A stretch of DNA of 46,223 nucleotides, from positions 1 to 46,223 of the IMG/VR virus record IMGVR_UViG_3300038312_000302. One strand, given 5' to 3'. Positions 1 to 46,223 of this stretch are shown here, piece by piece. The notes below the pieces were generated by a model that did no database searches, had not been told where the DNA came from, and was given only the letters and a program-made list of their open reading frames with translations. The position numbers were made by a program, and so were the translations under genes. How positions within the stretch are numbered: the first letter of the stretch is position 1; each line of letters opens with the position of its first letter. The stretch comes from a virus (taxonomy: Duplodnaviria; Caudoviricetes).

Positions 1-77
<77 letters not shown>

Positions 78-132
78 GAAACAACCCCAAACCTTGCAAT
101 GATGCGGATTTGGGTAAATTGAAAAGACATAA

Positions 133-151
133 CGGCACAGTAACGGCACAG
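133..151 (+). promoter_or_regulatory. Putative integrase arm-type sites (left)
   Basis: CGGCACAG at 133-140 and 144-151 (11-bp period); the same pair with the same period recurs at 46039-46057. Confidence 0.75.
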
Positions 152-203
152 TACCCGTTTTTTTTACTTCACTACTTGAAAATAAGGAGTGTAGTAAAAA
201 AAA

Positions 204-1361
204 ATGGCTGATTTTCAAAAACCCCTAAGCATACAATACTATCCCGCTTACCTCTCTGAAGGCAAGATTTGGTATATCACCTATTATGCACACAATCCAT
301 ATACGGATAAATTGGAGATGAAGAGGATAAAGGTTAATAGGATTAAATCTATTCCGGAAAGGCGTAAGTTCTGCAGAAGATTAATAAAAGAGATTAACAA
401 CAAATTAGAAAACGGTTGGAATCCTTTCGTTGAAAAGGCACAGGCTAAACACTTCCATTCTATTTTATCTGCAATAAATGTTTACAAGAAAACTAAATAT
501 AAAGAGCTTGAAGAGAACTCAATAAGATCGTACACAAGTTATCTTAAAAAGCTTCAGGAGCATGTGGAAGGGATTGATAAAAATATGTATTGTATCAATT
601 TTAACAAAAGTGTGGCCGCTGATTTTATGTTGAAAATAAAAGAAGACCCTAAAATCGGGAACAGGACCTACAACAATAATTTAGCTTTTTACAGAACGTT
701 TTTCGAGTGGATGGTTAGCGTTAATTACATTGCTGACAATCCTTTTAAAAAATTGAAGAAAATACCAAAACGGAAAACTAAAAAGGTGAGAACCAATTTC
801 GATAGAGATGAGTTGAAGAAATTAGTTGAACATCTTAAAATTGTTCACCCTCGATTTCTCGCAGCTTGTATGTTAATGTATTATTGCTTTTTGAGAAATG
901 AAGATCTTTGTAACCTCACGCCTGCACATTTTGATATGAAGAACAAACTGATATATATACATGCTGATGAAACGAAAAATGATAATGAGAGTTGCCGTGT
1001 AATACCAACTGTGTTAGAGAAATACCTCGAGGTTTTAGATATTGAAAACACTCCAATAAATTATTATATTTTTTCTACTAAAAATTACGGCTTTGAGGCA
1101 GGTCCCGAACAGCTGAATTCAAGATATTTCAGTAAGTACTGGTCTGAGAAAGTAAGAATAGCACTTGATTTGCCTATGAACTTGCAATTCTATAGTTTGA
1201 AGGATAGCGGTATTACAAATCTGATGGCCGATGGAATATCACCTGCATTTATACAAGGGCAGGCAGATCATAGCAGTCTAGAGGTAACAACGGATTATAT
1301 TCACAACAAAACACCGGAAGGTTTCAGTCAGATAAGAAATTTAGCTAAAGACTTGGAGTGA
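204..1361 (+). CDS. int: Tyrosine recombinase / phage integrase
   Basis: SAM-like core (RTYNNNLAFYRTFFEW), catalytic R (CFLRNEDL), FYSLKDSG box, GQADHSS..VTTDY His/Tyr; adjacent to attL. Confidence 0.93.
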   Translation: MADFQKPLSIQYYPAYLSEGKIWYITYYAHNPYTDKLEMKRIKVNRIKSIPERRKFCRRLIKEINNKLENGWNPFVEKAQAKHFHSILSAINVYKKTKYKELEENSIRSYTSYLKKLQEHVEGIDKNMYCINFNKSVAADFMLKIKEDPKIGNRTYNNNLAFYRTFFEWMVSVNYIADNPFKKLKKIPKRKTKKVRTNFDRDELKKLVEHLKIVHPRFLAACMLMYYCFLRNEDLCNLTPAHFDMKNKLIYIHADETKNDNESCRVIPTVLEKYLEVLDIENTPINYYIFSTKNYGFEAGPEQLNSRYFSKYWSEKVRIALDLPMNLQFYSLKDSGITNLMADGISPAFIQGQADHSSLEVTTDYIHNKTPEGFSQIRNLAKDLE

Positions 1362-1444
1362 TTTTTCGGCTTTAATCTTACAGATAGACCTAGCCTTATT
1401 TTTGCAGAATCGGGTGCAACTGTACTTTAGTGCGAAATAAAATA

Positions 1445-1475
1445 TGCAGTTATTGGGCTCAGACCAACAACTGCA
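1445..1475 (-). terminator. Intrinsic terminator between the convergent int and antirepressor genes
   Basis: Stem TGCAGTTATTGG / CCAACAACTGCA followed by a T-rich tract on the minus strand. Confidence 0.65.
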
Positions 1476-1510
1476 CTTAAAACTAATTTACTGATATTGT
1501 TCAATCAGTT

Positions 1511-2065
1511 TTACTCTGGACTAATCTCTGTTTTAAAGTCTAATCCCAACTGTCTATTATTGTTTTCCCAGTCTTCATATGTTAAACTTCTAGCCTCGGC
1601 AAGTTTCTTTTGAGCTTCCGTTAGTCTAGACTTAGCAGATGAAAACTCAGTCTTTACCATTTCTACATATTCCAGCTGTTGATCGAGTAGTGATTGTTTT
1701 TCACTCAAAAACTCTGCTTGTGACGAAAAATGTTTATACAATGCACGATAACACTCGATGCGATATTTACTCACCGCTTCACGAGCCTCTTCTTTCACGT
1801 TTTTTGGATTGATGGTAAAAAGCCATCCGAATACAAATTCAAGAGGCAAACATACCATTTCGTACTGTTTTCCATCGCTTCCAGTTGCCGTGCTGAGCAC
1901 GGTAACTGAATTCAAAAAAACGTCCTCTAGAAGCTTCCTTCTTTGAGCATCTTCATCAATTCCCAGAGCTAAACAAATTGGTTTAATTGGCACCAATTTT
2001 TCTTTGTTGTCTAATACTAATTGAATACTCACTTGATTAACTTTTGCTACTGTTTTTGTTTCCAT
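1511..2065 (-). CDS. Phage antirepressor (P22 Ant N-terminal-like domain) with coiled-coil C-terminus
   Basis: VPIKPICLALGID..QRRKL, GSDGKQYEMVCLPL..GWLFTINPKNVK..Y..ECY.AL pattern typical of P22AR N-terminal domains; ATG at 2065 preferred to TTG at 2071. Confidence 0.85.
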   Translation of the reverse strand: METKTVAKVNQVSIQLVLDNKEKLVPIKPICLALGIDEDAQRRKLLEDVFLNSVTVLSTATGSDGKQYEMVCLPLEFVFGWLFTINPKNVKEEAREAVSKYRIECYRALYKHFSSQAEFLSEKQSLLDQQLEYVEMVKTEFSSAKSRLTEAQKKLAEARSLTYEDWENNNRQLGLDFKTEISPE

Positions 2066-2095
2066 ATACAAATAATTTAAAGGATTAATATTTTA

Positions 2096-2239
2096 TCATT
2101 TTATATCTTCTTCCGACTTATTTGGTAGAAGTAAATTAATTAATACATATAGCTTATTATAAGCTAAATGGCGTTGGCGAGGATCGTTGCTTTCATAAAG
2201 CAACCTTAGCTGCTCAAGTGCATCTGTTTTGTACATCAT
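2096..2239 (-). CDS. Unannotated 47-aa peptide, paralog of 23660-23794
   Basis: Hand translation MMYKTDALEQLRLLYESNDPRQRHLAYNKLYVLINLLLPNKSEEDIK; fills the operon gap; 15/36 ungapped identity to the second peptide. Confidence 0.75.
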   Translation of the reverse strand: MMYKTDALEQLRLLYESNDPRQRHLAYNKLYVLINLLLPNKSEEDIK

Positions 2240-2251
2240 AGCAATTTGAGA

Positions 2252-2476
2252 TTACGGCCACAGTTTAATAACTTTTTTACCGGTGTCTAGAGCTCTTGGT
2301 TCTGGGTTTTTGAGAGACTGGATAGCTTTGTTCAGGATATCTATTGTTTTTAATGAAGACTCGTATGTTCTGAGTAAAGTATCTATTGAACTATGCATTG
2401 AGTTATATTTCTCTACAGATATAGTAATAGTACCAGTGCTTTGGCAAACAGGTTCGGTTAGTTTTATTGCGTTCAT
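2252..2476 (-). CDS. Hypothetical protein (74 aa), antirepressor operon
   Basis: Start MNAIKL overlaps the upstream stop as ATGA (2473-2476), i.e. translational coupling. Confidence 0.7.
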   Translation of the reverse strand: MNAIKLTEPVCQSTGTITISVEKYNSMHSSIDTLLRTYESSLKTIDILNKAIQSLKNPEPRALDTGKKVIKLWP

Positions 2477-2700
2477 AATAGACCTCCTTTCATTGCAGCA
2501 CCGTTTAACTCCTGAACATGAAATGTGGCGCATACGCCATTGCCTATGAGCACAAGTACCATTTCATTACCCATATAGTGCTTTTCGCACTGTACAGGTT
2601 GCCCTTCAAAAAGGGTGTCTATAGCACGGCTGAGTGTGTCTTTTACTACTGTTGTGGGATTTGTTGCTCTCTGTGGAGCAGGTAGAGATTTTGTTTTCAT
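2473..2700 (-). CDS. Hypothetical protein (75 aa), first gene behind RNA element 1
   Basis: ATG preceded by an A-rich leader; ends KGGLL with AAAGGAGG coupling to the next gene. Confidence 0.7.
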   Translation of the reverse strand: MKTKSLPAPQRATNPTTVVKDTLSRAIDTLFEGQPVQCEKHYMGNEMVLVLIGNGVCATFHVQELNGAAMKGGLL

Positions 2701-2747
2701 TTTTGTAAAGCTTTTAAAATGATTATAAATGTGCAGAAATAAAAAGA

Positions 2748-2821
2748 GGGTTCTGCTTTCCCGTTGCTTTACACCTCAAAGGCAGCGAAGGCATTAACCT
2801 TTCGCACGGGGGTCAGAACCC
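2748..2821 (-). ncRNA. Structured RNA element 1 (putative C4/CI-like antisense RNA)
   Basis: Outer stem GGGTTCTG/CAGAACCC, CCCGT/ACGGG, inner GCGAA/TTCGC around GGCATTAAC; homologous to 23839-23911 with compensatory changes. Confidence 0.7.
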
Positions 2822-2903
2822 AAATATTATATTTTATAGAGTCGGCAAAAAAAATGCCCGCATGTTGGCGAGCTTATCCCGCCTTTGAGTATGTAAAGCA
2901 TCA

Positions 2904-2934
2904 CAAAGGTGGATAATATATTTTAAACAGCAAA
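2904..2934 (-). promoter_or_regulatory. Bacteroidetes sigma-A-like promoter for element 1
   Basis: TTTG-N19-CACCTTTG on the minus strand (consensus TTTG-N19-21-TAnnTTTG, one mismatch). Confidence 0.55.
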
Positions 2935-2963
2935 ATGTTTTGCTATTATTTTTTAAATATTTT

Positions 2964-3308
2964 TTACTTGATAGTTATTTCCGCTAAAAGATCTATAGAA
3001 GATACATATTCTACTTCTCTTCCGCTGTCTGTATAATTGGTATCCCATTCTGCAGAACAATCAAAAACTTCACACTCGTAGTCTATGCCTGAATCTATCA
3101 GCTTAGATACTTCTTCACTAAATTCTCTTTCTACATATCCTATAAATTGATCATCATAAAAGACCTTTACGGCAAAAGGATCATGTTTGTTTGATGGTTC
3201 TCTCTCGAGTTCTAATATGTCTCCGCTTTTTACATCTTCTGCAATCACTTTAATTATTTTCTTAGATAAGAACTTGGTTCCATTTACATTGAATAAGAGT
3301 GTTTCCAT
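2964..3308 (-). CDS. Stand-alone HIRAN domain protein
   Basis: GDILELEREPSNKHDPFAVKV...IGYV HIRAN signature; start probably METLLF. Confidence 0.85.
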   Translation of the reverse strand: METLLFNVNGTKFLSKKIIKVIAEDVKSGDILELEREPSNKHDPFAVKVFYDDQFIGYVEREFSEEVSKLIDSGIDYECEVFDCSAEWDTNYTDSGREVEYVSSIDLLAEITIK

Positions 3309-3368
3309 TGTTATTGTTTTAATAATACTGCCGAAAGTTAACAATTATTTCCCATTGAGAAAATTTTT

Positions 3369-5378
3369 TTAATACATCGCCGGTTCTAACCACGTTGTGA
3401 TTGTTCCTTCTCCTAACTTACTGTAACTTCCGTCCCGTTCTCCGACAACACCATATTCGACATTGTAGGTTCGCTGATAATACTTACCCCCTGCGTTATA
3501 TTGCGCTTCTGTAGGATCTTCAGGGTAGAAGGCCTCTGGTTCTATTAGATATTTATAAACTGTTCCTTGTCCAATTGGAGCTGTCCAGCTCCGAGTATAT
3601 TTTGAAATCCAGCTGTATTTTTTATTCCTAAAATAATCTGCAGCAGGTTTAGATTCAGAAACCGGCTGTTGTAATTTTGTTGATAGCAGAGTGCATGATC
3701 CTACTGATTTGTGTTTTGTAGAATAATTTAATTCTGACAGTAAATATTTTTGACTATTAAGTAATACTTGCTTCACAGGTGAAAGCGTTAGTTTTACTTC
3801 TTCCGGTAGAATTGTATCAACCTGAATTTCGAGCAGTGCATTGCGCATTAAAGTATCACGCTTACGCCAGAACTTTTCATACAGGCCGTCTGGTCCATTC
3901 CAGGCAATTGAATTATCCCATAGCTTTTGACCTGAGTCACTGTAATTGTGTATGGTTCCTTTACAATGGGTTGCAACATTGTAGAATAGACAAAGTATTG
4001 GTTTCAACTGACTAGTATCAACTACTTCATCATTATTTAATTCATCCTGAAATACTACACGGCTCTGAAGTGCACGACCTGGTCCTACGTAAGGTATTGC
4101 TGTATATGCATAATCTCCTGTGGGCTTCATAGATCTTCCTGTGAACATTGCAGGTACAACATCTGGAAATGAATGTTCTTCGACCGGCAGAATACCACCA
4201 GCGTAATAGTTTATGCCAAGGTGAGCGATTTTTTCGACAAAAGTGCGTTCGCCTTTTACACCATCGCGAACTATGTAGCCATCATTATTACGTAAATAAG
4301 CACTTGGGTATTTTGTGAATATAGATATAAAATCTATCCCCTGATCTGAAGCTGATCCGGTAGCTAAATATCTTCTTCTGCCAAGCCAATCTATTGTGGA
4401 TATTTGAGCAGGTAAACTAATTTGCTCTGAAGTGAGCTTTAATTGTTTATATTGATTGTGGTAATTTACAACTGGTTTTGATACCGAATACTGAGAAAGG
4501 TCTACTAATGGTGCAGTTGTCAGAGTTTCATCGAACTGGGTGAGATAGATTATTTTATTAATTTCATCCGGACGCAGTTCAACTCCAAACTTTCGGATTA
4601 CGTCAAAAAGTGTCTTAACTGATATGTCAGGAACTAAGTCAACATAATTAATACTGTTATTAACAATTGTATCAAGGTTGTTATTTAAAAACAGAAGGTT
4701 GCTGAATGGTACCTGATCAAGAAATGAAGTTGCGAGTGTGTAACCTAAATGGCTCAATACTTCCTGCAGAACATACTTGACCTTAATAAATGGAGTTATG
4801 TAAAATCCTTTTGGGATTGTAACTGTTTTGGAATCTATTGTTTCAGTGACATCGACCTCATGTTTAAACTTGTAATAGCCCTGCGCTGTGGTTGCAGAGG
4901 TTATTTCATTTAGAGTGTACTGATCAGTCATTACTTCATGTACAGCAAATCTCGGATCATTACCAGGAACTAGCGAATACATGAAATTAATAGCTGCAGT
5001 GATATCCGGAAATGAGATCTTTTTGTTTTCGAATATTTCGAATAGAGTTATATCTTCTGTTTTTTCATAGAAAGCTCCTTCGTGAAGATAAAATGATGTT
5101 TCGATGTTGCCTTTAGCCTGGGCTGACAGGATTGCTTGACGGCCAACGACAGAGAATGTACCTGACTGTATTTGTGTGTTGAGCCGGGAGTCTGGTTTAT
5201 TAATATTATCAGCACGATCGGGATGCCCCAATAGTTGAAGATTTTTTTGAGTTGCAGGTATTGAAACAGGAACACTCTGCTCTCCCAGATCATTAAAAAA
5301 TGGATTATATCGTGTAAGCTCTATCTCTGTGTCAGGGAAAAGGTCGAATGATTCACCTGAAGGATGTATTATTTTCAT
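3369..5378 (-). CDS. Putative tail protein downstream of the tape measure (distal tail / hub-like)
   Basis: 669 aa, ATGA-coupled to the tape measure gene; assignment from position only. Confidence 0.6.
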   Translation of the reverse strand: MKIIHPSGESFDLFPDTEIELTRYNPFFNDLGEQSVPVSIPATQKNLQLLGHPDRADNINKPDSRLNTQIQSGTFSVVGRQAILSAQAKGNIETSFYLHEGAFYEKTEDITLFEIFENKKISFPDITAAINFMYSLVPGNDPRFAVHEVMTDQYTLNEITSATTAQGYYKFKHEVDVTETIDSKTVTIPKGFYITPFIKVKYVLQEVLSHLGYTLATSFLDQVPFSNLLFLNNNLDTIVNNSINYVDLVPDISVKTLFDVIRKFGVELRPDEINKIIYLTQFDETLTTAPLVDLSQYSVSKPVVNYHNQYKQLKLTSEQISLPAQISTIDWLGRRRYLATGSASDQGIDFISIFTKYPSAYLRNNDGYIVRDGVKGERTFVEKIAHLGINYYAGGILPVEEHSFPDVVPAMFTGRSMKPTGDYAYTAIPYVGPGRALQSRVVFQDELNNDEVVDTSQLKPILCLFYNVATHCKGTIHNYSDSGQKLWDNSIAWNGPDGLYEKFWRKRDTLMRNALLEIQVDTILPEEVKLTLSPVKQVLLNSQKYLLSELNYSTKHKSVGSCTLLSTKLQQPVSESKPAADYFRNKKYSWISKYTRSWTAPIGQGTVYKYLIEPEAFYPEDPTEAQYNAGGKYYQRTYNVEYGVVGERDGSYSKLGEGTITTWLEPAMY

Positions 5379-8300
5379 TTTGATCCGATTTTACGTGATG
5401 ATTCCTGAATATACTGTTTGCGTTGCAGTTCGGAGAGCACTACTGCAGAGTGAACTCCATTGTTGGCCAGATGCTCCAGTAGCTGATTTAAACGATTAAT
5501 AGTTTGAGGATCCAGGCTCACTCTTTTGCCAGGCTGTTCGACCTGCGTATAATTACCGGATGCACGCTGTGGAACGATTCCGGCACGTGCATCGTTAATC
5601 GCTGATAGAACCAGCGGGTAATTGATGTGTGCCTGCAGACGTGACAGATCTGGTGCTGATACTACCAGTTCGCGTCCCTGTTCGCCCATAAGTGTGGGTG
5701 TTGAAACGAAACCTGTTTGAGCCAAGCCTGTGTATGGAACATTACGGTATGTTCGGCCATCATCTGCACCTATAACATCATATTTACCTGATGCTCGTTG
5801 CGTGACAACTCGGTTACCTGTGATGCTTCCTCCGGATGCCAGGTTAGCACTTGATGAACCACCTAAGTTGCCCATTGCACTACTGACTACTCCTTTAACG
5901 GCTGCAAACGCTGCTTCTATCAAGCCTACAAGAATAGCTGCACGTGCAAAGCCTGTTGCTCCAAACGTTGCCACTGAATCGGGTTGCGCTAAAGACTGGG
6001 CAGTTGCACCGGCCACGGCCATTTGCACCTGTACTTTGAGCGCATCCAACGCCATGTTGATTAGGCTTTTAAGCGAACCGGCAACTATATCCTCATTTTT
6101 GGCTATTGCACCGCCGACCAAAGTACCCATTTCGTTTGCAAAATCAAACCCCAATGCTGCGAGATCTGATTTACGTTTATTTTCTGCCTCGAAACGTTTC
6201 TGAGCATCAACTTCGTTTTGTTTAGCAATAGCCTTTAAATTAGCCAAGTTCTTATCTGCACGTGCTTTATCGGCATCTTCCTGGATTTTCAACAGCTTAG
6301 CCTGATGTTGACGTTCTTCTTCCTGTATCTTCTGAAGCATCTGCTTTTTGGTTTCGAACAGCTTGAGCTCTATTTCTTGCTGTTGCTCGAATGTGAGGCC
6401 TGCAAGCTCGAGGTTTTTGCGCAAGCGTTCCATTTCGAGGTACTCCAACTCTCTGTTGTATTGCTCCTGGGAAATCTTACCGGTGATGTATTTTTGCTGA
6501 ATAAGTGCTTTTTCTCGGGCGATGTATTCTTCTAATTTTGCCAGGGCTTTTTCGTAAGCGCTGGGTGTAGGTGTTCCGGGTGGTGTGCCGTCAGGATCCT
6601 CGTCTTCTTCTATTTCCTGAATAAAAGAGCTTACATCTGTCATTTTATCAATAATGCCGGCGAATCGCTGATCGACTTCGTTAAGTGCCTGATCTGAATT
6701 GCGAACCTCGTTTACCAGGTCCTCTATAACATTCTTAATATTGAATACCCCTTTGTATGCATCAACTCCATAAGTTTGCTGAATATCCTTAAGTAACTGT
6801 CGTTGCAATTCGTTGTAATCGCTACCACCTTTGGCTGTAAATTCGCTCACGGTTCGGTTAATTGTTTCACGTATAGATGAAAGTACAGAATCGCTATCGA
6901 CCTGTTTGCCGATACGCTTCATTGCCCGATCAGTCAGATCTAACTGTTTATCTAGCGACTTGGTTGTAATTTCGTCTGTGGCCTGATTCTTAATTTTCAA
7001 TGCAATTTGTTCACGCAACCCATTGTTGACAGCGAGAATGGCTTTATTGATATCTGTAATATTACCTTCTTCGTCTATGAGGCCCTGAAGATATTTACCA
7101 TACTTTGAAATTATTTCTTTGCGAATCTGAAGGAATGTGTTGCTTTCGGGGTTAGCTTTCTGAAGTGCTTCGAAAAGAGTTCCGGCTTCGCGAGTTTCTG
7201 TTGCCAACTCTGAATTAAATTGTCTGGTTGCTTCCTTAAGAGATTTAGTAGCATCTGATGTTCGATTAAGCCACTTCACCAGTTTTACGATACCAACTAT
7301 TGCACCAGTTACGGCCACCATTAAAAGCCCTATTGGGTTAGTGGACATGGTAACGTTAAGCAATTGCCATACTCGGCGAGCTTTAACCAGGTTGCCGGTG
7401 AGAAGTGCAATAGCTGCAGTATATGCCAGATATAGTACACGACCAGCTTTAAGGCTTGCATTTTTTATTTGAAGCATTAAGTTGGTTCTGGTTAATTCTA
7501 CTCCGTAGCGTTTTTCCCAGGCTAAGGCTATTTTTAAACCAACTGTATAAGCTGCGTATGCTGTAACCAAATAAACCAGGTAACGGCCGTATTTCTCAAA
7601 GAAATCAAGTAGTGATGGAAGGAACTTGATAATATACGTGATAATATTTGTGCTTTTGAGAAGTGCGGGATTTAAACGCTTACCTAATTCTTCGGCAGAA
7701 TCTTTAAATGCTTTACGTCGTTTTTCTAACTCCGCATTTGCATTACTGTTTTTAATATTATATTCATCGGTAAGACTGGTTGCTTTGACGATGCTTTCAT
7801 TTGCTATTTGCTGTGCTGCATCAATCTTATCAACGCTACTTGCCAAAGATGAAAGAACGCCAACTGCACGGGTGCCGGAGAGGCCCATTTCATCAAACAG
7901 GGGTATCAATTCTGCGAATCCGCCTTTTTCGTTGAGAGATCTGAGCAGTAATTTTACAGCTTCGTTGGCATCGGTGCGAACCAGTTCTGTGAATTTACCT
8001 ACTTCAACACCGGCTATTTGTGCAAACTTTGCAGGATCGCCCATCATCTTGATTAAGATTTGCTGAAGTGCAGTGGCAGACATCTCAACTTTCTGCATAT
8101 CCTGATCTAGAACAGAGCCAAAGCCGAGGATGGCATCTATTCCGATATTAGCCTGTGCAGCTACACCACCAAGACGTCCGGCAAACTGAACGAGATAATC
8201 TTCCTGGGCTGATGATGATGCGCCAATTTCATTGATTGCAGAACCTACGGCAAGCATTTTTCCTTTAAGATCCATACCTTCAAGTTCAGATGTGGATCTG

Positions 8301-9106
8301 GTAAATACATCAACCATCTTTCCAACTTCGCGAACTGCACCTTCGCCAAGATCTTCGCCCAGGGCAACCTGAATTTCGTTTGCTGCTTCAACGAATCCGA
8401 GAATATCCTCTTTAGATGACAGTCCTAACTTACCAGCATCGCGTGCAAGCATGTTTAACTGCTCGCGGGAGGTGCGAGTATTCATCTGCTTAAAAGCTTC
8501 ATTAAGATCCAACACCTCTTCTTTTGTCATGTTGGTGGTTTTCATGACATCGGCATAAGTATCATCCATTTTAGCAGCATCTTGGCTGAGTTTTCGGAGA
8601 GCAAAACTCATTCCGGTGACTGTTGCAATTGCACTGGTGAAAAGACCGAAATATTTATTAAAGCCATTGGCGGCACGGCTCATGAGTGTAGCACCCTGCC
8701 CAACATTGCTGTTCATTTCTTTTTTGGCAATATTGAATTCTTTTTGAACAGCATTGAGAGCTTTTAATTTGGCGTTGTACTGCTCAGTGCCCCGGGTTTC
8801 TTCTTTGAGTGAACGTTGAAGCGTCCTGCGAGTAGACTCCAACTCTTTATATGTTGCTCCTGAAAGGTTTTTAAGGATCCGTTCTGTTTCTTTGATTTTG
8901 TATTGGTAATTCCCGTAAGACTTTTCGAATTTATTAAGAGCCTTCTCCTGGGCTTTATAACCTTGTGTGTCTTTTTTGCCCTGTTCATTTAACTTCTGAA
9001 GTGATACACGAAGCTCTGCAATCTTACTTTCCAATGTTGTGGCTTTTGCCATCGCATCGGAGTTGTCAATGTAAATTTTTATGGAGCGGTTGAGATCTCT
9101 GGCCAT
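5375..9106 (-). CDS. Tail tape measure protein (TP901-like core)
   Basis: 1243 aa, helical Ala/Leu-rich; MADVMKTT-like core (YADVMKTT...LARDAGKLG), central hydrophobic segments, NPIGLL motif. Confidence 0.93.
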   Translation of the reverse strand: MARDLNRSIKIYIDNSDAMAKATTLESKIAELRVSLQKLNEQGKKDTQGYKAQEKALNKFEKSYGNYQYKIKETERILKNLSGATYKELESTRRTLQRSLKEETRGTEQYNAKLKALNAVQKEFNIAKKEMNSNVGQGATLMSRAANGFNKYFGLFTSAIATVTGMSFALRKLSQDAAKMDDTYADVMKTTNMTKEEVLDLNEAFKQMNTRTSREQLNMLARDAGKLGLSSKEDILGFVEAANEIQVALGEDLGEGAVREVGKMVDVFTRSTSELEGMDLKGKMLAVGSAINEIGASSSAQEDYLVQFAGRLGGVAAQANIGIDAILGFGSVLDQDMQKVEMSATALQQILIKMMGDPAKFAQIAGVEVGKFTELVRTDANEAVKLLLRSLNEKGGFAELIPLFDEMGLSGTRAVGVLSSLASSVDKIDAAQQIANESIVKATSLTDEYNIKNSNANAELEKRRKAFKDSAEELGKRLNPALLKSTNIITYIIKFLPSLLDFFEKYGRYLVYLVTAYAAYTVGLKIALAWEKRYGVELTRTNLMLQIKNASLKAGRVLYLAYTAAIALLTGNLVKARRVWQLLNVTMSTNPIGLLMVAVTGAIVGIVKLVKWLNRTSDATKSLKEATRQFNSELATETREAGTLFEALQKANPESNTFLQIRKEIISKYGKYLQGLIDEEGNITDINKAILAVNNGLREQIALKIKNQATDEITTKSLDKQLDLTDRAMKRIGKQVDSDSVLSSIRETINRTVSEFTAKGGSDYNELQRQLLKDIQQTYGVDAYKGVFNIKNVIEDLVNEVRNSDQALNEVDQRFAGIIDKMTDVSSFIQEIEEDEDPDGTPPGTPTPSAYEKALAKLEEYIAREKALIQQKYITGKISQEQYNRELEYLEMERLRKNLELAGLTFEQQQEIELKLFETKKQMLQKIQEEERQHQAKLLKIQEDADKARADKNLANLKAIAKQNEVDAQKRFEAENKRKSDLAALGFDFANEMGTLVGGAIAKNEDIVAGSLKSLINMALDALKVQVQMAVAGATAQSLAQPDSVATFGATGFARAAILVGLIEAAFAAVKGVVSSAMGNLGGSSSANLASGGSITGNRVVTQRASGKYDVIGADDGRTYRNVPYTGLAQTGFVSTPTLMGEQGRELVVSAPDLSRLQAHINYPLVLSAINDARAGIVPQRASGNYTQVEQPGKRVSLDPQTINRLNQLLEHLANNGVHSAVVLSELQRKQYIQESSRKIGSK

Positions 9107-9128
9107 GATTGATGAAATTTAGTTTATG

Positions 9129-9163
9129 CAAAATTCATCAATAGGAGGGGGGAGGCAAAGGAC
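9129..9163 (-). promoter_or_regulatory. Putative late promoter GTCC-N27-TTTG (tape measure operon)
   Basis: Same motif and exact spacing found upstream of four late operons. Confidence 0.65.
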
Positions 9164-9188
9164 AATATTTCACATCTCCTTCATCCTC

Positions 9189-9320
9189 TTAATATAACCT
9201 ATCATACAACTTTATAATTATACTTTCATCTGATTTCTCTACAATAACCAGGTACTTTTGAGACAGATGGCGTATTAAATCTGTGTTGAGGTCGCTTGTT
9301 TTTAGCTTTATACAGCTCAT
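9189..9320 (-). CDS. Unannotated 43-aa ORF coupled to the DGR RT
   Basis: MSCIKLKTSDLNTDLIRHLSQKYLVIVEKSDESIIIKLYDRLY; its ATG overlaps the RT stop as ATGA (9317-9320). Confidence 0.55.
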   Translation of the reverse strand: MSCIKLKTSDLNTDLIRHLSQKYLVIVEKSDESIIIKLYDRLY

Positions 9321-10453
9321 TTATATTCATTTTTTAAGGCAAGGATTTCGTAGCGACCTTTAATGTAAACGTATTTAAACATATCTGCATTTATCATAGA
9401 TAGTATATTTTTCCTATTATTATACTCATTATACTGGCGAAGTAAGCCAAGGTATGAGTTTATGGTTGACACAGATTTTTTGATTTCATTGACATTTGAG
9501 GCTCTGTTTAATTTTTTAACCGCTTGTTTGAAGTTATTTATTGTTCTGCCTCCACAATACATTCTATATGTTTTAGCGATTGCTCCGGTAAACTGTACGC
9601 CTTTTGTGTAATGTTGTAAATAAAACTTATTCTCATTTATTGCTAACCCATATTTGGCAAGATGCTCTCTGATTGGCTGAATTACTGATAGTAGTTTTTC
9701 TTTGTTCTGATGGATTAGATAGATATCATCGACATAGCGTCCGTGATGCATAATACCAAGATCGTTTAAATACCAGTCGAGATCATTTAACAAGAAATTA
9801 GCGAAATGCTGTGCATATATATTGCCAATAGCAAGACCCAAGCCATCGCCATTAGTAAATAGAGATTTATTTTTCGGTAGATGATTCCATGATTCTGAAG
9901 GACTACGCATTTCGCAATCATTTTCCGGCTTGTGAAGAGTTATAACTTCACAGACATAGCGAAGATCTTCTATATCGCTACCCTTGTAATTTTGTACGAT
10001 AAAGTTGTCAACCATTTCATGCATCATCTGCTTATTTATGCTCATGAAGAAGCCTTTAAGGTCGAGTTTCATAATATAGCAATCTTTCGTATAGCCTTCG
10101 CTGCATTCAATTATGTCATTGTACAGCATATCAACGCCGTATAGTACGCCTTTATTTTTGCGGCAGCTGAAGGATCTTTCTGATAATACTTCTTCGAACA
10201 AAGGCTCGAGGCGAAGAACAGCATAATGATGAACTATCCTATCTTCAAATGAAGCTGCAAATACCTCTCTGTGCCTTGGACGTGTAACAACAAAACAAAT
10301 TGAAGTTGAGGGTTTGTAAACCCTTCTGTTGATCCTGCCAAGAAGGTTTATCAGGCTTGCTTCGTAGTTGACTTCATAGTCCAGTGCGCTCGCTGTTCTT
10401 CTTTTGCCCGAACGGCAGTTAAAATACGCTTGAAATATATCCTCTATTTTCAT
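9317..10453 (-). CDS. DGR reverse transcriptase
   Basis: REVFAASFEDRIVHH, KLDLKGFFMSI, GLAIGNIYAQHFAN and RYVDD motifs; next to TR and avd; start MKIEDIF (the longer ORF-track start lies inside TR). Confidence 0.96.
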   Translation of the reverse strand: MKIEDIFQAYFNCRSGKRRTASALDYEVNYEASLINLLGRINRRVYKPSTSICFVVTRPRHREVFAASFEDRIVHHYAVLRLEPLFEEVLSERSFSCRKNKGVLYGVDMLYNDIIECSEGYTKDCYIMKLDLKGFFMSINKQMMHEMVDNFIVQNYKGSDIEDLRYVCEVITLHKPENDCEMRSPSESWNHLPKNKSLFTNGDGLGLAIGNIYAQHFANFLLNDLDWYLNDLGIMHHGRYVDDIYLIHQNKEKLLSVIQPIREHLAKYGLAINENKFYLQHYTKGVQFTGAIAKTYRMYCGGRTINNFKQAVKKLNRASNVNEIKKSVSTINSYLGLLRQYNEYNNRKNILSMINADMFKYVYIKGRYEILALKNEYK

Positions 10454-10468
10454 AAATGTTAGTAACAG

Positions 10469-10576
10469 ATGCTGAGACCGGACGCACATTGATGCGATTC
10501 GTCGCCTTATTGTTCGCGTTCATGTTGCCGCTATTCAGGTTCAAGTTCCACGCGTTCGTCGCCGAATTCTCCTTTG
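10469..10576 (-). ncRNA. DGR template repeat (TR)
   Basis: 108-bp ungapped match to 11092-11199; 15 mismatches, all at TR adenines on the minus strand; 11 AAY codons in the target frame. Confidence 0.96.
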
Positions 10577-10646
10577 CCATATTGATTTTCTTAACCTTAA
10601 ATGAAGGTATATAGCCCATTTATTAAATTAACATTAGCCCTCTCGG

Positions 10647-11030
10647 TTAGCCGTGACCTTCCGATTCTCGCTTTATTGCTGAAATAAGTGAATTCTTCCA
10701 AGCCGTTGACTGCCTGCCTATAGATGTAGTTAACGCTGATATTGACGCAAACTTTTTAATGCTTATCCATTTACGCTCTGACGCAATACGAATGAGCGTT
10801 TTGAGCGTTTCAAACTTGGTTTGAAAACTAGTGAGATAATCAATCCTTGTTTTCAGGGACTTATTAATGTAAGCCCCTGAAATATCATTGAGAGCTTCAA
10901 CTGAATACTCCTGCATTTTTGTTCCTATCGTAAACTTATAAGCTTTAGGAAAATCCACAGTGATGTTCAGTATCTCATCGAGAAGAGATCTACAATCTAT
11001 ATATATTTTCGTATTGCTTGATAACCCCAT
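10647..11030 (-). CDS. avd: DGR accessory variability determinant (Avd-like four-helix bundle)
   Basis: 127 aa, basic and helical, FPKAYKFTIG...IGRQSTAW pattern; located between target gene and TR. Confidence 0.88.
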   Translation of the reverse strand: MGLSSNTKIYIDCRSLLDEILNITVDFPKAYKFTIGTKMQEYSVEALNDISGAYINKSLKTRIDYLTSFQTKFETLKTLIRIASERKWISIKKFASISALTTSIGRQSTAWKNSLISAIKRESEGHG

Positions 11031-11041
11031 TTTTGATTGAA

Positions 11042-11063
11042 GCCCTGCGTTTAAACGCAGGGC
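11042..11063. promoter_or_regulatory. Hairpin/cruciform downstream of VR (DGR homing element and/or terminator)
   Basis: Perfect 22-bp palindrome GCCCTGCGTTTAAACGCAGGGC, 17 nt after the target stop codon. Confidence 0.8.
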
Positions 11064-11080
11064 AAAATAACTGTTAACAA

Positions 11081-11779
11081 TTAACCGATAAATGCTGAGA
11101 CCGGACGCACATTGATGCGATACGCCGCCTTACCGTGCGCGCCCATGGCGCCGCTATACAGGTTCAAGTACCACGCGGTCGTCGCCGAACCCTCCGTTGA
11201 TGACCAGTAAGCGCCTTCCAAAAGCGGATTACTGCCGTTAATTAGAGTTAATGCATGATTTATTTTGTGCAGATTTGCGTATATCATCATAAGCTCGCCC
11301 ATTGATGGTAGCCACCATTTGCCGGCTGTGAGGCCAGCGTTATTGGAATTAGGCCGGCTATATAAATTACAATATCCAGGGGCATACTCAACAGTATTCG
11401 TAATAGCCGCCTCTGTTGACGCAGCTACTTGAGATGCTGTGTTAGCCTTCCCTGTCCAATCGTTCAAAGCTAACACCCTGTCTGATGATGTGAAGCCACC
11501 GCCAGCGATTGCGGCACTACTCCAATATAGGGCTGCTGGTTGCGTTATGGATACGACAATATGTCGACCACCCTCAAAAACGCCAACCCCCGATGCTATT
11601 TCACCAGAATTTTGCAAAGCAGTCCATTTATGGAGCTTGCACATTAATGGATAATTATCAGACTTTCTGTGATAAACAATAAATATATTGTCAGTTACAG
11701 TGTTCAGATTTAAGTCTCCAAGAATTTCGGTTTCAATATCCGGTATAACGTTAGATAATTTAACTTTCTTCATTTGCAT
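11081..11779 (-). CDS. DGR target protein with C-terminal C-type-lectin-fold variable domain (probable receptor-binding adhesin)
   Basis: WWLPSMGEL...YWSSTE...AW...VRPVSAF pattern; VR at the 3' end; last gene of the tail-tip cluster. Confidence 0.9.
   Translation of the reverse strand: MQMKKVKLSNVIPDIETEILGDLNLNTVTDNIFIVYHRKSDNYPLMCKLHKWTALQNSGEIASGVGVFEGGRHIVVSITQPAALYWSSAAIAGGGFTSSDRVLALNDWTGKANTASQVAASTEAAITNTVEYAPGYCNLYSRPNSNNAGLTAGKWWLPSMGELMMIYANLHKINHALTLINGSNPLLEGAYWSSTEGSATTAWYLNLYSGAMGAHGKAAYRINVRPVSAFIG
11092..11199 (-). repeat. DGR variable repeat (VR)
   Basis: Encodes TEGSATTAWYLNLYSGAMGAHGKAAYRINVRPVSA; TR in the same frame reads KENSATNAWNLNLNSGNMNANNKATNRINVRPVSA. Confidence 0.96.
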
Positions 11780-11946
11780 TCTTTTTTTGTCCGATTAATT
11801 CATCGGGATTTAACAATTTATTTATTATCTCTTATTAATTAATTACTGTTTAAACTCGTTTTTTATAATTAACGAGTGTCTGTAGCGCTTCTTAAAGGAG
11901 CGTCTGGATTAATGCTGTCTATTGGCACTAATTGCTTTTCAATTAT

Positions 11947-12552
11947 CTATAATACTTTTACACCATTTCTATAAATTCCATCTCTTCTAACTTCCATTTG
12001 CCCAACTTCTATTTTTGTAGGTGTCACTCTTGAATACCATTCTACAACTGTGGGGTGATCGGTAGTACCACCATAAGAGTTGAATATGCTGACTTCATCA
12101 CTTCTGATCTCAATTCGACTTGTCACAAATACAAAGGTGGTGCCGATATAAGTTGACCATTGGTGCGTAGCTGTCAAAATACCATTTAGCACTTCGAAAT
12201 TGCCTATTTTTGCCCCATTTAAAGCTTCGAGATTACCTGTCTTTATATTAAGTGCCTGTATTTTCTCAGCTGTCACTAATGCAGCTTGAAGCCTTTCGAT
12301 ATAAGCATCCTGCATATATAAGAACTCTGCACTTTCAAGCAGTCTCCACTGTGAAGCAATCCATGAGCCCTTTGTTGCTTGATCTACATTGAGAGCATAT
12401 ACAGAATAACCCAATGCAGTACCGTCTTCTCTTTTAACAAAGGGTATGCCCGCCTCTGATATGTAGTAATCTGATGTATTGCTCCAATAGCCCATTGGAA
12501 TGTAATTGGTTGACTTAGCCAGATCTATATTTACACGTGCAGTTACTCTCAT
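11947..12552 (-). CDS. Putative tail fibre/tip protein
   Basis: Beta-rich, GAKIGNFEV repeat-like motif; coupled to the upstream gene; position. Confidence 0.55.
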   Translation of the reverse strand: MRVTARVNIDLAKSTNYIPMGYWSNTSDYYISEAGIPFVKREDGTALGYSVYALNVDQATKGSWIASQWRLLESAEFLYMQDAYIERLQAALVTAEKIQALNIKTGNLEALNGAKIGNFEVLNGILTATHQWSTYIGTTFVFVTSRIEIRSDEVSIFNSYGGTTDHPTVVEWYSRVTPTKIEVGQMEVRRDGIYRNGVKVL

Positions 12553-13586
12553 ATTCTAACATTTACTGTACAAGATGCATCAACGTATATAGATTGATGT
12601 TCCGCAATTTTCAATCCTGGTATTGTTATAGATGTATTTGTAATTGTGAATTCAGAGCTTATATCAGTACTATCACTATTCTTGTATACTTTTATCACAA
12701 ATACGGTACCTGCAACTGGTGTTCCTGTACGTGAATTTAACAGTGTGAAATTGTATGCAACATCGTCCCCGGATGCTTGGCGGGCAGTAGTTCCCTTATC
12801 GCAAATAATTGTATATGGGTCTGTGCTATCCCATACCTGACGCTGCTCTTGAGCAACGACAGTATTATTTACATAAGCGCGACAAACAACCATCAACTCA
12901 CTATCTATCATTGCTTTTGTAATAGAAAAAGTTGGTGTAGTGCCTTTTGAACGCAATACAGTACCGCCCTGATCTCTGAATTCAAACTCTACTCCAGTAT
13001 TTACCTGAGCACCTGAGTTGTATAGAGCTGCAGTCATTGTAAGTTGCGTTTCATCGCCATCAATGACATCATCAGCCATGTTCAAAAACAAACGATATAG
13101 GTTTGATGAAGCCTCTTCAACAAGCACAGTGATTTCAGCAGCAACATTTACTGTTTGTCCGCTTGCAAACACAGTGCCTGTAAACGTAATAGTATCACTA
13201 TCGTTATTTGTGTCTGAAGCTATATTACCTATCAAGCGTAATGCTTTACTACCGTTGTAATCGATTTGCTTTATTTTACCTGCAGCTAAATCGGGAGCAG
13301 TTGCAACACCTTGAGTATCAAATGCCATTGCTACACCGTTATACTTCCAGGCAACGTTGGCTGGCACCAATACACTTGCCTGCATAACTGAGTAGACACG
13401 TGGATAAACAGCTGGTCTATCACTATCATTCATTGTAGCCCAATTGGGAGAGTGGTCCTGCGTGCCTTTTTTAAATGTCTGATAAAGAGGTGCTGTAGCA
13501 TTAAGAGTTGTATTTAGGTTGTCTCCATTCTGCAACAGATTTATACTTATTCCTCCTGATACTTCTGTACTAGCCATATTATTCAA
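12549..13586 (-). CDS. Putative tail-tip structural protein (Ig-like beta domains)
   Basis: 345 aa Thr/Val/Asn-rich; overlapping gene chain in the tail cluster. Confidence 0.55.
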   Translation of the reverse strand: MNNMASTEVSGGISINLLQNGDNLNTTLNATAPLYQTFKKGTQDHSPNWATMNDSDRPAVYPRVYSVMQASVLVPANVAWKYNGVAMAFDTQGVATAPDLAAGKIKQIDYNGSKALRLIGNIASDTNNDSDTITFTGTVFASGQTVNVAAEITVLVEEASSNLYRLFLNMADDVIDGDETQLTMTAALYNSGAQVNTGVEFEFRDQGGTVLRSKGTTPTFSITKAMIDSELMVVCRAYVNNTVVAQEQRQVWDSTDPYTIICDKGTTARQASGDDVAYNFTLLNSRTGTPVAGTVFVIKVYKNSDSTDISSEFTITNTSITIPGLKIAEHQSIYVDASCTVNVRI

Positions 13587-13956
13587 TTATTTCTGGTTCG
13601 GGTTCTGTAATGTCTGGATCTGTATCCGGTTCTGTTGAATCGGGATCTACTGCTTCTTCTACGGGTTCTTCCGGATCAGTAATTTCAGGATCTATTATTT
13701 CTTCTACAGGCTCCTCTACTGGCTCTTCAGGAGTAGTAGCTTCTGGATCTGTAGCCTCTGGTTCTGAAGAGTCAGGCTCAGAAGGTTCTACATACTCAAC
13801 ACCTCCAAGCGCTGAAACCCTCTCTTCAATTGTTAGAGATATCATCCTTATATCTTTTTCACTTAAGAGGAGATCTTCTCCATCTTCTGTTCTTAATGTA
13901 GAATCCAATCCTGCACGCACTGCGTGTTCTTTTTTTATTCTGTAATATTTTTCCAT
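13579..13956 (-). CDS. Hypothetical protein with acidic Pro/Glu low-complexity C-terminus
   Basis: EPSEPD..PEEPVEEPVEE..TDPEEPVEE repeats; tightly coupled to both neighbours. Confidence 0.7.
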   Translation of the reverse strand: MEKYYRIKKEHAVRAGLDSTLRTEDGEDLLLSEKDIRMISLTIEERVSALGGVEYVEPSEPDSSEPEATDPEATTPEEPVEEPVEEIIDPEITDPEEPVEEAVDPDSTEPDTDPDITEPEPEIIE

Positions 13957-15041
13957 TATGCTCCGTATGTTTCAACAGTTAATACATTATCTAAATCATC
14001 TGTAAGAAGTGCCTCTTCACCTGCATCATCAACAGTTACAGCAGCAAAAGCTTCTCTACGCTTTAAATCAGGGTATATCTGCAAATCAACTGCAGTTAAA
14101 TCAATAGAAGATACCGGTATCTTTACAGATGCTCCAGTCGCCACTTCTCTCTCAACCCCATTCTCGCTTATTATCCAATTAACCAGGAATGCAGCATCAA
14201 CATCAACGTTTCCTAAAGTGTCTGTTATTATGACCGAGCAGTTGAGTTCTGTTGTCCCTGGCATTATTGGTAATTCAGGTATCCTTACTTCAGTTCTGAA
14301 GGAGTTGAATTTACGAATGAATGTAACCGTATCTGAAGCAATCAATTCTTCACCTTTCCAAGCCTCACATTTGATTTGTTCGTGATCTATATAGGTTTTA
14401 TCGACTGTCAATGTTCTGCCATCTGCAGAAACAACATCGCCGTATAATTCATTTTCAATTGCATCTAAGCCAGCTGAGTTGAGCCATTTGAATATTATGC
14501 CTGTAAAATCTGTTACCTCTGTATTCCCTTTCTTGAGAGTAGCAGTAACAGTTGTAGTAGTGTTAGGATTTCTGTATGCATCGAAATATACAGCACCTCT
14601 TTGAGAAAGATTTAGTATATATTGAGGCTCTGCCTTCAACAACGTTCTGAGCGTTACACTGTCTTCACGCTCGTAAACTTTGTCGTTGCGGGGATCTACA
14701 AACTTCGTGATAGCCTTAACAACTACAGATGTACCTGAAGTAATGTTTTTTGTAACTTTTACAGCATCGGTACCAATCAGTTCGTAACCCGAAGTGGATG
14801 CTGTTATCAGTTCGCCATTCTCGTAAAAAAGAGTTGTAGGTGCAATTGTAATTTCACCATCAGGATTTACAACTGAAACTATATGTTTTAAGAGCACAGG
14901 AGAAGCCGGTACTCCTTCACGATTTGGCGTATAGCTTACTCCATCAAAAAATTGAACAGCTGAGCCACCTGTTAACTGTAGTGTGCCTGACACCTGCAAC
15001 GGTGTAAATTCTACTTGTATTTTATTTCCTGATAATCTCAT
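13956..15041 (-). CDS. Putative tail-tip structural protein (Ig-like beta domains)
   Basis: 361 aa beta-rich; position. Confidence 0.55.
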   Translation of the reverse strand: MRLSGNKIQVEFTPLQVSGTLQLTGGSAVQFFDGVSYTPNREGVPASPVLLKHIVSVVNPDGEITIAPTTLFYENGELITASTSGYELIGTDAVKVTKNITSGTSVVVKAITKFVDPRNDKVYEREDSVTLRTLLKAEPQYILNLSQRGAVYFDAYRNPNTTTTVTATLKKGNTEVTDFTGIIFKWLNSAGLDAIENELYGDVVSADGRTLTVDKTYIDHEQIKCEAWKGEELIASDTVTFIRKFNSFRTEVRIPELPIMPGTTELNCSVIITDTLGNVDVDAAFLVNWIISENGVEREVATGASVKIPVSSIDLTAVDLQIYPDLKRREAFAAVTVDDAGEEALLTDDLDNVLTVETYGA

Positions 15042-17635
15042 ACTTCTAGATAATTTGAAATTGTGTTTATACTTGAAGCAGGGTAAGTGGCCGTGCAGAT
15101 GAATCTTACAGGATTAGTTTTAGTCCAGTTTACCCCCATATCTGCACTTGTTAATTCTAACAATCTACCGGTACCCTTTTCAATATTCCAGATAGTATCG
15201 GCTGTTTGATCTCCGCTCTCACGTGTCCAGCGCCACTGCTCATCAACAATGTCTATACTTACATTTGTATTACCTAGAAAAACAATTGGGGTGATAGTTG
15301 TCTTTACGCTGCCTGCGAAGAAAGCGTAACCATTACTGCTGTCGAATTCTATTCTGGCATCAGATCTGCCCTCTATCATGTACCAAGCGGACGACGTCCA
15401 GGATGGCTCCTCAGTCGTGCTCTCGGAAAAGCACCGCCAGCGGCATCCATGGTGCCAAACGTCATCAGTCCCGTTCTCATCATTGTTATAATATATCACA
15501 CCAGCTTGCCATGGTCCCCTGTCATTGATTTCCCGGACAGGTACCCCCTGGTAATCTACCCTAATGATATCTTCAACCACCAATCCTGCAGCATATAAGT
15601 ACGGAAGTCCTTCCTTGAGTGGTAAATTATCAAACTTGCTTTTGAAAGACTGTGCAACATCAAAGCTGGCTACCAATGTGCCGTTAAGAAAATCACTTGC
15701 ACCATCATATAACTGAAAACCGCCCAGCTTAGATGAAAACACCATATATCGTTGCTGATCAGGATCAGTAATGTGGCCAACTCTTGCTACGTTCATGAAA
15801 GGCTGTGGTGGTAAGTTGTAACCGGATGGAGTGTCGGTATCAGCAACCAACGTTACTTTTATGAATGTTTGCCCGACCTCTTCAATTCTCATACAGGAAG
15901 TGGAAACTATTCCCGATGTTACAGCATTGTTAAATATACCTTTTATCAGTGTGCCGGCAGAATAGGCAATAGCTTCACCTTCTTCCAGCTTCATGTTCAA
16001 CTGATAACTGCGGTCAGACAGATGTTCAACAGATTCAATTATTCCTCCTGGAGTTAAAATAAACTCATCTCCAATTACGGTTAATCGGTTATATCGCAAT
16101 TCTGGAACCTCCAAGAGAGCACGCAAACGCAATGAAGTTGCTTCGATGTGACCTAACTCATCTATTCTTGCACCTTTTCCGGCAAACATGCCGGGAATAA
16201 AACCAAGAGTTTCAAAACCTTTTGCGAGCGTTATCAATCCCTGTGCAGTATCCGGGTTGATTTTTGAAAGGAAGTACTCAGAACCGTTCTCCTGAATCAC
16301 CTTCGCAATTTCAAGCAAAGCTCGAGCTGCAGAAAAAACATTAAAATCAGACGGTTCTAAAGGAGAATCAACTCGAAGTATATCTACTAACTCACCACCG
16401 CCTTCGCCTGCTTCAATTGATTGAAGAACTTTTGCAACTGCAGCTGAAAGGATTGCACCAATAGTTGTTACCTTCGGATCCTCATTGTTAGGATCAAAAG
16501 CAGGCAAAATTACCCCCTCGTGAAGTGGTACTCTCGGGTACTCAGACAACCGAGGGGGTAAATGAAAATCCGGCGAGTCAAGGTTTGGTATGGTTATACT
16601 TGCCGGAATAGCTTCCTGGTTACGAATAAGGTTGAGCAGGGCAGCTTCGTTCTCTTCTGTGAAATGATAGCTAAAATTGTATGATGATGGCAGTGCAGCT
16701 GCCGAATATTTCACATCGCTATCAGAAACTACTATTCGTCGGATAGCGGACACGTGATAAATATATTTCTGTATAGCCGGGAAGAAGTCCAATAACCAAC
16801 GACGTTCGTAATCATCGAGATATCCTGTGTTCTGATTATAAACCCGTTTCGTATCGACTAGGTATTCCTTAGAAATATTGTCGGTAGATGACAACTTATG
16901 ATCATACTCACCAGTGAAATCGGTATCACCTGATGTACGGATGGTATCGAGTCCACCAAGGGAGTTTTCAAATAGAAACCACTGTTCGAGATCTGATTTC
17001 TGCTCGGTATAAAGGTATCGTTGAATGTATGTGAGACGTGTGCCGGTTAAATTCTCTACCCAAACATCGTAATGTGTAGGGTATTTCTGGCCGAGCAACC
17101 CTGAAACAATTGCATACTGTAGGTTGAAAGTGAAGGCTTTCCCGGCTACGCATGAGCCCAAGGTAATAAGTGTTTGTTCAGCGTCCGGGAAAGTTGCCTT
17201 CAGTTTTACAGTGCATGCTTCCTGAGCATAGTATGTGATCCACTCCGGGGAGTAGTAGGTAATTTGCTTATTGGTTGGTTGCCAGGTGAGGAAATTGCCA
17301 CGCAACCAATTTGTAACTGTGTCGACCAAGTTTGCAATGCCGGCACGAATAACCTTAAATGTATGAGATGATCCATCTATTATGGCAGTAAATGTCTTGA
17401 CAATTTCTGTCTGTTCATAGAAATTATTGTGTGAAAGAGTATATGACAGACGATTTTCTATGATGTCTTTCACATCAATAGTAGCACGTCCATCCACCCC
17501 TGGCTCATAAGTGGCAGACAGAAGGGTAGTGATGCCCTCTTTGAGCTCAAAAACTATCTGACTGCCGGAACTGACAATGAATTTCTTCATATTGCCCGAC
17601 ATAGACAAAGCATCCGGTTGTTGAATTATAGCCAT
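15038..17635 (-). CDS. Large tail/baseplate structural protein
   Basis: 865 aa; FENSLGGLDT and LEVPELRYNR motifs recalled from Bacteroidetes phage tail proteins (unverified); first gene after the lysis cassette. Confidence 0.6.
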   Translation of the reverse strand: MAIIQQPDALSMSGNMKKFIVSSGSQIVFELKEGITTLLSATYEPGVDGRATIDVKDIIENRLSYTLSHNNFYEQTEIVKTFTAIIDGSSHTFKVIRAGIANLVDTVTNWLRGNFLTWQPTNKQITYYSPEWITYYAQEACTVKLKATFPDAEQTLITLGSCVAGKAFTFNLQYAIVSGLLGQKYPTHYDVWVENLTGTRLTYIQRYLYTEQKSDLEQWFLFENSLGGLDTIRTSGDTDFTGEYDHKLSSTDNISKEYLVDTKRVYNQNTGYLDDYERRWLLDFFPAIQKYIYHVSAIRRIVVSDSDVKYSAAALPSSYNFSYHFTEENEAALLNLIRNQEAIPASITIPNLDSPDFHLPPRLSEYPRVPLHEGVILPAFDPNNEDPKVTTIGAILSAAVAKVLQSIEAGEGGGELVDILRVDSPLEPSDFNVFSAARALLEIAKVIQENGSEYFLSKINPDTAQGLITLAKGFETLGFIPGMFAGKGARIDELGHIEATSLRLRALLEVPELRYNRLTVIGDEFILTPGGIIESVEHLSDRSYQLNMKLEEGEAIAYSAGTLIKGIFNNAVTSGIVSTSCMRIEEVGQTFIKVTLVADTDTPSGYNLPPQPFMNVARVGHITDPDQQRYMVFSSKLGGFQLYDGASDFLNGTLVASFDVAQSFKSKFDNLPLKEGLPYLYAAGLVVEDIIRVDYQGVPVREINDRGPWQAGVIYYNNDENGTDDVWHHGCRWRCFSESTTEEPSWTSSAWYMIEGRSDARIEFDSSNGYAFFAGSVKTTITPIVFLGNTNVSIDIVDEQWRWTRESGDQTADTIWNIEKGTGRLLELTSADMGVNWTKTNPVRFICTATYPASSINTISNYLEV

Positions 17636-18159
17636 TATTTTACTCGATTATAAATTATATATAATATCACTGCTGTGATTAAAACTACAGAGAGAATTAC
17701 CCATAGCCAATCACTGCCCTGTATGGGCCTAGAGTCAGTATCCGTTTTAGTCTTTTCTTGTTTTACAACTGTGCTTGAGTCTCTTGTTGTAATGATTGTT
17801 TTCGAACCCTCTAAGGAAAGAGTTCGTTCAGTTCGCTCTTCTGAAGCCACACTTCCTTGCTGTCTGTCCCGCCACGTTTCAGATACTTTTCGTATGCTTC
17901 CCGTTGAGTCGAATTCAGTAACTCTTGTGAAACTTTGCTCAACTTCTGATCCGCTTCGATCTGATCTTTCTTCAACGACTTCCAAAGTTCGAATTGAATC
18001 AATCCTTCGTTCAATTCGCTCAGATTCCACAGCATAAGATTCATGTCTGGATGTGTCTTTTTTAGCACGGCAGCCAATAAGAGAAAATAAACACATAAGA
18101 AAAATAGCCCCAACAAGGAGATGAAAACGATTAATAATATTTCTAATATCATATTTCAT
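17635..18159 (-). CDS. Unimolecular spanin-like lipoprotein
   Basis: Signal peptide with lipobox LIGC and a C-terminal TM helix WLWVILSVVLITAVILYII; directly after the endolysin. Confidence 0.75.
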   Translation of the reverse strand: MKYDIRNIINRFHLLVGAIFLMCLFSLIGCRAKKDTSRHESYAVESERIERRIDSIRTLEVVEERSDRSGSEVEQSFTRVTEFDSTGSIRKVSETWRDRQQGSVASEERTERTLSLEGSKTIITTRDSSTVVKQEKTKTDTDSRPIQGSDWLWVILSVVLITAVILYIIYNRVK

Positions 18160-18165
18160 ATTTAA

Positions 18166-18564
18166 TTATAATTCTGTTTTTACATTAAAACTAGGGCACG
18201 CTTTAGCAGCAAATTCATTATGACCATGAACGGTTGCTCCGGGATATTTCTTCAAAAGATCTTGGACCAACATTCGTAGGCCCACTTTTTGATATTCTGT
18301 TCTGGTATCCTTTGGCTTCATATTATTATCAACACCACCTATATAGCAGACACCAATACTATTAGCATTTTGCCCTACAGTATGAGCACCTGCAATTTCT
18401 TCATCTCTACCTGACCACACGTGCCCGTCTAAACATACTACCCAATGGTACCCTATTTTTGAAAAGCCACGATCACGATGCCAGCGATCAATATCTTTAA
18501 CCGACACTGGTCTACCCTCAGGGGTAGCTGAACAGTGAATAATTATTTTATTTATCTTCCTCAT
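18166..18564 (-). CDS. Endolysin, N-acetylmuramoyl-L-alanine amidase (T7-lysozyme-like Amidase_2)
   Basis: IIIHCSAT, IGYHWV, GAH, NSIGVCYIGG, HGHNEF..KACPSF. Confidence 0.95.
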   Translation of the reverse strand: MRKINKIIIHCSATPEGRPVSVKDIDRWHRDRGFSKIGYHWVVCLDGHVWSGRDEEIAGAHTVGQNANSIGVCYIGGVDNNMKPKDTRTEYQKVGLRMLVQDLLKKYPGATVHGHNEFAAKACPSFNVKTEL

Positions 18565-19039
18565 TGTTGCTGTTTTTTATGCCAACCATATTCTTCAAGC
18601 GTGCAAATATCTCGGTTGATAAGAGTTCGTAAACAAAATTGATGGCCTGACTTTTTGGATAAACCTGCCTGGCGTTTTTGAATATATTTGTCAAGTAAAA
18701 GTAAATGACAATCATTGTAATCCACTTTACAGCCGTAATACCCATTTGCGGTTCACCCATACGCCTTGAGCCATAGTCAAGAAAAACTACTAATGTTGCC
18801 CAGAAGGTCAACTGAGTTATTGCATTAAATGCTTTCTTAATGTCGAAGTGAGCCTTGTTTACATGAATGTCAGTAACTATACCGGTGATGATGTTAAACA
18901 CAAAACCAAGCGAGAGTAAAACGAGGATGTCTTGTACCGGTAATAAAGCCGAGCCTATGCCGGCAATGATTATATATCCTAATTCCTTGGCTCTAACAAA
19001 AACGTCTTCCATAATGCTTGCTTTATTTAGTCGGTCCAT
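18548..19039 (-). CDS. Holin-like membrane protein
   Basis: Three to four hydrophobic segments; overlaps the endolysin start. Confidence 0.75.
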   Translation of the reverse strand: MDRLNKASIMEDVFVRAKELGYIIIAGIGSALLPVQDILVLLSLGFVFNIITGIVTDIHVNKAHFDIKKAFNAITQLTFWATLVVFLDYGSRRMGEPQMGITAVKWITMIVIYFYLTNIFKNARQVYPKSQAINFVYELLSTEIFARLKNMVGIKNSNNEEDK

Positions 19040-19051
19040 CGTTTTTTATTT

Positions 19052-19086
19052 CAAATTTCGTGTAAAATCATACCATTTCAAGGGAC
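19052..19086 (-). promoter_or_regulatory. Putative late promoter GTCC-N27-TTTG (lysis/tail operon)
   Basis: Exact spacing shared with three other late operons. Confidence 0.65.
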
Positions 19087-19096
19087 AAAATAAAAG

Positions 19097-19687
19097 TTAC
19101 TTCTCGATGAAAAGATTTGTAGCATTGATTTGCATTGTTGCAGAATAATCTGCTACCAGATCGGCCAATTGAGGAAGGCGACGTTCTATCACCGGATCAA
19201 ACCAAAGAATTGGTTGACGGTTGCCGGTGCCTTGGAGACCTGCACTATTGGCTGCACGACTTTTCATTGTGCCGTGACGGTCGATCCATCGTCCTCCGAT
19301 CATCCCACCTTGACCACGACCAGCACCCCGGTGTATGTAGACTCCTTCGCGAACAAATGAAAAGCCTACACGATTGACCTCTTTGGAGTATTTATTATCG
19401 TAATATAAATTTGCTTTTAGGGAATCGGAAAGTGAGACATCACGTCTGACCAGAGATTTTATTGACCCCCGGAGTGCTTGTTTACTTTTTTCGCTCCAAT
19501 CTTCTACTTCTTGATTGAATTGCTTCATTGCAGATTTGTCCTGTGCACGCTGAAACTTATCAACCTCTGAACTGCTTTCGAGAGAGAGTTCAAAGGGCAA
19601 GTAGGCAGAACGACGAGATGCACGGAGCTGATTAGTGAGCTTACGTGCATATTGACCTTGTTCTCTTAATTTTTTATAATAACCCAT
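19097..19687 (-). CDS. Putative neck/tail completion protein
   Basis: 196 aa basic protein; position in the portal operon. Confidence 0.45.
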   Translation of the reverse strand: MGYYKKLREQGQYARKLTNQLRASRRSAYLPFELSLESSSEVDKFQRAQDKSAMKQFNQEVEDWSEKSKQALRGSIKSLVRRDVSLSDSLKANLYYDNKYSKEVNRVGFSFVREGVYIHRGAGRGQGGMIGGRWIDRHGTMKSRAANSAGLQGTGNRQPILWFDPVIERRLPQLADLVADYSATMQINATNLFIEK

Positions 19688-19688
19688 A

Positions 19689-20180
19689 TTATTTCCACAT
19701 TGCTGGATTCAACTTATAATTTACTCCTTCGTCAAGATAGAAATCGAGGATCACTCCGTAGAAGAGATCCCCGATCGGTCCGAAGCCATACATCGGCAAA
19801 GAACTCATATCTATTTTATCGCAACCGTCTATATATTTACTATAATCGTGCAACATGCGAGCTATAACTTCAATCATTACCTCTTTACAAGCTTCTTGTG
19901 CCTGAAAGATTGTATCAGTATCTGTTGATTTAGTTTGCTTAACAATTACTATACTGTAGCCAGGTCTTTCAATAAGTGAGTCGGTATTGTTAAGTGAAAA
20001 ATCACTTATTGCACCATCTATAGCAATCATTATCATACCGTGAGCCCTTGATATTTTTTCATTTAGCTCCTTAAGCTCACTACGCTCTGTTGCACGGAAA
20101 AAATGGCAATCGGTATCCGTGTGAGAGATAGGGACCAATTGCCTGGCTAGCTTTTCTGAATATTTAAAATGATCGTACAT
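19689..20180 (-). CDS. Putative tail terminator-like protein
   Basis: 163 aa; position only. Confidence 0.45.
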   Translation of the reverse strand: MYDHFKYSEKLARQLVPISHTDTDCHFFRATERSELKELNEKISRAHGMIMIAIDGAISDFSLNNTDSLIERPGYSIVIVKQTKSTDTDTIFQAQEACKEVMIEVIARMLHDYSKYIDGCDKIDMSSLPMYGFGPIGDLFYGVILDFYLDEGVNYKLNPAMWK

Positions 20181-20182
20181 TA

Positions 20183-20986
20183 TTACTGCTTTTTGTGTTT
20201 TTTACTTTCTTTCTCATAATTCTCGATCCGAATAGAAGCCATTTCCATTGAATATAGAGCGTCATATAGGAGAGATTGACGAACCTGATTTTTCTTGGTT
20301 ACGTCTCCCTCGGCAAGTGAGTCAATAACTCGTTGCTGATAATCGAAAACGTTAGTGTTTGAGTCGTCACCGGAGGGTTTAAATACATGTGGAAATTGCA
20401 ACTGGATAAATGACATTGTGCCTTGTATGTACCACAGGATAGCGGCCTTGACTGATTTTCGCATACGACGAACGGTCCGCACCTCATGTTCCCCATCGCT
20501 ATTGGTATACAAAACATTTATCAGCTGATCAAGAGCATCCGGATCCACATTTAATTGGCTTTGCCATGTCTGCAGCCAAACAAATTGCTCATAAGTTATA
20601 TCTTCCAGGGCATCACCGGGACCGCGAAGCGACTTACCCCTGCTCTTAACGTGTTTGAAGTGGTTAATTGTGATCTTGGGGGCTATGCTACGAATATTAT
20701 CGTCGTTTATCTCGAATAGGTAGTCAAACACTTCCAGTACAGCGGTAAGTTCGTCTGCAAACAGAGGATGCCGCCCTTGCTTCGTCTTAATCACGAAAAG
20801 GCCATTGCCGATATCCTTACTTACTGTACCTCGAATGCAGTGCAGGAAAAACTTTAATTGAATTTCCACATAGGTAAGATTTTCCCGACTGGAAAGTTTC
20901 ACCAGGAACATGAACTGCGTTTTAGTCATTTCATTCCAACTGGCCGGCACTTTGTAAACTGCGTCTTGTATGTTAATCTTTATCAT
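20183..20986 (-). CDS. Phage hypothetical protein (possible tail assembly factor)
   Basis: 267 aa, VPASWNEMT N-terminus; coupled to the upstream gene. Confidence 0.55.
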   Translation of the reverse strand: MIKINIQDAVYKVPASWNEMTKTQFMFLVKLSSRENLTYVEIQLKFFLHCIRGTVSKDIGNGLFVIKTKQGRHPLFADELTAVLEVFDYLFEINDDNIRSIAPKITINHFKHVKSRGKSLRGPGDALEDITYEQFVWLQTWQSQLNVDPDALDQLINVLYTNSDGEHEVRTVRRMRKSVKAAILWYIQGTMSFIQLQFPHVFKPSGDDSNTNVFDYQQRVIDSLAEGDVTKKNQVRQSLLYDALYSMEMASIRIENYEKESKKHKKQ

Positions 20987-21888
20987 GATCTGCTTGCTGT
21001 TGCTACAAATATTCTACGTTCCGAAGAGTTGTATTTTACAATACCTTCATCGGCTTCTTTCTTCTCAGCTGCAACCAAGGCTTCATCAAGTGTACTTCTC
21101 CAATAAGCTGCCTGTTCATCAAAATAGTTACCGGTATATTCTAAATCGCTGTATAATGGACGTATTACAGGCTTGAATTCGAGTTGAGATTGAGCATTAG
21201 TGGTTCGCTGTGTTTTGGTTGTTTGCGAGGTGTGTAGTGCAGCTACACGTGATCCGGTATAAGCCTGCATTGCACTGGTGATCTCTTCTGATGCTGTTTT
21301 ATCGAAACTGGCCCTCATTTCTTCAGGTAAAAGTTTGAATGTTTCACTCATCTCTATGCGTTTTACAAGCATACGCAGGTGATGAAATGTCAGGGGGCTG
21401 TTATTGATGTCAACCAATCCTTTTTCCTGAAACTCTGCTCCATTATCAAACAATTTTGTACCTGTCGACAACTCTGCTGTTGCCCACTCAGGATATAGAT
21501 CTTTGTTTGAGTGAAGATATCTGAGTGCATTATCCAGATTACTCCATCCACGGTTGAAAAGGCTTTCAGTTGCTTTTGCAATTTTGGAATCTGATGCAGG
21601 TGCCGAGGTCTGACTACGAGTAACTGTATGTCCACTTTCACCAAAATTGATACTGAATTCATCTGTTGCAAGTGCCATTGAGAATGGAGCCAATGCACGA
21701 CAGAGATATGTTTTCAGCTTATCTGCTGTTTCCACGTTCAGTTTATCGATTAATTCCTGTCCAACATAAGGTCTTATGTATTTGTCCTGGGCATCAATAA
21801 TGAATTGACTGAACATCTCAAAATCAATACTCTTGTTAACCCTTATATACTTCTGAAGATCTTCTATTGTATTAATTAGTGCTTCCAT
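20983..21888 (-). CDS. Putative head-tail adaptor
   Basis: 301 aa helical protein directly after the portal gene. Confidence 0.55.
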   Translation of the reverse strand: MEALINTIEDLQKYIRVNKSIDFEMFSQFIIDAQDKYIRPYVGQELIDKLNVETADKLKTYLCRALAPFSMALATDEFSINFGESGHTVTRSQTSAPASDSKIAKATESLFNRGWSNLDNALRYLHSNKDLYPEWATAELSTGTKLFDNGAEFQEKGLVDINNSPLTFHHLRMLVKRIEMSETFKLLPEEMRASFDKTASEEITSAMQAYTGSRVAALHTSQTTKTQRTTNAQSQLEFKPVIRPLYSDLEYTGNYFDEQAAYWRSTLDEALVAAEKKEADEGIVKYNSSERRIFVATASRS

Positions 21889-21891
21889 AAT

Positions 21892-23301
21892 TTATACTTT
21901 TTCGTTACCTATTTGTTTTTCTGCACCGGTGTTTTTGTCAAGAGTTGTCAGCATGATGTTTGGTATTATGAAATCGATATCTGCAGGCCAACCGTTAATT
22001 GCCTTGACTATTTTGAGAGGTTGGATGAGTAACTCTCTAACCGGTTTCATAAGACTCTGCTTGATGATGAAAAGCTCACGTGCTTCGGTACCGTTGATGT
22101 TTTTTGATTTGCCAGGACTGGCTCCCTGAAGGCTAGGATGAACTCCCATTGCGTAGCAAATAGCATTACTGGCCTCTTCGCTGTCTTCGATATATTCACC
22201 ACCTTTTATGAAGCTTTCAATTGGAGTTATTTTAATGTCTGACTTTTCGATGTTTTTTTCAAAGGATCCATAGTCGATTTCAGAAGCTAGGTTTTTACCC
22301 GCATTCTCTTTGCCCGATAAGAAATCTTCTAGTTGCTGGTAGAACTGCTTTTGACGTTCTGCCTGTTTTTTCTTGTCTGTTATACCCTCTTTTTTATACA
22401 GATCGTCAAAAAAACCTTTGCGGATCTGGATGTGGTATTTTATAACCATCTGATTACTTATCAGATTCATTTTGAACTCAGGGATGGCGCAACTCAGATC
22501 GTACCAATGACTTTCGAAGATTGACCACCAATATGCTTTTTGATAGTAGAATTTACCCGGAGATGGTTTTCCTATGTGCATGATGAAGCGACGATCATCA
22601 ACTTTTTTCTTTTTTCCATCTAAGCCTGGCTTAAAACCCATGCGTACTTTAAGGTCATGGAGCGGATTGTCATAGTCAAGCAGTGGAGTTAAAACAACAT
22701 CATCCTGTGTGTCTCCGGCCCATTTTGCACTATAGCAGTGGTACTCTATTTCTCCATTACTGTTCATTACTGAAAGTCGACTGAAAGCAGCTTCCTTAAA
22801 TCGCATTTGTACTATTTTAGTGCCGGGCTTGTTGAAGATGAATTCAACGAATGCATTATGAAGTAATGAAAGATCTGCTACCAACTCCTGTTGAATTAAT
22901 GGGTAGTTATTATCGTCAATGAAGTCGAAGATCTCTTTTATTTCTTTATTTGTATCTGACCGCTGAAGTGGTATGTTTGTAACCTTACCAGTTGAATCGT
23001 CAATACTTTGTCGCACGGGGATAGCCGTTTCTCCGTGTCCCATATTTCCGTTAAATTCAAGGTTTGATGCAACTATGTTATTCTTGAATGCATATTTGAT
23101 TAGCTTATCCGGTAAGTCATTATCAACTCCCCATGGGTATACAGGAATTTCCTTCGACTTTCCCTTAGGACTTACTGTCACCTTATTGTCATCTGTGGCG
23201 TCGGCTGTCAAACCAACCCCGGCTGCTTTATTTGATAAGAACTCGGTGACTATTGCCGGAGACTCTCCTTCTAAGATTGCGTAATTGTCAAATACTTTCA
23301 T
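21892..23301 (-). CDS. Portal protein
   Basis: 469 aa; PWGVDNDLP, FLSGKENAGK, ICYAMGVHPSLQG..PG patterns typical of Bacteroidetes phage portals. Confidence 0.8.
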   Translation of the reverse strand: MKVFDNYAILEGESPAIVTEFLSNKAAGVGLTADATDDNKVTVSPKGKSKEIPVYPWGVDNDLPDKLIKYAFKNNIVASNLEFNGNMGHGETAIPVRQSIDDSTGKVTNIPLQRSDTNKEIKEIFDFIDDNNYPLIQQELVADLSLLHNAFVEFIFNKPGTKIVQMRFKEAAFSRLSVMNSNGEIEYHCYSAKWAGDTQDDVVLTPLLDYDNPLHDLKVRMGFKPGLDGKKKKVDDRRFIMHIGKPSPGKFYYQKAYWWSIFESHWYDLSCAIPEFKMNLISNQMVIKYHIQIRKGFFDDLYKKEGITDKKKQAERQKQFYQQLEDFLSGKENAGKNLASEIDYGSFEKNIEKSDIKITPIESFIKGGEYIEDSEEASNAICYAMGVHPSLQGASPGKSKNINGTEARELFIIKQSLMKPVRELLIQPLKIVKAINGWPADIDFIIPNIMLTTLDKNTGAEKQIGNEKV

Positions 23302-23549
23302 AGATATACTCTTATATGGTTGAATTCAATTATTGTTATACGACGTATTTTTCGAGGGTAGTATTCACCTTCAGGCATTACATTAAGTGTATCTCCGGAT
23401 GAATGAAATGAAGTGAGTACGCAACTTATATATTCACGTATCTCGCCATTTTGTTTGACGAATTTAACCTGGAATGGAAGGCGTTTGCCATCCTTTCCAA
23501 TTCTCTCCATCATTTCCCAAATTCGGGATTGCTTAATTAATTTACTCAT
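23298..23549 (-). CDS. Hypothetical protein (83 aa) coupled to portal
   Basis: Start MSKLIK; the ORF-track TTG start lies inside the promoter motif. Confidence 0.7.
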   Translation of the reverse strand: MSKLIKQSRIWEMMERIGKDGKRLPFQVKFVKQNGEIREYISCVLTSFHSSGDTLNVMPEGEYYPRKIRRITIIEFNHIRVYL

Positions 23550-23567
23550 CGCGATTGTTTTACAATG

Positions 23568-23602
23568 CAAAACAACCGCTTTTCGGGTGGAAGATAAAGG
23601 AC
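23568..23602 (-). promoter_or_regulatory. Putative late promoter GTCC-N27-TTTG (portal operon)
   Basis: Exact spacing shared with three other late operons. Confidence 0.65.
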
Positions 23603-23630
23603 AAAAAAAAGCTGCCCATGAATGGACAGC
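23603..23630 (-). terminator. Intrinsic terminator closing the element-2 cassette
   Basis: Minus strand GCTGTCCATTCATGGGCAGC followed by T8. Confidence 0.75.
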
Positions 23631-23659
23631 CTATTTTTACAGTGTTTTGAGAAACATAG

Positions 23660-23794
23660 TCATGTTTCGGGTAGCAGAAGCGTTATCAACTCTCTTAATC
23701 GATCATAAGACTCAAGACGTTCTTTCTCATTCTTGCTTTTGAGAAGAGTGTCTAACCAGCCTAATGCTTTTGTTACTGTGATTGATTTACTCAT
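23660..23794 (-). CDS. Unannotated 44-aa peptide (48 aa from ATG 23806), paralog of 2096-2239
   Basis: MSKSITVTKALGWLDTLLKSKNEKERLESYDRLRELITLLLPET; only ORF between RNA element 2 and a terminator. Confidence 0.75.
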   Translation of the reverse strand: MSKSITVTKALGWLDTLLKSKNEKERLESYDRLRELITLLLPET

Positions 23795-23838
23795 TCTGTA
23801 ATGCATTTGAAATGAATATATAGGCAGGAAATAAATAA

Positions 23839-23911
23839 GGTCCTACCTCCCCGTTGCATTACACCTATCATAGGCAGTGGAGGCATTAACACACCACACG
23901 GGAGTAGGACC
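23839..23911 (-). ncRNA. Structured RNA element 2 (putative C4/CI-like antisense RNA)
   Basis: Outer stem GGTCCTAC/GTAGGACC, CCCGT/ACGGG, inner GTGG/CCAC around GGCATTAAC; homologous to 2748-2821. Confidence 0.7.
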
Positions 23912-23982
23912 AGTCTATTAAATGAGCTTAACGCTCTCCTTAATTACGGATCACTCGCCTATGAATAAGATGTAATGCACTG

Positions 23983-24013
23983 CAAAGATCGTAAATGTTT
24001 CGACAGACACAAA
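23983..24013 (-). promoter_or_regulatory. Sigma-A-like promoter for element 2
   Basis: TTTG-N19-GATCTTTG, same geometry as the element 1 promoter. Confidence 0.55.
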
Positions 24014-24072
24014 AAAAATCCAGAGCTACCTTTTCAGTGTATCTCTGGATGATCATAAGTTAAGGTTGTTTA

Positions 24073-24531
24073 TTATTTCCTTTTGATTGCCATACCGGTA
24101 GCAATGTACATAGATGGCCTTAGAACATTGCCATACTTATCATATGTACCGGAGACATATTCTGTCTTTAGATTAATCAATCCATCTGCACCAACATCTG
24201 CAGCTGCAAATACAAGATCCTCGACTACATCATCTATAGTTGCACTGATATAATCGCCATATTTATTGTTAGATGATCTTGTATGATAGTAGACATCATC
24301 AGTCTGATCACCCTTAGTCCCTATAACTTCATATCCACTTTCTATTATAGCAGACAAACTACCGAGTGGTTCATAATCAAAACTGACCGAGTTAGATTCA
24401 GTAATAAAGAATCCCTGTGAGGTATATTTTTCAAAGTCTACTACTGTTGAATAACGGTTGTAGGGATGTTTCACTAAAACACACGAAGACAACAATGCTG
24501 TTAATAAAATAAATACTAAATAATTTTTCAT
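24073..24531 (-). CDS. Lipoprotein moron, YbjQ/UPF0145-like fold
   Basis: Lipobox LSSC; YEPLG..., A..VGADGLINLK, ATGMAIK pattern. Confidence 0.7.
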   Translation of the reverse strand: MKNYLVFILLTALLSSCVLVKHPYNRYSTVVDFEKYTSQGFFITESNSVSFDYEPLGSLSAIIESGYEVIGTKGDQTDDVYYHTRSSNNKYGDYISATIDDVVEDLVFAAADVGADGLINLKTEYVSGTYDKYGNVLRPSMYIATGMAIKRK

Positions 24532-24549
24532 GACTTAAACTATTTTTTA

Positions 24550-24581
24550 CAAATGTAATGAATATGAATATATAGTGCAAA
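24550..24581 (-). promoter_or_regulatory. Consensus Bacteroidetes promoter for the lipoprotein
   Basis: TTTG-N20-TACATTTG. Confidence 0.7.
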
Positions 24582-24719
24582 TGCACTCTCAAAATACATC
24601 TTATACGTGCGATGCTTTTTGAGGGCGGGCGTAAATTTTAACATTTGGCATATTACGGCATTTTTCGAAAGTGCTTTTGCAAGTTTTCCTTAGGGCGGTG
24701 CGTGGTCTATTGACTGGGA

Positions 24720-24741
24720 TAAGGGAAAATATTTTCCCTTA
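24720..24741. repeat. Perfect 22-bp palindrome
   Basis: TAAGGGAAAATATTTTCCCTTA. Confidence 0.85.
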
Positions 24742-25171
24742 ACAACCCTTTTTGGCTGACTGCCTGATACATAACTTTTCGAAAATGAAAATACCGTGAG
24801 CCGCTTTTACTTTTATTTAACATCTCTTTGGTTATCAGAACATTAAGAGCCTTTTTAGTAGGTTTTGAGGGTGTTTTATTTTGAAACGCACATTTTTAAC
24901 TTTTCTAAGTTAAAAGACGTAATAGAGCGAATTATTAATGTTTGGGTAGATGTTATTTTCATGATGCTTAAAACTTAATTAATGACAGCTAACAGCTTGT
25001 TGCTTATGTAGTTATAATTTTGTATCTTGCATATAAGAAAAGGCAGTGAAAGTTTGGAGACCGTCAACCGCCTTTTCAATGTTCAAAATTTTACTAATCT
25101 TTTAAACAGTTCAAAGGTATGAAAAAAGAATCAGCTAAGCAAGTGCAGGAAGCAGAGAAAGGAGGCAAGCA

Positions 25172-25417
25172 ATGACAAAGAAAATTAAAGTTTGCCGTAA
25201 ATGGTCGGGGAGTAAATCAGTGCCGAGCGTGAATCTTCAGGGTATTTATTTACAGGAGTATAATTTTAATATAGGTGATAGCGTGCGGGTAGAGTTTTAC
25301 CGGGACGAGATCCGGATAAAAAAAATGAATGCACGGCAGATCTTACGGCATATGGCCGAAGAAAACCCGGCAGTCTCAGAATTAGTTAGAGAGTTCAACT
25401 GCCAAATTTGCGATTAA
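25172..25417 (+). CDS. symE: SymE-family (AbrB-fold) toxin-like protein
   Basis: VPSVNLQGIYLQEYNFNIGDSVRV matches the SymE P.I.L.G.WL...GF..G..V.V pattern. Confidence 0.65.
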   Translation: MTKKIKVCRKWSGSKSVPSVNLQGIYLQEYNFNIGDSVRVEFYRDEIRIKKMNARQILRHMAEENPAVSELVREFNCQICD

Positions 25418-25602
25418 TGTAATCGTTTTATTGCCTGAGCGGGTCCCTGGATAGGGATCCTCTCGGGCGCTTCTTTCTTTGACCGGGCAAAGAAAGAAGC
25501 AAAGTAACCCGGAATCACCAGCTAAATCAGATAGATTATAGGGTGATGGGAATTTTCTTCTAGAAAATATGTTGTATAACATGCAAAATAGTTACGTTTA
25601 TA

Positions 25603-25634
25603 TTTGCTATGTATCAAAATTGATACTATCTTAG
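25603..25634 (+). promoter_or_regulatory. Promoter with operator palindrome for the helicase-ibr operon
   Basis: TTTG-N20-TATCTTAG with GTATCAA-AA-TTGATAC (25611-25626) in the spacer. Confidence 0.55.
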
Positions 25635-25693
25635 CAGTATTAAATTTTACTAATCATTAAACCCGGCGGCAACGGATAAGCGGCGTAAAATAA

Positions 25694-26086
25694 ATGAAAA
25701 ATATCATCGTAATTAATGAAGTGGACTGTTACTTAGGTAACGCATGGAAAACAAAGTATGCTACTCACAGTGCTGTTCAACATCAAATTTTAGTTAATAA
25801 CAACCCTCTAGGTCGAAGAAACAAGGTGTCTGACGATGACAGAGGCGAGCGAATTGCATTTACAAGAGAAGTTCCACAAGAGTTTGTAGATTTTTTCCAA
25901 CAAGCTGAAGTGCTATGTTGGAAAATGAAATCTGAGCACTGCAAATCTATTGAAGAGTATAACGCAGCGGCTGAATTCAACAAGCCTATTAAAGAAAACT
26001 TAGACTTGGTTATTAGTGAAATGTACGCAATTGAAGATTTGGGCTTAAGCTACAACGAGTTTAAGGGAATATTGCTTTACATATGA
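25694..26086 (+). CDS. Hypothetical protein
   Basis: 130 aa; ATGA-coupled to the next gene. Confidence 0.7.
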   Translation: MKNIIVINEVDCYLGNAWKTKYATHSAVQHQILVNNNPLGRRNKVSDDDRGERIAFTREVPQEFVDFFQQAEVLCWKMKSEHCKSIEEYNAAAEFNKPIKENLDLVISEMYAIEDLGLSYNEFKGILLYI

Positions 26087-26406
26087 AAGTAAAATGTTAC
26101 TCTGTTCGCCTTGAAGCCCTGGTCGGTATATCTGACAGGGCTTACAAGGCTGTAGGGTTTGATGGATCGACGGCCATCATCCCAAAGTCGCAAGTTTTCG
26201 GGCAAGATTACGATGTGATGAAGAGTGAGGCTTTCTGGATATCGGAGTGGATTTTGGAAAAAAAATCAATCCAGTACAGCACAAAGAAAGTAGCTTGGTT
26301 TGACAGGGATTCAAAGAAAATGATACCGACATTTATAACTAAAAAGCATGTACCGGACAAAGTTGTCCCTGTTGAAAACAACGAAATTAAAGAGTTAAAA
26401 AAATAA
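26083..26406 (+). CDS. Hypothetical protein
   Basis: 107 aa, small beta-rich protein in the operon. Confidence 0.75.
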   Translation: MKVKCYSVRLEALVGISDRAYKAVGFDGSTAIIPKSQVFGQDYDVMKSEAFWISEWILEKKSIQYSTKKVAWFDRDSKKMIPTFITKKHVPDKVVPVENNEIKELKK

Positions 26407-26418
26407 AATATTTAAAAT

Positions 26419-26688
26419 ATGAAAATAGCTATTAAACACAGTACTAAAGGGTTTTTGCTATACAATAAGGATTACCCTGGTGAATTATGGACGGTTGACC
26501 ATAGTAACAGATGGATTAGAATTTTCAGTAATGTTGAGCAGGCAGAACAGTGTGCAAAAACATTGAGAAACTTAGACGGTGAGCTATTGAAAAAGGTTGA
26601 TATTATTGAAATGCTCCCAACATCTGAACCATTTCACTTTGAATCATACAATGTTGTAAAAACAATAATAAATGAAGTTGAAGAATGA
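26419..26688 (+). CDS. Hypothetical protein
   Basis: 89 aa; overlaps the helicase start. Confidence 0.65.
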   Translation: MKIAIKHSTKGFLLYNKDYPGELWTVDHSNRWIRIFSNVEQAEQCAKTLRNLDGELLKKVDIIEMLPTSEPFHFESYNVVKTIINEVEE

Positions 26689-27886
26689 TCAGAAAGCAGC
26701 CAAATCCCATCTGTCCGACTGGCGGGTGGGAGCGTTGTTTATGGAAGCAGGTACCGGTAAAACAAGAGTAGCTGTTGAGATTGCAAATGAAACAACTGCT
26801 GATCTGGTTGTATGGATTGGGCCACTGAGAACGATCAAGCCTAAGGAAGGCATTTCATCCATCATTGATGAAATAAACAGGTGGGGTGGCTTTAAGGCTC
26901 CAGTGATTTTCTTCGGAGTTGAATCTATCTCGCAATCTGACAGAATATTCCTTGAATTGAGAAATACAATAGAGAAAGCCAATAATCCGTTTATCATAGT
27001 GGATGAAAGCCTTAAGATTAAGAACAGCCAGGCAAAACGTACAAAAAGACTTATGGAGTTGAGCCATTTAGCTAAATATAAATTAATTCTAAATGGAACA
27101 CCTATAAGCAAAAATCTTATGGACTTGAAGCCTCAAATGGATTTTTTATCACATAAAATACTCTCGATGAGTGATGCGGAGTATAAGAGCACATTCTGCG
27201 AATATACAAAAGTCACAAAGTATTTTGGCGGTAGAAGAGGCTATACAAAGGAGTTTATAACCGGATATGAAAATATTGATTACCTGTATTCGCTTATAAG
27301 ACATTACGTGTATGAATGTGATCTAAAGCTGAATGTGAGCCAGCAATACAGTGTGTTAAATTATGAGCTGTCGGAGAAAGACAGAGAGGATTACAACTTT
27401 TTGAAAACTAAATATCTTGATAATGAGATGCTGATGTGGAAAAATAATAATATTTTTCTCGAAATGACTCAAAAAATGCAACACGCATATTGTTGTAGTG
27501 AAAGTAAGTTTGAGGCAGTTCAAGATTTGTTTGAAAAAACAGATCCTGAGAAAACGATAATTTACTGCAAGTATATAAATAGCCGGAAAGAATGTGAGAA
27601 AAGATTTCCTAAAGCGACTGTTTTAAGTTATCAAAAAGAATCGTTTGGACTGAATTTACAGCATTTATCTAACACTATATATTTTGATAAGAACTGGGAT
27701 TATGCTTTGAGGATCCATTCGACCAGGAGAACATTCAGGACCGGGCAGGAGTATGATTGTCATTATTGGGATTTGACCGGTGATGTAGGTTTAGAAATAA
27801 TGATAGACAACAACATCGAAAAGAAGATAGATATGGCGGAGTATTTTAAAGGAAAAACTAAAGAAGAATTACGTGAAGTATTATAA
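26672..27886 (+). CDS. Compact SNF2-like superfamily-2 helicase/ATPase
   Basis: Walker A FMEAGTGKT, motif II IIVDESLKIKN, motif III LNGTP, FGLNLQ, motif VI-like RRTFRTGQ. Confidence 0.85.
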   Translation: MKLKNDQKAAKSHLSDWRVGALFMEAGTGKTRVAVEIANETTADLVVWIGPLRTIKPKEGISSIIDEINRWGGFKAPVIFFGVESISQSDRIFLELRNTIEKANNPFIIVDESLKIKNSQAKRTKRLMELSHLAKYKLILNGTPISKNLMDLKPQMDFLSHKILSMSDAEYKSTFCEYTKVTKYFGGRRGYTKEFITGYENIDYLYSLIRHYVYECDLKLNVSQQYSVLNYELSEKDREDYNFLKTKYLDNEMLMWKNNNIFLEMTQKMQHAYCCSESKFEAVQDLFEKTDPEKTIIYCKYINSRKECEKRFPKATVLSYQKESFGLNLQHLSNTIYFDKNWDYALRIHSTRRTFRTGQEYDCHYWDLTGDVGLEIMIDNNIEKKIDMAEYFKGKTKEELREVL

Positions 27887-29084
27887 TAAAAATAAAAACG
27901 TTTACGAAGCAGCAGTTGAGCGATTTGAGATCATATTCAAAGAGTTTGATCGTGTTTGTATTTCGTTCTCAAATGGGAAAGACAGCGGAGTGCTACTAAA
28001 CTTAGCTATTGAAGTAGCCAAGAAGCTGAATAAGCTGCCTGTACATGCAATGTACATTGATATGGAAGCTCAGTATCAGCATTCTATTGATTATACAGTT
28101 AAAATGTTTGACAGGTCTGAGGTAAAGGCTTATTGGATATGCTTACCTATTCATCTGAGAAATGCAGTATCTCAATTTCAAAATCATTGGTTATGTTGGG
28201 ATCCTGATAAAAAAGATGCATGGGTGAGAGATCTGCCGAAGCATCAATCTGTAATATCAGATGAAAGCTACTTCTCTTTTTTTAGACGTGGAATGGAGTT
28301 TGAAGAGTTTACTCCAGAGTTTGCTAAATGGTTTTCACAGGGTGAGAAAACAGCATCTGTGATAGGAATACGAAGCGATGAAAGTTTGAACCGTTATAGA
28401 ACGATAAAGAGTGATAGCAAAATAACCTACAATAATTATCAGTGGACTACGAAGCTTTTTAGAGAAGATCCGGAGCAAGAAATATATAATGCTTATCCTA
28501 TTTATGATTGGCATGTGGAAGATATTTGGACGGCAAATGCTAAATTTGATTGGGAATATAACAAGATTTACGATCTTATGTACATGGCTGGTGTATCATT
28601 GCATAAGCAACGCCTGTGTCAGCCATACGGTGATGACCAGAGGCAAGGCTTGTATTTATTTAAAGCCTTGGAACCTGAAACTTGGGCAAAGATTGTGAAC
28701 AGAGTTGAAGGTGCTAATTTCGGCAACCGTTATACTGAAACTGATAAAACGACCTTGGGTAACTACAAGGTTAATTTACCTCCGGGGCATACATATGAAT
28801 CTTATGCAAAGTTTCTTTTAGACACTATGCCTCCATATTTAGCTGAACACTATCAAACTAAAATAGACACTTTTTTAAAATGGTGGGAGAAAGAGGAAAT
28901 TAAAATAATTCCTGATACAGCAGATCCGAAAATGGAAGCTGCTAGAAAAGCACCTAGCTGGAGACGTATATGTAAAGTATTACTTAAAAATGATTATTGG
29001 TGTAAAGGTTTATCTTTCTCACAAACTAAGCGAGAACTCGAAAAGCAAATGGAAATAATAACAAAATACTCAGATATATTATGA
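27873..29084 (+). CDS. ibrA: IbrA-like PAPS-reductase-family (PP-loop) protein with DUF3440-like C-terminus
   Basis: SFSNGKDS PP-loop, IGIRSDESLNR, YPIYDW..EDIW, QRLCQPYG, SWRRICK.LLKNDYWC. Confidence 0.88.
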   Translation: MKYYNKNKNVYEAAVERFEIIFKEFDRVCISFSNGKDSGVLLNLAIEVAKKLNKLPVHAMYIDMEAQYQHSIDYTVKMFDRSEVKAYWICLPIHLRNAVSQFQNHWLCWDPDKKDAWVRDLPKHQSVISDESYFSFFRRGMEFEEFTPEFAKWFSQGEKTASVIGIRSDESLNRYRTIKSDSKITYNNYQWTTKLFREDPEQEIYNAYPIYDWHVEDIWTANAKFDWEYNKIYDLMYMAGVSLHKQRLCQPYGDDQRQGLYLFKALEPETWAKIVNRVEGANFGNRYTETDKTTLGNYKVNLPPGHTYESYAKFLLDTMPPYLAEHYQTKIDTFLKWWEKEEIKIIPDTADPKMEAARKAPSWRRICKVLLKNDYWCKGLSFSQTKRELEKQMEIITKYSDIL

Positions 29085-29674
29085 AGATAGATTTACCAGA
29101 AAATATAACTATAGATGAAAAGGTTTCATTATTTAATGATTTAACACAGCAACTGTATGATTGGATTGGATTAAAACATCCATCTCTTAATGTGCAGTTA
29201 ATTAAGGCAGAACAAATTCAGGGCAACGATTATAACCCTAATAAGGTTGCGCCACCCGAAATGAAATTATTGAAGCTATCAATAAAAAAAGATGGAGTGA
29301 CTATGCCAGTTGTAGTTGCGAATCAAGACAAAAAGAGGATGCCGTATGTTGTTGTTGATGGTTTTCATAGAACAACAGTAATTAGCCAGGATAAAGAGAT
29401 TAATGAAAGCCTTGCCGGCTATGTGCCTACATCTAGGCTAAACAAATCAATTGAAGATAGAATAACGGCTACTGTGAGGCATAACATGGCCAGAGGCACA
29501 CATCAGGTTGAATTATCGGCAAAGTTGGTTGCAATGCTTAAGAAGCATAATTGGACAAACGCTCGCATTGGAATGGAGCTTGGAATGGATGCGGACGAAG
29601 TATTGAGACTCAAACAAATAACAGGATTAGCAGAATTATTTAAAGACAAAGAATTTAGTAACTCATGGAAATGA
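29081..29674 (+). CDS. ibrB: IbrB-like ParB/Srx-domain protein
   Basis: NDYNPNKVAPPEMKLLKLSI..DG.TMP, VVDGFHR, ATVRHNMARG.H, LGMDADEVLRLKQITGL. Confidence 0.9.
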   Translation: MKIDLPENITIDEKVSLFNDLTQQLYDWIGLKHPSLNVQLIKAEQIQGNDYNPNKVAPPEMKLLKLSIKKDGVTMPVVVANQDKKRMPYVVVDGFHRTTVISQDKEINESLAGYVPTSRLNKSIEDRITATVRHNMARGTHQVELSAKLVAMLKKHNWTNARIGMELGMDADEVLRLKQITGLAELFKDKEFSNSWK

Positions 29675-29967
29675 AAGAGAATAATTATGAATGGCAATTA
29701 ATGGTATTGACCTTGAAAGAAATTGCATCGGATAAGAAGATTACGCATGAAATGATTGCAGAGCGTGCAGGAATGGCGAGAGATAATGTGACAAGGTTTT
29801 TTTCGGCCAAACATAAGCCTAACCTTGATATGTTTTTGACTATTGCTAAGGCTATTGGGGTTTACTTTTATTTTGAAGATAAAGACGGCACTTCAGACTT
29901 GACACGGAGTTTTGACAGGGCTATGACAGAACTAGGTCGTAGAGGTGAAATAATGAGCAGAAATTAA
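29671..29967 (+). CDS. Xre/Cro-C1 HTH regulator
   Basis: ITHEMIAERAGMARDNVTRFFS...PNLDMFLTIAKAIG; ATGA-coupled to ibrB. Confidence 0.85.
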   Translation: MKENNYEWQLMVLTLKEIASDKKITHEMIAERAGMARDNVTRFFSAKHKPNLDMFLTIAKAIGVYFYFEDKDGTSDLTRSFDRAMTELGRRGEIMSRN

Positions 29968-29992
29968 AACAAAATACCGTTGATGAAGATTG

Positions 29993-30028
29993 AAAAGGTG
30001 GTTGCCGTGAGGTTAGCCGCCTTTTTTT
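29993..30028. terminator. Terminator, probably bidirectional, between the ibr operon and terL
   Basis: AAAAGGTGGTT...AGCCGCCTTTTTTT hairpin between convergent genes. Confidence 0.7.
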
Positions 30029-30029
30029 G

Positions 30030-31718
30030 TTATTTATTCAGGAACATTACGGAGGTGGTGATTTTGGATGGTTCGGTGTAGAAGTAGTTCATGCCGACAA
30101 AGAGGGTGTCCCAGGCATCGGTGATGTGGGTTTTGTGTTCGTCAGGAGCTTCGGGGGTATCGGGTTTGCTTTCGGGTGATTTATCTTTCTCAAAGCCGTT
30201 TTTACCTGTTTTGACGCCTGTTTGCTCCATGGCTATTTTTAAGAATTCATTATTGTATTCGTTGAAAAGTGGAAATAGAATGCCGGTGTCGCCTTTAAGA
30301 GCACGGTCAATCTCTTTATGACGCCAGTCGTGCCGTGGTTGTTGACCGATATATACTTCTGTGACGTCGAAACTGCCATCTCTGAGGCAACGAGTGATTG
30401 TTTCGGCATATGATTCATCATCCTTGGCGGTTTCCCAAACGAAGGTGTGATCGAAGTAAAAAACGATTTCTTTATTTATTTTATTCCTGTAATAGTTACA
30501 TATTTTTTTACACAGCTCGGGGAGCTTATCCGGTGTTTTTACGTAGAACGATTTGAGTGTTCGCATTTTATCACCATCTTTTTGCGCCACGCATGCACTG
30601 GATATTGCAGCGTTGGCATCGAAGGCAATGTAAAGAGGTTCGAGCGTTTGCAGATCATCATCATTTAGGCAGTCGTCGGCATCGAAATTAAGGCCATAGA
30701 CCTCTTTTACATCGCGTGGGATATAAAAGTGAAGGTTCTCATCGAGTGCAGAATAAAAGCCATTCTCGACCTTAAAAAGGCGTTCATTCAGGAATGCAGT
30801 GCGCCAAATGAGCGGCGGATTGTCGCGCTTCATTTGCCACATGAAATCTTCGCCAAGTACTTCGAGGTTTTCCAAGACATCGTACTCACCATAAAATAGG
30901 GTATATTCTCGCTTTTGTTTATTAAGAGGATCGGGTTTTTGCACCGGTTGATATTTGCGCGCTCCATTTATATCTTCGGTGAGTTCGCGATATTGCCGCT
31001 GTTGCCACTCTGTTCGCTTCAGTGGATGTATGGATCGGTATTTTTCTCGCTGTGCATATAGTGCTTTGATTAGATTGATGTGATTAACTGACATCTCTTC
31101 TCGTTTATCGAGGATCCAACGACCGCCTTTGTTAGTGGGCATATCTGTTGAATATAGTTCGGAATGGTGAAAAGGTGAGTAACCGAATTGATTAATATTA
31201 CCTCTATTAGCAGGGTTAACTTCTGATTTTATTTTATTGTAATCTAAGAATTTTGCTTCCGGACCAATTATCCAGTCGAGTGACATCGAGTTAGCTGACA
31301 TGGCATTTGCAAACGAAAGAATGAGCATTACTGTGCCATTCCAAAAATGAATAGCATTTTGCCAGGCATCGCGCAAAGGTTCGCGCTTTGGCTTGGCATA
31401 ATTGGCTGATTCGGGTGCACGACGACCAATGAAATAATGTATTTCGGGGTAGTAGCCCCACATCTTTAATCCATTTACTAGGGCAGGCAACGTGTTTCCC
31501 CAGGCTTTGGCATAGCTTGGTGATATAAGGGCACCTGTGGAACCTGGCATATCCCAAACGTTGCGCAAAACAAATGGAGCATCTACACCTTCAGACTTAC
31601 CGGTACCACGTGCAGCAACAACGTATGTTTTATTAGCCTGAACTAACATTATTTCGCGTTGCATGCGGTTGAAGAACTTTTTCTTCCTGCTTTCGGTGTG
31701 GGAGTTTAATGCTTCCAT
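30030..31718 (-). CDS. terL: Terminase large subunit
   Basis: Walker A VVAARGTGKS, Walker B-like WIIGPEA, STD coupling motif, RNase-H-like nuclease acidic residues (IAFDAN, HITDAWD). Confidence 0.85.
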   Translation of the reverse strand: MEALNSHTESRKKKFFNRMQREIMLVQANKTYVVAARGTGKSEGVDAPFVLRNVWDMPGSTGALISPSYAKAWGNTLPALVNGLKMWGYYPEIHYFIGRRAPESANYAKPKREPLRDAWQNAIHFWNGTVMLILSFANAMSANSMSLDWIIGPEAKFLDYNKIKSEVNPANRGNINQFGYSPFHHSELYSTDMPTNKGGRWILDKREEMSVNHINLIKALYAQREKYRSIHPLKRTEWQQRQYRELTEDINGARKYQPVQKPDPLNKQKREYTLFYGEYDVLENLEVLGEDFMWQMKRDNPPLIWRTAFLNERLFKVENGFYSALDENLHFYIPRDVKEVYGLNFDADDCLNDDDLQTLEPLYIAFDANAAISSACVAQKDGDKMRTLKSFYVKTPDKLPELCKKICNYYRNKINKEIVFYFDHTFVWETAKDDESYAETITRCLRDGSFDVTEVYIGQQPRHDWRHKEIDRALKGDTGILFPLFNEYNNEFLKIAMEQTGVKTGKNGFEKDKSPESKPDTPEAPDEHKTHITDAWDTLFVGMNYFYTEPSKITTSVMFLNK

Positions 31719-31777
31719 TTATTGGTTATTTATTTTAGTGAATGATCTCTGCTATCTTAATTTATTTTAATGTTTGG

Positions 31778-32359
31778 CTATTCTTCTATTGTGGCGTCGG
31801 TTGCTTCGCTTTGCTTATCTCCCTTCCAGAGAGCACGCAGTTCGCGACGGCGTAGTTCTAGATTATCGATCTTTTCGACATTTTCGAGTAGGGAGGGATC
31901 TGCAGAAGGTTCGATATCGAGAGGTATCATTTGATCCCAATCAAAATCATTATCCGGTTTATCTGCCATTGTGTATTTTCCTATTTTATCGAGCGCTGAA
32001 GCCATGCCCTTGGCATCTAATGTTGCTTTTGCCAAATCATAAGCCTCTTTTGCACCCTCTATTATCATATACCGATACCAGTTTTTTGCGCTTAGTTGTA
32101 TGTTTCCAATAATCTTTTGAACGGCTGCAATGTCGCGATAAGCAGTTGTTTTGCTTACAGGTGAGAATATTCCGGCAAAACCAGATTCCAGCTCTTCGAC
32201 TAATACTTTATCGGGTTTTAGAGGATTGTCCATTTTTTGAGATATGCAATACACCCACCTTTTACGACGCTCATTTTCGTTAGGTGTTAATAGTTCCGCA
32301 GCTTCGCTTTCGGGCAGATAAAGAACTGATTCTATTTTCTTAAATGCATCATCCTTCAT
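31778..32359 (-). CDS. Candidate terminase small subunit
   Basis: HTH-like VSKTTAYRDI; directly upstream of terL. Confidence 0.55.
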   Translation of the reverse strand: MKDDAFKKIESVLYLPESEAAELLTPNENERRKRWVYCISQKMDNPLKPDKVLVEELESGFAGIFSPVSKTTAYRDIAAVQKIIGNIQLSAKNWYRYMIIEGAKEAYDLAKATLDAKGMASALDKIGKYTMADKPDNDFDWDQMIPLDIEPSADPSLLENVEKIDNLELRRRELRALWKGDKQSEATDATIEE

Positions 32360-32361
32360 GG

Positions 32362-32640
32362 CTAATCTATGTTTTGTTCCTTAATAAATTTAAGTGCGAG
32401 AGGTTCGGCAGCCGGAGATCCTGCTTTTGCCAACTTAATAATGTTTTGACGCAGCTCGAGTTTTGTTTGGAGCCTACCTCGTTGAAACGCTTCATATTCG
32501 GCTGAACCCTGTTGCGAACGACAGCGTACAACAAAACTTTTGCGTTCTTCGAGTGGAAGATCTAAAAGAATTGCTATTTCTGCCGGAGCAAGAAGAGCGG
32601 CGGCATATTCCTGAAGTAGTTTAAGTTGGTCGTTACTCAT
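32362..32640 (-). CDS. Small helical protein (packaging-associated?)
   Basis: 92 aa, EIAILLD...AKAGSPAA; position. Confidence 0.6.
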   Translation of the reverse strand: MSNDQLKLLQEYAAALLAPAEIAILLDLPLEERKSFVVRCRSQQGSAEYEAFQRGRLQTKLELRQNIIKLAKAGSPAAEPLALKFIKEQNID

Positions 32641-32690
32641 GTAGATCTATTTTTTTAGTTTGCTCACCTCATTTATAAGGCGAGCAAATG

Positions 32691-33185
32691 TTACTCAAAT
32701 ATGAACGGAATTGAATCGTTGTTGAAAACATTATCGAAATAATCTTTGTAATAATTGTATGTAGTAGCCTCTGTGGTAATAATACCCGCTTCGTGGCGTG
32801 TTACTCTGTTCATGTTGGCACTTCCTACCATAGCTATGTTTATAAGCTTGTTATAGCAAATTAAAAGCTTCATATGAGTTGATGATATTCTAATCTGATC
32901 GGCAATGCCGGAAGAGAAAAACATCATGTCTATTTTGTGCCGGTGGACGTTATGATCGAACAGGAATTTAACAGACAAAAGCTCTTTTCGATCTTTCATG
33001 AAGAATATCGGTCGCAAGCTATCTTCTGAAATATTGAAAGATGCTACAGAAAGATGAAACGGTCCTACATAATTGAAAAGAAAGGGCAGTATCTCGTGTA
33101 CTGCCCATTCTCCTTTATGTGCGTATGGGATTATCATGCCGGGCAATGGGCCGTGTGGAAAATAATCTTTAAAGTTACCTTTCAT
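32691..33185 (-). CDS. Single-domain phospholipase-D-superfamily protein
   Basis: HMK motif followed by GSANMN...HE; the Asp of HxKxxxxD is not conserved. Confidence 0.75.
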   Translation of the reverse strand: MKGNFKDYFPHGPLPGMIIPYAHKGEWAVHEILPFLFNYVGPFHLSVASFNISEDSLRPIFFMKDRKELLSVKFLFDHNVHRHKIDMMFFSSGIADQIRISSTHMKLLICYNKLINIAMVGSANMNRVTRHEAGIITTEATTYNYYKDYFDNVFNNDSIPFIFE

Positions 33186-33228
33186 CTTTTTTAGAGTAAT
33201 ATAATTGTTATTCTAAATCTTACTACTC

Positions 33229-34035
33229 TTATGGAATTAAAGCTTCGAGCTCTTTTAATTCCTTGCTGTACGTATCAATTTTTTCCTGAGCAGTTGTAGC
33301 TTTCTTTTCGTTGCCTGCGGCCTTATGCTTTTTATATGATTCGGTGTTTCTGGTTATATAGGATTTCAATAAACCTATTCTCTTAGCCAGATCTACGCCA
33401 AGAACGAGCATGTTTTGCTCTAACACTTTTTCCGCTTCTTCTTTCTCGATATTTGATTCTGGAATGCCTGCTAAGAACTTATCTATGCGCTTCCAAATAG
33501 CACGGCGCTCATCATCGAGCTCTATTAACTCTCTTCGGAGTTCTGCACGCTTATCGTCGGCAATTTCTGCAGCCATATCGGCATGTACTTTTGCCATGTA
33601 TGGAACCAATTCTTTCAGTCGGGTACGTATTGGAGCGAAGTTTTCGGGCAGTTGGTCGAGAGAACTAATAGCAGGCTCATTAGGATCTGCCGGAGGTGTT
33701 TGTTCTTTTACCGGTACCTTGAAGTCCTGCACTATGCCTTTGCCGGATAAACCTTCTATATTAACTGCAGATTTTTTGACTTTCTTTTTTGACTGAGCTT
33801 CGATGAATTGCTCAGGAGATGATTTTATGCGACGTTCGCAAAACAGGACCTGATTTACAAGTACAGGAAAACGACCTGCAGTATCAAATTGCGAAATGTC
33901 ATCACCTTTTACGTCATTCAGATATTTGCCGAATGATTCTTTTTGCTTCTGTGAGGCAAACTTATTAAAGTAGGCTAATCCTTCAGAATACTTTCTGTTA
34001 CGGTTGGCCAGCCATTTTTGAATTTCTTTAAGCAT
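33229..34035 (-). CDS. Phage hypothetical coiled-coil protein
   Basis: Likely start MLKEIQKWL; the longer ORF-track start runs through a terminator hairpin. Confidence 0.7.
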   Translation of the reverse strand: MLKEIQKWLANRNRKYSEGLAYFNKFASQKQKESFGKYLNDVKGDDISQFDTAGRFPVLVNQVLFCERRIKSSPEQFIEAQSKKKVKKSAVNIEGLSGKGIVQDFKVPVKEQTPPADPNEPAISSLDQLPENFAPIRTRLKELVPYMAKVHADMAAEIADDKRAELRRELIELDDERRAIWKRIDKFLAGIPESNIEKEEAEKVLEQNMLVLGVDLAKRIGLLKSYITRNTESYKKHKAAGNEKKATTAQEKIDTYSKELKELEALIP

Positions 34036-34082
34036 AGTTTTAATTTTTATTGGTCGATAGACCGTTGTTTTACTTTTTAAGG

Positions 34083-34125
34083 AAAAAAGGAGTGGCTGCT
34101 GAGCTGTGCAGCCGCCTACTCCTTT
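34083..34125 (-). terminator. Intrinsic terminator after the capsid/tube genes
   Basis: AAAGGAGT-GGCTGC ... GCAGCC-ACTCCTTT stem with a T-tract on the minus strand. Confidence 0.65.
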
Positions 34126-34184
34126 GACGATCAAAATTCAAGATATGTATGAGAAAAAGCAAGTTTATTTTACTCTTGTTTGTT

Positions 34185-34850
34185 TTACGGTGCTACAACC
34201 GGGTTTTCTATTTCGTCCATATCAATTGGTGTTCCCAAAATGATATAAGGGCAGAAACTGTCAGCTTCGGCGGTGAAAGTAGTGCCTTTACGATCAGTTG
34301 GAGATGCTCCACCAGCAAAAGCAGGTTTGATTGAGCATGGCATACCACTTTGACCAACCATATACTGAATACCTTTAGCATCCTCATAAATAAGGTAACC
34401 TGGAGTATTGTTGACCTTACGTGCAAATGCACCAGCTTCGGCACTTGATCCCGGGTGCATCCACTCAAGCGTCTGCAAGAATGACTGACCGTCAACTTCT
34501 CCCTGATTTTCTGAATTGTATGAAACTGTATTTTTTGTTGCGTATATGAATATTGGTTTATCTCCAGCCTCCTTAAATGTGAATGCGCCTGCAGCCGTGA
34601 CAAGATCATCGGAAGCAACAGGTTCAGTGGGTAATTCAGGAACGACTGTGACTGCACTGGCAGGAATAAATAAGAGCCTATTTTTATAGCCACCCATATT
34701 TTCGGATCCGGAAGGCCATGTAAGGTTAGAAAATCCAATAGGCATGGCAAAGGCTAAGGCCATTCCGGTACCCATTTCAATTTGGGCAATAACTATGCTG
34801 ACAGTCACCAGCACAAGCGCCCCTAGGAATTTTTGAAATATATTTTTCAT
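34185..34850 (-). CDS. Putative major tail tube protein with N-terminal hydrophobic extension
   Basis: ENMGG, beta-rich body, TDRKGTTFT; follows the major capsid gene; function inferred. Confidence 0.55.
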   Translation of the reverse strand: MKNIFQKFLGALVLVTVSIVIAQIEMGTGMALAFAMPIGFSNLTWPSGSENMGGYKNRLLFIPASAVTVVPELPTEPVASDDLVTAAGAFTFKEAGDKPIFIYATKNTVSYNSENQGEVDGQSFLQTLEWMHPGSSAEAGAFARKVNNTPGYLIYEDAKGIQYMVGQSGMPCSIKPAFAGGASPTDRKGTTFTAEADSFCPYIILGTPIDMDEIENPVVAP

Positions 34851-34952
34851 CTTTTGAAATCTTTTATATGATTTTGTAAATTATATACTTATAAGTGTAT
34901 TTTTTGAAGGATTAGCGGAACCGTGAGAGAAGTCCCGCTAATTCTTATTAGT

Positions 34953-36014
34953 TTACACTTCCGGTTCTGCAGCTACTTGATAGTCGCCAGCCCAGTCATT
35001 GATGGTATTGATTTCCTCGTTCACCATGAACTCTTTCGGATGGATATCACGAATACGAGTATCATAAGCTGACTGAACCCAGAACTGCACTGCGTTGGGA
35101 TCCTTTTCAACGTTACGTACTTGAATGAAATTGCTGTCTGTTGTATTACGTGTACCCACGTCAAGCTGTCCGGGTATCGTAAGCATAAGCTGAGATCCTG
35201 TTCCGTATTCCGGCTCAGATATAATCTCCATTCTTGGCATGTTGGCGTCGTCGCGGAGCAAACGAACAGTGTCCTCGAATGTAGGATCTGTATGAGCCTT
35301 AACTCTCTCTTTATAAGATTTACGCACAGCGTTCATCACAGATTCAGAGGCATATAGTATTGACTGTGATCTGCGAAGGAAGTAATTGGCCTGTTTCAAC
35401 CAATCAACCAAAGCCTGATAATCATCTCTTGGATCACCTTCTGCAGGTATTACACCAAATTTGCCAGAGTTTACCAGGTTTTTATTGGCTTCAGAGATCT
35501 GTTCAACAGTTTTCAAGAGCGTTAATTTGTAATTGAAGCCGTTGAATGCAGTTGAAGGAGAAAGAACCTGTTCGTCACGCTGAGCATGGAAAAGATTGAA
35601 TGCAACATCTTCTGAAAAAGAAGTTACGATATCTCTCAATATCAAAAACTCAAGCGGATGCTTTTTTGATTTATTGTCAACAGGGTTACCCTGGTTAGAC
35701 AAAATATCAATTTCTTCGTAGTTAGTCACGTTGTCCGGGACATTTGCGAAAACAATTTCAGGTTTAAGAGAAGCCTCTACGAACTTCATAAGTTCTTTAT
35801 TCTGATCAAGAGTTAATCCTACAGAATAAGGAGCCAGAATACCTGCCTGACGGCGTTTGTTTTTGATGATGTGCTCACCAGACTTAACATTCATGATGTT
35901 AAGTTTCATCCTTTTTGCCGTATCATTCAATTGGATAAACGGAAGAGTCTTGAGAACAGGATCCCAACGTTTTGCTGCTGAAGAAAGGCCTTCGAAATTT
36001 ACAGTTTTAGCCAT
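34953..36014 (-). CDS. Major capsid protein
   Basis: 353 aa, follows protease and scaffold genes; size and position. Confidence 0.75.
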   Translation of the reverse strand: MAKTVNFEGLSSAAKRWDPVLKTLPFIQLNDTAKRMKLNIMNVKSGEHIIKNKRRQAGILAPYSVGLTLDQNKELMKFVEASLKPEIVFANVPDNVTNYEEIDILSNQGNPVDNKSKKHPLEFLILRDIVTSFSEDVAFNLFHAQRDEQVLSPSTAFNGFNYKLTLLKTVEQISEANKNLVNSGKFGVIPAEGDPRDDYQALVDWLKQANYFLRRSQSILYASESVMNAVRKSYKERVKAHTDPTFEDTVRLLRDDANMPRMEIISEPEYGTGSQLMLTIPGQLDVGTRNTTDSNFIQVRNVEKDPNAVQFWVQSAYDTRIRDIHPKEFMVNEEINTINDWAGDYQVAAEPEV

Positions 36015-36038
36015 AGTTTTTATTTTTTTTGAGTGTTA

Positions 36039-36455
36039 TTAAATCAATCCCTGTTTCTTTGCTTCAGCGATGACAGCAAAAGGATCGTCCTGATTCTTAT
36101 TGGCGAATCCAATAATATCCATTTTCTCGCCTGAAACTTCTGATTCGGCGGTGATAGTTGCAGTTGCTTCTGCAGGCTGATTGTCAAGATCAGCTTCCAA
36201 TTCGGAAACACGATCGTTGGCTTTTTGCAGTTCTGTTTCAAGCTCAGTGATGCGAGCATTGGCAGTGTCGAGTTCCGGCTGAAGATCCATGACCTCGGCC
36301 ACGTCATCTGCCTGCACCATCTGTATGACAGTTTCGGCTGTGATATCCTCTGCAGTGATATCCTCGCCACTCTCTAAGATGGCATTTGCGATCTGATCGA
36401 AAGAATTGGCCTTTGCAAGCAGATCGGCATGTTGTTTGTCTGTTAATACTTTCAT
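36039..36455 (-). CDS. Scaffold-like acidic coiled-coil protein
   Basis: 138 aa, LDTANARITELETELQKANDRVSELEADL; between protease and capsid genes. Confidence 0.6.
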   Translation of the reverse strand: MKVLTDKQHADLLAKANSFDQIANAILESGEDITAEDITAETVIQMVQADDVAEVMDLQPELDTANARITELETELQKANDRVSELEADLDNQPAEATATITAESEVSGEKMDIIGFANKNQDDPFAVIAEAKKQGLI

Positions 36456-37306
36456 TATACGAAATAGTTTAAGATGTTGGAAAAAGAGTCTATATTGTCG
36501 ATAAGCCCCAATTCAAGAGCTTCGGGTGCAAAATACATTTTACCGGTGCCCCAGGATGATCGATCTGCAGTTAGTTTGCCTTCACGGTTTGTTTCGATCA
36601 TTGTAAGAAACATTTCATTGTAAGTGTCAGCTGTTTTTTGTACTGCCTTTGTATCACCTTTCAATGCATCGTAGTAATCCTTGTTTTTATCCTTAGATGC
36701 AGATGCGTATACTTCAATGATATTGATACCTTCTTTTTTGAATTTCTCTACATAACTTACAATATTCATATATGTACCGATAGATCCTACGCGAGCATAA
36801 TCGCTGTTTGCAACAATTATATCGGCACCTGAAGCAATTCCATAAGCAGCTGAAGCAGCCATATCTGAAACAAATGCTACAATTGGCTTGTTACGCTTAG
36901 ATATTGTTTCGGTAAGTAAACGCATTCCGAGACCGGAACCACCACCAGAGTCGATGTTCAATACTATTCCCTTAATATTATCATTTGAATAGCATCTTTG
37001 AAGAATTCTGGATTTTGTAATCATGCCGGCAGGTCCGCAATTTTGATCGTGCTTTTCGATAACACCGCTGATGTCGATAATAGCTATTGAATCCTCAGGT
37101 GCATCTTCGGGAGCAACATCGTCTCCATATTCTGATATTTCAAAACCGGTTGCATTATTGACTGCTACACGGAAAAAATCATCCTGTTTAGGTTCAACAG
37201 GCTGAATATTTCCTTTGAGATAGGATATGACAATGGGCAGGTAGTTGGAAGCGAATTGTTCTTCCATTAACCACACGTTGGAGAGAATTCCATGTTTATG
37301 TAACAT
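36455..37306 (-). CDS. S49 (SppA/ClpP-like) prohead protease
   Basis: LNIDSGGG, MAASAAYGIAS, VGSIG, ALELGLID. Confidence 0.92.
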   Translation of the reverse strand: MLHKHGILSNVWLMEEQFASNYLPIVISYLKGNIQPVEPKQDDFFRVAVNNATGFEISEYGDDVAPEDAPEDSIAIIDISGVIEKHDQNCGPAGMITKSRILQRCYSNDNIKGIVLNIDSGGGSGLGMRLLTETISKRNKPIVAFVSDMAASAAYGIASGADIIVANSDYARVGSIGTYMNIVSYVEKFKKEGINIIEVYASASKDKNKDYYDALKGDTKAVQKTADTYNEMFLTMIETNREGKLTADRSSWGTGKMYFAPEALELGLIDNIDSFSNILNYFV

Positions 37307-37348
37307 TGGCAGTATTGGTTTTACATTATGAGCTCAAAAAAAGTAATT

Positions 37349-37383
37349 CAAAAGTACCGGTAATCAACAGGCAATTAAAGGAC
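37349..37383 (-). promoter_or_regulatory. Putative late promoter GTCC-N27-TTTG (head operon)
   Basis: Exact spacing shared; here the -7 box is the canonical TACTTTTG. Confidence 0.65.
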
Positions 37384-37449
37384 GGTTAAAATTGGCGTAA
37401 TCGATTATATATATTATCTGCAATATTTAACATATTGTGTTATAACTGT

Positions 37450-37884
37450 TTACTGTTCTAATTTGAGGATAGGTATCGGTTGACGACCAACAAGTGAAAC
37501 CATCTCGCCAGTATCTCCTTCGGCACGATCTGATGTGATTGGATATACAGATCCGGAAAGCGGGAAAGAAAGAGTGCCGTAAACTGTCTCATTTCCCATT
37601 GGATCCGTAAGTACTGCGATCATTTTATTGAATGGCCGTAAAATCAGATCTGTTTGATTTTTTGCCGAAATAGATATGTTTATTTCGTAAATAAGTCCGC
37701 TTTTTTCTCTCGTCGGTGAAATTACCGGAGAAATACCATCTTTTTTGGCATCAATATCTAAAAATGAACTTTCGGGTTTTAAAGTGATTTTTGCTCTTTT
37801 TCCGATGATCACGAATGAATCAATATATTTTGTTTCTATTATCCTGGCACGGATGAAACCGCCCATTCTGTCAGTTGTATTCAT
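37450..37884 (-). CDS. Hypothetical virion-associated protein
   Basis: 144 aa; DRMGG start resembles the ENMGG of 34185-34850. Confidence 0.6.
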   Translation of the reverse strand: MNTTDRMGGFIRARIIETKYIDSFVIIGKRAKITLKPESSFLDIDAKKDGISPVISPTREKSGLIYEINISISAKNQTDLILRPFNKMIAVLTDPMGNETVYGTLSFPLSGSVYPITSDRAEGDTGEMVSLVGRQPIPILKLEQ

Positions 37885-37963
37885 GTTTGTAAATATTATA
37901 TAAGTGATTGATATTTAGTGAGTGGTAAATGTTTTACATGTTTTGTGTAATAAAGAGGACATA

Positions 37964-38443
37964 TCAGGCCATCTGCTCGCTGTAATTTTTCTCCTTTTTT
38001 CGCCGATTAAACTCATTTCGTCGCAAACGATAGAATTCTTTTTTATAGGCATCCTCTGAAATGGAATTAATTCCGTATTCGCACATGAACCAGTGAATTG
38101 ACTCGATATATGTAATTCCCTGGCGTTTGTTTGTTCGAAGCCGATGGTGGAGCTCTTCGAACATAATTTCTTCAATCTTTTTCTCGATAATAGACTGAGA
38201 TCGGGCAGATAGGTAGTTGTAATATTCCGGTCGTTTGCCAACAGCACGTGAAGGAAGAATGATTTCGAGATTACCGGTATCAAAAGCAGGAGCGTTTACA
38301 GGTCGTTTTGCCATCAGATCCCATATTGTTATATAAATATCGGATCCGGGCGGAAATGAAACTGGTTCGTCGCGACAACCGGCGAGCCAACCTTTGACAT
38401 ATTCTGCCAGGTGTGCTTTGATTTTGATTTTTGTTGTAATCAT
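37964..38443 (-). CDS. Hypothetical protein, candidate late-gene activator
   Basis: 159 aa, basic HTH-like C-terminus (FMCEYGINSISEDAYKKEFYRLRR); at the early/late boundary. Confidence 0.6.
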   Translation of the reverse strand: MITTKIKIKAHLAEYVKGWLAGCRDEPVSFPPGSDIYITIWDLMAKRPVNAPAFDTGNLEIILPSRAVGKRPEYYNYLSARSQSIIEKKIEEIMFEELHHRLRTNKRQGITYIESIHWFMCEYGINSISEDAYKKEFYRLRRNEFNRRKKEKNYSEQMA

Positions 38444-38507
38444 ATTTTTAAATACTTGACAGTTAATAGTTTATTAATATTAAGTTACAAAATATATTTC
38501 GAATTTA

Positions 38508-38538
38508 CAAATGTAATTCGAGAAATATTCTGAATAAT
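38508..38538 (-). promoter_or_regulatory. Promoter -7 box plus a sequence shared with the immunity region
   Basis: TACATTTG (38508-38515); ATATTCTGAATAAT (38525-38538) identical to 45349-45362. Confidence 0.55.
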
Positions 38539-38581
38539 TATTATCTAGTAAGGTGCCCTGCGTAATACATAGGTTTTTTTT

Positions 38582-38810
38582 TGTGCAATCGTGCGTTTTT
38601 TTTATACTGTTTATGTATAAAGCTGATATACAGGTTTATATGTCTATTTTTTGAACGTACTATTTTGTACTATCCTGTACTTTTTCGTACTATTTACGTT
38701 TTTGTGCGGAAAAGTACAAATCGTGCGGAATCGTGCGAAATTCGTGCAGAGTTAAATTAATGATATTTAACGGTTTATGTGTTTAAATTTTTGGTTTGCA
38801 CGATTGCACA
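38582..38810. repeat. Iteron-like array, putative replication origin
   Basis: 13-bp inverted repeats TGTGCAATCGTGC (38582-38594) / GCACGATTGCACA (38798-38810) enclose nine GT(A/G)C units at ~10-bp pitch; AT-rich flanks. Confidence 0.7.
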
Positions 38811-39060
38811 GTTTTTTTGTTCCTTTTTTTATAAGTCTATTTTCAAAATATAATAATAAATAAATAATATATTATATGTCTTGGCTGTTGTTTGGCTGTA
38901 TGTGATTTTGCGCCCTCTCCTGGGATTGATTTTTTAGCGTCTGTACAATTGTTCCATTTCTTAAAGTACCACGGAAAAAGGATGCAAAGGAAAAACCGCG
39001 AGCGAAAAGAAAGGTATTATAAAAGGAATTCGTGCACTAACGTGCACTCATAAGTAATAA

Positions 39061-39092
39061 AATAGCCCCACGCTTCACAGCGTAGGGCTATT
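39061..39092 (-). terminator. Terminator of the early/replication operon
   Basis: AATAGCCC-CACGCT..AGCGT-AGGGCTATT hairpin. Confidence 0.75.
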
Positions 39093-39114
39093 GAAGTGAT
39101 AATCTTTAATTGAA

Positions 39115-39426
39115 CTACTGGTATACTGCTTCGCAAAGGAACTCGTATTCGGCCTGTAAACGCTTCACTCCTACAACTACTGCAATGCCTCGTGTAGCAA
39201 GCTCAAACATACGCTGCAGAGTGATGGGACTTTCCCTTAGATTGTGCTCTTCTGCACATACAAAGTAACATTGTTGAATGTCGTAATCATATACAGTTGG
39301 CTTTATAAGCTTTGATGCGTCTACAGGGGTTAGTGCAAAGCCCAGGCGAACCATTGTTGCCTGGATTAATTTGCGCCGTTCTACTCTATCGGGGTGAACT
39401 ACTACTATGATTTTGTTTTGCTTCAT
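39115..39426 (-). CDS. Phage hypothetical protein
   Basis: 103 aa, last gene of the early operon. Confidence 0.7.
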   Translation of the reverse strand: MKQNKIIVVVHPDRVERRKLIQATMVRLGFALTPVDASKLIKPTVYDYDIQQCYFVCAEEHNLRESPITLQRMFELATRGIAVVVGVKRLQAEYEFLCEAVYQ

Positions 39427-39444
39427 AATCGTAATGTTATTTTG

Positions 39445-39708
39445 TTAGTAATGATTTTCTAACTCGTAATGTATATCATTGCTGTCTGTTCTCTCATCAC
39501 GTCCACATTTAATAATGCTACATTCTAAATCTCTCAGACTACAATAATCACATGCATACCTAAGGTCTGTATCTTTTACGGCCTTGTGACGCTGTTTAGA
39601 CTTGTTATCATTAACTGTAGTTATCGTTTTTCCAATTGTTGTTTCGATCATAGTTGTGTTATTGTAGTTATGCCAATGGCTGGTAGGTTGTTTTGTAATT
39701 GTTTCCAT
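39445..39708 (-). CDS. Hypothetical Cys-containing protein
   Basis: CDYC..C...C..ER.D...Y C-terminus; start probably METITK. Confidence 0.55.
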   Translation of the reverse strand: METITKQPTSHWHNYNNTTMIETTIGKTITTVNDNKSKQRHKAVKDTDLRYACDYCSLRDLECSIIKCGRDERTDSNDIHYELENHY

Positions 39709-39709
39709 T

Positions 39710-39853
39710 CTATTCTTTATTATTGTCATAAAACCTATTTTCTAATATCTTTACACGTCCCATCTCTAGATACTTTTTTCCCATTGAGGTATCTACCGTT
39801 TCCGGGTTTTTGCTGAAATCGTCTTTTTGTTTTACTAGTCTGTTGTATGTCAT
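39710..39853 (-). CDS. Small hypothetical protein
   Basis: Start MTYNRL is ATGA-coupled to the upstream stop. Confidence 0.45.
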   Translation of the reverse strand: MTYNRLVKQKDDFSKNPETVDTSMGKKYLEMGRVKILENRFYDNNKE

Positions 39854-40095
39854 ATCGTTTCTATTTTTTGTATTACATGTCTTAAATATCCGTAGCTGGT
39901 GGAGTAGGCTTTGCGAATTGGACAATACTGCCCTTCTTGCATGAGATCTGTATCATTAATTGGCAGGTATGAACCCAGCCAAATAGAAGGTAATGCAGAC
40001 TTCGGATCTACCTCTATTATCATCCCGGTGTCATCGCAAATGAAACTTTGAAAGTCCTGCCCGGAGTTTAAGAGTGTTACTTTTGTTTTGCTCAT
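39850..40095 (-). CDS. Hypothetical protein
   Basis: 81 aa, ATGA-coupled. Confidence 0.65.
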   Translation of the reverse strand: MSKTKVTLLNSGQDFQSFICDDTGMIIEVDPKSALPSIWLGSYLPINDTDLMQEGQYCPIRKAYSTSYGYLRHVIQKIETI

Positions 40096-40322
40096 ATTGT
40101 TCTGTTTTTTAAGTTGTATAATTCTCTTTCTGCTCTTATTAACCGCCGGAGTAAAGGCTGCAGTTTACGCCTTTCGATTTCGTACATCCTGCGATAATAT
40201 TCTGCGCTTCGTTGTGCTTCATTTATTTCTTTTTGCTGCTTAGTAGCGAAGCGACCGTTGCGATCTCTTATGTATGTTCGCCTGGTAACTACCGGCTCTA
40301 AAAATGAGAGTTGTGTGTTCAT
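40092..40322 (-). CDS. Hypothetical basic protein
   Basis: Start MNTQLSF, RDRNGRFA motif; ATGA-coupled to 40319-40432. Confidence 0.65.
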   Translation of the reverse strand: MNTQLSFLEPVVTRRTYIRDRNGRFATKQQKEINEAQRSAEYYRRMYEIERRKLQPLLRRLIRAERELYNLKNRTI

Positions 40323-40432
40323 ATTAGTAGCTTTACGATTATTATTAAAAGCCACACTGCAATGATTGCAGTTAATACTTTGGTTGTTTTGTCGGCTGTT
40401 TTACCGAATAAAATCTGTTCTAACTTTTTCAT
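40319..40432 (-). CDS. Unannotated 37-aa single-pass membrane peptide
   Basis: MKKLEQILFGKTADKTTKVLTAIIAVWLLIIIVKLLI; stop overlaps the next ATG. Confidence 0.55.
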   Translation of the reverse strand: MKKLEQILFGKTADKTTKVLTAIIAVWLLIIIVKLLI

Positions 40433-40476
40433 GTTGTTTAAATATTGATTAGTAAAATATTTGTCAGTGTTGTCAG

Positions 40477-40698
40477 TTATTCTTTGAATGGCCGGACGTT
40501 ACGGATTGCATTTTTGGCGTCGTTACGCATGTTTTCATAAGCCTGTTCAACTGCATCATCGGGATGTAATCCGTAACGTGCTTCAGCTGCTGCACGAAGT
40601 GCATTGATTGAGTAGTAATCTTCTGCTATGACTCTGAGAGCTTCACGCATTTCATTAAATTGTCTTTTCTTTCTGTTGTTAAATGGAATTATTGCCAT
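40477..40698 (-). CDS. Hypothetical protein
   Basis: Start probably MAIIPF, just after the primase stop. Confidence 0.6.
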   Translation of the reverse strand: MAIIPFNNRKKRQFNEMREALRVIAEDYYSINALRAAAEARYGLHPDDAVEQAYENMRNDAKNAIRNVRPFKE

Positions 40699-40717
40699 GT
40701 CATTATATTTATAGTGA

Positions 40718-43700
40718 TTAAAATTCTTTAGCTTTAGGAGTGAAGGGTAGGTTATCATTACTATCTGTTACATCTGGGCGTTCGTCTCCATTGCTCCATT
40801 TGTCTGCATCGCCGATGAGGAAATACTCGACACCGCCAGCTTTGTCATCATCTACCGGGCGACCATCTCCATCGAAGAACATGCTTAGACCGGTTACCGG
40901 ATCGTATTTATGTGGGTTGAATTTATATCCTTTCCACTCGCAATATTGACGTATTTTCTTCTTGAAGATTGTAGCTGTTGTGTATTTGCGTTGGTCTGGA
41001 GCATACTCCAGGAATTTCTCGTATAACTCACGACGTACGAGGCGTGTGTTTCTGCGTGTATCGTCAGAGAAGTATTCATCTGCCCATGAAAGGAAATCTT
41101 CGCCCATAGATTGACGTAACTGCCGTTGTTCGATACGATCTGAAGGAGCTTCAACTACTCCGAGACGTAGATAAAGTTGCACGCATTCGGCCAGAAGATT
41201 CCACATGAGGTTCCATTGTTCAAAATCCCACTCATCAAAAAATAACACGCCGAAATCATCAACCGGTTTGTGAGTGTCGTTGTAGTAGTCGGAGAAAGCT
41301 ATTTTCCATTGTCTATCATTGAATGAGGATCCTTCTCCATTAAGAGCATGGTTAGTTGTGATGTATATTTTTGGTGATTTGTAGAATGAAAGAGTTGCGC
41401 GACGATCACCCTTATAATTGACAGACCAGTCGCCAGTTATATTGGCAAACAAGAATTCAAAAGGGAAATTGGTGCGAACGTCGTCAACAAATACAATTTT
41501 TGTTTTCTCTGTTAGTTCATCCCAGAGAAAGTTATCTTTATCGATATCACGATGCTTACCATTTATGCTGATTGTTGGAATTACGTTCTTAAGCATTTCA
41601 CCTATGATTGATTTACCCGAACGGCCGTTTGACAAGCCTACTTCGGATTGTTTGCCATCCATGGCAACAACTGCACGGGAGACTGATCTATCTTTTGCCG
41701 ATAGCAACATATAACCGATTGCACATAGTTTTGATACTAAGTGAGTGTTGTTCTCTGATATTTCATGCTCGGATATTTCTTCCCCTTTTTTCTCTAATCG
41801 CCAGGTGAAATTTGATGCGTTAACAAGGAACTGAAGGAAGTGACATTTACTGCCATTGGCTGTAATGTTTACATCGTAATTTTTATCGTTTTTCTTTACG
41901 TATAAAAGTGGTGTTGTGCGTTTAGCTTGAAAATTGTTTACCTGCTCGCGCCATAGCTGGTGTGTTATTGAGGTGTAGTCGGTTTCTTTTATACCATCTT
42001 CGCGCACTTCCCAAAAGTTATCTTTGAAGTAGAACATTTGACGATCTCGGCGAGGATCTTCGAAGTTAGGTTTGTAATAGTATAGGTTGGATAGTTTTTC
42101 GGGGCCTAAGAATTGTGGGCCACCACGGTGTAACATCTCTAGCACTTCTTCGTTTGCAATCTCGCGCGTAAAGTCTTTTACGAAGTCGCGTATTTTGTCA
42201 GTACTGGGTACTGTTTCAATAAATGGGTGTTCTACTCTGATATAATCGAATGTGCCATCTAATTTTTCGAAACGATAAAAGCCTCTGTTTTGAAGGAAAC
42301 GGAATGAACGTTCATATCTAAATTTATATTCTTTACGTTCGTTTCCTTCTCTGTCGTATTTTACGATTTCGTCCCAATACTTTTCTTCCGGCTCTATTGG
42401 TTGAGCTGATTCGATATCGCCTGTTTCGTTGAAGCGCCAGCGATACTTACCAATACGAAACTCAGGAAGGTTCTTGAGCACGTTGCGATGAACCTTTGCG
42501 AAATCAGATGCATTGTTTAGACTCCAAAGATCAGCTATTTTTGAATCGCTTAATGTTGTAATTTTGTGTAACTGGAGATATTTACCGGAGAGCGAGCGTT
42601 CATTTATCAGGTAATCGATGTCTGCCTTAAGCTCTTCCTCTTTTCCTTTTAGGCTATTTGCCAAAAGGTCGTCAATACCCTTGTCGTTTTTCTCATTTTC
42701 TTTTACATGGCCAATAAATATTTCAAGATGTATTGATCGTGAATTGCGAAGCTGTACACAATATTCTTTAAAGTTTTTTGCAGCTGTGAAAAATGAGCGA
42801 GGACGCTGATCGGCAAAATCGTTTATATTTAAATTATTTGAGATATTATTCCAGTCTGAATCAAATAGTAAGACAACCTCTTTAACCTTGCATGAATGGA
42901 TTAGCTTAACAAGATCTTCGTGTAGAACTCCATTACGCCCTAGATTATGTATGCCGGATATAGCAACTGAAGGTATCCCTTCCTTACATGCTTTTTCTGC
43001 TTTCTTCTCACCTTCCTGTATAAATAGTCGTTCGATTTCTTCACCAGACTTATACTTTTCGCGGATCTTATGCGGTATATAAATAAACGATCCGGAGCCT
43101 GCAGGTGATTTGTATTTGAATGGTTTGCCATTTTTATCTAAATGCTCATTAGGGAATTGCCAGCGTACACGAAAATACTCTTTAATCTTACCGGTGCCTT
43201 TTCCCTTCAGGACCTGTTCGTATTTAACCGGTTCGCCTTCGAGGTCGTAATATTCAATTATAACATCATCACCATCTATTATTTCGTTGCGACTGTTTAC
43301 TGTACCTGCACGAAATACATTTGAAACGGTAGTTGTTTTATTTTCGTCTTTGAGAATTATTTTTGCTTGTACGTCTGCAGCTGTTAACCCCGATTCTTTA
43401 AGCATTTGAGCACAATATGTGCCTTTGCTTTTTTTCTTTTGTTTTTGCTCTGGCTTTTCTAACTGTATATTGAATTGACGTGCCAATTCGCTTAATGCTT
43501 CGGGAAATGTTTTGCCGAGCTTCATGTAGAAACTTACAGGATCGTTGCCTCCAAATCCACATTTAAAGCATTTAAAGATGTTTTTCTTTTCGTTGAACTC
43601 GAAACCTTTAGTTTCCTGGCAACTGGGACACTGACCATGGTATGTAGTGCCACGTCGAGCCATTGGGATATTATCTTGTATTACATCGAGAAGACGCCCT

Positions 43701-43747
43701 TCAGCAGCTTTTTTTATTCTTTCTGTATCTTTTTCTGAAATAAACAT
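40718..43747 (-). CDS. Primase-helicase replication protein (Zn finger + TOPRIM + P-loop)
   Basis: CPSC...FKCFKC zinc finger, QEGEKKA, FDSD, KGIDD TOPRIM motifs, GRSGKS Walker A, VFVDD Walker B. Confidence 0.9.
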   Translation of the reverse strand: MFISEKDTERIKKAAEGRLLDVIQDNIPMARRGTTYHGQCPSCQETKGFEFNEKKNIFKCFKCGFGGNDPVSFYMKLGKTFPEALSELARQFNIQLEKPEQKQKKKSKGTYCAQMLKESGLTAADVQAKIILKDENKTTTVSNVFRAGTVNSRNEIIDGDDVIIEYYDLEGEPVKYEQVLKGKGTGKIKEYFRVRWQFPNEHLDKNGKPFKYKSPAGSGSFIYIPHKIREKYKSGEEIERLFIQEGEKKAEKACKEGIPSVAISGIHNLGRNGVLHEDLVKLIHSCKVKEVVLLFDSDWNNISNNLNINDFADQRPRSFFTAAKNFKEYCVQLRNSRSIHLEIFIGHVKENEKNDKGIDDLLANSLKGKEEELKADIDYLINERSLSGKYLQLHKITTLSDSKIADLWSLNNASDFAKVHRNVLKNLPEFRIGKYRWRFNETGDIESAQPIEPEEKYWDEIVKYDREGNERKEYKFRYERSFRFLQNRGFYRFEKLDGTFDYIRVEHPFIETVPSTDKIRDFVKDFTREIANEEVLEMLHRGGPQFLGPEKLSNLYYYKPNFEDPRRDRQMFYFKDNFWEVREDGIKETDYTSITHQLWREQVNNFQAKRTTPLLYVKKNDKNYDVNITANGSKCHFLQFLVNASNFTWRLEKKGEEISEHEISENNTHLVSKLCAIGYMLLSAKDRSVSRAVVAMDGKQSEVGLSNGRSGKSIIGEMLKNVIPTISINGKHRDIDKDNFLWDELTEKTKIVFVDDVRTNFPFEFLFANITGDWSVNYKGDRRATLSFYKSPKIYITTNHALNGEGSSFNDRQWKIAFSDYYNDTHKPVDDFGVLFFDEWDFEQWNLMWNLLAECVQLYLRLGVVEAPSDRIEQRQLRQSMGEDFLSWADEYFSDDTRRNTRLVRRELYEKFLEYAPDQRKYTTATIFKKKIRQYCEWKGYKFNPHKYDPVTGLSMFFDGDGRPVDDDKAGGVEYFLIGDADKWSNGDERPDVTDSNDNLPFTPKAKEF

Positions 43748-43759
43748 ATGGTTAATTGC

Positions 43760-44185
43760 TTAGTCTTGTTGTAAATAATTTGGATCTATCCATGAAATTT
43801 GGCGGGTGTCGAAAGCCTCCTGCAGTGTAACTCCCAGATGTGAGCAAAGTGCTTTATATTGAGTTTCGGTAAGTTTTGTTTCTCCCCGGTAAGCCGACCA
43901 CCATTGGCGTTGTGTCATACCTACTGCACGGTAAAACTTTTTTGTTGGTCTGAAATACTCAGGATGCACGAATTTTAGCTTCACCACTTCGTATGCAAGA
44001 TTTCTGAACTGATTTTTTATTGGGAAGATCCGCTCCCGATGGATGTAAAGTTTGAGGTCGTACTCGTGTACTTGAAGATGTTTCGCCATCTCCTTCGTTG
44101 TCATTCTTCCTATATGCGTTCTCACGAATTTTTCGTGCTTCCTCCAATTGGTCTGTGTCGGTTTTTTTAAATCTGCTGTAGTCAT
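43760..44185 (-). CDS. Putative DNA-binding protein
   Basis: Two HTH-like segments (TTKEMAKHLQV; VGMTQRQWW...LCSHLGV); directly upstream of the primase. Confidence 0.7.
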   Translation of the reverse strand: MTTADLKKPTQTNWRKHEKFVRTHIGRMTTKEMAKHLQVHEYDLKLYIHRERIFPIKNQFRNLAYEVVKLKFVHPEYFRPTKKFYRAVGMTQRQWWSAYRGETKLTETQYKALCSHLGVTLQEAFDTRQISWIDPNYLQQD

Positions 44186-44396
44186 CTGAAAATAAATATT
44201 CGCCCGGGTGCATGTGAATTATGGCAGTTAATAAATCTCTGAATAATGGTTCTGTTTCCTTTTCGCAAACATCGCTGATAGCGAATGATTCTTTTGAATG
44301 CATCAATGTTGCTTTGCGGTAGACTCTTTTTACGTATTCCCAAAATTGTTTTTCGCCCATTTGGTTACGGTATCTGTTAAGTAATTCAATGTTCAT
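43959..44396 (-). CDS. Hypothetical protein whose 3' half overlaps the next gene
   Basis: Starts 1 nt after the upstream stop; 227-nt same-strand overlap with 43760-44185. Confidence 0.6.
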   Translation of the reverse strand: MNIELLNRYRNQMGEKQFWEYVKRVYRKATLMHSKESFAISDVCEKETEPLFRDLLTAIIHMHPGEYLFSDDYSRFKKTDTDQLEEARKIRENAYRKNDNEGDGETSSSTRVRPQTLHPSGADLPNKKSVQKSCIRSGEAKIRAS

Positions 44397-44397
44397 A

Positions 44398-44658
44398 TCA
44401 ATTAGTGCGTGATTTAAAGGTTATGAATTCGTTCAACACCAACTGTAGTTTGGATAATTCGAAAAATGGTAAGGTGCGATATTTTAGAACTGTAAGATTT
44501 TGTAGTGTCACAATGTGAACTATTTCAATGATTTTAGAATTGTTTAAGCGTGTAATGTCGGCATCGTTGAGGCAGAAATTGAATCTGATTTGTCTGTTCT
44601 CGTCTGTTAGACGAGAGTGTTGAATTAGATATGTATATTCTTCCATGGCATTATGCAA
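44398..44658 (-). CDS. Hypothetical protein
   Basis: 86 aa in a tightly packed operon. Confidence 0.6.
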   Translation of the reverse strand: MHNAMEEYTYLIQHSRLTDENRQIRFNFCLNDADITRLNNSKIIEIVHIVTLQNLTVLKYRTLPFFELSKLQLVLNEFITFKSRTN

Positions 44659-45031
44659 TTAAATCTTCGCGATGTCTGTGAGAACGTGATCGAGTAACAA
44701 CTCTTTCTGTTCTTGCACGAGTTCGCAAGCGAGGTTGAGTAATTTGTGAGGTTTCCTTTATTTCTCCATAGGAGAAGATTATCAAGAGTGCTATACTTAC
44801 AATTTTAGTTACCAGGGGTGAGAGACTGAAACTAATATTGAAGTGAGTGCAAAACCACCAGGCAGAAAGCTCATTAATTTTAGAGCAGCCTGTTTTCTCG
44901 TATATATTTCTGACATGCTTATCAACAGTGTGTTCGGAAATAAAGAGAAGGCGGGCTACATCTTTTTTTGCTGCCCCCCAGGCTATCATTTCTGATATTC
45001 GCTCTTCCTGTCTTGTTAAGAATGCTGTCAT
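44651..45031 (-). CDS. LuxR-type HTH protein with C-terminal hydrophobic segment
   Basis: LTRQE..I....AWG...KDVARLLFISEHTVDKHVRNIYEK; ATGA-coupled to the cro-like gene. Confidence 0.85.
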   Translation of the reverse strand: MTAFLTRQEERISEMIAWGAAKKDVARLLFISEHTVDKHVRNIYEKTGCSKINELSAWWFCTHFNISFSLSPLVTKIVSIALLIIFSYGEIKETSQITQPRLRTRARTERVVTRSRSHRHREDLIA

Positions 45032-45246
45032 GATCCCCAAATTTCATAAATGCCATATTCGTGAAAAATAGCCTCTATGGCTTCCGCTTCTGATACCTTT
45101 GGCTCAACGGTGCCATCGATACGTAATTTCCATGATGCACGTGAACTTGGTTTTAAATTAAGGGCTTCTGTAATTTTTCGTCGAACTTCAGCCGCATCCT
45201 TTTGCTGAACTTGCGAGAAACCTTTTTTAAAAGAATATTTATCCAT
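45028..45246 (-). CDS. Cro-like early regulator
   Basis: 72 aa, first gene of the operon divergent from the repressor; EPKVSEAEAIE motif. Confidence 0.65.
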   Translation of the reverse strand: MDKYSFKKGFSQVQQKDAAEVRRKITEALNLKPSSRASWKLRIDGTVEPKVSEAEAIEAIFHEYGIYEIWGS

Positions 45247-45284
45247 TTTGATGTTTTTGGCGGTAAATACTGTGTTTACGCTAT

Positions 45285-45314
45285 TTTGTTGCGTTAATTA
45301 TTTATTTACCTTTG
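45285..45314 (+). promoter_or_regulatory. Putative repressor (lysogenic) promoter
   Basis: TTTG-N18-TACCTTTG. Confidence 0.55.
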
Positions 45315-45334
45315 TTTTGTTTTTATTTACGTTG

Positions 45335-45367
45335 CAAACATACGGAATATATTCTGAATAATACAAA
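45335..45367 (-). promoter_or_regulatory. Early lytic promoter with operator-like palindrome in its spacer
   Basis: TTTG-N21-TATGTTTG; CGGAATATATTCTG at 45343-45356, related CGGAATAAATTCTC at 45373-45386. Confidence 0.7.
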
Positions 45368-45399
45368 TAATTCGGAATAAATTCTCAGAATATTTTACT

Positions 45400-45840
45400 A
45401 TGGACTATAATACTCTATTATCCAAGCGTTTAAAAATTATTCTTAATGAACAATTTGGAGGAAATTATTCTGCTATGAGCAGATTAATGGGAGTTACAGA
45501 TGGCGCGTTAGGTAGCTATATAAGAGGAAAGAAGCAAAAAGATGGTAGTATTAGAATATCAACACCTTCGGCAGAAGTTATTGCAAATATTATCAATAAT
45601 CTGGGAATAAATTCCGAATGGCTATTGTTTGGGACGGGTGATATGAAGGTTAAACAAACTACAAATGTGGTAAGCGAGCCTGAACAGGAATATATTTTAT
45701 CTGAAAATAGATTGCTTGCGATAATAGAATCACAACAGAGAGTTATTGAATCGCAAAGTAAAAGTATAGAGAATTTGTCGGATGGGGGCAACGGTACTGC
45801 GGAAGGTGCAAACACTGCGCGTGTAAGAAAGGGAAGTTGA
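45400..45840 (+). CDS. CI-like HTH repressor lacking an S24 peptidase domain
   Basis: YSAMSRLMGVTDGALGSYIRG HTH, INSEWLLFGTGDM, C-terminal coiled coil. Confidence 0.8.
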   Translation: MDYNTLLSKRLKIILNEQFGGNYSAMSRLMGVTDGALGSYIRGKKQKDGSIRISTPSAEVIANIINNLGINSEWLLFGTGDMKVKQTTNVVSEPEQEYILSENRLLAIIESQQRVIESQSKSIENLSDGGNGTAEGANTARVRKGS

Positions 45841-46038
45841 TACCACTAACACCCAATTTATCAGAGGGTTGTTAGTGTTTTTTTTAGGCGTTCACCGGGA
45901 CGGCCCCCGGGACAAACTTCGTTAATTTAGAAAATAAAGTATTTCGGGCAGTGTGATAATTGTGTTTGCAAAATTAATAATGTGATATGATTAATTCCTG
46001 TGAAAGAGTGATATATCTTATTTTTATTGCCGATATGC

Positions 46039-46057
46039 CGGCACAGTATCGGCACAG
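46039..46057 (+). promoter_or_regulatory. Putative integrase arm-type sites (right)
   Basis: CGGCACAG at 46039-46046 and 46050-46057. Confidence 0.75.
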
Positions 46058-46138
46058 AACAGGTGATATTTCGAAGATTTTGATTTTTTAATGTATTGAT
46101 AATAAGTAGTGTAGTAAAATAAAAGGGGAGGGAGATAG

Positions 46139-46153
46139 TCCCTCTCTCTCCGC
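46139..46153 (+). repeat. attR core
   Basis: TCCCTCTCTCTCCGC, duplicate of the tRNA 3' end. Confidence 0.92.
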
Positions 46154-46223
46154 GAAAAATGTTTTGAAGTGCTCTGTGAAGAGCAAAAAAAGAAACAATA
46201 GCGAATAGATAAGTGTCGTAATT

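Follow-up and report, generated by a model that had tools for sequence, protein, structure and literature searches.

Two short open reading frames in the 46,223-base virus record analysed here, hereafter the window, belong to an unnamed, conserved family of small phage proteins. Members of this family are nearly always found with a cloverleaf leader RNA, whereas the RNA is often found with other cargo, the peptide being one frequent passenger of the leader.

Temperate phages of Bacteroidales are abundant, and to our knowledge the control of their lysis and lysogeny has barely been described. The window is prophage-like: its integrase adjoins a tRNA end, and it encodes a primase as well as head and terminase-like proteins. 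Its host group would be Bacteroidales, since it carries promoter elements of the -7 type, its RNA has a match in Bacteroides phage BS-TP3 and a related phage record is of human faecal origin; the -7 consensus in Bacteroidota is TAnnTTTG (PMC7366714). A 146-aa CI-like HTH protein (45400..45840, plus strand), with a weak HTH_3 match (E 0.032) and no detected peptidase domain, is the candidate repressor and a possible target of the peptides, and a 72-aa ORF (45028-45246) is divergent from it. Elsewhere on the plus strand, SNF2-type helicase, PAPS-reductase/DUF3440 and ParB-like genes stand in a row (26672-29674), opposed to the structural genes, in what resembles a DNA-modification or defence cassette, and an 81-aa ORF (25172-25417) gives a weak SymE-toxin match (E 0.033), with similar ORFs in L030 and L034.

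Both peptide frames are complete and lie on the minus strand. Peptide A (2096-2239, 47 aa) is the third ORF of leader operon A, and peptide B (23660-23794, 44 aa) is the only ORF of leader operon B, where an in-frame ATG at 23806 would lengthen it to 48 aa. In ungapped local alignment, they share 15 identities over 35 columns (15/36 with one extra column counted in the first-pass annotation), with a BLOSUM62 score of 58 that none of 10,000 shuffles reached (shuffle mean 20.9, sd 4.0). Moreover, among the 994 six-frame segments of the window, A and B are mutual best non-self matches, the next best scoring 41 and 38. The first-pass annotation had claimed two paralogous short ORFs at these positions, and the pair is borne out.

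The breadth of the family emerged from profiles. Apart from the window's own clusters, single-sequence searches returned just two sequences, both closely related to B. A four-row profile run index-free against 1.84 billion protein representatives gave 13 matches, 10 of them short members, including peptide A and a query row, and of 839 candidates for a 12-row profile, 26 clusters passed E<=0.01, the window itself accounting for two. Peptides A and B score E 1.7e-18 and 1.2e-20 against the family profile, in which each is itself included. Members are mostly 39-47 aa long, have a matching Met start and end soon after LLP (LLP[ED]). A distant clade is present in MT835542.1 (E 1.7e-6), and a search with an alignment led by that record retrieved 30 viral loci, among which 8 different peptide sequences occur, one being a locus already in our sample, which consists of the loci found by alignment-based scans. 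Neither A1 nor A6 gave a match as a query in viral scans, the diversity of A2 was too great for it to be used in searching, GenBank phages gave no match to P0025 or to leader B, and plasmids gave none to leader A. Among GTDB genomes, the core-alignment search gave no locus, and the conserved 83-aa gene that precedes the portal-like gene (23298..23549, minus strand), used as an anchor for finding related phages, led to one short contig (L022), beginning inside peptide B. That genome contig (2223 nt) has 99% identity to the window's 83-aa gene, and it is probably a contaminant of its bin, which is labelled Pseudomonadales. Three long proteins (P0013-P0015) were removed from the family, and five locus matches (L013, L014, L019, L020 and L021) were discarded because they are short, fortuitous matches within frames that are unrelated.

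None of these sequences could be linked to a named family. Among the clusters listed, no name goes beyond "hypothetical protein"; Pfam, PHROG and NCBIfam gave no match below E 0.01 for 26 members, PADLOC defence profiles matched 0 of 30 members at E<=0.1, the PDB searched by sequence gave nothing below E 0.01, and Foldseek gave no match at E<=0.001 on PDB and BFVD. Repeated RNA-polymerase chains among the Foldseek rows (E 3.8-6) were taken as chance, the query being only two helices. In the ESM Atlas, the top rows for peptide A are unnamed clusters (0.92-0.93), followed by DUF4351 and PDDEXK_2 rows at 0.91 that have only 72 and 60 of 256 features in common with it, and P0025 has nothing above 0.80. 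A possible likeness to lambda CIII was dropped, as no member matched such a family in the Pfam search. In the open literature accessible to search, nothing on Bacteroides or Bacteroidales prophages, whether concerned with c4-like RNAs, antirepressors or small proteins, describes the peptide family or the RNA, either of which the motif tables of PMC2864571, the sRNA lists of PMC7366714 or small-protein catalogues could hold under a number. The UG27 RNAs of bioRxiv 10.64898/2026.09.22.753630 are unrelated to the leader RNA.

The peptide frame is under selection as a protein. Ten coding sequences (one identical pair omitted) gave pN/pS below 1 in all 44 informative pairs, with a median of 0.44, values to be read in the light of homologues that were found and aligned by protein similarity and of synonymous sites near saturation. 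The closest pair has pS 0.46 and pN 0.11, identity by codon position is 0.53/0.70/0.35, and there are no in-frame stops. Homologues with a conserved reading frame do exist, therefore, and their ratio lies below one, where the first-pass annotation had named a lack of such homologues, or a dN/dS near 1, as the outcome that would count against its proposal.

AlphaFold2, run on 26 rows, places helices at residues 4-16 and 20-37 (mean pLDDT 82, pTM 0.58), a predicted two-helix hairpin that agrees with the helical hairpin suggested beforehand. The pattern L, L, R, Y, R, L, E, L, LLP is kept in 28-30 of 30 rows, and the conserved columns are mostly hydrophobic, together with R, Y, R and E on helix 2 and the closing proline.

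In the leaders, those of the window being on the minus strand, a promoter-like TTTG is directly followed by an 8-letter box; the 3' arm of a cloverleaf contains the complement of this box, and the box comes again at the first start codon. In leader A, the promoter-like -7 element (2904-2911), an imperfect copy of TAnnTTTG, is followed by the 5' target box (2892-2899; with the element, 2892..2911), the cloverleaf core (2737..2828), a candidate c4-like antisense RNA whose antisense box is at 2766-2773, and the second target box (2704..2711), just ahead of the first-ORF ATG. In leader B, the corresponding elements are the -7 element (23983-23990), the 5' target box (23971-23978; with the element, 23971..23990), the core (23827..23919, antisense box 23856-23863) and the second target box (23797..23804), in the translation-start region of peptide B. 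Both -7 elements are putative promoters. The cloverleaf is about 80 nt long in each window copy; core A is recognised by covariance model R1 and has a fold z of -3.6, and core B is recognised by the covariance model and has a fold z of -2.7. In 14 aligned copies, 14 of the 25 predicted pairs show changes on both sides. Furthermore, the complements at the 5' and start-codon sites are exact over 8-9 nt in both window copies, and the box letters differ between loci, yet change together at all three sites. As to duplex energy, RNA B favours its own start region (-11.7 vs -6.8 kcal/mol for that of the other copy), RNA A has -10.6 for its own vs -11.9 kcal/mol for the other, and each favours its own 5' site. 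Rfam held no match to the RNA at E<=1 except the tRNA end, and the c4 antisense family RF01695 was not matched.

The RNA is widespread: besides both window copies, it was seen in L002-L012, L015-L018, L024-L030, L058, L059 and L061-L091, and model R1 fails to detect one diverged subtype or more, represented by L032, L074 and the second copy in MT835542.1. Between the 5' box and the cloverleaf lies a GC-rich hairpin with a T run (2856-2873 in the window, minus strand), and most leaders have its counterpart; the hairpin is scored as a terminator, and attenuation governed by pairing of the 5' box could be its role. Some operons carry tandem leader RNAs about 350 nt apart with different boxes (L062, L063, L065, L067 and L069, at 1443-1533 and 1789-1882; L008, at 1472-1563 and 1846-1938), which looks like stacking or replacement of specificity.

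Among six sequencing runs, all as contigs, one 328-nt contig of run X1 spans 23646-23973, that is, leader B and peptide B, and ends close to the predicted start and terminator of operon B; it was not counted as transcript evidence, because DNA may be present in the library and adjacent pieces have coverage too. The same runs have no contig over peptide A.

The general layout runs from the promoter-like element and 5' box through the cloverleaf and the second box at the first start codon to 0-3 small ORFs, the peptide, and a terminator-like hairpin or an antirepressor. The peptide is the only ORF in window operon B and L018, the second in L015, L017 and L024, and the third in window operon A, L016, L029, L030 and L032, and its start often overlaps the stop of the previous ORF. 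In operon A, the first ORF (2473..2700, 75 aa) has no Pfam or PHROG match, similar first ORFs being recognised by eye in L007, L016 and L027, and the second (2252..2533, up to 93 aa) has weak matches only (E>=0.015). Peptide A comes after these two, about 500 nt behind its RNA, and 24 nt further on begins the last gene (1511..2071), of the P22_AR_N antirepressor family (PF10547, E 3.8e-29; phrog_524 anti-repressor Ant, E 1.7e-34); a terminator-like hairpin from a consensus scan (1444..1476) closes the operon. All of these are on the minus strand, as is a HIRAN-domain gene (2964-3344, E 4e-14) just upstream of leader A. In operon B, a scan places a terminator-like hairpin with a T run (23609..23632, minus strand) 28 nt past the peptide. 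The earlier description of each peptide as lying downstream of a copy of the RNA element therefore holds for both, but immediate succession is found only for B.

Among ten loci read by eye, a hairpin with a following or flanking T run lies within about 60 nt behind the peptide in nine, whereas in window A and L032 the P22_AR_N gene stands behind the peptide in place of the hairpin. The 83-aa and portal genes frequently follow close behind the peptide, and the minimal version of the system comprises one RNA, one 44-aa gene and one terminator in about 380 nt. A HicA-type gene (E 4e-11) with a HicB-like neighbour recognised by eye directly follows the peptide's terminator in L029 (9243-9883) and L030 (432-827), and we read the spot before the head genes as one that takes up toxin-antitoxin cargo. 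In the gut-phage clade (L074-L091, L060-L073), a further conserved short ORF, of about 34-53 aa, with the pattern AVW..SVRY.FN lies about 100 nt upstream, before or overlapping the peptide start.

The association of peptide and RNA is asymmetric. Under a strict three-box test that uses no model, 30 of 42 peptide loci scored positive vs 2 of 208 control segments, the 42 loci being redundant (10 with one common peptide) and omitting the duplicates L001, L006, L023, L025, L026 and L090 and the truncated L022. Among the 12 misses, L015, L024 and L028 have all three boxes on tabulation, L074 and L076-L079 have boxes with a wobble pair, and the second MT835542.1 copy has them by eye, the leader being present in 39 of the 42 overall. 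The other three (L081, L083 and L085) have no such leader within 1.3 kb upstream of the peptide. There, the peptide follows a broken upstream ORF and another leader operon begins 500-700 nt downstream, an arrangement that reads as a rearranged or decayed module.

In the opposite direction, only 1 of 11 loci found by the RNA pattern alone carries the peptide, and that one is essentially the window's phage. For 21 tabulated RNA copies, the peptide lies within 1.5 kb in 10, at the other contig end in one (L030, whose contig ends overlap) and is absent in 10. Other cargo of the RNA includes KilA-N or P22_AR_N antirepressors, other small ORFs and, by eye, a probable HNH-type nuclease (L002, L004). 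Whole-record searches found a peptide match in 7 of 15 related phage records, one copy each, and the peptide is missing from the complete relatives G005 and G006. Two copies in one phage occur in three records, namely the window, MT835542.1 and one IMG/VR record (L084, L088). Record G001, which may be a fragment, has locus B in common with the window and a CI-like protein identical to the window's, whereas nothing in it matched locus A, which is therefore probably an accessory module. The first-pass annotation had regarded the peptide as the conserved cargo of the switch, which these counts do not support; the co-occurrence with the RNA motif that it proposed to look for holds from peptide to RNA (39 of 42) and breaks down from RNA to peptide (absent from 10 of 21 copies).

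As to function, our tentative preference, held at somewhat below even chances, is that the peptide would be an Icd-like early effector, briefly made, and would retard growth or division by binding a host protein. We favour this role because the peptide is below the size of an enzyme, one of its surfaces is conserved, and it may either be an operon's sole cargo or adjoin a standard antirepressor; its co-occurrence with the latter (window A, L032) suggests a different job for the peptide. In those two operons it precedes the antirepressor gene, as icd precedes ant in P1. By the precedent of P1 c4, the cloverleaf would be cut out of the transcript and accumulate in the lysogen, where the freed RNA would pair with the second box and block translation of the first ORF, the block passing to the genes behind through start/stop overlaps. 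Synthesis of the peptide would thereby be confined to a brief pulse following infection, or to occasions of RNA failure or de-repression. The most conjectural step is that the conserved helix-2 residues (R, Y, R, E and the LLP end) may contact a conserved host partner. Searches of Pfam, PHROG, NCBIfam, PADLOC, PDB and, with Foldseek, PDB and BFVD gave no sequence or fold link to Icd, Kil or known effectors. Against the Icd-like role, moreover, the peptide is usually last in its operon, while Icd is first, and it is dispensable, as the 7 of 15 related records with a match and the 10 of 21 RNA copies without it attest. The fuller proposal, by which a c4-like Bacteroidales switch with a swappable 8-letter code would trigger burst synthesis of a new 40-residue peptide that inhibits a conserved host protein, the minimal form upstream of the head genes acting as a one-gene immunity or takeover module, must be considered doubtful.

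A target within the phage itself is conceivable though unlikely: acting as a small antirepressor, or as a modulator of the repressor, the peptide could bind the CI-like protein and shift the decision towards lysis. An antirepressor is encoded in the P1 operon under c4 control (PMC8198154), the CI-like protein, with no detected peptidase domain, may need an antagonist for induction, and the peptide is the sole cargo in window B and L018, while other leader copies bear KilA-N or P22_AR_N antirepressor-family genes. Nevertheless, a standard antirepressor adjoins the peptide in window A and L032, and two divergent peptides would face a single candidate repressor in the window. The candidate repressors of related records have 20-62% identity to that of the window, a range like that of the peptides, which therefore does not discriminate for this role; the predicted complex of peptide B with a CI-like protein dimer scored 0.00 and was counted neither for nor against.

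That the peptide might instead be an anti-defence protein of the first minutes of infection, blocking a host immune system, we regard as quite unlikely. Its small size, helical nature and accessory status, its occasional duplication (three phage records with two copies) and its place in a variable cargo operon that would be transiently expressed are in keeping with such a role. It has, however, no match to a named family, and one surface conserved across diverged clades would fit a stable partner better than a fast-changing defence target.

It is also improbable that the ORF acts mainly in cis, its translation being coupled to the next gene or to terminator control and gating read-through to the antirepressor or head genes, so that the protein itself would matter little. 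Start codons do overlap upstream stops in several loci, and in 9 of 10 loci no more than about 60 nt separate the end of the peptide from a terminator-like hairpin, often just before the 83-aa and portal genes. The residue pattern is conserved against a background of scrambled third codon positions, however, and an exclusively cis role has no need of this.

The proximity of head genes could likewise indicate a structural or assembly cofactor, for instance a small homo-oligomer for head assembly or a partner of a neighbouring leader-operon protein, and a leucine-rich hairpin of 40 residues would likely oligomerise; the weak resemblance to HEAT repeats, seen in 4 of 26 members (best E 0.015), points the same way. 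We give this little credence, since a terminator-like hairpin separates the peptide from the head genes, the peptide also lies far from them in window A, L032 and the gut-phage loci, and it is missing from the complete relatives G005 and G006 and has no fixed neighbour. Finally, untranslated chance frames carried along with the RNA are scarcely credible in view of an A-B alignment that beats 10,000 shuffles, a 26-cluster family, conserved start and end, and pN/pS below 1.

Altogether, a conserved, unannotated small protein, overlooked through length cut-offs, is tied to a structured RNA absent from Rfam, and the pairing is present in environmental and human-gut phage clades. The minimal version of about 380 nt makes the system directly testable. 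The host target, if found, would give a new handle on Bacteroidales physiology and, if the preferred reading is true, a burst-released host inhibitor would be a new tool against gut Bacteroidales. The switch logic is already known from P1; the peptide family and the Bacteroidales leader variant are the new part.

Of the known systems, the HEAT-repeat unit (PF02985, PF13646) resembles the peptide in its two antiparallel helices and a similar L..L..S....R..A...L..L spacing, and the profile search also brought up three proteins of greater length (E 5e-5 to 5e-4), in two of which a repeat-like pattern can be seen by eye. Unlike a HEAT repeat, the peptide is a single stand-alone unit with no tandem copies, and 3-4 of 26 members match, with a best E of 0.015; the likeness is likely a convergence of amphipathic helices.

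Closer in layout are the CI RNA of satellite phage P4, with kil/icd, and the ca RNA of N15, with icd-antA, both with three sites and small growth-inhibiting ORFs behind. The leaders described here have the same 5' site, antisense site and downstream site with small ORFs following, and differ in that the peptide has no sequence match to known systems.

The nearest comparison is with the immI module of P1 and P7. In P1, c4 RNA represses the icd-ant operon, and Icd blocks cell division (PMC8198154); c4 RNA pairs near the ribosome binding site, and c4 heteroimmunity is described (PMC12197685). The c4 antisense RNA, RF01695, is listed for Proteobacteria and phages in PMC2864571 (accession in its Table 1). 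As in immI, a structured RNA lies in the leader of a small-ORF operon with a loop complementary to the start region of the first gene, the antisense segment is complementary to upstream and downstream target boxes in both window copies, the specificity letters vary between copies, and an antirepressor gene ends the operon, although at locus A only, locus B being without one. Unlike immI, the leader RNA has no Rfam match, the promoter element is of the Bacteroidota type and the cargo is variable; the peptide is 40 aa long, usually the last gene, and without Pfam or PHROG similarity, and an Icd-family first gene was not found with Pfam or PHROG among 26 members and the first ORF of operon A. The leader operon thus resembles P1 immI in layout but fails membership in that module at the level of sequence, and on these grounds it can be described as a putative Bacteroidales variant of a known switch, equipped with an unnamed peptide family.

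Follow-up and report, generated by a model that had tools for sequence, protein, structure and literature searches.

A variable-code structured RNA in antirepressor-operon leaders of Bacteroidota prophages: a probable C4/CI-type antisense attenuator

The leader of an antirepressor operon in a prophage contains a structured RNA gene, a member of a large RNA family that has no Rfam match and in which guide-target covariation is unusually clear. Judging from sequence comparison, structure modelling and the analogy with phages P1 and P4, this RNA probably functions as an antisense attenuator of the C4/CI type that acts in trans. The window, i.e. the whole stretch of 46,223 nucleotides analysed here (IMG/VR record IMGVR_UViG_3300038312_000302), contains two copies, designated element 1 and element 2.

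Two elements in one prophage

The window is a single Bacteroidota-type prophage carrying an integrase gene (204-1361), tail and tape-measure genes, a diversity-generating retroelement and a gene for a CI-like repressor (45400..45840, plus strand; phrog_8, E 2.1e-9; phrog_4, E 6.1e-6). The location of the homologues of the element points to the Bacteroidota as its host group. The left end (1-207) contains a tRNA fragment (1-75) beside the integrase gene and the right end (46032-46155) contains repeated segments and a tRNA 3'-like sequence; these two ends are likely attachment sites. The retroelement (9317-11779) comprises a reverse transcriptase, Avd, a target gene with an Lcl C-terminal domain and a pair of 108-nt repeats (10469-10576 and 11092-11199) that are 86% identical. 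A rightward operon (25694-29967, plus strand) with SNF2 helicase, PAPS-reductase/DUF3440, ParB-N and HTH genes is situated within leftward phage genes.

A HIRAN-domain gene lies on one side of element 1, and on the other is a leftward operon in which three small ORFs are followed by an antirepressor gene. On the minus strand, its order is promoter-like box, upstream target (a1), overlapping antiterminator and terminator hairpins, 74-nt RNA, U-tract, downstream target (a2), small ORFs and antirepressor gene. The promoter-like boxes (2904..2934), from which the start site was inferred, are TTTG at 2934-2931 and, after 19 nt, CACCTTTG at 2911-2904; the Bacteroides promoter consensus is TTTG-N19-21-TAnnTTTG. 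The spacing between the promoter box and a1 is constant at 3 nt in the homologues, and position 2 of the box is A in 140 of 141. The upstream target (2881..2900), complementary to the guide arm, would form the 5' end of the leader. An antiterminator hairpin (GGCGGG/CTCGCC, 2867..2883) starts in the final 3 bases of a1 and overlaps the 5' arm of an intrinsic terminator-like hairpin (GCTCGC/GCGGGC followed by T8, 2847..2873). The RNA itself (2748..2821) folds into a three-way junction, with an outer stem, an internal loop, a CCCGU/ACGGG stem, a hairpin with a UUAAUG loop, a GCC/GGU hairpin with a variable loop, and an 8-nt single-stranded junction. Its guide arm (2765..2783) includes a variable 5-nt code, TAAAG, at 2771-2767. 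Directly behind the outer stem is a U-rich tract (2738..2747), a possible second stop site and 3' end of the RNA, and a2 (2704..2711) lies 3 nt ahead of the start codon (ATG at 2700).

Every sequence and position on which the original prediction was based was found in place, including the complementarity of the arm to 2881-2900 (with one mismatch and one bulged base) and to 2704-2711, 3 nt from the ATG at 2700. The letters it had quoted are those of the plus strand, where they are indeed present; the RNA itself is encoded on the minus strand, as the base-pair counts given below indicate. It had included neither the terminator, nor the hairpin at the end of a1 that overlaps the 5' arm of the terminator, nor the antirepressor gene downstream. 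An identical copy of element 1 was found in a metagenome contig (L525).

Behind a2, on the same strand, the first ORF (75 aa, 2473..2700, starting with the ATG at 2700) has no Pfam or PHROG family, and a similar ORF follows one of the homologues (L002). The second and third small ORFs (74 aa, 2476-2252; 47 aa, 2239-2096) are also without family. The 47-aa ORF resembled the 44-aa ORF of element 2 by eye, and BLASTP gave no alignment between them. The operon ends in an antirepressor gene of the Ant family (1511..2071; P22_AR_N, E 3.8e-29; phrog_524 Ant, E 1.7e-34), whose plausible target is the CI-like repressor of the prophage.

Element 2 (23839..23911, minus strand; code TAATG) is the second copy that the original prediction had described, with the stem swaps that it had listed and with the arm and both targets differing in step. 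It scored 71.7 bits in the family model, the training set of which contained an identical sequence from a viral contig (L001). Its promoter-like box (23990-23983) and a1 (23979-23957) occupy 23957..23990, and its a2 (23805-23797) and a 44-aa ORF (23794-23660), the only downstream ORF noted, occupy 23660..23805. Leader analysis of the identical L001 sequence found no terminator or antiterminator behind a1, and element 2 is possibly a constitutive guide.

A patchy RNA family with a variable guide code

Since loose patterns produced mostly chance matches on viral contigs, a pattern of 19-20 bases was adopted that covered the scaffold and excluded the guide and its targets. In species genomes, this pattern had 92 matching stretches, nearly all of them from Bacteroidota among the 80 matches listed, and in viral sequences it had at least 121, where about 460 were estimated for the strict pattern alone. 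The 256 matches comprised 162 distinct cores; after 6 cores without the closing CGGG were left out, 156 homologues with 35 five-base codes were retained, and 87 of these were used to build a covariance model. The model detected members in 13 of 41 sampled Bacteroides genomes, with up to 9 matches, and no member among the 31 candidates scored per genome in 150 genomes drawn across the phylum. The family is patchily distributed, as expected for mobile DNA. Among annotated phage records there was one weak match, to an unannotated element of the isolated Bacteroides phage BS-TP3. The upstream target of this member (L471, 3998-4080) matches its guide, making the phage a possible test system.

The original prediction could not assign the RNA to a named Rfam family. 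An Rfam scan of the window matched the tRNA at 1-75 alone and nothing at the element, and no family of any name was matched at the element in 36 homologous loci (20 searched at the gathering threshold and 16 at E up to 10). One of the nearest known systems is the c4-2 motif (Weinberg 2017), which its paper takes for a likely distant homologue of an RNA already described (PMC5737381). The literature searched contained no description of the present family. Motifs of the family were sought in parts of the supplements of PMC10994844, PMC8040213 and PMC10690425 and not found there; because such candidate-RNA catalogues were covered only partly, the family may stand unnamed in one of them. The RNAs named in an extract of the Minerva preprint are TwoAYGGAY and UG27.

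The 74-nt core of element 1 folded more stably than its shuffles on both strands (z = -3.97 for the minus strand and -5.29 for the plus strand), and the core of element 2 alone folded weakly (z = -1.37). Folding energy did not decide the strand; the alignment did, with 194 G-U cells against 21 A-C cells when read as the minus strand. In the 87-row alignment, 93.2% of the cells were paired and 318 cells carried double changes, compared with 98.7 in shuffled alignments and at most 130 in slid controls. CCCGTG, GTTAATGC, CTGCC and CGGG are invariant by construction, being positions of the search pattern. Outside the pattern, covarying pairs were found at 8 of 8 positions of the outer stem and 5 of 7 of the first hairpin, and the GTG ahead of the code was present in 156 of 156 homologues. 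A U-tract was present behind the outer stem in 136 of 149 members; the same statistic taken 25-50 nt downstream gave 30-53 of 154. A segment 5-45 nt past the RNA can pair with the 3' strand of the outer stem in 87 of 149 members (17-27% in controls) and may lock the read-through fold.

The upstream target was located from the promoter box, with its TTTG part as anchor and without use of the guide, in 141 of the 156 members. The guide code was the exact 5-mer complement of a1 in 136 of these 141 (permuted mean 6.6, maximum 17), so that the changeable specificity code suggested for the two copies extends to the whole family, with its 35 codes. Of the five misses, one (L330) was due to a wrong anchor and was later left out, and the other four (L264, L284, L305 and L411) were real mismatches; the L411 target fits another code of the family, which suggests recombination there. 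Pairing between the hairpin-loop segment and the 3' part of a1 was found in 134 of 140 members (13 when permuted), and mutual information between guide and a1 amounted to 1.2-1.75 bits on the complementary diagonal at four of the five positions, the fifth being invariant. As many as 11 codes occur on one identical scaffold, and the guide matches its a1 in 42 of the 45 entries that make up such multi-code groups. Kinship alone is therefore insufficient to explain the match, which must have been re-established many times. Divergent members, i.e. model matches outside the seed pattern, showed the a1 match in 25 of 28 cases (permuted 2.6).

The downstream target is less general. A seed complement within 14 nt ahead of an ATG was present in 101 of 153 close members (permuted mean 6.2). 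A strict test for a2 gave a match in 1 of 27 divergent members, several rows of which had a mis-parsed code, and a 5-mer complement anywhere within the next 110 nt occurred in just 13 of 28. Thus a1 is near-universal; a2 occurs in roughly two thirds of close members and is often absent from divergent ones. Pairing predictions for 60 sampled guides ranked the cognate a1 best against other-code targets in 60 of 60. For the two window RNAs, the predicted energies were -10.7 and -15.7 kcal/mol for cognate pairs and -1.5 and -3.5 for crossed pairs, and the folded RNA of element 1 showed no predicted energy gain with a2. A third copy of the element 1 seed, ahead of the ORF at 26083, was considered as a target in trans and rejected: the site was not conserved in 11 relatives of the ORF, and an identical site occurs in a complete record (G195) whose sole model match is element 2.

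Several loci bear more than one cassette. A profile search of loci of at least 2 kb found two cassettes in 10 of 140, and 6 of the 8 distinct combinations differed in code. In the two-cassette loci with different codes (L145/L361, L292, L295, L371 and L409), each guide is matched by its own upstream target. One record (G003; L460, 911-1578) contains three tandem cassettes, spaced about 295 nt apart, that differ in code and each have a matching a1 of their own; a KilA-N/ANT gene follows. A further tandem triple (G175) has a single code, and two of its copies have lost the match.

A predicted leader switch and its alternatives

A terminator-like hairpin was found in 124 of 140 leaders, compared with 12 of 94 shuffles. 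The antiterminator had at least 5 of its 6 pairs in 127 of 133 leaders (64.8 expected), with varied paired sequences, and it overlapped the terminator in 116 of 118. When a1 was blocked in silico in 118 leaders, the median predicted terminator formation rose from 0.43 to 0.99; 66 leaders crossed 0.5 and 4 fell. For element 1 at equilibrium, the terminator was predicted in either state (0.88 with a1 free and 1.00 with a1 blocked), and co-transcriptional snapshots had the antiterminator forming first, at -9.8 kcal/mol compared with -9.7 for the terminator. Because the terminator of element 1 is favoured at equilibrium, its switch would be kinetic, with the antiterminator trapped during transcription. 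The RNA core was predicted to be disrupted by its own free a1 in 132 of 133 leaders, and with a1 blocked it was predicted to form in 124.

The mechanism that we propose from these predictions would operate as follows. When no matching RNA is present, as on a new infection, the end of a1 would form the antiterminator and the polymerase would read through; the nascent guide would then pair with its own a1, and the small ORFs and the antirepressor would be expressed. Some transcripts would yield the folded RNA of about 75 nt, by processing and/or by a stop at the U-tract. This RNA would bind a1 in trans through the 8-nt junction seed and the hairpin loop and thereby free the terminator, which would limit expression of the operon and synthesis of the RNA itself. 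Where a2 is present, the seed would also cover the translation start of the first ORF. Owing to the variable code, the switches of different phages would be mutually insensitive.

Downstream of the family, 235 distinct ORFs of at least 60 aa were collected from 103 loci with enough flank, and the 111 ORFs of at least 90 aa (76 loci) were scanned for domains. ANT, Bro-N, KilA-N, Rha or AntA domains were found in 22 ORFs from 20 of the 76 loci; no antirepressor domain was seen within 1.5 kb downstream in the other 56, and the remaining ORFs were mostly without family. In three Bacteroides genomes (L278, L283 and L288), the member precedes an ORF without family and a glutamine synthetase III gene. 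At the L283 locus, which is from B. thetaiotaomicron, RNA contigs cover the RNA and the ORF, and they end at 1422-1427 in 5 of 6 RNA-contig runs and 3 of 4 studies, i.e. 16-21 nt inside the predicted start (about 1406). The contig of one RNA run reaches 1352, upstream of the promoter, and a contig from a run of unrecorded type spans 1074-1509; the single raw-read run examined had no reads on the element. These ends hint weakly at a transcript boundary and are not evidence for a small RNA.

We consider it unlikely that the element is a purely conformational switch in cis, in which the guide would pair with a1 or a2 of its own transcript only and no free trans-acting RNA would be formed. Such a switch agrees with the predicted ground state of the whole leader, which is the cis pairing with a1, and with the modest enrichment of the hairpin that captures the 3' strand of the outer stem (87/149, against 27% with the tails of other members). 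However, the conserved antiterminator and terminator are passed before the guide is made and hence lie beyond the control of a cis guide, so that only an RNA acting in trans can control the terminator. Moreover, such a switch would leave the presence of 35 codes on a conserved scaffold unexplained.

Two further readings concern what the element controls and whether it acts as RNA at all. Silencing of a toxic first ORF as the main role, in the manner of a type I toxin-antitoxin system or of kil/icd, with the antirepressor link secondary, seems to us quite unlikely. This role would suit the many first ORFs that are short and belong to no family, the 44-aa ORF that alone follows element 2, and the SymE-family toxin gene immediately behind a Flavobacterium member (L271, 1603-1875); yet the first ORF encodes a Bro-N/ANT, Rha or AntA protein in several loci (e.g. 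L257, L306, L345, L351, L360 and L393), first ORFs are of many unrelated kinds, and the RNA mechanism would be unchanged in any case. Very improbable is a function of the repeats as DNA, whether as protein operators or as recombination or inversion sites, with the fold incidental. While a1 and the arm do form an inverted repeat in DNA and the four loci whose a1 code is unlike the guide suggest cassette recombination, G-U pairs favour one strand by 194 to 21 and the stems covary; in addition, a1 is interrupted precisely opposite the stem of the guide's hairpin, and U-tracts stand behind both hairpins. An antisense attenuator acting in trans is the reading that we prefer.

Relation to known RNAs and biological meaning

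The closest parallel is the C4 RNA of phages P1 and P7 (RF01695; c4-a1b1, RF03163). Both are RNAs of about 75 nt located inside the leader that they regulate, and both form a three-way junction in which the first hairpin is stacked, the second hairpin has a variable loop and the 3' junction is single-stranded. In both systems, the guide is divided between the hairpin loop and the 3' strand of the junction, and the upstream target, the RNA, the downstream target, a small ORF and the antirepressor gene succeed one another in the same order; the P1 record has the order a1, b1, c4, a2, b2, icd, ant. The C4/CI analogy drawn in the original prediction is thus strengthened by the family-wide guide-target match, by the operon ending in an antirepressor gene and by a layout and junction topology like those of P1. 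The consensus structures of C4 and of the new family agree in a GCC...GGU second hairpin with a closing G-U pair and in the final CAA of the junction, a lead to remote homology. In our folding, the P1 c4 leader (L459, 756-820) likewise forms two competing hairpins, one that overlaps b1 and one that is terminator-like and has a U-tract, neither of them annotated in the record.

The C4 model RF01695 gave no match in the window, in 20 homologues at the gathering threshold or in another 16 with E values up to 10 allowed (P1 control, 68.8 bits), and the c4-a1b1 model gave none in the upstream target region of the window and homologues (P1 control, 51 bits). Reciprocally, the family model had no significant match in the P1 region, and none of its matches spanned the whole c4 gene (844-920). 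A downstream target of the C4 type is present in both window copies and, as one short seed, in 101 of 153 close members, being often absent in divergent ones. A small ORF and antirepressor operon of the C4 type is present in the window and, within 1.5 kb, in 20 of 76 loci of the family. The family differs from C4 in having a conserved GUUAAUGC loop where C4 has a tetraloop, a closing stem that is broken by an internal loop, a U-tract directly behind the RNA, mostly one short downstream target instead of two, and a Bacteroidota promoter. As the C4 model test failed, the family is set apart from C4 as a variant, perhaps a remote homologue.

Mature C4 and P4 CI RNAs are cut from their leaders by RNase P, and P4 CI reportedly acts on an intrinsic terminator between the promoter and cI (Briani et al. 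2000). The likeness of the new family to P4 CI (seqA/seqC) and to IsrK/STnc1160 of Gifsy-1 was drawn from published descriptions. Unlike P4 CI, the new element has an operon that ends in an antirepressor gene, and its phage also has a CI-like protein repressor. An extract on P4 describes CI RNA as processed and as causing premature termination by pairing with the upstream seqA and the downstream seqC (PMC4825925). C4 underlies the heteroimmunity of P1 and P7 according to an extract of PMC12197685, and Table 1 of PMC2864571, from 2010, lists it for Proteobacteria and phages. The FopS sRNAs of Bacteroides thetaiotaomicron resemble the new family as a multicopy Bacteroides RNA family; in the excerpt of PMC11697453, they have a single-stranded 5' part and a terminator hairpin and act on polysaccharide-utilisation mRNAs. 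They differ in having no three-way junction, and the new RNA does not fit the FopS layout of a seed and one terminator hairpin.

This class of mechanism is not new: P1 C4 and P4 CI are its earlier examples. To our knowledge, lysis-lysogeny control in Bacteroidota prophages, which are abundant in the gut, is poorly described. A possible, still tentative, reading of the variable code is an arms race of RNA addresses among Bacteroidota phages and mobile elements. Dozens of orthogonal codes would then define antirepressor immunity groups, and tandem cassettes would widen silencing or let an incoming phage escape a single guide. Copies without a terminator, such as element 2, would be constitutive guides against other phages, a sequence-programmed defence free of protein. 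The tandem cassettes and the terminator-less element 2 are compatible with such a race. Since the code can be read directly from sequence, it should allow predictions of which phages are cross-immune. The family represents a specific and testable control point on the antirepressors of Bacteroidota prophages, and its members would make up a natural collection of orthogonal RNA attenuators on which Bacteroides engineering could draw.

Follow-up and report, generated by a model that had tools for sequence, protein, structure and literature searches.

The RNA switches closest in design to the locus analysed here are the C4 RNA of phages P1 and P7 and the CI RNA of phage P4, both of which are processed by RNase P, with kil being the gene behind P4 CI. 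The annotated P1 locus runs in the order promoter, a1, b1, 77-nt C4, a2, b2, icd and ant, and a further point of comparison is given by the type I toxin–antitoxin systems, of which hok/sok, tisB/istR and symE/symR are examples. Two accounts have c4 block the region where the ribosome binds and make it the basis of P1/P7 heteroimmunity (PMC12197685, PMC6906374), and a third lists C4 for Proteobacteria and phages (PMC2864571). P4 CI, as the accessible text of PMC4825925 has it, is processed from its own transcript and pairs with sites up- and downstream. An earlier note on the present DNA had been written without the P1 C4 and P4 CI precedent, in which heteroimmunity based on such codes was already known. 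We consider it quite probable that the cassette described here, named element 2, is a shortened Bacteroidota RNA lock of the C4/CI-like kind, which would release a pulse of peptide only where the matching RNA is absent and would then be shut off.

The DNA analysed, referred to below as the window, is a stretch of 46,223 nucleotides of a temperate phage of Bacteroidota type, with an integrase beside a tRNA end, tape measure, DGR reverse transcriptase, Avd, amidase, portal-like and primase genes. The DGR lies at 9317-11779 on the minus strand and comprises the reverse transcriptase, Avd and an Lcl-domain gene as its possible target, and a single oppositely oriented block at 26672-29967 (plus strand) carries SNF2 helicase, PAPS-reductase/DUF3440, ParB and HTH genes. 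SymE is weakly matched (E 0.033) by an 81-aa ORF at 25172-25417 (plus strand), after which comes a hairpin-rich stretch at about 25430-25500; the similar ORF of locus L114 matches SymE at 4.6e-6. Element 2 occupies 23603-24013 on the minus strand, between a predicted lipoprotein gene (24073-24531) and an 83-aa gene preceding the portal, and all the coordinates given for it earlier match the sequence base for base.

Read in the direction of transcription, the cassette begins with a TTTG −33 box (24013-24010) placed 19 nt before the −7 box GATCTTTG (23990-23983), an arrangement that we take, by the Bacteroides consensus, to be a promoter of the Bacteroidota type. The transcript start predicted from the −7 box is at about 23980, and the leader site follows directly (23979-23957), complementary to the arm (23875-23855), the 3′ half of a 73-nt three-way-junction RNA (23911-23839). 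The latter is supported by its fold, by internal covariation and by a family-model score of 79.6 bits, from a model built with the element 2 sequence included. Within the leader, the seed part (23971-23979) is equivalent to a1 of P1, and a second part equivalent to b1 (23957-23963) has its pairing partner on the 5′ side of hairpin 3. The seed TGTAATGCA (23855-23863), containing the five-base code TAATG, takes the position of a′ in P1 C4, and its second target, equivalent to a2, covers the translation start region at 23797-23805, 2 nt before the ATG at 23794 that opens the 44-aa peptide ORF (23660-23794); a second in-frame ATG at 23806 would give a 48-aa version. The cassette closes with a GC hairpin resembling an intrinsic terminator (23630-23611) and eight T, together spanning 23603-23630, and a similar hairpin is also found in loci L108-L111. 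The 9-mer of element 2 occurs three times in the window, all inside 190 bp, against 0.68 occurrences expected over 46 kb, and the region 23600-23990 has a folding z of −5.5.

Pattern scans gave 78 viral loci, 28 genome loci and at least 120 further viral loci (about 330 estimated), and the 253 sequences examined were reduced to 148 distinct elements with full flanks and to 108 after removing 90% look-alikes. Nearly all of the 28 genome loci are in Bacteroidota records, with four labelled as Firmicutes and one unassigned. Genome surveys returned 1 of 151 genomes with the RNA model (the centre itself), 3 of 401 with the pattern, including the centre, and one weak match in 401 with the peptide profile; they are no measure of rarity, given that the RNA-model search scored 28 of several hundred candidates per genome. 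Exact element 2 patterns retrieved only identical copies. Rfam showed no match to the cassette at the gathering threshold, and the C4-type Rfam models found nothing in 23500-24100 at E up to 10 and nothing in eight other family loci at E up to 0.5. Full-text literature searches, in which few subscription papers were included, yielded no description of the switch family; it is not described in the accessible portions of PMC2864571, PMC3632133, PMC4825925, PMC5737381, PMC6906374 and PMC12197685, and the available part of PMC12135933 holds nothing bearing on it. The family motif is absent from supplement files 1-6 of Fremin and Bhatt (PMC8040213), as far as these were available, and the switch family may be among the unnamed candidates of their alignments.

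A survey of code diversity, as proposed earlier, revealed 23 five-base codes among the 108 non-redundant copies, with the second code base fixed by the search pattern and further codes seen outside these 23. Directly behind the −7 box, 106 of the 108 copies have a leader site that matches their RNA code, vs. 41 of 10518 non-cognate pairings (0.4%). The remaining two are a copy whose −7 box is a variant and whose leader site is cognate by eye, and L133, a true mismatch. Downstream, an exact 5-mer matching the code is present in 84 of 108 copies, vs. 8.9% for non-cognate pairings; it lies 2–7 nt before an ATG in 69 of these 84, most often at 4 nt (34 of 84), and among the 24 copies without an exact downstream 5-mer, about six have no site by eye. 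Pairing of the b1 type is also seen, with the 7-nt strand fully pairing the leader in 101 of 107 copies through 46 different sequences. Relatedness alone is not sufficient to explain this covariation, because 23 codes need at least 22 matched changes, and the sequences thus argue strongly that the arm–target pairing is under selection. In L133, two identical tandem copies (1479-1570 and 1948-2039, minus strand) carry an RNA code mismatched to their own targets, and this pair is possibly an escape mutant or an assembly artefact.

These counts bear on what had been proposed from the letters of element 2. The complementarity of the arm to the transcript-start site was borne out by the covariation in 106 of 108 copies; of the proposal that the arm pairs with both sites, the leader half holds, but the start-codon site pairs with the 8–9-nt seed only and not with the whole arm. 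The TTTG-N19 promoters were placed correctly, but the first base of the −7 box, once called non-consensus, is ordinary in the family, where the first two bases are TA in 58, CA in 45 and GA in 4 of 107 members. TTTG stands 17–22 nt upstream of the −7 box in 64 of 107, with a spacing of 19 nt in 46 of those.

The RNA consists of a bulged closing stem, hairpin 2 with a GUUAAUGC loop, hairpin 3 and a single-stranded joint of 8–9 nt that holds the seed, and its length in the family is 71–88 nt, with a mean of 77. Changes on both sides are found in 12 of 21 stem pairs in 56 sequences, a figure reached by none of 500 shuffles, the structure having been derived from the same 56 sequences; the invariant core columns of the family are also partly fixed by the search patterns. 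In folding, 105 of 107 copies with a free leader have the arm paired to it and the closing stem disrupted, and when the first 30 nt are blocked, the closing stem forms in 69 of 107, including both window elements. When the leader holds the arm, the MFE fold gives the 3′ strand of the closing stem a possible partner in a box at 23822-23829. Only 54 of 107 copies have such a box that outdoes at least 29 of 30 shuffles, and this predicted pairing is moderately supported. The mean leader–RNA duplex is −34.9 for a copy's own RNA, −25.3 for the same code and −17.4 for another code, and the RNA itself is thus the best ligand of the leader.

With respect to termination, 93 of 107 copies have at least six T among the ten bases that follow the stem; a leader T-run is present in 99 of 107 and a strict T-run behind the stem in 75 of 107, with element 2 having neither, the T-run behind its stem being weak. 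Contigs from four RNA libraries of four studies, four of the six RNA holders listed, cover the RNA and peptide; in three of the four runs they end at 23643-23648, shortly ahead of the terminator, and one contig covers 23646-23973. These ends are a weak hint of transcript start and stop, and the contigs of runs X17 and X20, which cover the portal gene too, could be DNA or lytic RNA. In the X17 and X20 contigs, from two studies, the same core and peptide are preceded from 23914 by another upstream sequence, a strain variant of the leader.

The window contains a second switch, element 1 (2690-2935, minus strand; RNA 2821-2748), with the code TAAAG, and these two are the only matches of the family model in the window. 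The view that element 2 repeats the geometry of element 1 with a different code is confirmed by the layout comparison and by the family model. Element 1 heads ORFs of 75, 74 and 47 aa and a P22_AR_N antirepressor (1511-2071), and its 47-aa ORF (2096-2239) is a paralogue of the element 2 peptide: pairwise BLAST finds nothing between the two, and a profile search links them. The duplex energies of the element 1 and element 2 codes are −30.3 and −32.3 kcal/mol with their own sites vs. −21.5 and −19.5 kcal/mol with each other's. Of the suggestion that the two codes form orthogonal immunity groups, the much stronger cognate duplexes agree with it, and orthogonality itself is plausible, the principle being already known from P1/P7. 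We set aside the argument that co-resident switches always differ in code, given that random pairs share a code in just 9% of cases; two co-resident pairs with the same code exist (L133 and L080/L100). Since a phage identical over the element 2 region (L107, also G005) has only the element 2 switch, element 1 is exchangeable.

The peptide belongs to a stand-alone phage family with 154 matches in 65 clusters at 50% identity, almost all of 39–49 aa. It is predicted to form an amphipathic helical hairpin (helices 7-19 and 23-40, pLDDT 85) with no hydrophobic segment, the best 19-residue hydropathy being 0.39 and 15 of its 44 residues being charged. Foldseek gave no fold match at E up to 0.001, Pfam and PHROGs no family at useful E, and an Atlas search a best value of 0.75, which we counted as a non-result. 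The peptide is the sole cargo of element 2, as had been said, but the further proposal that RNA and peptide make up the core unit did not survive, given that, of the 92 copies for which 1 kb or more of downstream sequence is available, only 8 are followed by the peptide, that no element except element 2 has it as its first ORF, and that it belongs to a longer operon in relatives. In L108-L111, a switch with another code is followed by a 59–61-aa ORF before the peptide; L113 has two ORFs between switch and peptide in the same slot, and L112 and L114 have the slot without the cassette. Among eight phages found through their portal, one is identical to the element 2 region. Element 2 is best read, on the sequences compared, as a shortened yet stable form, because two homologues begin with residues encoded by the same start-site code. 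The survey of cargo genes, also proposed earlier, found antirepressor-type, HNH-NUMOD4, SymE and peptide-family genes behind the switches. Antirepressor-type domains (ANT, KilA-N, Bro-N, P22_AR_N, Rha) were identified downstream of 21 of the 92 copies, among them element 1, from a scan of 69 of the 93 ORFs of at least 110 aa, the other 24 being duplicates, portals, overlapping frames or ORFs covered in an earlier domain search. Further cargo consists of HNH-NUMOD4 nucleases, which the switches of L002, L004 and L006 head with the start codon within the target site, and of one SymE toxin in a Terrimonas genome (L105:1600-1926), headed directly by a switch with the element 2 code and followed by parDE. 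Most likely, the peptide is no membrane toxin and would take the place that Icd has in P1, Kil in P4 and Orf45 in Gifsy, as an accessory effector that acts early in antirepressor-type operons.

The proposed lock would work as follows. As folding and covariation show, the leader of a free nascent transcript takes up the arm, which prevents the closing stem from forming and keeps the start site accessible; once the leader is occupied, the RNA is predicted to fold instead into the tRNA-like three-way junction. From P1 and P4 we infer that this junction would be excised as a stable RNA of about 73 nt, which would bind the leaders of new transcripts, so that more RNA is made, and also the start site, thus blocking translation. 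In most family members, transcription would also terminate at the T-run that follows the stem, and because strong T-runs are missing in element 2, its control is likely to be mainly translational. By the same analogy, the RNA would act in trans on incoming phages of the same code and possibly silence them. Overall, the lock would amplify itself, standing open in a naive cell and closing as the RNA builds up, and the earlier proposal of expression only in cells lacking the cognate RNA fits the folding, as described for P1 c4 and P4 CI. The lock is supported by the two-site covariation over 23 codes, the two exclusive folds, the internal covariation, the order, size and topology shared with the P1 locus, the antirepressor-type genes downstream of 21 of 92 copies, and the longer versions that occupy this slot in L108-L111 and L113. 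Against it count the blocked leader, which restores the closing stem in just 69 of 107 copies, and the 71 of 92 copies (about three quarters) with no recognised antirepressor within 1.5 kb, together with the 24 of 108 copies that lack an exact downstream 5-mer and the T-runs missing from element 2, and, with no sequence link to C4 or CI, the analogy may be one of convergence.

The same observations bear on other explanations. All of the covariation observed is within one transcript, and a protein might bind the invariant loop of hairpin 2, as would suit a purely cis-acting attenuator whose folds alternate through the ribosome, polymerase speed or a protein, with no RNA in trans; but such a device would gain nothing from at least 23 different codes or from keeping whole switches with a cut-off gene, and the leader–arm fold wins in 105 of 107 copies unless the leader is occupied, with the RNA as the leader's best complement, so we think this rather unlikely. 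The earlier note had named an RNA-antitoxin addiction module as one of two readings. In such a module, or in one of abortive infection, a toxic peptide would be released upon loss of the RNA or its titration by an incoming leader. The peptide as sole cargo of element 2 would suit it, the direct form recurs in P0179 and P0180, which keep the site right before the peptide, a toxin can follow the switch (in L105, the first ORF encodes SymE), and the leader RNA IsrK of Gifsy-1 activates its own operon in trans, according to the accessible part of PMC4825925. But the peptide is a soluble helical hairpin found behind few copies, the slot is empty in L112 and L114, and antitoxin and message share one promoter and one transcript, with the structured, processed RNA expected to be stable, the reverse of what addiction needs; we regard an addiction module as unlikely.

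It could also be argued that element 2 is the decaying remnant of a longer operon and no longer important, considering that the first ORF is missing compared with L108-L113, that the leader hairpin and T-run are lost, and that contigs from the RNA libraries of two studies have another leader ahead of core and peptide. With the promoter, both sites, the fold and the ORF all intact, and homologues at 75–91% identity keeping the same start-site code before the peptide, this seems to us very unlikely.

Switches of the family also occur in stacks. In eight independent cases (L145, L193, L030, L148 and L104, read directly, and L033, L059 and L196, by eye or from an earlier listing), two family switches with different codes lie 290–440 nt apart, and the first ORF of the upstream switch, homologous to that of the downstream switch, extends into the promoter of the latter; L133, a duplicate with a single code, is not a stack of this type, and 96 further loci contained no extra family stacks. 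We also noted a second RNA scaffold with a long closing stem, whose code, reaching about 15 nt, is matched in the leader and at the start site; it is most evident in L068 (1824-1912, minus strand) and is also seen in L010, L040, L056, L003, L033, L137, L017, L096 and L190; it has no match in Rfam and does not occur in the window. It lies upstream of family switches, an adjacency given by design since its loci were chosen via the first family, and its ORF runs into the next promoter in 12 of 14 distinct matches by a crude count, about 8 of them clear; L003 and L033 are triple stacks. The stacked upstream switches with cut genes suggest retained RNA keys. It is a tentative idea, which we hold with some doubt, that phages collect such keys, with a new-code switch inserting into the first gene of the old one, taking over the operon and evading residents that carry the old code, and the old cargo-less switch being kept to silence rivals of the old code, and element 2 would then be a kept key beside element 1. 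Different codes in stacks are unsurprising by themselves, given the 9% chance of a match, and recency could explain the intact upstream switches.

If the lock is right, gut and digester Bacteroidota phages have a P1-type RNA immunity layer missed by annotation. It would have at least 23 natural codes whose compatibility is readable from sequence, so that cross-immunity between prophages could be predicted in a testable way. The codes would also form a natural series in which to follow changes in a code with three sites, and Bacteroides engineering would gain a small collection of RNA switches that amplify themselves and are likely to be orthogonal.

Compared with the type I toxin–antitoxin systems, element 2 also has a small RNA that would mask the start of a small protein, but its antitoxin would be co-transcribed and structured, the peptide is not of the membrane type, and RNA and peptide are not an obligate pair (8 of 92). 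With the Gifsy-1 IsrK/STnc1160/orf45-anrP region, as presented in the accessible part of PMC4825925, the family shares a leader hairpin and T-run with a presumably stable RNA behind, and element 1 also an ORF of about 45 aa before an antirepressor; element 2, in contrast, has no leader T-run and no antirepressor, and IsrK had no match in the Rfam scans. As in P4 CI with its seqA/seqC and kil, the RNA would be taken from the transcript that it controls, with targets on both sides, and termination-type control is possible considering the T-rich tail in 93 of 107 copies, but there is no sequence match, the T-run of element 2 is weak and the cargo is unrelated by Pfam and PHROGs.

The immI region of P1/P7 with its C4 RNA (RF01695) shares the order of promoter, targets, RNA of about 77 nt and target at the start of a small ORF, the bulged stem with two hairpins and a single-stranded seed (a′) before the closing strand, the downstream antirepressor (ant1/2 in P1; element 1 and 21 of 92 copies here), and a specificity set by a few bases, as the available portions of PMC6906374 and PMC12197685 have it. 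Like these RNAs, the 73-nt three-way junction sits within the leader of its own operon, with covarying sites up- and downstream. The differences are that no Rfam or model match exists in either direction, the model of the Bacteroidota family giving no score to P1 C4 or the P4 cI region; that the promoter is of the Bacteroidota type, with the seed (a′) rather than b′ nearest the start codon; that the leader site is one long helix starting at +1, and that element 2 has no b2; and that there is no Icd-like protein and, in element 2, no antirepressor. Duplex predictions give a1, b1 and a2 in element 2 with no b2, so that two separate words are not found at both places; in the subfamily of L036 and L076, a longer match downstream can be made out by eye. 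In summary, the family by analogy appears to work like C4/CI without being a member of the Rfam C4 family, and the Bacteroidota switches, with their principle known from P1/P7, are well supported by covariation.
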